Made by a program: the position numbers and the translations under genes
Notes under the pieces: generated by a model
Databases searched by the model: none
Told to the model about the DNA's origin: nothing
Seen by the model: only the letters and a program-made list of their open reading frames with translations
Assembly: GCF_004010195.1 (NCBI RefSeq)
Contig: NC_057754.1
Coordinates: 7,974,747 to 8,038,746 of the forward strand
Direction: 5' to 3'
Length of the DNA stretch: 64,000 nt
Source of the DNA: Chiloscyllium plagiosum
Lineage: Eukaryota
Shown here: piece by piece, positions 1 through 64,000 of the stretch
Numbering within the stretch: the stretch's first letter is position 1
Layout of the letters: the number at the start of each line of letters is the position of its first letter

Positions 1-46
1 AGACAGTCGTCGCAATGAGCTGTTGTGCAATGACTGCGTTTGATGA

Positions 47-242
47 TTTGGAGATGCTGGTGTTGGACTGGGGTGTACAAAGTTAAAAATCACACAACAC
101 GGGTTTAATTGGAAGCACTAGCTTTCGGAGCGACGCTCCTTCATCAGGTGGTTGTCTGATGATGAAGGAGCGGCGCTCCAAAAGCTAGTGCTTCCAATTA
201 AACCTGTTGGACTATAATCTGGTGTTGTGTGATTTTTAACTT
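47..242. mobile_element. Palindromic Penelope-type (pLTR-like) element, family A, two inverted arms
   Basis: Left arm (AAAGTTAAAAATCACACAACAC...GCACTAGCTTTCGGAGC) is the reverse complement of the right arm (GCTCC...AGCTAGTGC...GTGTTGTGTGATTTTTAACTTT). Flanked by TGCGTTTGATGA (35-46) and TGCATTTGATGA (243-254). Confidence 0.8.
116..150 (-). ncRNA. Minimal type-I hammerhead ribozyme motif (family A, intact core)
   Basis: Minus strand reads CAC CUGAUGA A GGAGC GUC GCUCC GAAA GC UA GUG: stem I CAC/GUG, full core, 5-bp stem II, palindromic AGCU stem III, UA cleavage site. Confidence 0.8.
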
Positions 243-294
243 TGCATTTGATGAGGAAGGCTTAAGTATCAGCAGGGCCAAGCACATACAAGGC

Positions 295-415
295 GAAAGT
301 GGGTACTGCAGATGCTGGAGATTAGAGTCAAGATTAGAGTGGTGCTGGAAAAGCATAGCAGGTCAGGCAGCATCCGAGGAGCAGGAGAATCAATGTTTCG
401 GGCAAAAGCCCTTCA
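295..415 (-). mobile_element. Penelope-type 3' end, family B, truncated inside its hammerhead motif
   Basis: GAAAGTG...CTGCAGATGCTGGAG...GGTGCTGGAAAAGCA...GGTCAGGCAGCATCCGAGGAGCAGGAGAATC...TTTCGGGCAAAAGCCCTTCA, a sequence that recurs many times in the window. Confidence 0.75.
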
Positions 416-652
416 AGGCTAGGCCCCTGTTCCCATGGATACGGAAGTGATACTCTGATGGGTACGCAAGACTTCATTGAAGGGCAGAATGCTGAATGTT
501 TGCAAGAGATGTCATTCTTGGCAGCTGAAGGTTTCGAAGGGTTTGGGGGAGTAAGCGGGAAACCACTTACTGAGCCGGACGATCATCCGCGTTTGCAATG
601 AATGGCCTGCTCCTGCTCCTGTTTTCTCGTATGACAAACTCCGCGTATTGCT

Positions 653-680
653 TCCCCCCCCCCCCCCCCCCCCCCCCCCC
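653..680. repeat. Poly-C homopolymer
   Basis: Run of about 26 C. Confidence 0.95.
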
Positions 681-1462
681 TCCCAATCCCCTACAATATG
701 CACACATCACAAATGATGAGCTTGTCTCGCCCCAGTGCGGAAACTCACCACAGCACTTAGTGTCCAATTTGCTTTCTCTTTCTCTCTTTTCGAGCCTAAC
801 CGCGGGAATCGGTGTCCTTGTGTTCTCTGACCCTGCTATTTCAGCTTTCCGGAGTAAAATGGGATTCATATAATCGAGGTCGTCCTTTTATAGGGCTGAA
901 TTGAATGCTTTTACTGTGCAGTCGAGTATTCTGCCTTGATGGAATGCACCATAGATGAAAACATTTCCATTGATTTTGAATAGAGCAAATCAGCTTTGGT
1001 AAATCTAAATGCAAGGTGATGCAGTTTTGGAGGCTTTCTGCAGACTCCGTTACTGCATAGATTTTTGTAATTTAATGATTTTCCACTTGCTTCAGTTTTC
1101 TTTTCTTTGATATTTCAGTCCTTCAGGTATAGCTCTCACTTCAGGTCTTGAAATACTTGGACTCAAAGGGACTGGCATCCTCTTCATTCTTAAATATTTG
1201 TCAATGCCGTGCTATACATTTACCATGAGGTGTACAGCCGTGGTATGAGGGCAAAAAAAATCCATTCCCACTCTCCTCTAGGGCTTAGGACAGGAGAAGG
1301 AAGCAGAAAGCCTCTCAAAACCTATCCAAACCCCAACGTACGGCCTTTACCACCACCTCACCCACAGAAAGATACGGGCATAGTGTCATTGAGATTTATC
1401 CTTGAGTCTGTGCTGGTCAAAAACAATCACCTCACTATTCTAATCCCATTTTCCAGCACTTT

Positions 1463-2086
1463 CACAGTGGCACAGTAGTTAGGGACCCGGGTTTGATTCC
1501 AGCCTAGGGCAGCTGTCTGTGTGGAGTTTGCATGTTCTCCTGATGTCTGCATGGGTTTCCTCCCACAGTCCAAGATGTGCAGGTTAGGGTGGATTGGCCG
1601 TGCTAAATTGTCCCACAGTGTCCAGGGATGTGCAGGTTAGGGTGGATTGGCCGTGCTAAATTGTCCCATAGTGTCCAGGGATGTGCAGGTTAGGGTGGAT
1701 TGGCCGTGCTAAATTGTCCCATAGTGCCCAGGGATGTGCAGGTTAGGGTGGATTGGCCGTGCTAAATTGTCCCATAGTGCCCAGGGATGTGCAGGTTAAG
1801 GTGGATGGGCCATGCTAAATTGTCCCATAGTGTCCAGGGATGTGCAGGATAGGGTGGATTGGCCATGCTAAATTGTCCCATAGTGCCCAGGGATGTGCAG
1901 ATTAGGGTGGATTGGCCGTGCTAAATTGTCCCATAGTGCCCAGGGATGTGCAGGTTAGGGTGGGTTGGCCGTGGGAAATGTGGGGTTACAGGGATAGGCT
2001 AGGGGAGTGGGTCTGTTTGGTGTGGACTTGATGGGCTGAATAGCCTGCGCACCCCCCCACCCCACTATAGGAATCCTATGATTCTA
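1463..2086 (+). mobile_element. tRNA-derived SINE (HE1/V-SINE-like) with internal 53-bp tandem expansion
   Basis: A/B-box-like head (GTGGCACAGTAG...GGTTTGATTCC), V-domain-like TGTGTGGAGTTTGCATGTTCTCC, GATGTGCAG repeating every 53 bp from 1574 to 1945, tail GATTCTA. Confidence 0.85.
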
Positions 2087-3242
2087 ATGTAACCACAGTC
2101 AAGTGTTGTGAAACCCCCCATCCACCTCACCCATGTCCTTGGGGAATGGGAAATCTGCCTGTCTGCTCTGGCCTCTAGTAGTGGCATCTTGATTTTGACT
2201 CTGGTGAACATGAAGGCAGACTGATGGATAAAAATGTTCCCAAGTTGAGGACAACCAGCGACCCTTTGCTGTTCCTTTTTCACAACTCTATTTCTGGCTT
2301 TCCTACCCTCAAGCAAACGATTAACATCACCGGACACCATCCAGCATGGTTCTAATCGTAGTGACCCCGTTAAATTGGCTTCAGCTCGGCAGATTGCAGG
2401 ATTCACTTTCCCTGTACCCTCCAAGAGACAGCCGTTTGCATCTGAGAAATGTTTTTCAACGTCTTGCAGGGCTGCATGGTCAAAGTGAAACGGTGTTTGG
2501 GCACCACACCTCCCCCGCTGCCCCGTCTCCCCCACTCATTGTTAGCACCGGTGGGCACCCTCTGAGCTGGGATGTCAAGAGAGACTGGCGAGCTCACTGG
2601 TGGAAAGAATTATTACAGCTCACCGGGTTAGCGTGTTGGAAATCGAGGCCAGGTATTCTCAGAGTCACCTCAAGGGCTAAAACTCGTATAAAGTGCACAG
2701 GGCTGCCCAATTTACCTGACTTTCTGCCCTGGGTTGAGAGAAAGCTTGGTCCAGGGTTTCTGTACTGAATAAGAATTAGTACAAATAAAGAGATGCTCGC
2801 TACTTATAAATGGTTCGCATATATCAATTCTAACGAGGGAATAAGAACAGTTAAAGAGGCAGTACATCTTGAGAAATGAATGTACCGATCATTCTGGAGC
2901 AGTGTTTTGAGGGTTGGAGCAGTATGTCTCATTCGCAAGTTTCTTTTTTTTTACTTCTGGCTAATTAAGATTCTCATCCCCTACATCTTGATACAGACAG
3001 ATAAACACCTTGGGTAAAATAGATTATGGATTGACATGTAAAACTGGAAAGACAGTTCTGTACTATTTCTTCCTCGGTTCCTTTGCTGAGGTGACCCTTG
3101 TAACTCTTCTGCTGGCTAACAGTTTGGTTAAGCCACCCTTCTCCAAATGCTTTTACTGATTGTAGGGGGCACACGGTTGCCAGTTCACTTCTGACCTGTG
3201 AGCTTTGTAACAATGGTTGCAGGATTTCTTCTAGTTTACAAT

Positions 3243-3772
3243 GAGTCATAGAGATGTACAGCACAGAAACAGACCCTTCAGTCCAACTTGTCCACGCTGA
3301 CCAGATATCCGAAATAAATCTAGTCCCATTTGCCAGCATTTGGCCCATATTCCTCTAAACCCTTCCTAATCATATACCCATCCAGATGCCTTTTAACTGT
3401 TGTGATTGTACCAGCTTCCACCACTTCCTCTGGCAGCGTATTCCACATACGCACCACCCTCTTCGTGCAAAAGTTCCCCGTGGTCCCTTTAATATCTTTC
3501 CCCTCTCACCTTAAACCTATGCTCTCTAGTTTTGGACTCTTTCACCCCAGGGAAAAGTCCTTGTCTATTCACTCTATTCATGATTTTATAAACCTCTATA
3601 AGGTCATCTCTCAGCCTCCAATGCTCCAGGGAAAATAGCCATAGTCTTTTCAGCCTCTCCCGAAAGCACAAACCCTCCAACCCTGGCAACATCCTCGTAA
3701 ATCTTTTCTGAATCCTTTCAAGTTTCACAGCTTGTTTGCTATAGCAGGGAGACCAGAACTGCATGCAGTATG
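3243..3772 (-). mobile_element. CR1 LINE 3' fragment
   Basis: Peptide YCMQFWSP...LERIQKRFTRMLPGLEGL...LFSLE plus 3' UTR ending CTCTATGACTC. Confidence 0.9.
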
Positions 3773-4439
3773 CCAATGACTTTTGACTGCGGAGAACAGA
3801 GAGACCGCTTCAGAGTTGGCGATGAACTGAATGATTCTCTCTCTCTCTCTCTCTCGCTCTCCGTAACTTGTTTTCAGCTCCACATTGTTCAGTTACCTGA
3901 CAGCCAATACACAGTTGTTGCTAGCAGGCAAAAGGTCACTGTTATTAATAATTGATCACCAGCCCGTACACCAAGCAACGTCTTGTTGCTAACAAAAGCT
4001 GTGTCTGTATATTAGCTCCTAATCATTTGAACTTCAATCACTGCTTATTCAAGCAGTTGTTTACACCATACCAGACATGGATATCGGTTTACTTGCTTTC
4101 AGAACATGTAGCCACACTTTCAAGCACTGGTTTTAAAACAGCGCTTTCTCATTTCAGTCCACAATTTTTTTTAAAAAACCAGCAAAATAAAAGGAGACGG
4201 TCTTTACAGGATACGCAATGGGCTGGAGTTGGAGGGAGGGACGGGCAGCTTTAGTGGCATGCATTTTTGAGAAGATGGAGAAGGTTTCAGAAATAGGAAG
4301 CTTATCTGAAATGGATGCTGCACAGGGAAAATACTAACATAAGAAATGAGTGTCAGAGAATGGGAGGGTGGGACAGAGAAAATAAACCTAAAGGTACTCA
4401 ATAGTTAAGACTAGATATTATAACAATTAGAAAAAAAAT

Positions 4440-5320
4440 TCATAGACGCTGCATCTGAATGTACATAACATTCATAACAAAGTAAACAAATTGATCGTGC
4501 ACGTTGAATAAGCTGCAGAGGAACCTCGATTATCCGACATTCGATTATCCGAATATTGGATTATTCGGCAAGACTGCAAGGTCCCAACGCTCGGCCAAAT
4601 TATGTTATCCAGCATTCGATTAACCGAACAAAATACTGCCCGCCCGTGTGCTTCGGATAATCGAGGTTCCTCTGTAAGTGCGATCCGATACCTATTACGT
4701 AGACATGCAGGCCGACAAAGATTGGGCCCTGAGTAGTGAAGCTGATATGGCATTGAAGAAGAAGAGGGAGTTAGGTCAAGATGGACAGGTAGCACTGTTA
4801 ATCAAGGATGGCATTTTTGCATTGTTAGAGATAACTTTGGTTCAGGAAATCAGATTGTAGAATCAACTCAGGTATAGGTGAATGATATTTGGGGAAAGAA
4901 TGGGATCCAGCAAAATAAGTGTCCTTCAGCATAGAGGGATTCTAAAGAGGAGGACACACCATCTGTGGTTCAATGAAGAATGGATCAAACCTAAAGCGAA
5001 AGCATATAATTACTCAATGGCAGGCCAGATGGTTGGTCAGTATTTATAGAGTGTCAAAAAGAGGGATGAAATTACAGGAGGAGGGGAAGTGAGCGAGAAA
5101 CATAAAAACAATAGCTCCAGTTTCTATAGGTAATTGAAAAGGAAGCAGAGCAAGTGACTGGATACCTTTCAGAGGGTGAGAATGGCGATTTTAAGTCTCG
5201 GGGCAAGATGTTGCCAGGAAGAAAGCAAGGAAGGCTGTTATTAAATTGTGGACAATTGTGGAGGTAAAAAGCAGCATAATTTTTTTTATTGAATTCCTGA
5301 TTTTCAGCAGAGGTTGCTAA
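4440..5320 (+). mobile_element. Highly decayed CR1-type ORF2 (endonuclease start), interrupted by the MITE
   Basis: CTGAATGTACATAACATTCATAACAAAGTA... resembles the LNARSIRNK...YDLIAITETW endonuclease start on either side of the MITE. Confidence 0.5.
4516..4674. mobile_element. pogo/Tigger-type MITE, 159 bp
   Basis: Perfect 22-bp TIRs CAGAGGAACCTCGATTATCCGA (4516-4537; reverse complement at 4653-4674). Right flank TA, left flank TG. Internal TCGATTATCCGA-like subterminal repeats. Confidence 0.85.
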
Positions 5321-5379
5321 TTTGACATGAAGCAATAATAAAAATCAAACCAGGTTCCCTTGAGCAAAAAGGGTTCAGA

Positions 5380-5897
5380 GATACTCAAGCTCTCCTCATA
5401 AGGCAATCCCTCCATACCTGGTGTCAACCCTAATGAACCTTCTCTGGACTGCCTCCAATGCCAGTATATCTTCCTTGAGATAAGGGGTCCCACATGATTC
5501 ACAGTATTCAAGTGCCTTGAGGAGTTCTAGCCAAACCTTCCTGCTTTTATATCCCATTCTTTTTGAAATAAAGGCCAGTGATCCATTTGCCTTCCCACTG
5601 AACCTGGATGCTAGCTTTTTGTGATTCATCAATGGGGACTCCCAGATCCATCTGTTTCATAACTTTCTACAGTCTTTCTCCATTTAAATAATATTCAGCT
5701 CCTTTGTCCAATCTTTCAAAGTGCATAACCTCACATTTTCCCATGTTATATTCCAAGCTTTTGCCTCCTCACTCCATCTGTCCCTCTCCCTCTGCATGCT
5801 CTTGGGATCACCCTCACCACTGGCCTCCCCACCTAGATTGTGTCATCCACAAACTTGGCTATTGTCCGTTCATTTTGCTCATCAAAGTCATGAATAT
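5380..5897 (-). mobile_element. Old CR1/L2-type LINE RT C-terminal fragment
   Basis: Peptide KANGSLAFISKRMGYKS...LEAVQRRFIR (ORF 5396-5632). Confidence 0.75.
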
Positions 5898-6770
5898 ATT
5901 GAAACAACTCCACAGAGGCTGGTGTCCTGTCACCAAGTCACCCTTTATTTCCACGTGGAGAGCCCTTGACACCGATCCAGCTCTCCCAGAGTGGACAGAA
6001 TCTGGGAAGACACCCAACAGAATCAGTCTCTTCTCCTTTTTAATATAGGGAGAAAGAACAGAGTCCTTCACTCCACACTGATCCAGTTCCCTCAGAGTCA
6101 CCTCTCAGAGTGAACAGAACCTCTGACACTGCTGATCGTTTTCTTCCTTTGTTTTTGTTACCCCCACACTCCCGCCTAACTGCAGTAGTGCTTATTCTTC
6201 CCCAGCACCCATGTTGTGTGTGTGCAGGTGTGAGACAGTGACAGACACAAGGTGTACAAATTTGTATTCACACTGCCATTTATTTTGGTTTTTATTCTCA
6301 TTTCAGTCGAGAATGGTACCAAGACTCTGAGTGTCCAGGTATACGAATCACAAACTTAGTATGCAGCTACAGCAAGTAATTAAGAAGGTTAAATAATTCC
6401 ATAGAGGCTGGTATCCCGTCACCAGTTCACCCTTTATTTACTCTTGGAGAGTCCTTGATACTGGTCTTGCTTCCTCAGAACCAGCTCTCAAAGTGAACAG
6501 ACTCCCTGACACTCCTGTTTTTTTTATTACCACCACATTACCCCTAACTGCAGAAATGCTTATTTTTTTCCCCAGCACCCATGTTGTGTGTGTGCAGGTT
6601 TGAGACACAGTGACAGACACAAGGTGTACAAATCTTTATTCACACTGCCATTTATTTTGTATTATTCATACAGACAGGGCTCCCTGATTGGACTAGGTTA
6701 ACAGCCCCAATCAGGGAACTCGTGCTCTGTGAGGTGCACCAGGTTGACTTCGTTATTGTAAATACTTGTG
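5898..6770 (-). mobile_element. Two LTR-like copies (5898-6295, 6388-6770), each carrying the same ~130-bp insert
   Basis: Both start with an AAATAACTCCACAGAGGCTGGTRTCCYGTCACCA..CCCTTTATTT-like sequence (AATAAA on the minus strand). The same sequence at ~8790 precedes a Gypsy integrase remnant. Confidence 0.6.
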
Positions 6771-6779
6771 ACTCCAGCA

Positions 6780-7208
6780 TTGATCATTGTGAGACAACAC
6801 TTGATATAGGTTTTGTTCCTGAAAACGACCCGCCACCCCCTTTTCCCAACTCTCTGTCTGCTATTTGTTAATTGCTCCTCAAACCATGCCAGTACACTGC
6901 CTCCAGCAGTGTGGGCTCATGTCTTATTAAGTAAAGTAATATGTGGTATCTCGTGTGGATTTTCAGAAGGCGTTTAATACATTACATTCACTGCTTCCCC
7001 TTTTATCTAGCCGGCTTGTGACCTCCTTAAAGAATTCTGGTAAATCTATCAGACATGATTTCTTCCTCATGAAGCCACGCTGACTCTGCTTGGTCATGTT
7101 ATGGATAACTAAATGTCTTCTTCTTTTATCCTTTAAAACAGACTTTAACATTTTCCCAACAAGTGTTAAGCCAACTACCTGTTTTTGTCTGCCTCCCTTT
7201 TTAAACAA
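6780..7208 (-). mobile_element. Old CR1-type RT fragment
   Basis: Peptide FKKGGRQK...QSQRGFMRKKSCLIDLPEFFKEVTSRLD. Confidence 0.75.
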
Positions 7209-7844
7209 AGTAAATGAATGAGTGATTTTATTGTGCCGTGTATTCTACTGTGAAAAATACTGTAAAGTCCTAGACTGTTGCCACGATTCCTGCCCCATTT
7301 TGAATATTCCCTGTCCTTACACATGGCTACTTTATATTGTCCTGCATTTTGGGCTGACCTGCGTACAAGAACTGAACCTGTTGGCAGGTTGCGTATGACA
7401 GTCTGACTGTCTCAGTCTGCAAGGTTTCACTTTGCCCCCCCCCGCCTCCCCCAAGCGTGTGATGACACAAAAATAATTCTCATTATAATGCTGATTACCT
7501 TTTGGTTTAATTATACTCCCTGAACCTTTCATGAAAATTAAGTCATTTCAGAGGAATGGCTATAATTATTCATATATATGGATCTGCAAAACAGGTATTT
7601 ATCTCCCACTTGATTGTGCAGTGCATGCAAGCTGTTCAACCAAATCCACACACACACACTACAAAGAAACACAACGAATTCCTCATTAAACCATCTCAGA
7701 CTAAATTCTGTGTTTGGCAGTGGAATCTTTTCTGAGCAGGGCAGTTGCAGAATGTATTATGAGGGACTTGGATTCACTAACTCGGGAGGAATTGTGACCA
7801 CTGTCAGCTGTGCGGAGGGAGGTAAATTTAAAGGATGAGGGGAC

Positions 7845-8345
7845 AGCAATAAGAGGGGAGATTCAGAGGGTTCGAGAAAGATTTATACGGATGTTGGAAG
7901 GTTTGAACTGCAGGGAGAGGCAAAATAAGCAGGGGCTACTTTCCCTGGAACATTGCAGTCGGAGGGGTGACCTTATAGAAGTTTATGATACCATGAGAGG
8001 CATGGATAGGGTGAATAGTCCAGTTCTTTTCCCCAAGGTAGAGGAGTCCAAAACGTGAGCGCATACGTTTAAGATGAGAGGGGAAAGAGTTAAAAAGGGA
8101 CTTAAGGGGCACCTTTTTTACGAAGAGAGGGTGGTGCGTGTATGGAATGAGCTGCCAGAGGACATGGTGGAGGCTGGTACAATTACAACATTTAAAAGAT
8201 TATCTGCATGGTATATGAATAGGAAGGGTTTAGAGGGATATGGACCAAATGCTGGCAAGTGGGAGAAGATTAATTTAGGATTTCTGGTCAGCGTGGACCA
8301 GTTGAACTGAAGAGTCTGTTTCTGTGCTGTACATCTTTATGACTG
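7845..8345 (+). mobile_element. CR1 LINE 3' fragment
   Basis: Peptides RRGDLIEVY...RVVRVWNELPEDMVEAGT plus the CR1 3' UTR. Confidence 0.9.
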
Positions 8346-8789
8346 TATTAGCTTTTTTTTTTCAAAGTTTAATGCAGTGACCTGTTGCGACCTGGAATGC
8401 CGTGCCTAAGAGAATATGGAAGCCAATTCAGTGGCAACTTTCAAAAGGGTTTTGCTTAAAAAAATGTGAAACACTCAGGGAGATAAAGCATCGGCAGAGT
8501 GGATGGTTCCCTCAAACAGCTAGAACATGCATGATGGAGTGAATGGCCTCCTCTTCACTTCCTCTGAAGGGTTATACAGAGGTTTTGTGAACTCTGGGCT
8601 GGTAGGATTGTCCTGTGAAGGGAGATTTGAGGGGACCAGGAATAGATTTTAGAAGAACAAGAGGTGATCTCATTGAAACGAATGAAATATTTGCAGCACT
8701 CGCCAGGGTGGGTGCAGGAAGGATGGTTTGGTCTTTTTGGAAATCAGAGGAATGTCTCAAACCAGGAAAGAGACAGTCTGAAAGCAAGT

Positions 8790-9700
8790 GGTTGAAATAA
8801 CTGCACAGAGGCTGGTATCCCGGCACCAAGTCACCTTTATGTACTTGGGCCACAAACACTGGCTGAGGCCAGCCAGCTTGGAGTCAGTCTCCTGAACTGA
8901 GCAGGTTTAAACCTGTTAATCATTTTCCTCATTAACCTGTTCAGGGATGCTGTTGCACATCTCTGGAGCAGGTGGGACTTGAACTCAGCCCTTTTGGTCC
9001 AGGGATACGGACACTACCTTTGTGCCACAAGAGGGCCCACCTCTTATTAATATTGGTCTTTACTGATTGGTCCAGGTTAATGTTCCCAATGAAGGAGCTT
9101 GTAGTTAACATGACCCAGCTGGTTCCCACCACGATGTCCCTCCGCCCTCCCTCCCAAGTGCGGGGATGTTGGCCTGGTCTTTCTCTTGTAGCTTTTCCTG
9201 CGATGTGTGTGCCCCTGGGTCAGGTTCCTCTGACTGGGACTCTGACACAGGCAGCATGTGCCTGACCATAGCCCGTCTCTTGCGTCTGGAGCATCTCGGG
9301 AGAGTTTCCTCGTCTCCTTCCGGCGGTAACGGTCTCGCGGCTGCATCCATCTCGGACTCTGAGGTTTCCTCGACACGAGGCAGAGGGGGATTATTTTCGG
9401 TTTCTGACTGGCCCTCTGGCTGTTCTGAGGGGCCACATATGTTTTACTTCTGTTTTGTGAGGTAACAGCGTTCAGGTGACCCATGTGTTTGTTCAGGACT
9501 TTGTAAGCCACAACAACCTTGCGTGGTACCCAATAAAGGGCCACTTCCATAGTTCCGGTACCAAACTTCATCCCCTGCATTATATTGTCTCTCTCGCTTA
9601 GAGGAGGCATGTGGCTGGGGGGTATTCCTGCTGCCATTTCGCACTGTCCCCCAGGTCTGGAAATATGTTTTCGAGTGAGGACGGTGATAAGGAGAAACAG
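8790..9700 (-). mobile_element. Gypsy-type LTR retrotransposon remnant (integrase C-terminus, polypurine tract, 3' LTR)
   Basis: Frameshifted minus-strand peptides IFPDLGG / SSKRERQYNAGDEVWYRNYGSGP / WVPRKVV..YKVLNKHMGHL. Purine tract GGGAGGGAGGGCGGAGGGA near 9136-9154 abuts the LTR-like sequence. Confidence 0.7.
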
Positions 9701-10179
9701 TTTGCTTGGAGAGGAGGATCAGCAACCAGGAAAGGAGATAAGGATTCATTCTTTTAACAAAGCAACCAGCTGAGATCTGGAATTTGCGTCCTAAAAAGGG
9801 AGGGGTGCAAATTTAGTCACAAATTTTGAACAGGAGTTGGCTAAATGAAGAGAAATCGTTCAAGGCAAGAGGGAGGGAATGGGACGAAATGAACAACTTT
9901 TCTGGAGAGCTTGCACTGATGTGATGGGCTAAATAGCCTCATTCTGGGCTGTCTGTTTCTGTGATTCCCAACAGACGTTAAACCTGACTGTAAGTAAACC
10001 TAGGAGTTGAGTAAATATTTGATAGAAGTCTTATAATAGCGATGTTCATGAACTGCGAGAGTGATTCAGGTTTGCCATTTAGCTTGACTGAGTCTTTTGA
10101 AGTCCCTTGACATTTCTCAAATTTTCGCAATGCTCTGAATAGAGATTGTTGTGTTCAGCACTGGAGAAATTATTGGGCT

Positions 10180-10760
10180 GCATCTCCATCTATTGTTTAC
10201 TCCTGCCTGCCCCCACCCCACCCCTTCCTCTACATAAATACCAACCTTTTCATAGCAACCATCAGGTCAATAAAGGCACACAGCACAGAAACAGACCCTT
10301 CCTTCCAAGCAGTCCATGCCTACCATCATCCTAAAGCAAACGATACTGTGCTTGGCCCATATCCCACCAAACCTTTCCTCTTCATGTACATACTCAAATG
10401 TCTTTTAAATGTTGGAAGGTCATTCCACACACGAACCATTCTGTGTGAAAAAGTTGCCCCCACATGTCTTTTTTAAATCTTGCTCCTCTCGCCATAAAAA
10501 TATGTCCCCTCGTCTTGAAATCCCCTACCCTAATGAAAAGACACCTGCCGTTCACCTCATCTATGCCCCTCATGATTTTAAAAACTCGATGAGATCACCC
10601 CCTCAACCTCCTGTGCAGTGGAAAAAAAAGTTCCAGCCTATCCAGCCGTTCCTTATAACTCAAACCTTGTTCTGAAGAAGGGACATTAACTCTGCTTTCT
10701 CTCCACAGATGCTGCCTGACCTGCTGAGTTTTTTTCCAGTCATTTCTATTTTGGCTTTTG
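10180..10760 (+). mobile_element. Penelope-type 3' end (family C) interrupted by a minus-strand CR1 3' fragment (~10265-10668)
   Basis: ...CAACCATCAG [CR1] TTCTGAAGAAGGG...TCTCCACAGATGCTGCCTGACCTGCTGAG. The CUGAAGA hammerhead remnant has lost its GAAA half. Confidence 0.6.
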
Positions 10761-11224
10761 TGTTACCAGTCTAGTCACGCTATCACTGCATCGCCAACTC
10801 ACCCGAAATTGTTCATTACAAATCACCCACTGTTTTTCCTGATTTGATGCTTTTGGCTGTCAGCCAGATGGCCGCCTTTCCACTTCTGATATTTTTATAA
10901 TTAAAAGCATTTAGGAAAGAAACAAATCACACCCTTATATTGCTGTTGAGTCGCTTCCAGCAGGTGTCTTCATCATTTCTGTGTTTCAGCTCTCGGAAAC
11001 TCCAGGGAGAACTTGACAACCCAACTTAACTCTGAGCAGGCACTCCCGTCAGAATGTCAGAAACTGGGTTCTAGCCTCAGGGTTAGTGACAAAAATCAAT
11101 TGCAGAGCAAGTTGGAATGCAGCATCTGCTGCCGCAGCACTCCTCGGCTTTGGCGAGTTGCCCTGCTGTCGGTCGCGCTGACTGTCTCTTTCTCTTCCCC
11201 CCCCCGCCCCGTCCCTTTCTGCAG

Positions 11225-11387
11225 CGTTGACCTCGTCCACGCCCAGATACACGTGACCGAGGGCAAGAGTTTGCCCGATCTCGGCCTCAAGCAGGAAACC
11301 ATCCGCATCAACGGCAGCGCCATACAGTGTCGAGTTACAACCGAAGATCCAGCACGTGGCTTCCAACCAGACACCGGTCGTATTGAG
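11225..11387 (+). CDS. PC: Pyruvate carboxylase internal coding exon (biotin carboxylase domain), 163 bp
   Basis: Translates (D)[54 protein letters not shown], near-identical to vertebrate PC as I recall it ([54 protein letters not shown]). Upstream: branch-like CTGAC (11178-11182), polypyrimidine tract and AG (11223-11224). Downstream: GTAAC. Phase 2 start, phase 0 end. Confidence 0.96.
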
Positions 11388-11864
11388 GTAACGGGCGCTC
11401 CGTGCTGACACGCTCAGCTCTGAAATGCTCTCTTACCCTGGTGCTTATTCGGTCATGCTTTTGTGACTGTGTCATCCTGTGTCGGTGTGCACCGTGCGGA
11501 GACTTCCTCGGTACCTCTGCAGCTCTCCAGGGGCAACAGTGGGGTTTCACCTAGACTTGGCGGACACTTGATTGTCATTCCTGCGAGTTCTGTATTTGGG
11601 TCGGAATTTCTTTCCTGTTCTGGTCTCTTGCTCACCCCACCTCCCCCCTGTTTTAATCCCTCCCATAGGAGTTCTGGAATTCCCACCCAGAATCCTCTCC
11701 ATACCCTTGCTCCTCCTTTTCCAATGCTCCTTTAGATGCAGAGTGTGTTCCCAGTGCAGGCGGTACTGTGCCCCGCCATTGGAATGTGCATGGCTGTGAC
11801 GCATGCTCAGACGCATTTATCTCACTCACTAGCGCGCACACATGGAAATTGAGAAACAAATATG

Positions 11865-14275
11865 TAAGAAGATCTCGGGCATCTGTAAGAATAATAGGGT
11901 TCTAATGGCAGGGGATTTTAACTTTCTAATTGTCGACTGGGACTGCCATCGTGTTAAGGGCTTTGTTGGAGACAAATTTACCTATTCAATATATGGATGT
12001 ACCTACTAGAGAGGGAGCAAAACTTGACCTTCTCTTGGAAAATAAGGCTGGGTAAGCGACTGAGGTGTCAGTTGGGGAGCACTTTGGGGCCAGCAACCGT
12101 ACTTCTAATAGCTTCAGAAGAGTTGTGGAAAAGGACAGACCAGATCTAAAAGTTAAAGTTCCAAATTGGAGTGGGCCAATTTTCACGGTATTAGGCACGA
12201 ACTTTCAAAAGTTTATTGGGGGAGGCTGTTCACAGGTAAAAGGGAGGTTGGCAAGTGGGAGACTTTCAAACATGAGGTAACGAGAGTTCAGAGACAGGAT
12301 GTTCCTGTTAGTGCAAAGGGCAAGGCTGGTCGGTATAAGGAATGCTGGGTGACTAGAAAAATTGAGGTTCTGGTCAGGAAAAAGAAGGAGGCATATGTGA
12401 GGTATAGACAGTTGGGATCCATTAAATCCGTAGAAGAGTGTAAAGGCAGTAGAGGTGTACCTAAGAGGGATTTAAGGAGGGCACAAAGGAGACATGATAT
12501 AGGTTTGGCAAATATGGTTAAGGAGAATCCAAACAAATTCTACGAATACATTAAGGGCAAAAGAGTAACTAGGGAGAAATTAGGGCCCCTTAAAGATCAA
12601 CAAAGCCACCTATGTGTGGATGCCCAAGAGATGGATGAGATACTAAACAAATATTTTGCATCAGGTTTACTGTAGAGAAGAACATGGAAGCTAGGGAACT
12701 TGGGGAAATAAATAGTAATGTCTTCAAAAGTGTCCATGTTACAGGAGAGGTGGTGCTGGAGGTCACAAACACATCAATATAGTTAAACCCCCAGGACTTG
12801 ATCAGGTGTATCCTAGAACTTTGTGGAAAGCTAGGAAAGACATTACTGAGACATTTTTATCATTGACACCTATGGGCAAGGTGCTGGAAGACTGGAGGTC
12901 AGCTAATGTGGTGCTGTTATTTCAGAAAGTTGGTAAGGAAAAGCCAGGGAACTATAGACCGGTGAGCCTGACATCAGTGGAGGGTAAATTGTTGGAGGGG
13001 AATTCATATGCATTTGGAAAGGCAAGGACTGATTAAAAGTAGTCAACATGGCTTTGTGCGTGGGAAATTGTGTTTTACTAACTTGACTGAGTGTTTTGAA
13101 GAGGTGATAAGGACGAGGGATGAAGGCAGAGTGGTAGATGCTGTCTGTATGGACTTCAGCAAGGTGTTTGAAAAGGTTCCACATGGTAGAATGGTTAGCA
13201 AGGTCGAGTCACATGGAATCCAGGGGCAGTTAGCCAATTGGATACAAAATTGACCGTGAAGGTAGGAGATAGGGGATGGTGGTGGTGTTGGAGGGTTGCT
13301 TTACAGACTGGAGAACTGTAACCAGGGTGGCTGGGTCTACTGCTTTTCATCATGTATACAATTTGAATGTATGGCAAGGTTAGTAAGTTTGCAGGTCACA
13401 CCAAAGGCGGTGGTAGAGCGGACAGGGAAAAAGGTTACCTTAGAGTAGTATGGGACCTTAAACGGATGGGCTGAGGGGTGGCATATGGAGTTTGGATAAA
13501 TGTGAAGTGTTGGAATTTGGTAAGGCGAACCCGAGCAGGACTTGGACAGTTCATGGTGGGACCCCTGGGAATAAAGAGACCTAGTGCTGCAGCTGCATGG
13601 TCCCTTGAAAGTGGAGTCGCAGGTAGACAGGGTGGTGAAGGCGGCATTTGGTACACTTGCCTTTACTGGTCAGTGCATTGAACATAGGAGTTGGGAGGTC
13701 ATGTTACGGCTGTACAGGACATTAGTGAGGCCACTTTTAGAATACTGCTTTCAATTTTGGCTGCCTTGCTGGAGGAAAGATGTGGTTAAACTTGAAAGGG
13801 TTCAGCAAAGACCTACAAGGATGCTGCAAGGGTTGGAGGGTTTGAGCTACAGGGAGAGGCTGAATAGGCTGGGGCTGTTTTCCCTGCAGAATTGAAGGCT
13901 GAGGAGTGACCTTATACAGGTTTTTAAAGTCATGAGGGGCATAGATAGGATCAATAGCGAAGGTCTTTTCCCCAGGGGTAGGAGAGTCCAAAACTAGACG
14001 TCATAGGTTTAAGGTGAGAGGGGAAAGATTTAAAAGGGATACAAGGGGCAACGTTTTCTTGGAGAGGGTGATGCGTGTATGGAATGAGCTGCCAGAGGAG
14101 GTGGTGGAGGCTGGTACAATGGTAACATTTAAAAGACATCTGGGTGGGGATATGGAGAGGAAGGGTTTAGAAGGATTTGGGCCAGGTGCTTGCAAATGGG
14201 ACTAGATGAGATTAGGATATCTGGTTGGCATGGACGAGTTGGATCGAAGGGTCTGTTGTGGTGCTGTATGACCCT
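11865..14275 (+). mobile_element. Degenerate CR1 LINE ORF2 (late endonuclease, RT, 3' UTR)
   Basis: Frameshifted peptides GDFNF, KENPNKFYEYIKGKR, EDWRSANVV..F.K..KEKPGNYRPVSLTSV.GKLLE, QHGFVRGK.CFTNL, MDFSKVFEKVPHGR, LYRTLVRPLLEYC.QFW, RVWNELPEEVVEAG. Confidence 0.93.
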
Positions 14276-14958
14276 TCTTCTGTCTCCTCTGCTCCCCCCC
14301 CCCTGCCCCAACCTTCCCCCCCAGAGGGTTGTGGGATTTCGGTTGTGTTCAAGACATAGGTCTTGATCTGAAAAGTGTGTGTGTGTGGGGCAGGGGAGCG
14401 CGATGATATTGTGAAGGAGGTAGAAGATGAACCAGGGCCTATTAGAATAGCTGAGCAGGCTTGAGGGGCCGAATGGCCTATTCCTGCTTCTTCTTCCAAT
14501 GTTCCTGACCCATTCTGAGCCTTTAACCCTCGCGCTGATGTCTTGCTCCTGAACCTGTGACTTACCCCCCCCCCCCCCCACCCCCCTCCCCCGGGGTTGT
14601 TATATCCTCCGTGACTGAAAGTGAACTGTCCCATTTTCCTGATCGATGTTGAGGAAGTACCCAGTCCCTACCCTGTGACGATTTAGTATCGATCTCCTTT
14701 CTCACCGCTGTGTTTCGCAATTAATCAAATCTTGACTCGGAAGGAAATTGCCCACTCGAGTGTATTCTTTACATTCATATCCTCTCTAAGTGAGCTCACT
14801 TGGGAAAATGCAGCCTTGTCTTCAGCAATCACACCCACCCTCATCCTCCCAAACCCATTTCTCCTCTCTCGATGAGGGATTTTATCAAATGGAACGAAAT
14901 TATTATGGGACTGTAGAATAAAATTGAGTGTCTCGGATCACCATTAGAAGCTTGGCCT

Positions 14959-15815
14959 TAGAATAGAATAGACATTTGGCGTCATGTGTACTTTTACGTG
15001 ACACGTACAGAGAAAGGTTTTGTAAGTCGCCACTCCGCAGCACCGACATCAATGACAGAAGTCCTACATAAAAACAGAACAGAAGTAAAGTTAGGACAAA
15101 GTCCATCACAGTTCAGTTAACGGCTCCAGGCCTCAGAGAAAGTGAGGACTGCGGAGATCAGAGTCGAGAGTGTGGAGCTAGAAAAGCTCAGCAGGTCAGA
15201 CCCCTCCGAGGAGCAGGAGAATCGACATTTCAGGCATACGTCCTTCATCAGGAATGTGGCTCCTGGCCTTGGGAAAAGCCGATTTAGGAATGATGGAATA
15301 CCCTGCCGATGCAACTGGCACCAGACCGCCAGGCCGGGCTACTGGATACAAAGGGCAGAAACCTTCACCAAGGGAGACTGTCACTCCTGGACGGGACCGC
15401 CACAGTGGGCCGCTGGGAAACCTGGACACCGAAGACAAAGAAGACCCCCACGTGAGGACAACAGCTTCATTCTGGGACAAGAGTGCCACACCAGGAGACT
15501 GCCGCAGGGGAGACCAAAACACAGGGAGAACGCCACACGGGGACAAGACCAACCTTCTCCACCTCAAGGGGCTCAGTCCCGGCTGCGGATCTGAAGCCTC
15601 AGCCTAGTCTGTGAACCTGGGCCGCAGGAGTCAGGGGGAGTCAGCCAGGGACTCTTCCTTGCTTGCTATGAGACCCTGGGCTGGGGGAAGGGGAGAGGCT
15701 GTGTCCGGATCCATCCAGCACTGCCGCAGCTATCGGCCCAAAAGAAAAAAAATGAAAAGAAGGAAGCAAAAGGGAAAGAAAGCCAACGAGACTCCCACTC
15801 CGTCGCCATCTTGGA
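14959..15815 (-). mobile_element. Putative non-autonomous retroelement with Rex1/Babar-like 3' tail
   Basis: Minus-strand 5' end TCCAAGATGGCG and 3' end ...TTTCTCTGTAC...GTACACATGAC...(TTCTA)n, similar to the tail of the Rex1-like copy at 61360-61395. No RT-like ORF. Confidence 0.5.
15134..15257 (-). mobile_element. Penelope-type family B element with degenerate hammerhead
   Basis: Family B consensus. Flanking duplication GGCTCCAGGCCT (15122-15133) / GGCTCCTGGCCT (15258-15269). Confidence 0.8.
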
Positions 15816-16792
15816 TTTAAAAAAAAGATATCGCTTTCTTCAAAAACGTTGGTTGGAGGTTGTGGGAGTGGAGGAGATGTATTCTGCATTAATGTTTCTC
15901 ATTTCAAGAGGGAGAGTGGAGCTGAAATGACACTGGAAATGAATCTAATTTGTTTAAAGTGTTAATCTGAGGCAGAGAGGATGTCAACTGCTGATTTAAT
16001 GGAGTTGGGCACAGATCCAGGATGTGTGTATCAGTCTCCATTACGACGGATCATTTGTTTACGTGAATAATTCCAGGGGTTTCTGCGCACACTCTCTCTC
16101 TCTCTGACATTGATACTTGGTTTTGGAAGTCCATTTAACTGTGGTGCTTCTGGATTTATTGTGAAATTAGCCTCTAATCACACAAAGAGCTCTGAGATGA
16201 GTGTGAACACTCAGGGCGTCTGTTGAATAGATCTCTCTCATTGCCATTGACTGTAGCTGTCTCATAATTGCAGCACTTTTTGCTGTTTAAATTGTGTGGA
16301 GAGTGCTTATGCTAATGTGGGGCAATTTATGCAAACGGAGGCAGGGCAGCGATTACCCAGCGTCTGGATGTCTTGAGTTTTCTTTTCGTTTTGTTTCTGC
16401 AGCTGCTGTGTTGCACAGCCTTGCCTTAACGTATCCCTGCAGCCCCCAGCCCTTAACACAAGATTTGCTTCAAAAGCCTGGTTAATCGGGACGTTTCTGA
16501 ATAACGTGCTCGCCGCGGCAATTAGGTTCACATCAAGTCCCGCTCGATGTGGTCTTAAATGGCACGGGTCTAATGAAATGAACTCCATGCATGGTGCATG
16601 GATGTAAACTCTGTACAATCGACCTCTCAGTTTTAATTCTGTGAATAAAGGAGAACTGTACTTTGTGTAGCTGTTTGTAAACTGTCGTGGTTATAACCTG
16701 GCAGTGCCACGATCATTTCCATCTCTTGCCCTCAGTGGGACATGGGTTTTGGTGCTTGAGACCGGTCTGCCTCTTGTGGACTCGCCAACTTT

Positions 16793-16934
16793 CAGGGCAT
16801 TGAAATGGTCATTGGATAAACATATGGATGATAAAGGAATAGAGTAGGTGAGAAGGGCTTCAGATCGGTTTCACAGGTCGGTGCAACATCGAGGGCCGAC
16901 GGGCCTGTACTGCGCTGGAATGTTCTCTGTTCTA
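16793..16934 (+). mobile_element. CR1 3' end (second subfamily, GTTCT-type tail)
   Basis: CACAGGTCGGTGCAACATCGAGGGCCG..GGGCCTGTACTGCGCTG..TGTTCT, shared with the copies ending at ~47405, ~50030, ~21300 and ~42460. Confidence 0.75.
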
Positions 16935-19900
16935 GTTGCCCTCGAAAAGCGGGGGTGGTGAGCTGCCATCTTGAACCGCCGCAGTCTGTGATGTTTTGCA
17001 CACTGACGTGATTGTGAAAAACAACTGGACAGAGGCCAGTATCCTGACACGCAGGTCACCCTTTTCAACATGGGCTCTGACCAGCCAGCTCGGTGCCAGT
17101 CCCGAGAACGAGGAGACGCCCTGACTGTCCTGTTTCAGACAGGCCCAGGGTCGCAGCCCCCAGTCAGGGATCTCATCCTCCATGCGATCGACCTGGCCCC
17201 TCGTTCCAGTCACAGCACTTTACCAACCCCGTTGCGATACAGTGGGATTTCCCGTGCGGTGCAATCCAATCATTTCCATTCCTTGCCCTCGATGTGGGAG
17301 ATGGGACTTTGCTCGCGAGGCCCAGCCTTTCTCGGTCATCTCGCATTGAACTGAGTGGCTCGCTCCGCCACCTCGGAGGGCAGACGAGAGGCAACAGTGG
17401 AATGACATGTTGGCCAGACTGGAGAGAGGCGCCAGGTTTCCTTCCCGAGACGGCAAGAGTGACCCGAGTGAAACTAGCCTTATTTTCCAGGTTGTTACAA
17501 AGCTGCCGCCTGCCCCCAACATTCGTCTAGGCCTCTATGTTGATAGACCAGTGACATTCCCATTCCAACATGAAGAGGCAGGATCGCTAGGGTGATACCA
17601 TGAATGAGCAGAGTGTCTGAGGGGGCAGCCTGTGACAGATTGGGCTTGGGTTCCACTGGAGGAGTTGGGCAGAGTGAGGGTCCTGAACCATCTTGACAAG
17701 GTGGACATGGTGTGGGTCAATCCAGAGCAAGGGGGTGCTCTTTTATAATCGAGGGTCACCCTTTTGGGACAGGGTTGAGAATTTTTATCCCTCCTTCAGA
17801 AGGATGTGTGACTTTGGAACTCTGTGTCTCAGAGGATGGTGGAGGTCGGCGGGGTAGTCTGAGTCTTGTCGCTGAGGGAATCACAGATTACTTAGAGTGG
17901 GGGAAGGGGGTCAGATAGGACTGTGGAATTTGGAATACAAGCCCACGCCAGCAGCTTCCCTGTCTCTGCGGGAAATGGCGCAACAAAAAGCTGGTGTTGT
18001 GAACCAGAGTTGGGGGTGGCAGGAGGGCTCCAATGCACGGCATGGGAATGGAAGCAGGGCTATTCAGCCCATCCCTCCCTATGCTACTCCCCAGTTCCAA
18101 ACGAATGTGGCTGATCTGTTTTGACCCACTGATAATCCTTGATCACTCCCTTGCCCAATGGGTGTCTATGCCCGCTTTTGTCTTGAAGGTATGAGTCTGT
18201 CCTCGCTCTGTCTTGAACAGATCTCTGTTTCTGACGTCTTCGGACCAGTCTCTGATCCCGATGCTGTAGGAGTGTTGGGGCAAGTAATCCTGTGAGCGGG
18301 ATAAGGCCGGAAGTGCAGGGGGTGGGGGTGATGGTTGGGTGGTATGGCTGCCGGAGTTGCTGACCTACCTCACCCAGAAGTGAGGCTGCTCCAAGCTTTC
18401 AGGGAGGTGTCCTGTCTGCTGGATGTGAGCTGCCAATCTCCCCCCCCCACCCCAAAAAAACAAGCTGGAACCCAGAAAGAAAACTGTGGGAACTGAGCTT
18501 CCTGGGGAGCCAGGCCTGACCTGCCGGAGAAAGGGGATTTAGGCCCAGAGCCCATTTGTCAGGAACTCCCCCCCCCACACCTACGGAGTGACCCAGACCC
18601 AGGCTTCATGCAGCCTGAAGATGTGGGTGGTTTGGCGAAGAGAGACTCTTTGTGAGGGGAGAGCAGGAGAACTGCAGCTGCTAAAGGGGCCCAGCTGGTG
18701 GGTGGTGTGAGAAGAGGGAGGTGTGTGTGAAAGGGGGCGCAGGGGGAGGTTAATGAGGTTGGGCAGGGTGAGTTTTATCCTCTCCTGATGCAACAACAAA
18801 CAGGCCCTGGCGGTCTGCCCATTTGGCAGCACCCACCCGTTGTTGAGAGCGACAACAGTCTTGAGGATTTAAAGGGGTCTCGAGTCCAGTTCAACATTTA
18901 TCACGGACACTCACTGTGAGGAGGTCAGAGGTCTGTCTTGTATTCTCTCTCTCTCTCTCTCTCTCTCTGCACTCTCTGGTAACTAGACTTTGACTAAAGA
19001 GGGTGGAGGCGAAGGGGTTGTATCATTCGGGATCAACTCCTCTTTATTCTTCTATCCCATGTCCCTCAAACTCTGTCTCTGAAAATCTCCACGGAAATGT
19101 ACATTCCCAGATTTAATATCCGGCTTCAGCTTCTAAACACTGGGATCCATGCGATCGGTGCACGTTAGCAGTTGGCGTAGGCTGTTTGACCCCTCGAACC
19201 TACTCCACCAAGATTGCAGCTAATCTGGCTAATCCCTCAACGTGGCTCTCCCCCATGACCCAGACTCCTGACAACCTTTGGCTCCCTTGCTGGACAAGTA
19301 TCTGTTTCCATCTGTCTTAGACACCATTAAGTGATCCCGCCTCCCTGTCTGAGGAAGAGAGTTCCACAGAGAGACGACCCTCTCTCTCAGTGACAAAATT
19401 CTCCTTGTCGCCGTCTTTTGTAAGCCCCTGGTTTTGATTTTAAATTGAATCAAGGTTGACTTGGATTTTCGACTGACTCGGTGGTCAGTCACGGGGATTT
19501 GGGGGGAGCTAGATCAGCTGTGGTTGTATTGAATTGCGTAGCAGGCTGGAAGAAGGGCCGAATGGACTATACTTGCTCCTGTGTTCCTCATTTGAGCCCC
19601 TCCCACAAGAGAAACATTTCTCCTCATTCATAACTCTTCATTCTCATGTTGCAACTGGACCCCAGGAGAGGTTCCCTGAATCGATGCAGACCCAGACGAG
19701 AACTCCCAAACTACCAGGTGAGGATGGATGGACTGACTTGTCTTCTTTATTGACCGCGACACCACCTGCTTTGCTTAATTCGGAAAGAATCCCCATTCCT
19801 TGTGCGTGCCTTTTCCCCAGAACCAAATGAACTTTTATTGTATAAAGGAACCACATCAGCCGGGCTTCTTTGAGTTAACAGGAGGACTGAGTTTATATCT

Positions 19901-20364
19901 GATAATAATTAGTAATGCACCAGGTAATTAAAAATGAGAGGGCAGTCCAAAAAGATAATAGTTAATAAGAAAGATACGCAAATCCGTCTCTGAATTGTTC
20001 TCAGAGAATGGATGTTGCGCTGAAGGTTGCTGGTATCTTTGACATTGGTCGGTTTTGTGATTGTTAAGTTTTCAGATTGGTTGAGAATATGACCATTTAA
20101 ATGCCCTTAATGTTGGCGAGACTACTACTGCTGCAGGCCGGCCGTTCCACGCCCCTACTACACTCTGAGTAAAGATGCTTGTGGACTGTGATGAGATTCC
20201 AGCATTCAGAGTGAGAGAGAGGCCTTTTATTATCTTATTTACTGCTTAAGGTCTGCAGCAGTGTGTGTGAGAGAGAGCTTTCTTAACCTGCAGTGCAGGG
20301 ATCACCATAGGAACAGTTCTTTGAATGTGACCGTCAGGATATGCTAATGCTCAGACCCATGCTG

Positions 20365-20785
20365 GTACACCGCATTGTGGTCACTGTCCCCAAAGTGCTC
20401 ACCTACCTCTAATTCTATCACCTGGCTTGGTTCGTTACCCAGAACCAAATCCAGTATGGCCTCACCTCTTGTTGGCCTATCTACATATTGTGTCAGGAAA
20501 CCCTCCTGCACACATTGGACAAACACTGACCCATCTAACGAACTTGAGCTATAGCTTTCCCAATTAATATCAGGAAAGTTAAAGTCCCCCATAACAACCA
20601 CCCTATTACTTTCACTCTTCTCCTGAATCATCCTCGCAATCCTTTCTTCTATGTTTCTAGGACTATTAGGAGGCCTGTAAAAAACTCCTAACAGGGTGAG
20701 CTCACCTTTCCTATTCCTAACCTCAGCCCAAACTACCTCAGATGGTGAGTCTTCATCCATCGTCCTTTCCACAGCTGTAATACTA
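20365..20785 (-). mobile_element. CR1 apurinic endonuclease domain fragment
   Basis: Peptide LLGVFYRPPNS...VVVMGDFNFPDINW...PTRGEAILDLVLGNE...GDSDHN. Confidence 0.92.
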
Positions 20786-21299
20786 AACCTTGGTGCTGTG
20801 AGGCAGCAGCGCTAACCACTGAGCCACCGTGCTGTCCGTGTACACATTCATTCCCATGAGTACACTCCAGTAGATTTGGAACGGGCTTTTTAACCCTGCC
20901 TTTTTGTGCTGTTCAATGGTTAAAACAGAAAATGGGTCTACCGTTTGGGGCGTAATCCGCAGGGGTGGCTTGCAGTTGAGCTGGGGATTGTCTGCCCCTC
21001 CTTAACATTGTAGTCGCAAGAGAGAACAGTCTAATCTATTTGAAACTTCAGAAGGCACCTCAGATGTTACATCCTATCTGTCTCCCTTTCCAGTCAGCCA
21101 CTCTTGGCTGTATCAGCACTCTGTTGCAAGTTTAAAAACTGCTGCAGGAATTTGAGGATCTGACCCACAGGTGTGGGACTGAATGAGTGCCAAATTTTGT
21201 TTAAGAATGCTCCCACGGAGCCTGTAAGGCCATGACATTACATAAAAGGCGACATATAAATTAAGGTTACTGTTGCTTTAGCCTTGTGTTCACAATCCT

Positions 21300-21628
21300 G
21301 TGTGTTACAGCGCAATACAGGCCCTTCAGCCCTCGATGTTGCACAGACCTGTGAAAATAATACGATGTCCAACTAACCTGCACCACTCCATTATTACCCA
21401 TATGTATGTCCAATGCCCATTTAAATGCCCTTAACGTCGGCGAGTCTCCTACGGTTGCAAGCAGGCAATTCCACACCTCTACTACTCTCAGAGTAAAGAA
21501 ACTACCTCTAATATCTTCCCTAAATCTATCACCCCTCAAGTTAAAGCTATGCCCCCTCATGTTAGCCTTCACCATCCGAGGAAAAAGATTCTCACTGTCC
21601 ACCCGATCTAACCCTCTGATTATCTTAA
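21300..21628 (-). mobile_element. CR1 3' fragment
   Basis: Peptide LFPRMVKANMRGHSFNLRGDRFREDIRGSFFTLRVVEVWN. Confidence 0.88.
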
Positions 21629-22139
21629 ACTATGTTAAAGACGGTTTTGTAGATTTGCTTGTAGCTGATTATAATTTTCGAGTTACATCTTCATTCAGGT
21701 GTTCTGTCTATCAGTCATTGTTCTGGTTTAATTAGATTTATACTCCAATTCCATTTCAGCTGGGGCCGCAGTTTTCCCTTTTCGGGGGAAAACAATGATA
21801 TTTGTGAAATTTTTTAAGCAGTACAGTGATTAATTTTAATAAGTATAAAATGCAGAAGGTTCCTGAGGCTGCACCTTCCAAACCCATGGCCACTACTATC
21901 CAGAAGGACAAGGACAGCAAATACTACAGGAACACCACCCCCTGCAAACTCCCCTCCAATCCACTCACCATCCTGACTTGGAAACATACTGCAGTCCCTT
22001 CAGCTTTGCCAGGTCCAAGCCCTGTAATTCCCTCTCTAATGGCGTTATGGCTGTACCTTTCTGAAGAAATGGGTGGCAGCAGGCGAAGAAGACAGCTCAC
22101 CCTCTCGGGCAACTGCGGTTGGACAATAAATGCTGGGCC

Positions 22140-22627
22140 CTGGCTGAATAGACTGGGATTTTATTCCCTGGAGTGTAGGAGGCTGAGGGGGACACCTTAT
22201 CGAGGTTTGTAAAATCACGAGGGACACTGATAAGGTGAATAGCCGTTAAGTCCTTTACCCAATGAAGGAGAGTCCAAAACTAGAGGGCTTAGGTTTAAGG
22301 TGAGGTTTAAGAGGAACCTGAGGGGTAACTTTTTCACGCAGAGGGTGGTGCGTGTATGGAACAAGCTGCCAGAAGAAGTGGTGGAGGCTGGTACAATGAC
22401 AACATTTAAAAGGCAGCTGGATAGGGACATAGATAGGAAGGGTTTAGAGGGAGATGGGCCAAGCACAGGCAAATTGGATGGAAGGGTCTATTTCTGTGCT
22501 GCATGACTCTATAAGCTGCCTGACCTGCTGTGCTGTTCCAGCAATAAAGTTTCAACTTAGAGGGAGATGGGCCAAGCACAGGCAAATTGGATGGAAGGGT
22601 CTATTTCTGTGCTGCATGACTCTATAA
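22140..22627 (+). mobile_element. CR1 3' fragment whose last 71 bp are duplicated around a 42-bp Penelope-type insert
   Basis: RVVRVWNKLPEEVVEAG. 22444-22514 is identical to 22557-22627; the insert 22515-22556 is GCTGCCTGACCTGCTGTGCTGTTCCAGCA... Confidence 0.85.
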
Positions 22628-23357
22628 TTGTATTACAGTTAGAAAAGGAGGAAAAGATAGGCAATATTTGTGATTCCAAGTGGACTCACCCCTGGACTGT
22701 ATGGAGTCTCGGAGGATAACCATCTCCCAGGGGAACAGCATCAACCCACTGAAGCATTCCTCGCAGAGTACAGGGGGGAAACCATCCAGGCCCTTGCATT
22801 TTCAAATCCCCCAATCCTGGAAACTTTGTCACACAAGAGCCAGAAGGGATTGGGCAGGATGGGTGCTGAAGGATGGTTTTCTGGGAGGGAATAGAAGTAC
22901 GGGGCACATTTTAAAAATTAAGGCACCTCCCTTTAATTCAGACAGCGTTTTAATGACGTGGCACTTTGAGTCTCCTCAGAAGGTCGCGGAGGAGTCAGGG
23001 AGGTTTCTACAGCTCTGCAAGAGACCGTTCGGCCCATTACATCCGTGCTGATCAGCGGACATCATTCTGTCCGAATTTCCAGCAGTTGGCCCCCAGCCTT
23101 GTTGATATTTCCTCATCAGCCTGTTCAAAGATATTGTCGCTCACTTGTGGAACAAGTGAGACTTGGACCTGGGTCCACCAGTCTAGAGGCAGGGGCAATA
23201 CCATTGTACCACAAAGACCTTTCAAGTGCTTGTCTAAATAGTTCCCAAGTGTCTCTACCACCCTTTTAGGCAGTTCCAGATGCCCATAACCCTCTGGCTG
23301 AAAAGGATTTTCCTCAAATCCCCTCTAAACCTCCTGTTCCTTCCCTGAAAACAATTC

Positions 23358-23474
23358 GATGAAGGAGCAGCACTCCGAAAGCTAGCGCCTGCGAATAAGC
23401 CTACTGGACTCCAACCTGGTGTAGTGTCATTTTTAACTTTGTCCACCCCAGTCCAATACCGGCACCTCCAAATC
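23358..23474 (+). mobile_element. Penelope-type family A single arm, starting inside the hammerhead
   Basis: GATGAAGGAGCAGCACTCCGAAAGCTAG...ATTTTTAACTTTGTCCACCCCAGTCCAATACCGGCACCTCCAAATC, matching the element at 47-242. Confidence 0.78.
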
Positions 23475-23944
23475 GAAACCTTAAAACTTGGCATTGACCT
23501 CTCGAATAAGGAGAATAGGTTTCTCCCTATCCGCTGTATCCCCTCCTGATTTTTGCTGGGCAAATGTACGACCTCTCGCAACCTTCTGTTCTCTAAGGAA
23601 AGCAGCCCAGCCTCTCTCGTCTCCCTTTCATAACGGAATCACTCCAGCCCAGAAAGCATCCTGGTGAATCTCCTCCGCGCCCCTTCTCTGGTGGAGTCAC
23701 ACCCTCCCTGTGGTGTGGGGACCAGGACCGCACCCAGTACTCCAGCTGACCAACAGTTCTCAAAGCAGAGGCAGATAGATTCTTGAGCAATGGGGGACGC
23801 GGGTAGTTATTGGGGGTCGGTGAGAGAGCGGACCTAAGACCACAACCACATCAGTCACGTCTTTACCAAATGGTGGAGCAGGTCACAGAGGCCAAGCGGC
23901 CTTTAGCTCCAACTGCACGTATCTGTACAGAATCGTAGAAACTG

Positions 23945-24600
23945 TGAACTTGAGCGACAGGGCCAGGCTGAATAGGCTGGGGCTATCTTCCCTGGAGCGT
24001 CGGAGGCTGAGGGGTGGATGTTTGTAAAATCATGAGGCTCATGGATAGGGTGAATAACCAAGGTGTTTTCCCAGGGTAGGGGAGTCCACAACTGGAGAGT
24101 ATAGGTTTCGGATGAGAGGGGCAAGATTTAAAAGGGTCCTGAGGGGCAACTTTTTCACACAGAGGGTGGTATGTATCTGGATTGAGCTGTCAGAGGAAGT
24201 GGTGGAGGCTGGTACAATGACGTCTTAAAAGGCAACTGGATGGGTATGTGAATTGGAAAGGTTTAGAGGGATAAGGGCCAAGTCCTGGCAAGTGGGACTA
24301 GATTCATTTGTTTATCTGCGAGGAGAAAGTGAGGTCTGCAGATGCTGGAGATCAGGCAAGATTTAAAAGGGTCCTGAGGGGCAACGTTTTCACACAGAGG
24401 GTGGTATGTATCTGGATTGAGCTGCCAGAGGAAGTGGTGGAGGCTGGTACAATGACGTCTTAAAAGGCATCTGGATGGGTATGTGAATTGGAAGGATTTA
24501 GAGGGATAAGGGCCAAGTCCTGGCAAGTGGGACTAGATTCATTTGTTTATCTGGTCAGCAGAATGAGTTGGACCGAAGACTCTGTTTCCGTGCTGTACAA
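23945..24600 (+). mobile_element. CR1 3' fragment containing a 199-bp direct duplication around a 36-bp Penelope-type insert
   Basis: 24120-24318 and 24355-24553 differ at about 5 positions. The insert 24319-24354 contains GAGAAAGTGAGGTCTGCAGATGCTGGAGATCA. Confidence 0.85.
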
Positions 24601-24649
24601 GCCTGCCTTGCCGTTTAATACGATCATGGCTGACCCTCTGCAAATCTAC

Positions 24650-25205
24650 AGGGGCCTTGGTGAGACCGCACCTGGAGTGTTGTGTCGTTTGGGGTCTCCT
24701 TATCTGAGGAAGGAGCAATAGCGGGAGTGCACCAGAGTTTTACCAGACGGATTCCTGGGATGGCAGGACTGACTTATGATGTAAAACCGGATCGGTTAGG
24801 ACTGTATTCACTGGAGTTTGCAAGAATGTGTGGGGAAACTGTGTGGAAACGTATAAGATTCGGACAGGACTGGATAGGGTAAACACAGGAAGGGTGTTCC
24901 TGATGACTGAGAATTTCTACAACCAGAGGGCCACAGTCTGAGGATTATGGCACAGACCCATTTCGGACTGAGAAATGTCTTCACCCAGAGAGTGGGTGGG
25001 GACCCTGTGGGAATTCTCTGCCGCAGAAAACATTTGAGGCCAAAGCATTGAAAGTTTTCCAGAAGGATTTAGGTGTAGTTCTACGGGTGAAAGGGATCAA
25101 AGGGAGGAAGTGGGACGAAGGGGACTGAGTTGGATGATTCGCCGCGATCCTATTGAGTGATGGAACAGGCTTGAAGGGCCAAGTGGCCTGCTGCTATTTT
25201 CTGTG
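24650..25205 (+). mobile_element. Older CR1/L2-type LINE 3' fragment
   Basis: YRGLVRPHLE-like sequence, GSPYLRK, SFTRRIPGMAGLTYD..DRLGLYSLEF, then a UTR with GGCTTGAAGGGCCAAGTGGCCTGCT. Confidence 0.75.
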
Positions 25206-26389
25206 CTTCACAATAAGCGTGCATTGTACTTTCTACCTTCTTCCCAGGTCCTGCAACCTCTCCCCATGGGAGATGGGTGCGGTTTACAACAGCAGTGCCC
25301 ACACTGCAAAGAGTTGATGTTGTAAAAGTATATGACTGGAAGTCTGTGCAGACTTAAAAATCTTTTAGCATATTAATTGACAACAAGAAATCAATAATTA
25401 AAATCTCTGGGGTTGCATTTGGGACACAGATACCAGGATGAGGTCATACGCTGTTGTCCAGAACATTCAAACGCGTTGCGAGCTCTCTGACAAAGTATTG
25501 ATCGAATAAATTGGTTTGATAATGTGTTTGGTCCCAGTGATCCATTCTACACTTTATTAGATTATCTGAGCAGCCACTGCTGATTGTTACTGACTAAAGT
25601 ATGTGCGCTTCATAAGATTATATAAACAGCTCGCGATATCATCATCCCTCTTGTCTTTTATTTTGAAACGCCAACACAAAAAAAAATCATATTCTGGACG
25701 TGGAAAAGACTTGCCGTGTAACTAAGCACATTAAATATTGAATGAAACTGCTTCCGAGTCAATAATGGATACGATTCGCATTGAAAATGGACTCAAATGG
25801 GACATTTTTTGCCAGCAGCACACTACAAAAGAGCTCATTTTGCACTAATTTTAGAGGTGGTGGAATAATGAGCCTTCACTAGGAAGACAATATGTCATTA
25901 TACAATGGAGGTCCGATCAGTGTTGAATGTAGCTAAAAAATACATTTGCACGCTGGTCTTGTATTGCCCACAACCATTGCAATCGCAGCACCAATTTAAT
26001 TGCCTCGGTGCTTTCATTTTCCAAAAAAGAAAAGGATTATTGAACCTTTGTGCAGAATGTAACTACTCATTACGGTTCGAGCTCTGTGGATAGATTTGCT
26101 GTTCTGTGCCCGGAGAGCCTGCCATCCACAGTCTCCATCCGGTGGGGTCACACTCTGTCAACAGCGCAGAGCGAGGTCCTTCGGCCCTTCACATCACTGC
26201 CTGCTCTCTGAATGGGCCGTTCACCATAACCCTGCAGCCTGCTGCCACCCTAATAGCTCCGTGGGTTAGACTGCAGCCGTTCAAGAAGGCGGGCTCTCCA
26301 TCGATACCTTCCCAAGGGCGAATGAGAGGTGGGCAATAAATGCTGGGCCCAGCTAGCGACACTCACATCCCACCATCGAGTCGGAAAGC

Positions 26390-27330
26390 ACCGTACCAGA
26401 CCCTTTGTTCCAACCAGTGCATGCTGACCATGTTTCCTCAAACTAAACTACTGCCATTTGCCTGCTATCAGCCCATATCCTTCTAAATCTTTCCCATTCA
26501 TGCACCTGTCCAAACATCATTTAACTGTTTGAACTGTACCTGCATCTATCACTTCCTGTAGCAGTTTATTCCACATACGAACCACCGTCGGGTGAAAAAG
26601 TTGCTCCTCAGCTACCTTTAAATCTTTCTCCCCTCACTTACGCTGCCCAGTTCTGAACCCCCAGTGAACTAACAAGAGCGATAACAGTCTGAGTCCCTTT
26701 TGAAAGCCTCAATTGAGCTTACCTCACTGTACTGTCGGGCAGTGTGTTCCAGACCCTAATTACTCCCTGTGCTGGGAAAGAATAACTGGGGAAAGTTATT
26801 CATTTGCCAATAACTTTAAATCTATACCCTTTCCTTCTCAATGCTTCAACTCTGATTACCATCTTCAGGCCCCTTTTAATTTTGAACATCCCCCACCAGT
26901 TCTCATAACCTTTCCTTCTCCAAGGTGGACAGTCTCCAGTCTATCTCCCAGACCTCAGAGCGAACCACCCAACTCATGTGGTACTCATAGAGTCATACAG
27001 CACAGAAACAGACCCTTCAGTCCAATCAGACCATGCTGACGATGCTCCCAAACTAAACTAGTCCAACCTGCCTGCGCTTGGCATATCCCTCCAAACCTTT
27101 CTTATTCATGTACGTATTTAAATGTCTTTTAAACATTGTAACTGTACCCTCAGCCACCACTTCCTCTGGAAGTTCATTCCACACGTGAATCATTGTCTGT
27201 ATAAAAAGACTGGGGCAACATCCTGGTAAATATCTCCAGACTGGACAACCTCCTGGTAAATCTTCTCTGCTCCCTCTCCAGTGCAATCATATTATTCCTG
27301 GAGTGTGGAGTCCAGGTGTGCTCCCAAGAC
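26390..27330 (-). mobile_element. Cluster of CR1 3' fragments
   Basis: Reverse-complement CR1 ends at ~26390-26640 and ~26985-27210 (VWNELPEEVVAEG). Confidence 0.75.
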
Positions 27331-28909
27331 TCTAAGCCGGCTGCATCGGTTCCCTGATGTTGAACAGTGGGTGGTGGGGCAGATTGCACCAGTATATGCT
27401 GAGGAGGGACAGGGAGACACTGGGTGCAACCTCTGAAATTCCATTTTGACCTGCTGTGTTCCCATACCAGACAGGCTGTACAGTGCGCGCTGACAATTTC
27501 CCCACTGTTACAATTGCAAGAAAACCTATTTCGTCTGTCACAGATGTTTCACTGCTCCCATATTTTGAGGATTTTCTGTTTGTTATGTCTGTGCGTGAAA
27601 ACCTGTTTCCAAAAGGTTAGTTATTATGCAGCTTGTGGATAAAATGAATCCCCTCTAAACATAAACTACACAAAAGTACTGGCATTGAAGTGTCCAATTA
27701 TCTCTGAATTAGAAGCACTTGTCTGTTCGCTAATTATAATCAAGCGCAGGTTTGTATCTGTTTTCAACAAAACAGGGGGGAAAAAAAATTAGCGTTCTTG
27801 TCTTCATCATGCTGCACAGATGGGAATCCTAAGCAGTAAATTTAAAACAAGGTAACACGAAAGAACATTCAGCATCCTTTTCAATTAATTTGCGAACAAA
27901 ATCATGTGTGTGGGATCATTCACCTCCCCCCCGGAGACAGCAACAATCTGCAAATCCTGTGTACCTGGATTCAGTGGAGTAACAACAACGGTTTGCAGTT
28001 CTGTAGTGGAGGGATTGTCTTAAGAGGGGAGCTCGAGTAGGTTGGGTCTGTACTCCGTGGAGTGAGAAGCAATCTTGTTGAAGCATGTACGATACATAGG
28101 GGCTTTCACAGGGTGGCTGCAGGGACGTTGTTTCCTCTTGCGGCAGAGTCTGGGACCAGAGGGCACACTCGCAGAGTATGGAGTCGCTCATGTAAGACAG
28201 CGATGAGGAGGAATGTCTTCTGTCGGATGGTAGTGAATGTGTGGAATTCTTCACAAACTAGGGCTGTTGAGGCTGGGTCATTAAGGTTAAGGTAGATTTT
28301 TAATTCAGGAAAGGAATCCAGGCTTTTCTGTAAAAGGCAGGAAAGTGGAATTGAGGGTTATCAGATTGGCCATAAATGGTGGAGCTGAGCCGATGGGCCG
28401 AATGGTCTACGTCTGCACCTGCGTCCATGGTCTGACATTCGAGTACTTTAGCGCCATTTTCTTCCTCTCTTTATTTTGAAGCAGTTTTGTTCGCCTCGTA
28501 ACCCCGAATTCCCCTAGCCACCTCCCCCATGAGTAACAGCAAGAACAGTTTTCCAAGACCTGTGATTCGCAAATCCCTCCAGCGTGAATTTGCAGTGTGG
28601 CAGTTGAAGAGACTGGCCAATCATTCCCCCCCCCGCCACCATGCCCCATACTCAGTTGGCGCCATTTTTGGTGACCATACCTTTAACTGCCTGCACCCTG
28701 AGTTTCTGGAAAACCTTTCCTCTCCAATTAGCTCTCCTCCCTTCAGATGTTCCTTAATTCAGCTTTTGATTGGCTGCCGTGATATTGTCCTGCTGTCAGA
28801 TGATCTCTTGTGAAACTTTTTAAGACATTTCACTAAAATAAAGGTACATCGTGAATGTAATTTTTCGGCGGTGTTGTTACTCTCGGTGGGTACCTGCACG
28901 TGAGATCAT

Positions 28910-30060
28910 CATTAGGAAAAATAGGGGCAGGAATAGGCCATTCAGCCCTTCCAGCCTGTTCCATCTTTTCGTAAGGTCATGAGTGATCTGATTGTGGCCT
29001 CAACTCACTTCCCATAACCACTGACCCACTCATCGGCCAAAACTCCGTCTAACTCAGCCCCGAGTCTTACTCAATGACTCATCCTCCACTGCCTGATGAC
29101 CCTCTGAGAGAAGGAGTTCCTCCTCACCTCCACCCTTCATGAAACTTTGAAACCGTACGCCCTAGAATCCTCCAGGAGAAGCATTATTCCGTCTGTATCT
29201 ATTCCTGACCCCCTTGGAATCTGGTATGTTGCAATAAGATCTCTCATTCTTCTAAATGCCAGTGAGTATAAGGCTACCCAGCTGACTGTTCCTACATAGC
29301 CCAAACCCTATCAGGCCAGGAATCAGATGAGCGAATCTTCTCTACCAACAATGTGCATGTTATTCTAGGTGTGGGCTCACCAATGTCCTGTCCATTTGCA
29401 GCGAGATTTCCCCGCTTTAACAGTCCTTGGCTGCAGAACATTTAATTTGCCTTCCTAATTTCTTACTGTACCTGCATGCTCATCTTTTTGTGGTTCCTGT
29501 ACAAGGACACCCAGATCCCCCTGCACTGCAGCGTCCTGTAGTCTCCTTGGATTTAAATAACACTTTGCTTTTCAGTTCTTCTCGCCAAAATGCAAAACCT
29601 TATGTTTTCCCACATGGTCCTCGAGGCTTCACAGAATTATTATGATGCACGCTGTGGTCATTCGTTCCATTGTGCCTATGCTGGCCCTCATAATGCAGGT
29701 TGTAACTTAGTGTCTTTCTCTTGCCTTTTCCACATAAACGGGCACAATATTTCCATTCAAATAATGGCCTCAATTATAGACCAATATCTTGGTGGACAGC
29801 TCATCTGCTAAATCTTTGTCCATTCAGTTAACCAATGTATATTAATTTGCAAACTCTTTACATACTGCTTGCAATTTTCCTTCTCATACCTGTCTTTGTA
29901 TCATCGGCAGATTTGCTGCACCATTATTATTCCTTCATCCAAGTCATTAATACAAATTGTAAGTAGCTGAGGCCCCAGCGTGGGACTACTTGACACTCCA
30001 CTAGTTAAGAATTGCTCTGTTGAAATTGATTCATTTATCATAATTCTCTCTTTCCTGTTG
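28910..30060 (-). mobile_element. Old CR1/L2-type LINE fragments
   Basis: AGGGGCAGGAATAGGCCATTCAGCCC 3' end and TCATCGGCAGATTTG (FADD-like on the minus strand). Confidence 0.6.
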
Positions 30061-30253
30061 GTTTAGTTGTCATTACTCCAAGTTTTACATTCAGTTCTGT
30101 CTGATCTTCATGTTTTCCCCATTCTCTCAATCATTACTCTCTCACCTCCCCTCAATCAGCATCCTTTCCCATTTCCCCTCAAACACAACCCTCTGCCCCT
30201 CCACCCCCAATCACCCCCCCTTTCCCCATCTTCCCTCATTCATCATCTTCTCC

Positions 30254-30868
30254 NNNNNNNNNNNNNNNNNNNNNNNNNNNNNNNNNNNNNNNNNNNNNNN
30301 NNNNNNNNNNNNNNNNNNNNNNNNNNNNNNNNNNNNNNNNNNNNNNNNNNNNNNNNNNNNNNNNNNNNNNNNNNNNNNNNNNNNNNNNNNNNNNNNNNNN
30401 NNNNNNNNNNNNNNNNNNNNNNNNNNNNNNNNNNNNNNNNNNNNNNNNNNNNNNNNNNNNNNNNNNNNNNNNNNNNNNNNNNNNNNNNNNNNNNNNNNNN
30501 NNNNNNNNNNNNNNNNNNNNNNNNNNNNNNNNNNNNNNNNNNNNNNNNNNNNNNNNNNNNNNNNNNNNNNNNNNNNNNNNNNNNNNNNNNNNNNNNNNNN
30601 NNNNNNNNNNNNNNNNNNNNNNNNNNNNNNNNNNNNNNNNNNNNNNNNNNNNNNNNNNNNNNNNNNNNNNNNNNNNNNNNNNNNNNNNNNNNNNNNNNNN
30701 NNNNNNNNNNNNNNNNNNNNNNNNNNNNNNNNNNNNNNNNNNNNNNNNNNNNNNNNNNNNNNNNNNNNNNNNNNNNNNNNNNNNNNNNNNNNNNNNNNNN
30801 NNNNNNNNNNNNNNNNNNNNNNNNNNNNNNNNNNNNNNNNNNNNNNNNNNNNNNNNNNNNNNNNNNNN
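30254..30868. other. Assembly gap (615 N)
   Basis: Run of N flanked by pyrimidine-rich sequence. Confidence 1.
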
Positions 30869-31005
30869 TCCCCCTCCCAGTCTGCACTTTCTCCCTCTCT
30901 CTCATCTCCTCCCTCTCCCCTCTCCCAATCTCCACCCTCTCCCCTCTCCCAATCTCCACCCTCTCCCCTCTCCCAATCTCCACCCTCTCCCCCTCCCGAT
31001 CTCTA
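30869..31005. repeat. Polypyrimidine minisatellite, ~24-bp unit CTCTCCCCTCTCCCAATCTCCACC
   Basis: About 4-5 direct copies immediately after the gap. Confidence 0.85.
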
Positions 31006-31879
31006 CCCTGTCCCTTGACAGCAGAGAGGTCACCCTGCAGACATTGGGACGTGTGAGGTGGTCTCCTTCCCCCTCCTGTAGGAACCTGCGGCCAATTTTG
31101 AAGATCTCCACCACCATCCTTTCTGTTCATCTTTAAAATTGGAGCCAGTGCTTGCTCGTTCGTCAATGCCTGCTCCTTATGTGTCTCCCTGTCGGCTGCC
31201 TGCATATTTTCCCCTCGTAATTTCCATTTTAATTGTAGCTATTCATTACTTGCAGGAAAGGCTTGTTTAGTTCCTAGTCCAGTTCCCTTGAGCCTCCCAC
31301 TGTTCCTGCCTACTCCACACTCTAAACATTTCCCATCTCTCCTCCATTGACATGTCCTTCAGTCTTATCCTGCCTTCAATGTTTAATTGGTTTTTTACAC
31401 CTTTATATTTCAAACTATAATTTGTTTTGGTCTCAGGCATGGAATGATGCACGTGGCGCAATTGTTGAAGTTAACTCAGGGTAAACCAGCGGTTGATTGG
31501 AAGCTTGGCACCTCGGATTATCAGCCAGTCGTGTAAAACCCAGCCCATTTTTAATTCGGAAGCTTGTAAGCATTCCCAATCGGCATTGAGTTGATCAACA
31601 CGACAGCTGATGGAGACGTGTGTGCGCTGGAAATGCAGAGGTTGTGGACCTGGGTTTGACTCGAGTTTACCTTCCTCCCCTCAGTTTTATTTTTCAAACC
31701 CTTCCCCATCATTCCCCACCTTTCAGCCCGAATATCATTTCTGCCGTGACGTTTATCCTTTTGTCTGTTCAAGCATCGTGACAGGGCAAGCCCATTGGAA
31801 CGGGGGTGGGCACAAAAAGTTACCCACAAGCATGTTCCTTGCCTCAGAGGGGAGATTTTTATCCTTTGCGCCATTCTTT

Positions 31880-32070
31880 GGTGGGACGTGGGCAGTGCCA
31901 GCATTTGTTGGCCGTCCTGAATTGCCCCCTGGTGCTGAGCGGCTCACTTGGCCATTTGCAGAGTGCGGTTATCATTGAACCCTGTCATGGTGAGGCCTGG
32001 AGTCACGTGTAGGCCCAGACCAGGTAAGGGTTGGCAGATTTCCCTCCCTGAAGGACATGAGTGAACCAAA
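31880..32070 (-). mobile_element. tRNA-derived SINE family 2 (CR1-like tail) fragment
   Basis: GCCAGCATTTGTTGGCCGTCCTGAATTGCCC...GGCAGATTTCCCTCCCTGAAGGACATGAGTGAACC, reverse complement of the copy at 43490-43900. Further copies near 17320, 32370-32960, 38560, 52245, 53370 and 63860. Confidence 0.65.
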
Positions 32071-32089
32071 TTTAAATCCTTGAGGGTTA

Positions 32090-32349
32090 AGGTTAGATTA
32101 GATTCCCTACAGTGTGCAAACAGGCCCTTCAGCCCAACCAGTCCACACCGCCCCTCCGAAGAGTAACCCATCCAGACCCAATTTCTCTCTAACTAGTGCA
32201 CCTAACATTACGGACAATTTACCTAACCTGCACATCTTTGGACTATGAAAGGAAATCAGAACACCCAGAGGAAACCTGAGGCGGGAATTGAACCCAGGTC
32301 TCTGGCACTGTGAGGCAGCACTGCTAACCACTGTGCCACCGTGCCGCCC
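32090..32349 (-). mobile_element. HE1/V-SINE-like SINE
   Basis: Minus-strand head GGGCGGCACGGTGGCACAGTGGTTAGCAGTGCTGCCTCACAG...GGGTTCAATTCCC and tail (AATCT)n. Confidence 0.88.
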
Positions 32350-32444
32350 CACGAATCTTCGTGGATATTATCTGGGCATTCTGGCCTGTTGTTGCCCATT
32401 CCTAATTGCCCCTTGAACTGAGTGGCTCGCTAGGGGCCATTTCA

Positions 32445-32676
32445 AAGGATCAACTTTGTCACGCAGAGGGCGGTGCGTTTATGGAATGAGCTGCCAGAGG
32501 AAGTGGTGGAGGCTGGTACATTTGCAGCATTTAAAAGGCATCTGAATGGGTATATGAATAGGAAAGGTTTGGAGGGATATGGGCAGGTGGGACTTGATTT
32601 GGCTGGGATATCTGGTCGGCATGGACGGGTTGGACCGAAGGGTCTGTTTCCGTGCTGTACATCTCTCTGACTCTAT
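32445..32676 (+). mobile_element. CR1 3' end inserted into a family-2 SINE
   Basis: LWNELPEEVVEAGT. GGGCCATTTCA occurs on both sides (~32434 and ~32677). Confidence 0.85.
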
Positions 32677-33111
32677 GGGCCATTTCAGAGGGTCGTTACG
32701 AATCAGTCAGGAGGCTGCAGGTCTACAGTAGGCCCAGACTGGGTAAGGAGGGCAGATTTCCTGAACCAACTGAGGATTCTTCACAACAATCTTGTCTTAT
32801 CTTCCTCTTTCAGAGAATAGTTTTCTGAGAATTTTAATTCCCGATTTTGTGATCCCCCTTTACATTCGACCTCTGCAGGATGTGAACGTGTGTACCCAGA
32901 GCACTGAGCTGTGGCCTGTGGAGAGTGAATCCACAGGCACTCACAGTAAGCTGTCAACCCAGTGACATGAGGGTGAAGAAGCAAAGAGGTAGGTTAGCGG
33001 TATGGGTGTGGGGAGGAACCTTTCAGAGTAAGTCAGCAAGATACAGCCCAAGTATAGAATCTGAAATAACTGACGAGTAAAATAAAAATTCAGGAATAAA
33101 CCTTCAGCAAT

Positions 33112-33660
33112 GAATCATAGAAACCCTGTGATGCAGATAAAGGCCATTTGGTCCATCAATTCTGCACTGGCCCTCTGAAGAGCGTCCCAACCTGACCCAC
33201 CTACATTTCCCATGGCAAATCCACTTGGTCTGCACATCCCTGGACACTATGAAACAATTTAGCACGTCCAATCCACCCGAACCTGCACATCCCTGGGCAC
33301 TATGGGACAATTTAGCACGGCCAATCCACCCTAAACCTGCACATCCCTGGGCACTATGGGACAATTCAGCGCGGCCAATCCACCCTAACCTGCACATCCC
33401 TGGGCACTGTGGGACAATTTAGCACGGCCAATCCACCCTAACCTGCACATCCCTGGGCACTATGGGTAATTTAGCACGGCCAATCCACCCTAACCTGTAC
33501 ACCTTTGGATTGTGGAAACCGGAGCCCCTGGAGGAAACCCCACACAGACACGAGGGGAAGAACGTGCACATTCCACACAGACAGTTGCCCGAAGCTGGGG
33601 TTGAACCCGGGTCCCTGGCTCTGTGAGGCAACAGTGCTAACCACTGAGCCACTGTGCTGC
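33112..33660 (-). mobile_element. HE1/V-SINE-like SINE with internal ~53-bp tandem expansion (about 6 units)
   Basis: Repeated CTGCACATCCCTGGGCACTATGGGACAATTTAGCACGGCCAATCCACCCTAAC, plus a tRNA-like head at ~33600-33660. Confidence 0.88.
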
Positions 33661-33838
33661 TCTTAGTCTCTCATTCTCCTTTCTTTCCTCATTCTCTGTT
33701 TCTGATCTTGCAGCCCCACCTTCCTTCCTCAGAAGGCATTTAGTAACACGGGTCACCTTGCAGAAATCCATTGCTTCATTACCGATTAGGGGAGGTGATA
33801 ACCTGGTGCTATTATCGCTCGAATATAAATCCAAAACT

Positions 33839-34098
33839 GAGAAAGTGAGGACTGCAGCTGCTGGAGATCAGAGTCAAAAAGTGTGGCGCTGGAAAAGCAC
33901 AGCGGGTCAGGCAGCATCTGGCGCTGGAAAAGCACAGCGGGTCAGGCAGCATCCGAGGAGCAGGCGATAATTTCGGGCATAAGCCTTTCATCAGGAATCC
34001 ACATTCCCGATGAAGGCCTTATGTCCAAAACGTCCACTCTCTTGCTCCTCGGATGCTGCCTGACCTGCTGTGCTTTCCCAGCGCCACACCTTTTGACT
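33839..34098. mobile_element. Palindromic Penelope-type family B element with two degenerate hammerheads at its centre
   Basis: Arms are inverted about ~34000 (TTCATCAGGAATCC/ACATTCCCGATGAAGG). 35-bp internal tandem duplication 33884-33918 / 33919-33953. Inserted in a family-2 SINE. Confidence 0.8.
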
Positions 34099-35167
34099 AT
34101 AGGCTAATTTCTGGGGACCTGCGTTCAAATCCTACCACGGCTAATGGTGGAATTTGAATTCGATAAATGGACGATTCCGTGGAGGAAAAGGCTGCCGTTT
34201 GAGCAGCACTTGAATACCTTGGGCTTGTACTCACTGGAGTCGGGAAGAACGAGAGAAGGGGGGGGGATCTGATTGAGGTGTATGAGAATGTTAAAGGGGA
34301 TTGGGAAGGTGGATGTTGGCCAGGTGCTCCCCCTTGTGGGGCAGCCTCGAACAAGGGGTCACAGACACGGAGTGAGAGGGAACCGGTCCAAAACTGACCC
34401 GGGGGGAAACTAATTCTCTCAGAGGGTTGTGAGCCTGTGCTACTTAGTCTCCCAGAGTGAAGTGCAGGCAGAATCACTCGACAGACTCAAGAAGGGAATG
34501 GGTATATTTCTGGTGGGAGGTGCGATAAAGGGCGATGGGTATCAGGCAGGAGAGTGAAGGTAGGACCAGAATAAGATCAGCCATGATCATGTTCAATGGC
34601 AAAATGGGCTTTAAGGGCTGAGTTGCCTACTCCTGCTCCTAATTCCTGTCTAATCCTGAATTAAGAGTCTAATGATGACCGTGACCCGATTGTCAGAAGA
34701 CCCATCTAGTTCACTTCAGGAAGGACATTTAGGTGAGGGTATCTGCCATCCTTACCCAGTCTGGCCTACATGTAACTCTGGGCCCTCATCAGAAGTGGGT
34801 AACTCTTAACTGCCCTCCAGGGAATTAAGCTGGGTCATAAATGCTGTCCTAGCCAGTGATGGCCTCATCCTCTGAGGGGATAAGAAAAAGACCTTTGTGT
34901 TCAGATTTCAAAAGTGGTCTCTGGTGGGAGGCTCTGAGTTTGGGTCCCACTCGCTAGCCAGTTTGTAAATCCTTCTGCTAGTACAGTAAGACCAGGTGAC
35001 TGTCTTGTGGTAGAGTGCCCCTCATCAAGCTTCAGCCTCCGGTGGTCTGGTCCATCAGCAGCAAGCTGTGGAGGCAGATGCGCTGTCTGACGATACCAGC
35101 GATCCCATGTGTCATTCTCACGTGGTGAATCGATGGTGACAGTCACAGCCATCCTGTCTGCTCCTCT

Positions 35168-35565
35168 CCTGTACCCGAGCTGGTGCCTGTACCCAGGCTG
35201 GTGCCTGTATCCGGGCTGGTGCCTGTATCCGGGCTGGTGCCTGTATCCGGGCTAGTGCCTGTACCCAGGCTGCTGCCTGTACGCGGGCTGGCGCCTGTAT
35301 CCAGGCTGGTGCCTGTATTCAGGCTGGTGCCTGTATTCAGGCTGGTGCCTGTACCCTGGCTGCTGCCTGTACCCGGCTGGTGCCTGAACCCAGACTGGTG
35401 CCTGTACCTGGGCTGGTGTTTGTACCTGGGCAGCTCCCTGTACCCAGGCTGGTGCCTGTACTCGGGCTGGTTCCAGTACCTGGGCTGGTTCCCGTACCTG
35501 GGCTGATGCCTGTACCCGGGCTGGTGCTGTACCTGTGCAGCTGCCTGTACTCTGGCTGCTGTCTG
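35168..35565. repeat. 18-bp minisatellite (GCTGGTGCCTGTACCCRG)n, about 21 units
   Basis: Direct tandem repeats with one 17-bp unit. The minus strand translates as VQAPAR or GYRHQP repeats. Confidence 0.92.
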
Positions 35566-36484
35566 TAGAGGCTGCTACAAACCCATCTGCGTTCATATCT
35601 CCTGTAGCCCTGGGTGAGCTGTGCTGGCAGCTGTTTGGCTGCTGGTGTCACCCATTTGTCAGTAGACGTGAAGATGAGGTAATCACATTTGACTCGTTCA
35701 TCTCAAGGCCTGCGTTGTGGGCAGCCCACGGTACTGTGGAAGGGTGGCAGCCAGTCTCTCGCTGCCTCTGTCTCTCCTCTACCCCTGCTCCTTGCATTCC
35801 CACACCTCTCCTTCTCACCTCTGAATGCCACCCCCCCCGCGCCAGAATGCCGTCTCCCAAACGTCCTGGGGGCCCTCCACAAGGTACAACAATAATTAGG
35901 AAATCTAATAGCGTGTTACTGTTTGTTGTGAGGAGATTTGAGGACAAAAGTCAGGATGCTTCAGTTCCAAAGGCACATGTGAGACCACTTCTGGTGTACT
36001 CCACACAGAACCTCTTCAGTCTCATTATTGAAATGTCCTTTTGCAAACAATGAAGAGTCAAGCTTGGTGGACCTGTGTGATACAAAGACAAGGAGAGGGT
36101 TAACTGAGTTTAGTATGCTCAGTGGATGCTCAGTCGTCTGATCTTTATGGCAATCTTTGCTCCTGATAATTCTGACAGTATCAGTGTTTGTTGAAGCCAG
36201 CAGTCCATCCGACTAGACACAGGATTTATTATCTGAGACTGTTGAATCATCAGAAAGTGTGGCACAGATTTCACATCATTTTTTGCAACAGAAAGTAATC
36301 CCTATAGTTGTTCTGTGTGCACAGCTACTGTGTTCCTTCTCTGTCAGTGGACTGTTTGGACTATCTTGGTGAAACTCTGCTTTGGAAATTAATTTGTTGT
36401 GATGATTACAACTGCAGTAACAGACATCTTCAGGAAAGCGTGTTTGCAAGACGTCAGTTCTCCAGCATCTCCACATACATTTGA

Positions 36485-37222
36485 AAGACACATACACATA
36501 GTCAGAGACTCATGCAAATGCGTTTGTACATGGAGATATGCACACAGGCAGAGAGACATGTGTACAAGAGATGTGCACACAGAGACCCACGCAGACATCT
36601 GCCGGGACATGGCACACACATCTAGAGATATGCACACACAGATATTCACACATGCAGAGACACACACATAGATGCGCACATAGGTGCAGACAGATGCGGA
36701 GACAAGCGTGCACGCAACGTGCATGCATCCATGCAGAGACCTATAAACACACGGTGATCTGTACACATATGCAATGACATGTGCACATGCATACGTGCAG
36801 AGACCTGCAAAGACACAAGAGACACAAACACGCACTGGGGCAGAGATGCAGTGACATGCACGCATGCAGAGACATACGCGCACACAGATACACGTATGCA
36901 ACATGCAGACACTCATGCATGCACACAGATGTGTGCACACATGGAGAAGGCATGCACACAGACAGAAATGCATGCAGTATCATATGGTCACATATTCAGA
37001 TGTATCCCATATAGACAGCTGCAGAACAGTCTTAGACAAACCTGCATGGGAGAACACACATACACACATAACTGCGCGCACACACAAACATATGCACCCA
37101 CACAAACACGCACACACAAACACACGCACGCACACAAATGGGCACACACAAACATATGCACCCACACAAACGTACACACACAAATACACACACACACACA
37201 TGCACACGCACACACACATGCG
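36485..37222. repeat. Degenerate (CA)n / CATG-rich simple repeat
   Basis: Alternating purine-pyrimidine low-complexity tract. Confidence 0.9.
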
Positions 37223-37557
37223 AGCATCTGTGCATTCTACTTGTCTGCTTTCTTAGACTGTTATTTTCCAAGCTGGGGACGTTGTAATTGTTTATGAAGC
37301 CGATTTCTGTTAAAGTTCAAGATGAGGGAACTTGGTAATGGATCGGACTAAAAATGAAGTGAGAAGGTTTTTGTTCAGTGTGTTTATTGAATCACATCTG
37401 AAAGCCTTGGTGTAATTATTCCTCAGCATCTCAGCTCACCAACTGAAATTACATTTGCTTTCTCCATTCATCTTGCACATCACTGCCAGGGTATTGGCTG
37501 GTTTGTTTGTGGTTGGAATCAGTCATATCATAGCCAGAGCAAACAGCATGTCATGAG

Positions 37558-37885
37558 GGTGACGCGACAGCTCAGTGGTTAGCATTGCTGCCTCACAGCA
37601 CCAGGGACTTGGGTTCGATTCCACCCTCGAGCGACTGTCTCCGTGGAGAATACGCGTTCCTCCTACGTCTGCAAGGGGGTTTCCTCCCAGAGTCCAAGGA
37701 CGTGCAGGTTAGGGTGGATTCGCTGTGTGGAATTACCTGTAGTGTCCAGAGATGTGCTGGTCAGATTGGTTAGCCATGGGAAATACAGGGATAGGGTGCT
37801 GGGTTTGGGTGGAACGCTGTTCAAAGGGTTGGTGCAGACTTGATGGGCTGAATGGCCTACGTCCACACTGTAAGGATTCTATGAA
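37558..37885 (+). mobile_element. HE1/V-SINE-like SINE
   Basis: GCTCAGTGGTTAGCATTGCTGCCTCACAGCACCAGGGACTTGGGTTCGATTCC...GATTCTATGA. Confidence 0.87.
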
Positions 37886-38032
37886 TGTGATATTATTGTC
37901 TGGTAAAAATTAGCCCAAAACTACAAAGTATTAATTAATAGCTCAGAGCTGGACGAGTTCAGGCTGGAGGTTGGTATGATATCAGCTGGCATTTATATAA
38001 CTTCTTTAAAGTAGTCAAACAGCCCAAGGTGG

Positions 38033-38161
38033 GCGAAAGTGAGGACTGCAGAGGCTGGAGGTTAGAGTTGAGACTGTGGTGCTGAAAAAGCACAGCAGGT
38101 CAGATAGCATCCAAGGTGCAGGAGAATTGATGTTTTGGGCATAAACCCTTCATCAGGGATG
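38033..38161 (-). mobile_element. Penelope-type family B arm with hammerhead remnant (G12 to A)
   Basis: Minus strand CATCC CTGATGA A GGGT TTAT GCCC AAAA CA TC AATTC. Confidence 0.78.
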
Positions 38162-38177
38162 CATAAGCACGTTGGAA

Positions 38178-38372
38178 TGGCTGAGTTAGCTCAGCTGGCT
38201 GGATGGCTGGTCTGTGATACCACGCACCACAGGTTCAATTCCCACACTGGCTGAGGTTACCGTGAACGTCCCACCTTGTCAAGCTTGTTCTCACCTGAGG
38301 CCTGGTGACCCTCAGGTTAAACCTCCACCAGTCCTCTCTCCCCCAAATGACACCATGGTGCCTTTACCTTTC
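38178..38372 (+). mobile_element. tRNA-derived SINE family 3
   Basis: TTAGCTCAGCTGGCTGG...GGTTCAATTCCC...CTGAGGTTACC...GACCCTCAGGTTAAAC. Homologous pieces at 59745-60340 and 60350-60540. Confidence 0.6.
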
Positions 38373-38729
38373 CCTTACTAAACAAACATCAAAGCTGAGC
38401 TATTTAGGTGGGACAGATACCCAGAAAGGTTGGTTTTAAGAAGTTTTAAAGAATCGGCAAGAGGGAATCAGAGAGGGAATTCCAGAGCTCAGGACCCAGG
38501 CAGCCCAATGCCGGAAAGACTTTATGGATGAGATCATTCTCTCATGGGATATTGGTGTCAAGACTCATATTCACTGCCCTTTGAACTGATTGATTTGCGT
38601 GAGCATTTCGGAAGGCAGTTCAGAGTTTGACCACGTCGCTGAGGGGTCTGGGGTCACATGGAGGCTAGACCAGGTAAGAGCAGCAGATTTCCTTCCAGAA
38701 AGGCCATTCATGAACCAGGTTGGGTTTTA

Positions 38730-39585
38730 GAGGTCTACAGCATGGAAACAGGCCAATCTGCCATGACGCCCATTTTCACAATTCAAACCGATCCCATTTG
38801 CCTGTGTTTGGTCCATATCCCTCCGTACCTGTCCCATCCCATGGATCTGTGTAAATGTTCCTTAAATGATGAAGTTGTACTTGCTTCCACCATTACCTCT
38901 GGGTAGAAAGTGGACCTTTTTGGATCTCTCTCCTCTCACCTTAAACCTAGTTTTAGACTCCCCCTATCATGGGGAAAAGCAGCCGGCTGTCTACCTTATC
39001 CATACCTATCATGATCTGCGAGACCTCTGTAAGGTCGCCCGTCAAGTCCCCTACACTCCAGAGAAAAAAGTCTCAGCCGATCCAAAACTCTCCCTATAAA
39101 CTCAAACCTTCCATGTCGCGTCCTAGTCAATCTTTTCTGTACTCTGTCAAGATTAATACTATCCTTCTTCTAACAGGGTGACCAGAACTGCGCACAGCAC
39201 TCCAGAAGAGTCATCCCATTCATATGTACCTACAATAAGATGTCCCAACTCCCATACTCAGTGCTATGACCAAGGGAAGCTGAAACCCTTCGTCATGAAC
39301 CTGTCCACCTGTGAGCTCCACTTTCAAGGAACAATGAACCCGTACCCCTCAATCTCTTTGGTCTATAATACGCCCCAGGGCCCTACCATTGACTGTCTAG
39401 GTCCTACCCTGGTTTGCTTTACCAAAATGCAACACATTTTATCAAAGTTAAAACTCTCATCTGCTATTCTTCTGCCCATGGGCCTAGTTGACCAAGGTTT
39501 CTCTGCATTCCCAGATAACCTTCTTCACTGTCCCCATCCCACCAATCTTGCTGTCATCTGTAAACTTACCAACCGTGCCTCCTAA
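38730..39585 (-). mobile_element. Decayed CR1 3' fragment
   Basis: Reverse-complement CR1 UTR and RT end (TCATCTGTAAACTTA, FADD-like). Confidence 0.75.
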
Positions 39586-40189
39586 ACTTTGTGACAGCCG
39601 ATGGGAGTTACTTTACCGAAACCTGAGATTTCTGAATTGACCTTGAATTCGCACCGGCTGGGATCTGGACCCAGTATCATGAAGATATACAGCATGGTGA
39701 AAAAGGCCCTTCAGCCCTTTGAAGTCCGTGCCATGCCAGAAACAACCCTCCCACTATTGTAATCCTGCCTTCCGGTGTTTGACCCATCGCCTGGAATGCC
39801 TCGGCACATTCTAAATACTTTTGAAATGTTACGAGCGTTTCAGACTCCACCATCCTTACAGACAGTGAGTTCCAAATTCCCACCTCCCTCTGAATGAAAA
39901 GAAAATGTTCCTGCATCCCCTCGAAGCATCTTGCCCCTTAAATCTTTGCCCCCTGGTCGTTGATCCCTCCATCTTCTAGCTCCCATCAAGATTTGAACTA
40001 TGTTGATTTCTCTTCCGTTATGGAACGGAAAAATGTCCAGTCACTGACTTTTAAAAGTTTACACTTTACTAACAGCAAAGGTACAGCAATAACAAATGGA
40101 AAAATCAAGGAAGAACATTGTGATTGATGCTCCAAATACATCAGTTTTTTTGTACGCTAACCAGGGGTTACTGGAAGGTTCTGGAAGAT

Positions 40190-40523
40190 AGGGCAGCATG
40201 GTGGCTCAGTGGGTTAGCACTGCTGCCTCCCAGCGCCAGGGACCTGGGTTTGATTCCAGCCTCGGGCGACTGTCTGTGTGGAGTTTGGAAGTTCTCCCAG
40301 TGTCTACGTGGGTTTCCTCTGAGTGCTCTGGTTTCCTCCCACAGTCCAAAGATGTGCAGGTCAGGTGAATTGGCCATGCTAAATTGTCGATAGTGTTGGG
40401 TGCATTAGTCAAAGGGAAATATAGAGTACGGGAATGGGTCTGGGTGGGTTACTGTCCGGAGGGTTGGTATGGACTTGTTGGGCTGAAGGGCCTGTTTCCA
40501 CACTGTAGGGTTCCATATTCTAT
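40190..40523 (+). mobile_element. HE1/V-SINE-like SINE, near full length
   Basis: GGGCAGCATGGTGGCTCAGTGG...GGGTTTGATTCC...TGTGTGGAGTTTG...GAAGGGCCTGTTTCCACACTGTAGGG. Confidence 0.9.
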
Positions 40524-41084
40524 ATATCACAATGTGTGACATAGAACATTGTTCCATCAAGGGGATAGTTTCTTCCTGCCCACTCTCATAATTTTATCCA
40601 TCTCAAGCATGTTCTTGTCAGTCTCCTCTGCTCGAGAGAAAACAGCCTCAATCTGTCCAGTCACTGAAACTCTGCAGCCCAGGCAACGTCCTGGTGAATC
40701 TCCTCTGCACCTTGTCCTGTGCTGTCATGTCCCTCCAAGAGTGTGGATTCCCCAGAGTGTTACTGGCCCATTGATGCTCGCACCAGTCCCTTTGATCTCC
40801 AAGTGGAAAGGGAAACACTGCTATGGAGAACATAAATCCGAGAGATTACTTCAAAGCACACTTTCCAATGACATGAACTGTCTGACATCAAACGTGTCTG
40901 TTATTGTGTCGAGGATACCACATACTGAAGAGAGAAATGCTTGCTCCTATTGTGTAACTTGGGCAAGAAGCATTTGATAAAGTTGATCGAATCGTATTTA
41001 CTCCAATGGGGAAGGGAGTCCGTAATGACAGAGAGAAAGAGGGGGTCTGAGAGTGTGTAAGTCCAAGAGAATGTTTGTTTATGC

Positions 41085-41355
41085 AGCTGTGAGACAGAGA
41101 GTGTGTGTTTATGTGGGTGTGAGACAGAGAGTATGTGTTTATGCGGGTGTGAGACAGAGTGCGTGTTTATGTGGGTGTGAGACAGAGAGTATGTGTTTAT
41201 GCGGGTGTGAGACAGAGAGTGCGTGTTTATGCGGGTGTGAGACAGAGAGTGCGTGTTTATACGGATGTGAGACAGAGAGTGCGTGTTTATGCGGATGTGA
41301 GACAGAGAGTGTGTGTTTTTGCGGGTGTGAGACAGAGAGTGTGTGTTTATGTTTC
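41085..41355. repeat. 30-bp minisatellite (GTGTGAGACAGAGAGTGCGTGTTTATGCGG)n, about 9 units
   Basis: Period 30 (one 28-bp unit), visible directly. Confidence 0.92.
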
Positions 41356-41429
41356 TTTGTGTTTGCTGGGGGAAGTGTAGGAAGCACGTTTTCACTCAAA
41401 GATGAGTGGGAATCTGTTTCTCCATTTGT

Positions 41430-42215
41430 CCTCCCCTTCTTTCCCCAACTCTATTTGGGGCCCCCATTGTAGTTTGACAGGAAGCCCTCAGACAGTGGTC
41501 TTTCCCACTATGCCTTGGTGGCAGCTTACCCAAGTGTTAATGTGTTCCTTGGAACATTCCAGGGCCTTGGAATGTGCCTGTCTGCCACACTCCGTCGAGG
41601 CCAACTCTTTCCACTGGAAGACCGACAAAGTTTGGGCAGACCAAAGAGCGTCTTCCACTGCGTTGATGGTCCTCCAGATGCAGTCGATGTCTCTCTCGGT
41701 GTGCATCCCGGGGAACAGACACAGAGCGCAGAGTTCTGCGTCACCAAGCTGCTTGGGACGAACCTCGATAAAAACCACAGCATCTTTCCCCGGACCGCCC
41801 TTGTAAAGGCACGATCCAGCAGGAGATGTGTGACAGTCTCTTCACCAACGCAGACATGTCGAGGGCAGTGTGCGGTGGTGCTACCACCAGCTAAGCTATG
41901 CCTTGGTGCTTGTTGGACAGTTCTGGTGATGAAGCCAGATGTTATTGACAGTCTGCTCAGGGAAACGACCCAACAGGGTCCATCCTGTCCTTTCCTTGTA
42001 AGGTCTTGAGGACAGTATGTGCTGACCACTGCCTGATGGAGTTGTGCTCAAAGCTGTTTTCTTTCACAGACTTTTCCACAAGGGTCTAGTGGTATAGAGC
42101 GGTTCAGTTACTTGGGAATGTTCCATGGCAACAAGGCCAGGCCCGACCCTTCATAACCCCGGGGACGGATGGAGCCTCGGTACATAGTGACGTTAGTATC
42201 CCACGCTGAATGGTT
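41430..42215 (-). mobile_element. Tx1/L1-clade LINE ORF2 C-terminal fragment (CCHC zinc knuckle)
   Basis: Frameshifted peptides CPRHVCVGEETVTHLLLD.AF...WFLSRFVPSS.VTQNSAL / LFPGMHTERDIDCIWRTINAVEDALWSA...GKTTV*. Confidence 0.8.
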
Positions 42216-43020
42216 GAGCAACTATGGTTTAGTGATAGATTTAGGCCAGATATCAGGGCTAGTTTCTTTACTCAGAATAGTAGGGGTGTGGAATGGCCTC
42301 CCTGCAATGGTAGTCGACTCACTGACGTTAAGGGCATTTAACTGGGCATTGAACATACATACAGATAATAATGGAAAGGGCATCAGATTAATTCTCAGAT
42401 CGGCGCATCATCGAGGGCCAAAGGGCCTGTACTGCGCTGTAATGTTCTGTGCTGTATGGTTGGTGCCATGCTGTGGACGGGTAGGGCTTTAAATTACTTG
42501 TGGCTTACACCAGCGACGGTGGAGGCGGGAGGAGTGGTGGGTCGCTTATCGGTGGGACGTGAGCTTCACGGGATAGCTGTTGTCCGTCCCTGATTGTCCC
42601 TGGAGAAGGCAGAACGGGAGGGTTGAGGGGGTGAGTGGGTGTTTGGGAAACCTCTCACATCCACTCAGGTAAAGTCAGGCCCAACAACTAGGCTTGTCGC
42701 ACAGTGCTGTCACCGATTCAGGATCTGTAAGCCTTCCTTTGGAAGGGATGTATATCTATCTGTGCCATACCCACACAAGGGGATATATATTTTAACAATC
42801 TGTCTCGTGTTGTGAACTTCAGTTCCCTCAGCCTCGTTGATGTGGTTCATCTATTGGCCTTGCTAGACGATGATGATTGTGTCAAGGACCACAGTAGGCA
42901 TTGAGAATGGGGGAAGGGGCTGCGGGCCAGAAATAAAATTACCTACATGCTTCCTTTCAAAATGATCCTAGTTTTTCTGACCTCCTTCTGTCAAAAGGGT
43001 TATTTTTGGGTCCCATTCAT

Positions 43021-43298
43021 TCATAGATTAGATTCTCTACAGTGTGGAAACAGGCCCTTCGGCCCAACCAGTCCACACTGACCCTCCGAAGAGTATCCCA
43101 CCCAGACCCATTTCCCTCTGACTAATGCATCTAACACTATGGGCAAATTAGCCTGGCCAATCCACCCTGACCTGCACAACTTTGGACTGTAGGAGGAAAC
43201 CCGCGCAGACACGGGGAGAATGTGCAAACTCCACACACAGACAGTTGCCCGAGGCTGGAATTGAACCTGGGATCCTGATGCTGTGAGGCAGCAGTGCT
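43021..43298 (-). mobile_element. HE1/V-SINE-like SINE
   Basis: Reverse complement of the 40190 copy, with an (AATCT)n tail. Confidence 0.88.
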
Positions 43299-43489
43299 GA
43301 TTGACGAAGGAACCTTGGGTTATGGAGTGGAGGGGGAAGTGCAGGCTGAGGAAGGGGGGAGGAGCGTGGTAGTGAAGGTGGTAAAGTGAGCTTGAGACCA
43401 CACCCAGATCAGTTACTGTTACAGCAGGGTTGAGGTCGAATGAGCTTTTCCTACACCTGACATCAGCCTACCAGTGCCAGCAATAAACT

Positions 43490-43900
43490 AGGTGATGGCC
43501 TAGTCGCATTATCACTGGACTGTTAATCCAGAGAACCTGGTAACGTTCTGGGCAGCTGGTGGTGTTTTTGTGAAAGTGAGATGGAGAATGTGTGTGAGAA
43601 CGAGAAAGTGTGTGTGAGGGAAGTGTGTATGTGAGAATCCCACCACCCCAGATGGTGGAATTTGAATTCAATAAAATTGAGAGCCTTAACGATGACCGTG
43701 AAATCATTGTTGATCGTTGGAAAAACCCATCCGGTTCACTAAGGGAAGGAAACTGTCATCCCTACCCAGTCTGGCCTACATGTGACTCCAGACCCACTGC
43801 AATGCGGTTGACTCTTGACTGCCCTAGGGGCAATTAGATATGGGCAATAAATGCTGGCCTGGCCAGTGAAACCCTCATCCCGTGAATGAATTTTTAAAAA
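43490..43900 (+). mobile_element. tRNA-derived SINE family 2, near full length
   Basis: TGGCCTAGT..ATCACTGGACTGTTAATCCAGAG...GAATCCCACCAC...TGGAATTTGAATTC...GGCAATAAATGCTGGCCTGGCCAG...GAATGAAT. Confidence 0.7.
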
Positions 43901-44469
43901 TCAGATTCAGAGCAAGGTAGGCCTCTCAATCCTGCTCAGCCATTCAATGGCTCATCTGAGCGTGGTCACACCTCCACCTTTGGACTACCGTGTTTGTGTA
44001 TTCATTGAACTGTGCCTTAAAAATATCCGCCACTATGGTCGCGGTTGAAGCTGTGTTGCCAGAGTACAAGGATTATTAGTGCAGCCCTATTCCCACATGC
44101 CACCATCTTCCCATAGGCGCTGGATACAAGACATTAGAGGGGTCAAGAGAGGTGGTGGTGAGGTAGGGCTGGCTATCGCCAGTGGATCCTGTCTCCTAGG
44201 GGTGATGTTCTGAGAGGGTTACTCACTGATTGTGTTTATGTGAAAGCGAGACGGAGAGTGTGTGTGAGATCGAAAGTGTATATGAGAAAGTGTGTGTATG
44301 TGAGAGTGTTTGTGTGTAAGAAAGGACGTGTGCGAGTGTTCGTTTGTGAGTGTGTATGTGTGGGAAAGAGAGTTTTTATTCTGTGTGCGAGTATATTTGT
44401 GTGTGAGAGAAATACAGAGTGTGTGAATGGGAATTTGTAAGAGTGAGAAATTTGTATGTGTGTGTGTGA

Positions 44470-47405
44470 GTTTAAACTAGCTCAGCAGGGGGATGAGAAC
44501 CAGAGGTGTAGTTGCAGTGCACAGGAGGATGAGAGTAGGAAGGACAGGGACAGGGACAGGATTTCAGGGTCACAGGAATGTGCTGGCAGACAGCGAAGTG
44601 GTTTGAAGTGTGTTTACTTCAATGCCAGAAGTATCCGAAATAAGGTAGGTGAGCTTGCAGCATGGATCGGTACCTGGGACTTCGATGTTGTGGCCATTTC
44701 GGAGACCTGGATAGAGTAGGGTGAGGAATGGATGTTGCAGGTTCCAGAGTTTAGATGTTTCATTAAGAACAGGGAAGGTGGTAAAAAAGGGGGAGGTGTG
44801 GCCTTGTACTATCCTTGACTAACAACGGTGGCTGAGAGAACTTTTGATGAGGACTCGTCTACTGAGGTGGTATGGACTGAGGTTAGAAACAGGAGAGGAG
44901 AGGTCACACTGCTTGGAGTTTTTTATAGGCCTCTGCAGAGTTCCAGGGAGGTGGAAGAGAGGATTAGCAAAATTATTCTGGGTAGGAGTGAAAGGAACAG
45001 GGTGGTCATTATGGGGGACTTTAACTTCCCCAACATTGACTGGAAATGTGATAGCTCTAGTCCGTCGGATGGATCAGTTTTTGTCCAATGTGTACAGGAG
45101 GGTTTCCTGACACAGTACATCAAAGGGCCGACAAGAGGGGAGGCCACACTGGGTCTGGTGCTTGGTAATGAACCAGGCCAGCTGTTTGATTTAGTTGTAG
45201 GTGAGCANNNNNNNNNNNNNNNNNNNNNNNNNNNNNNNNNNNNNNNNNNNNNNNNNNNNNNNNNNNNNNNNNNNNNNNNNNNNNNNNNNNNNNNNNNNNN
45301 NNNNNNNNNNNNNNNNNNNNNNNNNNNNNNNNNNNNNNNNNNNNNNNNNNNNNNNNNNNNNNNNNNNNNNNNNNNNNNNNNNNNNNNNNNNNNNNNNNNN
45401 NNNNNNNNNNNNNNNNNNNNNNNNNNNNNNNNNNNNNNNNNNNNNNNNNNNNNNNNNNNNNNNNNNNNNNNNNNNNNNNNNNNNNNNNNNNNNNNNNNNN
45501 NNNNNNNNNNNNNNNNNNNNNNNNNNNNNNNNNNNNNNNNNNNNNNNNNNNNNNNNNNNNNNNNNNNNNNNNNNNNNNNNNNNNNNNNNNNNNNNNNNNN
45601 NNNNNNNNNNNNNNNNNNNNNNNNNNNNNNNNNNNNNNNNNNNNNNNNNNNNNNNNNNNNNNNNNNNNNNNNNNNNNNNNNNNNNNNNNNNNNNNNNNNN
45701 NNNNNNNNNNNNNNNNNNNNNNNNNNNNNNNNNNNNNNNNNNNNNNNNNNNNNNNNNNNNNNNNNNNNNNNNNNNNNNNNNNNNNNNNNNNNNNNNNNNN
45801 NNNNNNNNNNNNNNNNNNNNNNNNNNNNNNNNNNNNNNNNNNNNNNNNNNNNNNNNNNNNNNNNNNNNNNNNNNNNNNNNNNNNNNNNNNNNNNNNNNNN
45901 NNNNNNNNNNNNNNNNNNNNNNNNNNNNNNNNNNNNNNNNNNNNNNNNNNNNNNNNNNNNNNNNNNNNNNNNNNNNNNNNNNNNNNNNNNNNNNNNNNNN
46001 NNNNNNNNNNNNNNNNNNNNNNNNNNNNNNNNNNNNNNNNNNNNNNNNNNNNNNNNNNNNNNNNNNNNNNNNNNNNNNNNNNNNNNNNNNNNNNNNNNNN
46101 NNNNNNNNNNNNNNNNNNNNNNNNNNNNNNNNNNNNNNNNNNNNNNNNNNNNNNNNNNNNNNNNNNNNNNNNNNNNNNNNNNNNNNNNNNNNNNNNTTTT
46201 TTGAGAAGGTGACCAAGCATGTAGATGAGGGTAGGGCAGTTGACGTGGTATACATGGACTTCAGTAAAGCCTTTGATAAGGTTCCACATGGTAGGCTGTT
46301 GGAGAAAATGCAGAAGCATGGAATTGAGGGTGATTTAGCAGTTTGGATTAGAAACTGGCTTTCTGAAAGAAGGCAGCGAGTGGTGGTTGATGGAAAATAT
46401 TCATCCTGGAGTCCGGTTTCTAGTGGTTTGCCACAAGGATCTGTTTTTGGGACCACTGCTGTTTGTCATATTTATAAATGACTTAGAAGCAGGCATAGGT
46501 GGATGGGTTAGTAAGTTTGCAGATGACACTAAAGTCAGTGGAGTAGTGGACAGTGTGGAAGAATGTTACAGGTTGCAGGGGGACTTGGATAAACTGCAGA
46601 ATTGGGCTGAGAGGAGGCAAATGGAGTTCAATGCAGCTAAATGTGAGGTGATGCGCTTTGGGAAGAATAACAGAAAGGCAGAGTATTGGGTCAACAGAAA
46701 GATTCTTGGTAATGTGGATGTGTAGAGGGATCTTGGAGTCCATGTACATAGATCCCTGAAAGTTGCCACCCAGGTGGATAGTACTGTTAAGAAGGCATAT
46801 GGTGTGTTAGGTTTCATTCATGGGGGATTGAGTTCCAGAGCCGCAATATCATGCTGCAACTATACAAAATGCTGGTGCGGCCACACTTGGAATATTGTGT
46901 ACAGTTCTGGTCCCCGTATTTCGCGAAGGATGTGGATGCATTGGCAAAGGTGCAGAGGAGATTTACCAGGATGTTGCCTGGTCTGGAGGGAAGGTCTCAT
47001 GAGGAAAGGCTGAGAGACTTGGGTCTGTTCTTATTGGAAAGAAGAAGGCTAAGGGGGGATTTGATAGAGACATACAAGATGATCAGAGGATTAGATAGGG
47101 TAGAGAGCGAAAGTCTTTTTCCTAGGATGGTGACATCAGCGTGTATGAGGGGGCGTAACTACAAATTGAGGGGTGATAGATTTAAGACAGATGTCAGAGG
47201 CAGGTTCTTTATGCAGAGGGTGGTAAGGGCATGAAATGCCCTTCCTGCTAATGTAGTTAACTCAGCCACACTAGGGGCATTTAAACAGTCCTAGCATAAG
47301 CACATGGGTGATTTTGGGATAGTGTAGGGGGACGAGCTGAGAATAGTTCACAGGTCGTAGCATCATCGAGAGCTGAAGGGCTTGTTCTGCGTTCTATTGT
47401 TCTAT
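44470..47405 (+). mobile_element. CR1 LINE ORF2, endonuclease to 3' end, spanning an N gap; the least decayed copy in the window
   Basis: LKCVYFNARSIRNKVGEL...[40 protein letters not shown] / LGPLLFVIFINDL, SKFADDTK, LVRPHLEYCVQFWSP. Several stops and frameshifts. Tail GTTCTATTGTTCTATG. Confidence 0.95.
45208..46196. other. Assembly gap (989 N) inside the CR1 copy
   Basis: Run of N. Its size is similar to the equivalent interval (~1.0 kb) in the CR1 copy at 11865-14275. Confidence 1.
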
Positions 47406-47446
47406 GTTTGTGGGTTTGTGTCTTTCTGTGTGTGAGCTGCTTTGAT

Positions 47447-47653
47447 GAGAAGGTGAGGACTGCAGATGCTGGAGATCAGAGTTGAGAGTGTGGTGCTGGA
47501 AAAACACAGCAGGTCAGGCAGCATCCAAGGAGCTGGAGAAATTCCTGATGAAGGGCTTATTCCTGATGAAAGGCTTATGCCCGAAATGTCAATTCTCCTG
47601 CTCCTCGGATCCTGCCTGATCTGCTGTGCTTTTCCAGCACCACACTCTCGACT
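47447..47653. mobile_element. Palindromic Penelope-type family B element with a duplicated CTGATGA core
   Basis: Inverted arms. Centre AATTCCTGATGAAGGGCTTATTCCTGATGAAAGGCTTATGCCCGAAATGTC. Loose TGTGAG.TGCTTT.ATG duplication on the flanks. Confidence 0.8.
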
Positions 47654-47664
47654 GTGAGTGCTTT

Positions 47665-47995
47665 TATGCATGAGAGAGTGAACGTATGAGAGAATGTGTG
47701 TGAAAGAGAGAGCAAGAGAGAGAGAGAGAAAATGTGTTTGTGAGAAAGAGAGTGTCTGTGTGTGTGTGTGTGTGAGAGAGAGAATGTGTTTGTGTGTGAG
47801 AGAGAGGGAGAGTAAAGATTTGTGTGTGTGAGAGAGAGAATGTGTTTGAGAGTGTGCGCGACAGGGAGAGAAAAGATTTGTGTGTGTGTATGAGAGAGAG
47901 AAAAGATTTGTGCGTGTGAGAGATAGTGAGTGTGCACGTGTGAGAGAGTGTGTGTGGGTGCTGTGTGAGAGAAAGGGTATGAGTGTGTGTGCGCT
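47665..47995. repeat. (GA)n/(GT)n compound simple repeat
   Basis: Low-complexity tract. Similar tracts at 44230-44470 and 56808-56876. Confidence 0.9.
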
Positions 47996-48814
47996 CAGCT
48001 ATATCCTCAGTTGGAGAGAGATTGAGGAAGGTAAGGGTGCAATAATGCACTGTAGTCTCAGAAGATAGAGGGACCTTCTTGCAGCTTTAGCAGGGACAGG
48101 AACCAGATTGGAGAGATTCAGAGATGGAATTGTGAGCAACCCGGGCGTTCAGGCAAGAAAATTAATCTGGTTTTTTTCTGAACGATGGATCATTAAATCT
48201 TCATGCATTTTAAGAGGAATTTGTGAACTCGTTATGTGTTTAGATTTGCTGATCGACTTCGCCTTTCTGCAATAAGGTCTCACAGCCTCGGATATGGCCG
48301 CTCCCAGTCTCAGAGAGAAACTCCATACACTGTCCCAATCTGTCCCGGACAGTGAGCTGTGTAACTACAGATGTGGTGCAGCATGGCCAGAGACCAAGGT
48401 ACTGAAGATTGCAAAGCTAGTGTTACCTGCAGCAAACATGCCCAGAAATCTTAAAGTAGCAGCTGAAGTTGATGGCCTCAAATTCTTGTTGTTAGATTGT
48501 TACAATCCAGAGAGACCCAGGTAATGTTCTGTGGACCTGAGTTCGATTCCCCTTTATTTAGATTCAGTCAAAAGCAAAATCCAGAATTAAGAGCCCTATG
48601 ACAAGTGCTGTTGATTGTGGGATACACCCCTCTGTTCACAAATGCGCTTTGGGGCAGAAAACCACTGTCCTTACCTGGCTCCAGACCCACCAGAGTGTGG
48701 TTGACTCTTCACCACCACCAACAGCTTTCATAATGCCGCTGAAGTCAGAAATACTCCCAGGACCAATACGGCAAGGAGATTCATTGCGAAAGGACTTGAA
48801 AGTTAACATAGCAC

Positions 48815-49530
48815 CTTGGGTAGTGTTGGAGAACGGAGGGACCTAGGGGTTCAGGTACATAATTCTTTGAAGTTTGCATCACACGTAGACAGGGGGTTAA
48901 AAAAGATGCTTGCCTTCATTGCTGTTATCTTTGAGTATAGGAGGTGGGACGTCATGCTGAGGTTGTACAGAACATTGGTGGGACCCCCTCTGGGGTACTG
49001 TGTCCAGTTCTGGTCACCCACTTATACGAAGAACACAATTAAGCTGGAGAGGGTTCAGAAGAGACTTACCAGGATGTTGCTGGGAATGGAGGGTTTGAGT
49101 TCTAGTGAGAGGCTGGTTAGGCTGGGACTTTTTTCACGAGAGTATGGGAGGTTGAGAGGTGACCTTATAGAGGTTTCTAAAATAATGAGGAGTATCGATA
49201 GGGTTAATGAAAGGTGTCTTTTCCTCAGGATGAGGGATTTCAAGACTGGGGCACTTTCTCAAGGGTGAGAGGAGAGAGATTTAAAAACGACATGAGGGGC
49301 AATTTCTTTACACGGAGGGTGGTTTGTGTGTGGTATGAACTTCCTGAGGAAGTGACGAATATGGGCACATATGCAATGTTTAAAGAATACTTGGATAACT
49401 ACAGGAATAGGAAGGTTTTGGAGGGATATGGGCCAAGCGCAGGCAGGTAGACTAGTTTAGTTCGGGATTACGTTCAGCATGGGCTGGTTATAACGAAGGG
49501 TCCGTTTCTGTGTTGAATGACTGTATGACA
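48815..49530 (+). mobile_element. CR1 3' fragment
   Basis: ERRDLGVQVH...LYRTLVGPPLGYCVQFWSP...RLRGDLIEV...RRVVCVWYELPEEV. Confidence 0.9.
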
Positions 49531-50027
49531 CTCTCTATCTCTCTCTCTCTCTCTCTGTCTTTGACAGGGAGCACTGCTGGCAAGGCAGCACTCCCACAGC
49601 CTAGAGTAGGTGCCATGGTCTATTGAACAGGCCTTGAAGCCTCAGAGCAGGTGGACAAAACCGAGAGCATAAGAGGCCAGGGCTGATGGAGTGCAGGGGA
49701 ATCCACAAGGGTTGCATGCGGGGAATGTGTTTCCCTGAGGGAGAGTCTAGAGCCTTGAAGATAAGGGGGTCTCCAGTTGAAGATGGGGCTGAGGGGGGCC
49801 CTCTTCTCTCAGAGGGCCGTTGGCATTTGTGAGGGAGAGTTGGCTGGATTTTTGATTGACAAGTCAAGGGTTACAGGAGGCAGGCAAGAAAGGGGAGTTA
49901 ACACCACAGTTGTTCGAGCTGTGATCTTTGAGAATGGTGGAAAAGTCTCAGTTGGTCACCTTAAGGAGTTGGTAACAAAGGTGGGGTCATTCTTCAGAAA
50001 TGGGTGTCACTGGCTGGGCCACCATTT

Positions 50028-52230
50028 AGAACATAGGGAATATAGAACATTCCAGCGCATACAGGCCCTTCGGCCTTCAATGTTGTGCCAACCTGCGAAA
50101 CCAATCTAAAGTCCATCTATCCTACACCATTCCATTCTCGTCCATGTGCCTATCCAATGACCATTTAAATGCCCGTAAAGTTGGTGAGTCTACTACTGTT
50201 GCAGGCAGTGTGTTCCACGCCCCTACCACTCTCTGAGTAAAGAACCTACCTCTGACATCTGTCCTCTATTTATCACTCCTCAACTTGAAGCTATGTCCTC
50301 TCATGCTAGCCATCACGATGTGAGGAAAAAGGCTCTCACTGTCCACCCAATCTTACCCTCTGATTATCTTATATGTCTCAATTAAGTCACCTCTCAACCT
50401 TCTTCTCTCTAACGAAAATAGTCTCAAGTCCCTCAGCCTTCCTCGCACGACCTTCCCTCCATACCAGGCAACATCCTAGTAAATCTCCTCTGAAAACCCT
50501 TTCCAAAACTTCTATATCCTTCCTATATTGCGGTGACTAGAATATCATGTAATACTCCATGTGCGGCCGCACCAGAGTTTTGTACAGCTGCAGCGTGACC
50601 TTATAGTTCTGAAACTCGATCCCTCTACCAATAAAAGCTAACATACCATATTTTCTTAACAACCCTATCAACCTGGGTGGCAACTTTGTGGGATCTATGT
50701 ACATGGACACCAAGATCTCTCTGCTCATCTACACGACCAAAAATTTTACCATTTGACCATTACTCTGCATTCCTGTTACTCCTTCCAAAGTGAATCACCT
50801 CACACCTTTCTGCATTAAAACTCCATTTGCTATCTCTCAGCCGAGCTCTGCAGCTTATCTATGTCCCTCTGTAACCTACAACATCCTTCGACACTATCCA
50901 CCACTCTACTGACCTTAGTGTCATCCTCAAAGTTACTAGCCCATCCTTCTACACCCTCATTCAAGTCATTTATAAAAATGACTAAACAGCAGTGGACCCA
51001 AAATAGATCCTTGTGGTACACCACTAGTAACTGATCTCCAGGATGAACATTTCCCATCAACCACCAAATCCCACGGCTCCGTATTTTGTGCAATAGCCTA
51101 CCATGGGGAACCTTATCAAATACCTTACTGAAATCCATATACACCACATCAACTGCTTTACTCTCAACCACCTGTTTGGTCATGTTTGTGAGGCATGATG
51201 TACCCTTCACTAAACCATGTTGACTATCTGTAATCAACTTATTCCTATCAAGATGATTATAAATCCTATCTGTTATCACCCTGTCCAACACGTTACCCAT
51301 AACCGAAGTAAGGCTCACCAGTCGATAATTACTAGGATTGTCTCTACTCCCTTTCTTGAACAGGGGAACAACATTTGCTATCCTCCTGTCTTCTGGTACT
51401 ATTCCTGTGGACAATAACGACATAAAGATCAAAGCCAAAGGCTTGGCAAACTCCTCCCCAGCTTCCCAGAGAATCCCATCCGGCCCAGGGGATTTATCTA
51501 TTTTCACACTTTCCAGAATTCCTCCTTGTGAACCTCAATCCCATTTAGTCCAGTAGTCTCGACAGCATTGTCATTTTCCAGTGTGAATTCTGACGAAAAA
51601 TGTTCATTTAGCGCTTCCCCTATCTCCTCTGACTCCACGCACAACTTCCCACTACTGTCCTTGATTGGCCCTAATCTTACTCTAATCATTCTTTTGTGCC
51701 ATATATACCTATAGAAAGCTTTAGGGTTTTCCCTGATCCTATCCGCCAACAACTTCTCATGTCCCCTCCTCACTTGTCTTAGCTGTCTCTTTAGATCTTT
51801 CCTAGCTACCTTGTAACTTTCAATCACCCTAACTGAGCCTTCACATCTCATCCTAACATAAGCCTTCTTCTTCCTCTTGACGGGAGATTCAACTTCCCTA
51901 GGAAACCCCGGCTTCTGCGCTCAACAATTTCCTCCCTGCCTGGCAGGTACATACTTATCAAGGACACGCAGTAGCTGTTCCTTGGACAAGCTCCACATTT
52001 CTATTATGCCCATCCCCTGCAGTTTCCTTCCCCATCTTATGCATCTTCAATCTCGTCTAATCGCATCGTAATTGCCTTTACCCCAGCTATAATTCTTGCC
52101 CTGCGGTATATACCTATCTCTTTCCATCGCTGAAGTAAACATAACTGAATTGTGGTCACTGTTACCAAAGTGCTCGCCTACCTCCAAATCTGACACCTGG
52201 CTGGGTTCATTCCAGTACCAAATCCAATTT
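50028..52230 (-). mobile_element. Degenerate CR1 LINE ORF2 (late endonuclease, RT, 3' UTR)
   Basis: KIDKSPGPDGI...ANVVPLFKKGSRDNPSNYRLVSLTSV...[16 protein letters not shown]...FINDL...FEDDTK. Confidence 0.93.
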
Positions 52231-52514
52231 GATCATTTATTGCCCAAAGGGCAGTTAGGAGCCAACCACATTCATCAGTAGTCCAGGTAAGGATGGAAGT
52301 TTTTTTCCCTAAAGCACATTGGTGAGCTTGATGGCTTTTTCCTGACAATTAGCAGTGGTCATGATTAAAACAAAACTCTTAATTCCAAATTTCTAATTGA
52401 ATTCAAGTTCCACAATCGGCCATAGTGAGATTCAAACATAGTTCTGCAGTACTACTCCTGGGTTTCTGGATAGTCTAGTGTTGTTATCACTAGAACATCA
52501 CCTCCCTATGCAAT

Positions 52515-52918
52515 GGAATTCGAGAGGCTGGATGGGCTGGGACTCCCTTCCCTGGAGCATAGGAGCTTGGAGGGGTGACCTGTTAAAATCATGAGGGGCA
52601 TAGATAAGGTGAACGGCAATGGTCTTTTCCCTAGGGTGGAGGAGCTGAAAACTAGAGGGCATAGGTTTAAGGTGAGAGGAATAAGATTTAAAGGGGACTT
52701 GAGGGGCAACGTTTTCACAGAGACGGTAGTTTGTATGGGGAGTGAGTTGCCAGAGGAAATGGTGGATGCAGGTACAATATTTGGACAGGGACATGAATAG
52801 GAAAGGTTTAGAGGGATATGTGCCAGTTGCGGGCAAATGGAACTAATTTGGTATGGGAAAGCCTGGTGATCATGGATGAGTTGAGCCAAAGGGTCTCCTT
52901 TCATGCTGTATGACTCTG
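52515..52918 (+). mobile_element. CR1 3' fragment
   Basis: LFPRVEELKTRGHRFKVRG.RFKGDLRGNVFT. Confidence 0.88.
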
Positions 52919-54100
52919 GAAGCTCCCCTCTGCAACAACCAGTGTAAAACGACTTCAGTAAACTGAAAACAATTGCAAGTATGCACGTGTAAAAACCTTC
53001 CAGTGTTTGCATAATTGGGGATTTGAAGCTGCACTGTCAGTATAACCCACCCCCCCGCCCCCCCCAATATACCTCATGGCTAGACCCTTAGAGACGGTCA
53101 CCCCCATCCCAGTCTCAATCAGCGAGGTCTCAGTGTGGATTTAGGTGGGATTGCAGCATCCTTTAGTAATAAAGTTTTAATAAAGTCCCTGTCTCAAAAT
53201 TCCACAAAAAGATAATTTCTCCATCAAAAAGGGAAAACTCCAGCCTCCGTAATTGGAATAAAAATCGAATTAAATCAGAATGATAACTTCAGGGTAGAAT
53301 GCCTGAGAAGAGGTATAAGCTCAGAATTAAGATTTTTAAAATACAATTCTTTCTTTGTTGCCTGGATAAGGGCATTGCTGGCTGGACCAGCGTTAGCTCC
53401 CCGTCCCTAATTGCCCCTTGAACTTTCTCAGCCATTGCACAGGGCAAGTTCACAGTCAGCCATCTAACTGCCGTCACATGTAGGGACGGACTGGGTAATG
53501 GCCTTCCCCCAAAGGGATTAAATGAACTGGGAGGTGTTGTGGTCATCGTTGCTGAGACGAGTTTTCAAGCGTGGAATTCTGTTTTTTAATTAAAAGAGTT
53601 GTGATTTCAGCTACTGTCATTGGAGGAACTGAACTCCTCTTTCCTGAGTAGGGCCACTGGTTCACTGCGCCCGTGATATTTCCACTCTGTCGCCCTGGGG
53701 AAGGTGGCAGTACTTGGGGGTCGGTTCAGAATGTGTCAGGAAGCGAGCTCCAGGTTTTCGAGCCAGCTTCAAGTCAGATGGTGAGTAGTGCAGAGGGGAG
53801 CTTGCAGGAGGGTGGTAATCCCGTGTACCTGCTGCCCTCGTTCTTCTGGATGGTAGAGGTCATGGGGTTTGAAAAGTGCTGTCTTACGGAGCCTTGTTGA
53901 ATGTCTTACATCTTGTACCCCCAGCTGCTGCTGAGCGTCGGTGGTGCAGGGAGGTGGATGTTTGTGGATGTGATACCAGTCACACTCTTTTATCTTGGAG
54001 GGTATCGAGTGTTGTTGGAGCTGCACCCACCCAGGTGGCTGGGGAGCGTTCCATTACACTCCTGAATTGTGCCTTGTAGATGGTGGACATGCTCTGGGGA

Positions 54101-54194
54101 CAAGATCAGAGTGGTGCTGGAAAAGCACAGCAGGTCAGGCAGCATCCGAGGAGCCGGAAAAATCGACGTTTCAGGCAGGAGCCCTTCATCAGGA
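54101..54194 (-). mobile_element. Penelope-type family B arm with a perfect 12-bp target duplication
   Basis: ATGCTCTGGGGA at 54089-54100 and 54195-54206. Confidence 0.82.
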
Positions 54195-54196
54195 AT
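54161..54196 (-). ncRNA. Minimal type-I hammerhead ribozyme motif (family B, intact core)
   Basis: Minus strand AUUC CUGAUGA A GGGC UCCU GCCU GAAA CG UC GAUU: complete core, stem II closed by G.U, palindromic ACGU stem III, GUC cleavage triplet, weak stem I. Confidence 0.7.
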
Positions 54197-54363
54197 GCTC
54201 TGGGGAGTCAGGAGGTGTGTTGCTTACTGCAGGATTTCAAACACCCTGCTCTGCTCCTGTTGCCATAGCATTTAGATGACGAAACTTCACATTAGGTTAA
54301 AATGTGGCATAGTTCATTGTGACCGAACCCCTTAACCCTGAACATGGGAAAGTATGAAGGTAT

Positions 54364-54545
54364 GATTTGGAGAAGCCGGTGTTGGACTAGGGTGTACAAA
54401 GTTTAAAATCACACAACACCAGGTTATAGTCCAACAGATTCATTTGGAGGCACTAGCTTTCGGAGCGTTAAGGGGCAGCGCTCCGAAAGCTAGTGCATCC
54501 AGATAAACCTGTTGGACTATAACCTGGTGTTGTGTGAGTTGTAAC
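54364..54545. mobile_element. Palindromic Penelope-type family A element
   Basis: Inverted arms meet inside hammerhead stem II (TTTCGGAGCG...CGCTCCGAAAGCTAGTG). 13-bp duplication TATGAAGGTATGA at 54353-54365 and 54546-54558. Confidence 0.82.
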
Positions 54546-54629
54546 TATGAAGGTATGAGGAGCAATATGGCTGCGGTGGATTGGGAAATTATGTTAATGG
54601 GCAATGGTTAGTATTTAAAGAATTACTGC

Positions 54630-54850
54630 TTGCCAACAACAGTTCAACCTATCCTGACTTCACCACCATGCCCCCACCTCCCCCATTATCTACAGCTTCC
54701 CCTACAACACCCCCCCCCCCCCCAGTTCTCAAGAATGGTTACACCTGAAATGTTGACTTCTCCACTTCCTGATGCTGCCTGGCTTGCTGTGTTCTCCCAG
54801 CCTCCTGATTATCCACTTTGGATTCCAGCGTCTGCAGGTTTTTAGTCTCT
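54630..54850 (+). mobile_element. Penelope-type 3' end (another subfamily) with decayed hammerhead
   Basis: CAGTTCTCAAGAATGGTTACACCTGAAATGTTGACT...GATGCTGCCTGGCTTGCTGTGTTC...GGATTCCAGCGTCTGCAG. A related piece lies at 56320-56450. Confidence 0.6.
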
Positions 54851-55060
54851 ATCCAAGTAATTCCTGCAGCCTCCCTGCCTCCTCAACATTACCTAGCATT
54901 CCACCTATCTTTGTGTCAGTTGCAAACTTAGCAATAACACCCTCAGTTCTGTTGTCCAGATCATTAATGTATAATGTGAATATTTGTGGTCTCAACACTG
55001 ATCCCTATGGAACTCCACTAGTCACTGGGTGCCATCCTGACAAAGACCCCTGTCTCTATT

Positions 55061-55190
55061 ATTCCTGATGAAGGACTTTTGCCCGAAATGTCGATTTTAC
55101 TGCTCCTCGGATGCTGCCTGAACTGCTGTGCTTTTCCAGCACCACTAATCCAGAATCTGGCTTCCAGCATCTGCAGTCATTGTTTTTACC
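55061..55190 (+). mobile_element. Penelope-type family B arm starting at the hammerhead, inserted in an old minus-strand CR1 RT (~54860-55700)
   Basis: ATTC CTGATGA A GGAC TTTT GCCC GAAA TG TC GATTT. Host peptide EDWKMPNVTFLFKKEGRQKTGNYRPVHL. Confidence 0.78.
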
Positions 55191-57039
55191 CATCTGCCAG
55201 TCAGCCAATCCTCTATCTGTGGCAGTACCTTGCCCTTAACACCATGGCAGCCTATTGTACAGCAAATAGATTCACCAAATCTATTTTCAAATGGATCACT
55301 GGATCTTCTATGTCTAAATTGCTTGTTGCCTTGTCAAAGAATTCTAGCAGATTTGTCAGGCATGACATCCCCTGAAGAAGCCATGCTGAGTCCTCTCTAT
55401 TTTACCATGCATTTCCAAGTACTCCACATCTCATCCTTAATAATGGACCCTAAAACTTTACTAACGACTGAGATCAGGTGAACTGGTCTATAGTTTCCTG
55501 TCTTCTGCCTTCCTTCCTTCTTAAACAGGAATGTTACATTAGGCATTTTCCAATCCTCTTGAAACCCCCTTGACTCCAGTGATTCCTGAAAGATCAGCAG
55601 CAATGCCTCCACAATCTCCTCAGCTCTCCTTTTGGATCCCTGAAGTGGAGGTGATTTATCCACCTTCAGACTTTTCAGCTTCCCCAGCATCTTCTCCTTA
55701 TGATGGCCACTACACTCCCCTCTACTCCCTGATTCTCTTGAAGAACACGTGGGTGCATCAGGAATGGATACAAATGTGGCCTTATGATGTAACTAAGACC
55801 TCATTGTGATTTTAATTGAATGGGCTGAAAACCACATTGCTCAGTAAAACTTTGAGGGACTGTGTGATGATTGGGTACATTACAATATAGTTAGTGAATT
55901 TTCAAGAAATATTTAGAGATTGCTTATTTCTGTATTTTTTGTGACTGAACTCTCACTTGACATTGGTACAATTTTAACTTTATTGCTTTGGTTGAAGTGA
56001 CAGCTGAAGTTTCTTGGATATGCATCAGGTCCCTATGTTTCATGAGGAAGGGAGTTTCTGATCCATGTTCACTCCAAATGCGTGTAGGCCAGAGTGTTGG
56101 TCCTCCCTTACCCTTGACTGTCCTGAACATTTTCACCTCAGGCTTCTTCGAGGTTATTATAGAGAATCTCATCCACATCTCCAAGTCTGCTGTGTGCACA
56201 GTTGTATCAAGTAGGTCCCAAATGCTCAATTTGCCAGGTCCAGCCATTACATAACTTGTGTCAAGGATAACAACAATCGGTGTGAGAGAACATGGGGATT
56301 TGCAGCATTGACTGACTTCCCTCTTGTCTATGTCCTCCTGATACTGCCTGCCTTGCTGTGTCCCTCTCCCTCCTGATACTGCCTGCCTTGCTGTGTTCTC
56401 CCAGCGTCCTGCCTGTCTATTTTGGATTCCAGCATCTGCAGGTTTATTTTAACCTCTAACCTTGTACGGGGACCAGAGGAATATGCAATATTGAGGTTGA
56501 TTCACGAAAGATACTTTTGACCTTGCCGCACGAAGGAGTGAAGCAACTGCTGAGTTTATCTGATGAAGGATCTTTAATTACCCCAAAGCAATTTAAAGAT
56601 ATAGAGATGTTGTACACTGATCGATAATGAACCTCCCCGCTTCTGTTTGGTGAGTTAACCTAACCTGCCATGGAGCAGCAAAGAGGTAAACTCACTGGGT
56701 ACGTAAAATCGGATCAAGATGAGAAAGCGTTTTATGGTTGAAAATAGAGTTAGTCAAAGAATACAGACAGGTGCTGACCCAGATAACAAAACTGTTATTA
56801 CACAGCGAGTGTGTGTGTGTGTGCGGTGTGTGTGTGTATGTATGTGTGTGTATGTGTGTGTGTGTGTGTGTGTGTGATTTAGATCTCCCATTTTCAGAGG
56901 CTGGAGGGGGTAGGGCTAGGAGCAGGAATAGGTCATTCACCCCCTCAAACCTCCTCCCCCGTTCCATCCAATCGTGGATGATCTCATCTTGGCCTCAACT
57001 CCACTTACCTACCTGTGACCCAAAGCACGTCAACCTAAT

Positions 57040-57463
57040 GGGACGACACAGTAGCTCAGTGGTTAGCATTGTCTGCCTCACAGTGCCAAGGACCCGGGTT
57101 CAATTCCAGCCTTGGGGACTTTTCTCTCTGTCTGGAATTTGCACATGCTCCCCATGCCTGCGCGGGTTTCCTCCAGGTGCTCCAGTTTCCTTCCACAGTC
57201 CAAAGATGTGCAGATTTGGGTGGATTAGCCCTAATAAATCGTCATGTAGTGTCCAGGGATGTGCAGGCTGGGTGGACTGGCCATGGTAAAATTTGGGGTA
57301 TTGGGAGACAGGATAGTGGGGGTGTGAATGTGGGAGGAAACCGGAGTGCCTGGCAGAAACCCCGTGACGACAAGGGGCAAACTCCCCCACAGTTACCTGA
57401 GGCTGGAACCGAACCCCAGGTCCCCTGGCGCTTTGAGGCATCAATGCTAGCCACTGAGCCACC
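57040..57463. mobile_element. Two HE1/V-SINE-like copies joined tail-to-tail (+ 57040-57330, - 57325-57463)
   Basis: GCTCAGTGGTTAGCATTG head at the left, and its reverse complement CAATGCTAGCCACTGAGCCAC at the right. Confidence 0.8.
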
Positions 57464-57859
57464 CTACGCTCATTTCAGTCCATTTGAAATAATGTCTCAG
57501 GAGACATTTGTGAGGAAGTATTCTGTGGTTTGTTAACCCTGTCCATGAAGAGGGTTCTAATTCCCTTCTTCGGTCACCTTCCGGGAGTTCAGAGTCAGTG
57601 GCTTTTGCATTGCGGATCGCCAAAATGTGGAGTCCAAACCATCTGCTTCCAAAGCTTTTGACATTTAACCTTCTAAGCTCCAGCCAATCAGACCTCTCAA
57701 TGCAGCAGGCGCCAGTTCTCGAAGTTAGCTCTTGCCCCCTCATTCCAAACACACCGCAATCTCTGCTTCACGTCCCTGGATTGATTGCTGCCTTGGTCCT
57801 GTTGCGAAGTTGGGTAGTGTAATTCCAGATTGGGAGGCAGGAAGTTGGCATTTGGTGTT

Positions 57860-58756
57860 TGTAAGATGTTAAAGGATGGAAAGCATTGCGTGGTCCCTTT
57901 AAAAGACGGTGCTTTTTTCTGTGCTGAGAGGTTAAAATGGATGTCTGTGAGCAGCAGCTTGATCATTTGCTAGTATACAGAGAACTCGAACTGAAATGTT
58001 TGTATTGAAAGGCTGTACAGTTTAGCAGGCCAAGCATCAGTTTTAACCAAGACAACAGGTTTTTGAATTTAGCCATTCAATTTGAACCAGGTTCTTAGAT
58101 ACCAAAAAAACTATTAAATTTAAATCTGATAGTTTTGACAACAGAGGACCAATCCTATTGTAGAAATATTGGTATGTCATCTCGAGTATAAGAGAAAGGG
58201 GGCAGTTGGACAAATCCCCTCAGAACAAGCTGCCATCCCCAATAGCTAATGGCCCTGAGCTCTCAAGAGAGAATCGTTGGCTCTGACAGCCTCCTCTGTG
58301 TCTTTGAGAAAACACCATCTAAATAACAACGGTACCAATGACAGAGAAGACATTCCTGACAGAAGGATCAACAGAGAAAACACAGAACATTCCGGAAGAC
58401 GCATAGCCTCGTTACAATTTCAAGAAACTAAATTCTTTTTTTTTGTATATGAGTGGGACTCATATTTACTGGAACAGCACACCGTTAGAATCTTGCTTTA
58501 TTCAGGAATAGTTGATAGATAGACGGGGTTTATTCGGTTTGTTAATAGTTTCGTGAATTTGTTCACAGTTAAGAGTTAGATGAATAAATTGTAATTGTTG
58601 ATTTTAAAGTGAGAGTCAGGGATTTATTGGAGCTGCTGAAAAGCAAATTGCACCATTTTCCACACTCCATTTTACAGATTATAGGGTGAGGTGCTCCCCT
58701 TTGGGTGTTTTGGTTTTGGTTCCCAGAGAGCGGGGGTCCATCGCCGCTCGACAACA
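57860..58756 (+). mobile_element. Possible solo LTR (~900 bp)
   Basis: TG...ACA ends, with CCAAT (~58149), TATAAG (~58187) and AATAAA (~58583) in LTR order. No target duplication recognised. Confidence 0.4.
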
Positions 58757-59744
58757 GTCCCTGGGTTGGCACTCAGCAGATTATCGGAAGTGTTTGGAAC
58801 GACAGTATTCCATTTAATTACCCATGTCCAGTGGGAGCTTTTGGGCTTTGTTTGTTTGCTGCCTTTGTGAAGATTTTAAAAGCTGCACCTCAGGCATTAT
58901 GGCATAAAAGCTGGAGCCATCTCGGGTCCTAGGCGAGTGAGTGGGTGGCCTGGCAGTGTGCCTGGCCATGGATGAAGCGAGTGGCCAGGTTAGTTCAGAG
59001 CTTGTTGCTTCAACATTGATCATCAATTACTGTTTGCACTGAACAGTGTTCATTTACCTGTTAAATGTTAAATCAGTCTCTCATGTTGTCTTACCCTGAG
59101 CTGTTCTCTCCTGGAGTGTATGTGCTGCTATCTGTGAAGGTCTGCTGGCCTGCAGATAGTTTATTGCTCTAAGCTGGTGTACAATGAGGAAGGAATCTCT
59201 GTTCAGTCCCTGACTCTTACATCATTTACCAGGCTAGCAGGGACAACAAAAGGTATACTACAGTTCATGGCAGATGGTGACATTCTGTCCAAATAAGGTC
59301 CAAAATGGGTCTCTTAGCTCCCAACCGCTACTCCAGACTGTAAACTCTTGTTTCCTTTTCTTTATATTTTGTTTTCTCGTTCATCCATTGTCCTATCCGG
59401 TGGTAATTTAGGAGATCAGAGAATCAGTGATCGAATAGGCCTGTACTCCCTGAAGTTAAGATGGATGAGCATTGATCATTGAAATTTGTCGTAGTGCTGA
59501 GCATTTGACAAGGTGGATACTGAGGGACTGAGCTGGAAAATTTAGAATCGGGGTCCACAAGATGAGAACTCATCAACTTAGGACTGAGTTGTTTCGGTTC
59601 AGTCAAAAAAGCAGGCATTGGACAAACTTCACTGTGTTGATATCAGGAATCAGTAATAAAACCGAAAATGGTGGGAGGGGCGAAGGAAAACTCATTGCTT
59701 TTCTCATGCCCTGTTTCTTTTTGGTGTCTGGCTTTTCCATTGCG

Positions 59745-60340
59745 CTGGGTTAGCTCAGTTGGCCGGACAGCTGCTTTGTGACACAGAGTAATACCAACAG
59801 CACAGGCTGAGGTTAAGGTGAGAGGGGAAGGATTTAAAAGGGACCCGAGGGGCAACCATTTCACACAGAGGGTAGTTCAAACGTGGAACCAGCTGCCGGA
59901 GGAAGTGGTAGCTGCAGGTACAACACTTAAGACGACATTTCGAAAGATGCATGAATTGGGGGAAAGTGGGGATTGAAGATGCTGGAGATCAGAGTTGAGA
60001 ATGTGGTGCTGGAAAAGCACAGCAGGTCAGGCAGCATCCAAGGAGCAGGAGAATCGACATTTCAGACATAAGCCCTTCATCAGGAATGATTCCAGATGAA
60101 AGGTTTATGACGTGAATTGGGAAGGTTTAGAGGGATATGGGCCGAATGCAAGCAAATGGGACTACTTTAATTTGGGATATCTAGTTGGAGTGGACGTGTT
60201 GGACCGAAGGGTCTGTTTCCGTGCTATATGACTCTATGACTGAGTTTACCATGACAGGACACTCCCTCTCATCTCAGGTTAAAGCTAGTCACCTCTGTTA
60301 AATGAAAGCAGCCCTGCAGTGCAGTCCGGTGACTTTACCC
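59745..60340 (+). mobile_element. Nested stack: family-3 SINE interrupted by a CR1 3' end (59816-60239), itself interrupted by a Penelope family B element (59961-60110)
   Basis: CR1 flanked by CTGAGGTTA / CTGAGTTTA. Penelope-type insert flanked by CATGAATTGGG / CGTGAATTGGG. Confidence 0.8.
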
Positions 60341-60589
60341 AATGTAGGTAAATTAGCTGAGTTGCGTGCACAGCAGTCTGCAGTGCAGAGTTGAACGAAC
60401 AGTGTGCGTTCAGTTGCTGGACTGGATCATGAGACTCCTGCCCCTTCTCAACCTTGTGTGAGATGGCGTGACCCTCAGCTTGAACTCACTGCCAGTTGCC
60501 TCTCTCTAATGAGTAGGTCAATGATGACTTGACTTTAGGTTTTCTATCTCTCAATCTTGCCTGAATTCCATCCTATTTCAAACCCTCCT

Positions 60590-61730
60590 TTAGTCATACA
60601 GCACGGAAATAGACCATGCTGGCAAACTTTCCCAAATTAAACCAGGGCCACTTGCCTGAGTTTAGCTCATATTCCTACTAAACCTTTCCTATTCATGTAC
60701 CTGTCTAAATGTTTTTTAAACGTTGTAACTCTAACTACATCTACCACTTTCTCTGGCAGCTCGTTCCAACTATGTACCACCCTCTGCATGAAAAAGTTGC
60801 CCCTCGGGTCCCTTTTAGATCTTTCTCCTCTCCTTAAAAATATACCCTCTGGTTTTGGACTCCCCTATCCTGGGGAAGGAGACCTTGGCTATTCACCTTA
60901 TTTATGCACCTCATGATTTTATAAACCTCCATAAGGTCACCCATCACCTCCTACCCTCCTATCCAACCTCTCCTCATCACTCCATTCCCAGCAACATCCT
61001 TGTAAATCCTCTCTGCAACTGTGCCATTCAAGATCGGAGACGGTTACAGAGAGCGGTGAGCTCGGCCTGGACAATCACAAAGGCCAACCTCCCATCTATA
61101 GAATCCATCTACCAGGCCCGCTGTCAAGGAAAGGCCGCCAGCATTCTCAAAGACCCATCCCACCCTGGCAATGTTTCTCTACAACCTCTACCATCGGGGA
61201 GAAGGTACAGAAGCCTGAACACACGCACCAGCCAGTTTCGAAACAGCTTCTACCCTAGTGTTGTTAGAATACTGAATGGACTCACAAACATTCACCTGTA
61301 GCTGTGTTTTTGCTGCTGTTTATCTATTATTTATTTATCTATGCTACTTAACTGCCTGTATCGCTCGCATTTTTCACGGTGCCTCGGTACACGTGACAAT
61401 CAATTCAATTCAATTCTCTGAACCTTTAATAATATTTAATTTAATTACATCCCTCCTATAGCAAGGTGATCAGCTCTGTACACAGTATGCCAAAAGTGGC
61501 CTCTCAAACAAACCTGTACAACCTCAACCTGACAACTGACTCCTTTACTCAATGGCCTGAGCTATGAAGACTCAATGAGGCATTCTAAACACCTTCAACC
61601 TGTGATTTAATTTTTAAAGAACTATATACTCCTGAATGCCTAGGTCTCTCCATTCGATAACACTACCCAGAGCCTTACCATTAACTGTATAAGTCCTGTC
61701 CTTGTTCGTCTTACCAAAATTTAATACCTC
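60590..61730 (-). mobile_element. CR1 3' fragment interrupted by a Rex1/Babar-like element
   Basis: Reverse-complement CR1 UTR and ORF end on both sides of 61015-61415. Confidence 0.78.
61015..61415 (+). mobile_element. Rex1/Babar-like LINE 3' fragment
   Basis: DRRRLQRAVSSAWTITKANLPSIESIYQARCQGKAASILKDPSHPG...LPSGRRYRSLNTRTSQFRNSFYPSVVRILN. Tail GTACACGTGACAAT(CAATT)n. Confidence 0.85.
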
Positions 61731-62270
61731 CTTGTCCCACCCAGTGCCTACTCAAACATATTACACCTCTGGCATTTCCCAGTTTTACAGAAAGGCCTGA
61801 AGCCTGTTTCTGGTTAGTTGCTGCACGGCTGGCTGCGTTTTGTGTTTAATCCCCTTTCTGTGGCAGCGTTCCAAAGTCACGAACTCCGCCATGAAATAAC
61901 TCCACCTCACCTCTCGCCCTTGGAAGGTGACCCCCTAATCGTAAAACTTTGCCACCTGTTTCTGGACCCAGTCAGCACCAGCTGGGACTGGTTTCTCTGG
62001 AGTGTCGGAAGCTGATGGGTCGCCTTATAGAGGCTTATGAAATCACGAGGGGCTTGGATGGGGTGAATAGACAAGGTCTTTTCCCCAGGGTAGGGGAGGG
62101 AGAAACTAGAGGGCATCGGTTTAACGTGAAGAGGGTGAAAGACATAGAAGGGACTTGTAGGGCAACGTTTTCATGCAGAGAGTGGTGCATGTATGGAATG
62201 AGCTGTTGGAGGAAGTGGTACATTTGCACCATTTAAAAGACATTCTGACTGGGTGCATGAATAGGAAGGG

Positions 62271-62600
62271 TTTAGATTAGATTAGATTAGATTACATTAC
62301 AGTGTGGAAACAGGCCCTTCGGCCCAACAAGTCCACACCGGCCCTCCGAAGAGCAACCCACCCAGACCCATTCCCCTACATTTACCCCTTCACCTAACAC
62401 TACGGGCAATTACACATGGCCAATTCACCTGGCCTGCACATGTTTGGACTGTGGGAGGAAACCGGAGCACCCGGAGGAAACCCACACAGACACAGGGAGA
62501 GTGTGCAAACTCCACACAGGCAGTCGCCTGAGGCTGGAACTGAACCCAGGCCTCTGCCGCTGTGAGGTAGCAGTGCTAACCACTGTGTCACTGTGCCATC
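62271..62600 (-). mobile_element. HE1/V-SINE-like SINE inserted in a CR1 3' fragment (61975-62690)
   Basis: (TAGAT)n tail at 62272-62294, head at ~62600. GGGTTTAGATTAG / GGGTTTGGATTAG on the flanks. Confidence 0.88.
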
Positions 62601-62794
62601 CATGGGTTTGGATTAGGTTCGGATATCTGGTCGGTGCAGAAAGGTTGGATGGAAGGGTCTTTATGCTTGTTGTACAACTCTATGAACTCTATTCAAGTTG
62701 CTATATTCTCACTTATGTTATCCTATGGCACAAATTGTTATGATTGTGTGAAATTTGGCATTTTTGCTTCTGCCTGATGAAAAGATTCAATGAT

Positions 62795-63100
62795 AGGAGT
62801 CCAGAACTAGAGGGGCATAGGTTTGGGGTGAGAGGGGAAAGATGTAAAAGGGACCTAAGGGGCAGCTTTTTCACACAGAGGGTGGTACGTGTATGGAATG
62901 AGCTGCCAGAGGAAGTGGTGGAGGCTGGTACAATTGCAGCAATTAAAAGGTATCTGGATGGGTATATGAATAGGAAGGGTTTGGAGGGATATGGGCCAAG
63001 TGCTGGCAAATGGGACGAGATTAGATTAGGATATCTGGTCAGCATGGACTAGTTGGACCGAAGGGTCTGCTTCTGTGCTGGACATCTCTACAACTCTAAT
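62795..63100 (+). mobile_element. CR1 3' end
   Basis: RDLRGSFFTQRVVRVWNELPEEVVEAGT plus the 3' UTR. Confidence 0.9.
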
Positions 63101-64000
63101 ATTTAAGGTCTCTGACACTAAGCGACTCTTTGGTTTTTGAAATCACGATTGGGCTGGGCAGCTGGTCCCACTCGTAACAAGAATGAGCGGGCACAGATTT
63201 AAAGTGATGGGCAGAGGGAGGAACGGTGAAGTGAGGAAAAATCTTAGGGTGTGGACTGCACTACCTGGAAATGTGGTGGAGGCAGGTTCAATCGAGGCAT
63301 TCGTGAGGACAGTTATTTGAATAGAAATGGCGCACAGGGAGATGAATAAGCCAGACCTTGGCACAAGGGAGTAGAACCGGCACTGGCATGATGGGCCGAC
63401 TGGCCTCCTCCAGTGCCGTGACGGCTGTGTGGTCTGAGCAGCTGAATCGGCACAGGCTGGCGAGTATGGAGTGGGTGGCTTGGCAGCTCGCCCGATCCGG
63501 GCAGAAAGCACATGATTAATAAAATATTCAGCATGCACCACGCTGACACGCAAGAGAGAATTTGGCTGCTTTTAATTAAAGTTGGTAATCAGACGTGTTT
63601 GATTCCGTCCCTCGCTGTAGCACAGTAAAGGGTGGTAGCGAGGTTACATGGATGGCTGGAGAGAGCCTGTAATTATTTCTGATGGGTCCTGTCCTCATGT
63701 TTACATAATTTTAATTACACCTTATCGTCTGTTTGTGTTTCTTGCTTAACTCGGGAGTCCCTTATCTCTCTGTCAAATAAAAGACCAAATCTCAAACCCT
63801 GTTGCCCAGGGCTCTGCGTGCTTGAAGTTGGGTATGTTAATATTCATTGATGGGATGTTGGCACCTTGTGTATTGTCCATTCCCAATTGGCCAGAGGGCA
63901 GTTAAGAGTCACTCACCTCGCTTTAGTTCTGGGGTCACACCTGGTCAGATCAGGTAAGTACGGCAGAAAACCTTCTCTGAAGGACGTGGGTGAAGTGGAC

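Follow-up and report, generated by a model that had tools for sequence, protein, structure and literature searches.

We analysed a 64-kb stretch of Chiloscyllium plagiosum DNA (the window), which carries at positions 47-242 a palindromic insertion with a hammerhead ribozyme motif. A preliminary description had taken it for a member of a separate, non-coding family that is either derived from the pLTRs of Penelope-like elements (PLEs) or retrozyme-like. The locus thus raises the question of whether such an insertion is an element of its own kind or the footprint of another one.

The insertion is an asymmetric inverted repeat of 196 bases, consisting of two arms arranged head-to-head. Its palindromic nature and its 12-bp target duplication (TSD) were borne out: the TSD lies at 35-46 and 243-254, with one mismatch between the copies, and the final 4 nt of the left copy also match the element end. 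Arm positions are numbered along the sense strand with C3 of the hammerhead as 0, which puts the predicted cut between +28 and +29. The tailed arm (47-155, minus strand) is a pLTR and putative 5' UTR that runs from -8 to +120 with a 17-nt internal deletion. It contains the PLE 'tail' (about +86 to +120; 47-78, minus strand), found on this arm only, the poly(A) signal ATTAAA at +38 to +43 (104-109, minus strand; AATAAA in the other subfamily) and, at 116-150 of the minus strand, a sequence match to an intact minimal type I hammerhead with predicted cleavage. The latter reads CAC-CUGAUGA-A-GGAGC-GUC-GCUCC-GAA-AGCU-A-GUG and has the full core, the extra A after A9, the 5-bp stem II, the palindromic AGCU and the 3-bp stem I that had been described. 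Core, stem II and AGCU occupy 147-141, 139-135/131-127 and 123-120 of the minus strand, and the predicted cut lies between 119 and 118. Population statistics (see below) place a putative transcription start at the A of position 155 (-8), preceded by a G (155-156, minus strand); in this copy, the G at 156 could equally derive from the other arm. A duplicated CTGA at 156-159 (plus strand) forms the arm-arm junction, and the tail-less arm follows at 160-242 (plus strand; +1 to about +85, ATTAAA at 197-202). The window copy is therefore a clean case, spanning -8 to +120 on one side and +1 to +85 on the other.

A hammerhead had been proposed for each strand. On the plus arm the change of G12 to A is indeed present (180; it sits in a CpG that is altered in 14/80 arms), but the alignment begins only at U4 (160): the duplicated CTGA displaces C3 by 3 nt and stem I is lost, leaving the motif incomplete. 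The two proposed siblings also stand in part. The one at 23358-23474 (plus strand) belongs to the same family (family A), but it is a solo tailed arm (+2 to +118) with an incomplete core lacking C3 and U4, and not a palindrome. The other, at 54362-54549, is a second family A palindrome with a 13-bp TSD (54353-54365 and 54546-54558), but with arm starts at +15 and +6 it has CUGAUGA on neither side. Within the window, the whole core is present in one of five family A arms. In the whole 64 kb, a descriptor of the minimal type I hammerhead matches a single site (minus strand, C3 at 147), compared with 0.03 sites in each of 30 Markov-shuffled windows, none with a palindromic stem III. An Rfam scan returned no match to a hammerhead model. 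The models that it did return were of hairpin-shaped miRNAs, with scores far under the gathering thresholds, and these matches only mirror the hairpin shape.

Genome-wide, the 35-nt hammerhead pattern has 9,961 exact matches in 3.56 Gb and a 27-mer downstream of it 35,260, while the reversed control of either gives 0. Many family A copies extend upstream into a common 3' UTR. One copy, L061, is a 3.8-kb insertion with an inverted tail-less arm, a tailed arm, a 12-bp TSD and the same end as the window insert. Upstream of that end it encodes RT (PF00078, RVT_1, E 1.9e-08) followed by a GIY-YIG-like NIVYLIRC..WYIGET; this piece is unscored by Pfam, and many relatives carry PF01541. A DKG motif precedes the core RT (IKPADKGG in L111, L113 and L115), and a CX4CxxC linker lies between RT and EN (CHGGRCKTC in L105 and L098). 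Since a CX2-5CxxC linker marks the Neptune and Nematis clades (PMC8557442; this and all other papers are cited for the parts of them available to us), family A copies would be of Neptune/Nematis type. The best named protein matches of the element are shark proteins with 79% identity. Its layout has the pLTRs, the inverted 5' copy, the one-sided tail of 30-40 bp and the TSD of an EN+ PLE, and the minimal hammerhead in the pLTR is oriented sense to the ORF. Moreover, an ATG directly follows the tail, at +121, in the three near-full copies examined (L111, L107 and L102), which indicates that the stretch of pLTR beginning with the hammerhead and ending with the tail serves the downstream copy as its 5' UTR. 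An intact full-length ORF was sought in eight of the longest frames, all of which ran through assembly N gaps. Judged by sequence, the arms correspond to the pLTR end of an EN+ PLE of Neptune/Nematis type that is abundant in the genome. Genome counts and ORF-linked copies thus support the preliminary description insofar as it proposed an abundant, Penelope pLTR-derived family with a minimal hammerhead, and an RT plus GIY-YIG-like ORF of the kind it envisaged is found on the same end.

To characterize the arms as a population we combined 30 loci, 10-kb stretches around most of 70 other listed 27-mer places, and the window. Arms were chosen by the 27-mer downstream of the ribozyme, or because they adjoin such a site, and removal of 18 duplicates from overlapping loci left 166. 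On the 3' side they end at about +80 to +89 or at +115 to +123. Head-to-head pairs account for 98/166 arms, and direct tandems are rare (L063, L118). One arm is tailed and the other tail-less in 48 of the 49 pairs, and one tail-to-tail neighbour was seen; by a looser count over all loci, 133/144 pairs have one tail. The centres of all 49 pairs are distinct, and the junctions between arms range from overlaps to gaps (-12 to +38). A TSD of at least 8 bp (9-16 bp) flanks 35/49 pairs, compared with 2% of shuffled pairs, and the search found none for the other 14. With distinct centres, asymmetric ends and TSDs of 9-16 bp, the constant interior, symmetric ends and fixed TSD length of a MITE or similar unit are absent, and the palindromes look like separate integration products rather than a unit element or retrozyme.

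The two arms of a pair usually carry the same subfamily marks. A 2-bp indel is concordant in 72/82 pairs (50% expected at random) and the variant of the poly(A) signal in 105/117 (63% expected at random). Ten of the 82 pairs scored for the indel are discordant, about 1 in 9, one of them being a parsing artefact. Most pairs thus derive from a single RNA or source locus, and some from two. In L006, L010 and L082, rare changes are common to both arms, reflecting either a common template or later hairpin gene conversion.

The 5' ends of the arms cluster at the 5' edge of the hammerhead. Whereas 86/166 arms start between -15 and +4, a single one starts between -30 and -16. Only 12/166 start exactly at -8, and most of the others fall short of it by a few bases. 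At this point the sequence of long copies is CC-ACAAC, a context that we take to fit an initiator consensus. Genome-wide, 14,012 sites have C at -9, some by chance, and 3,293 have another base. Inspection of the first 70 of the latter gave 16 mutated long copies and 54 true ends, and 46 of these 54 have G at -9 (p 7e-8 against 0.5); in the third subfamily, 23/26 ends do. Ends exactly at -8 have the extra G in 69/80 cases where long copies have C, and the base before it varies (T 36, G 22, A 10, C 5). In controls, G is found at 22/76 other truncation points (Fisher p 0.003) and at 2/30 at +25. For L1, the additional G seen where full-length inserts join the target on their 5' side has been traced to copying of the mRNA cap (PMC11702581). 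The extra G at -9 can be read in the same way, suggesting a capped start at -8. In palindromes, such a G can also come from a G-rich partner arm or from target microhomology, and RT could add C at any strong stop without a cap. Two long copies (L337, L366) have G instead of C at -9, as cap copying before a template jump would leave; long copies with G make up 2/20 of the non-C long copies, which is within ordinary mutation. In an older subfamily with AGCTACCTGATG upstream of the core (L131, L134, L135, L136 and L155), the start context differs from ACAAC/ACTAT.

Other causes for the position of the arm ends were tried and rejected. Had RT stalled at the hairpin, ends would be expected near +20, on the 3' side of stem II, instead of -8. 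Splicing to an acceptor at -8 does not agree with the CC that long copies have there, nor with the inconstant sequence upstream of short arms. Nor does the hammerhead cut site appear to be an arm boundary, as +29 patterns show no excess over +25 patterns: the 30 inspected hits to the +29 pattern comprised 22 longer arms with mutations and about 5 true ends. The latter scale to roughly the control number at +25 and are about ten times fewer than the ends with G at -9. A faint local excess of arm starts at +26 to +29 (7/166) is not upheld by this pattern comparison.

Transcript evidence concerns the 3' end. Family A is present in the sequence data of three organisms. In a 3'-type poly(A) single-cell library (X19; about 2% of it read) from organism B, which may not be the window's species, 2,995 reads matched family A, mostly in sense, with all copies pooled. 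Loose poly(A) ends lie at +57 (377 reads) and +60 (457 reads), a result repeated on L111. They follow the hexamer by about 12-15 nt, and ATTAAA or AATAAA is present in all subfamilies (T/A 43:36). These reads speak for a functional poly(A) site but not for an mRNA of the full-length element, and may stem from host transcripts that use the signal. A pile-up of read starts was sought in X19 and not found, as expected of a 3' library, and a depth step near the hammerhead is explicable by first-mate length. A second run of the same sample (X20) yielded 0 matching reads. Two X19 reads join the ORF to exactly -8 of the pLTR (L111:3611 to 3394); this junction, seen in these two reads only, could be a short arm inside an ORF copy or a circular junction.

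As to the ribozyme, four families found in the fetched DNA (A, B, C and D) keep core and pairs, while stems I-III differ and the palindromic stem III is AGCU or ACGU. Automatic alignment of the families misplaced family C. A core kept with different stems in four families argues that the motif matters to active elements and is under selection there. Among the inserted copies, in contrast, the excess conservation of the core considered in the preliminary description was not found: the core changes per site like its flanks, and 40/82 cores are intact. An RNA spanning the entire palindrome is predicted to form a single long hairpin of -105.9 kcal/mol, 46 kcal/mol more stable than the fold with the hammerhead forced (-59.7 kcal/mol). 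For the isolated 35-mer, the active dimer is modelled at -16.3 kcal/mol and an inactive stem II duplex at -30.3 kcal/mol. Minimal PLE hammerheads are reported to cleave poorly alone (PMC4209133) or to need the protein (PMC11167929), and are thought to act as dimers (PMC4209133; PMC6765202). The hammerhead in the present insert is a passenger and probably inactive.

We consider it likely that the insert consists of two run-off cDNAs of a capped, uncleaved 5' UTR, one primed from each target cut end. It is probably a stub of a known kind of element, left behind by PLE copying, and not a new ribozyme element. Transcription would start at the A of -8 and put a hammerhead first in the mRNA, in the order cap (-8), hammerhead, +85, +120/AUG, ORF, 3' UTR, hammerhead and poly(A) at +57. 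Polyadenylation about +57 after the second pLTR would create a terminal repeat R from -8 to +57, and the RT start sites at +85 and +120 would occur only near the mRNA 5' end. Because the 3' end would lack both sites, RT would have to start in the 5' UTR and would reach the cap after 95-130 nt. The PLE protein, probably a dimer, would nick both strands about 12 bp apart; each RT start site would be primed once, RT would run off the cap and copy it as G, and the two cDNA ends would be trimmed and then joined. Use of one start site per arm would account for the one-sided tail, the stagger of the nicks for the TSD, and trimming with end joining for the variable centre. To make longer copies, RT would have to jump to the 3' R or use a read-through template. 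On either side, the strand that continues from the flank into the insert is the cDNA strand, an arrangement expected if both target ends had served as primers, and short arms keep RNA upstream of the cut site, which argues that they were copied from uncleaved RNA. For PAc of Anolis in vitro, both strands are extended, RT starts at two internal sites that bound the tail, and uncleaved RNA is preferred and serves as the main template (PMC11167929). Family B, described below, has a similar 5' edge and extra G, which also favours the run-off reading. Several observations go against it: read starts do not pile up in X19, only 12/166 arms start exactly at -8, so that most ends would have to be trimmed, the extra G has the other possible sources given above, long copies are common (the 14,012 sites that keep C at -9), the concordance of marks between arms also fits copying by fold-back, and in 14/49 pairs the search found no TSD.

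The rotifer Penelope is the precedent for the latter. There, the head-to-head layout has been interpreted as self-priming (PMC3846280), so that a single cDNA with ordinary 5' truncation would yield the inverted arm. The 88-90% concordance of subfamily marks suits such an origin, but the discordant pairs do not. Random truncation, moreover, would not gather 86/166 ends within 20 nt and leave 1 in the 15 nt upstream; the gaps and overlaps between arms (-12 to +38) are not fold-back loops; and at L192/L193 both arms begin with G-ACAATC and are separated by 2 unrelated bases. We therefore regard fold-back as improbable. A self-contained, non-autonomous MITE- or SINE-like palindrome, or solo arms acting as SINE-like masters, would agree with the copy number (35,260 exact 27-mers), the similar overall size and the TSDs, and the arms would contain an internal promoter if they resemble Penelope of D. 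virilis (PMC2377424). Yet no two sampled palindromes share a centre, the 2-bp indel is discordant in about 1 in 9 pairs, the arms grade into ORF-bearing copies of the same layout, and polyadenylation at +57 would end transcripts short of the RT start sites. Copying of the palindrome as one unit is thus largely refuted, and we give this whole class of explanations very little credence.

The retrozyme-like replicon is the least plausible: RNA cut by the hammerhead, as a dimer through AGCU, or circular RNA would be the template of the inserts. Selection of the core in active elements and the proposed dimeric action of minimal PLE hammerheads (PMC4209133; PMC6765202) would be in keeping with it, and yet arm starts show no excess at the cut site, copies are head-to-head or solo instead of forming head-to-tail arrays, and the modelled active dimer is less stable than the inactive duplex. 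The separate non-coding family or retrozyme of the preliminary description is therefore not upheld, given the individual centres, the gradation into long ORF-bearing copies and the RNA retained upstream of the cut site in short arms.

The run-off reading has a possible extension. Retroviral minus-strand strong-stop DNA is a short cDNA that runs from an internal start to the cap and includes the terminal repeat. We tentatively suggest, as somewhat short of an even chance, that PLEs replicate by an LTR-like route without being LTR elements, through strong-stop synthesis from two sites and an obligatory jump to the 3' R. A target-primed RT dimer would use two fixed 5' UTR sites, one per nicked strand, make strong-stop cDNA up to the cap, jump to the hammerhead-holding 3' R and from there copy the ORF. 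Shark mini-palindromes, in their tens of thousands, would record the events in which no jump took place. If so, the palindromes would map the transcription start, both RT starts and the nick stagger to the base, and the hammerhead pair would bring the RNA ends together rather than cut the template.

Family A is not alone in the window. Another PLE family, B, is unrelated to it and has a different minimal hammerhead (stem II GGGC/GCCC, stem III ACGU); its pLTR sites lie at 301-420, 33883-33994, 38076-38152, 47490-47650, 54111-54200 and 60003-60079. It occurs as solo and head-to-head copies, has 31,591 exact anchors genome-wide, and linkage to GIY-YIG was seen. It shows the 5' edge of family A again, with ends at -10 to +4 of the hammerhead in 69/143 cases and at -30 to -11 in 3. 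A G precedes ATTCC in 21/30 purine-preceded ends, some of which are explained by target microhomology. Two more hammerhead repeat families, C (with a longer stem II) and D, were found at L055:2874, L156:3872, L144:8756 and L120:5273, and are probably other PLE clades. The window also contains tandem arrays at 1521-2032, 35103-35563 and 41008-41404, with units of 53, 18 and about 30 bp, the 53-bp unit being dispersed as well (33330-33466, 37688, 57194). One dispersed repeat with many 3' ends (8065-8345, 13968-14282, 22245-22543, 62782-63096 and others) is, we presume, probably a CR1-type LINE.

As an element the insert is ordinary, being a PLE stub with a known motif in a known layout, and its value is that of a replication footprint. 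PLE replication, the inverted or tandem ends with a one-sided tail and the role of the hammerhead are treated as open in PMC3846280, PMC8557442 and PMC11167929. From the stubs one would predict that capped transcripts begin at -8, that each insertion uses the RT starts +85 and +120 one time apiece, that the template is uncleaved and that poly(A) lies at +57, all of which are amenable to the published in vitro system. The arms also spread many thousands of poly(A) signals and long hairpins across shark genomes. Layout, tail, TSD, minimal hammerhead and a start inside the pLTR are already described (PMC3846280, PMC8557442, PMC4209133, PMC2377424). Our literature search found no paper on strong-stop, cap-G, one-tail or twin-primed PLE stubs, or on shark PLE hammerheads, and PMC6155905 and PMC5932605 contributed nothing further; part of this may already be contained in Arkhipova 2006, Evgen'ev and Arkhipova 2005, Lunse et al. 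2017, Repbase/Dfam and the supplementary figures of PMC11167929 and PMC4209133, which lay outside that search.

Compared with known systems, the inserts are closest to EN+ PLEs (Pen2a_Av, PMC3846280; scheme, PMC8557442; D. virilis, PMC2377424), with which they share the inverted head-to-head pLTR, the 30-40 bp tail at one end, a TSD of about 9-13 bp, a pLTR plus tail reaching up to the ORF start, and a start inside the pLTR. Unlike in these elements as described in the parts available, both arms usually comprise 5' UTR only, copies number tens of thousands, and there is a sharp common 5' edge with an extra G. Poseidon PAc of Anolis carolinensis (Frangieh et al. 2024, PMC11167929) likewise has two RT start sites bounding the tail, cutting and extension of both strands, a hammerhead near the ORF start and an uncleaved template. 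It differs in that family A has the CX4CxxC linker and an ATG 121 nt after C3, where that of PAc lies in stem II, and in that genomic pairs use one start site per arm (48/49), whereas PAc in vitro shows no strand difference (PMC11167929).

The ribozyme itself resembles the minimal hammerheads of Cervera and De la Pena (2014, PMC4209133) in the extra base between 9 and 10.1, the G10.1-C11.1 pair, the tiny palindromic stem III, the short stem I and the dispersal of single motifs in their thousands. That study already records opposite-strand pairs with 100-700 bp between them (PMC4209133). Here, however, stem III is AGCU and the cores are closer, at about 15-50 nt, and no shark is named in the available text of that paper. 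Animal non-LTR retrozymes (bioRxiv 10.64898/2026.07.22.740005), in a survey whose available part covers one chondrichthyan, are also non-coding, hammerhead-bearing and related to PLE pLTRs, but they are tandem head-to-tail with a hammerhead per unit, whereas the present inserts are inverted pairs or solo. Finally, as in L1 twin priming (PMC11702581), priming of both target ends would give inverted inserts with clean TSDs and a G that marks the cap. In contrast to L1 and to retroviral strong-stop DNA, there is no poly(A) priming, tRNA primer or integrase, and a single RNA segment would be copied into both arms, with fixed start sites.
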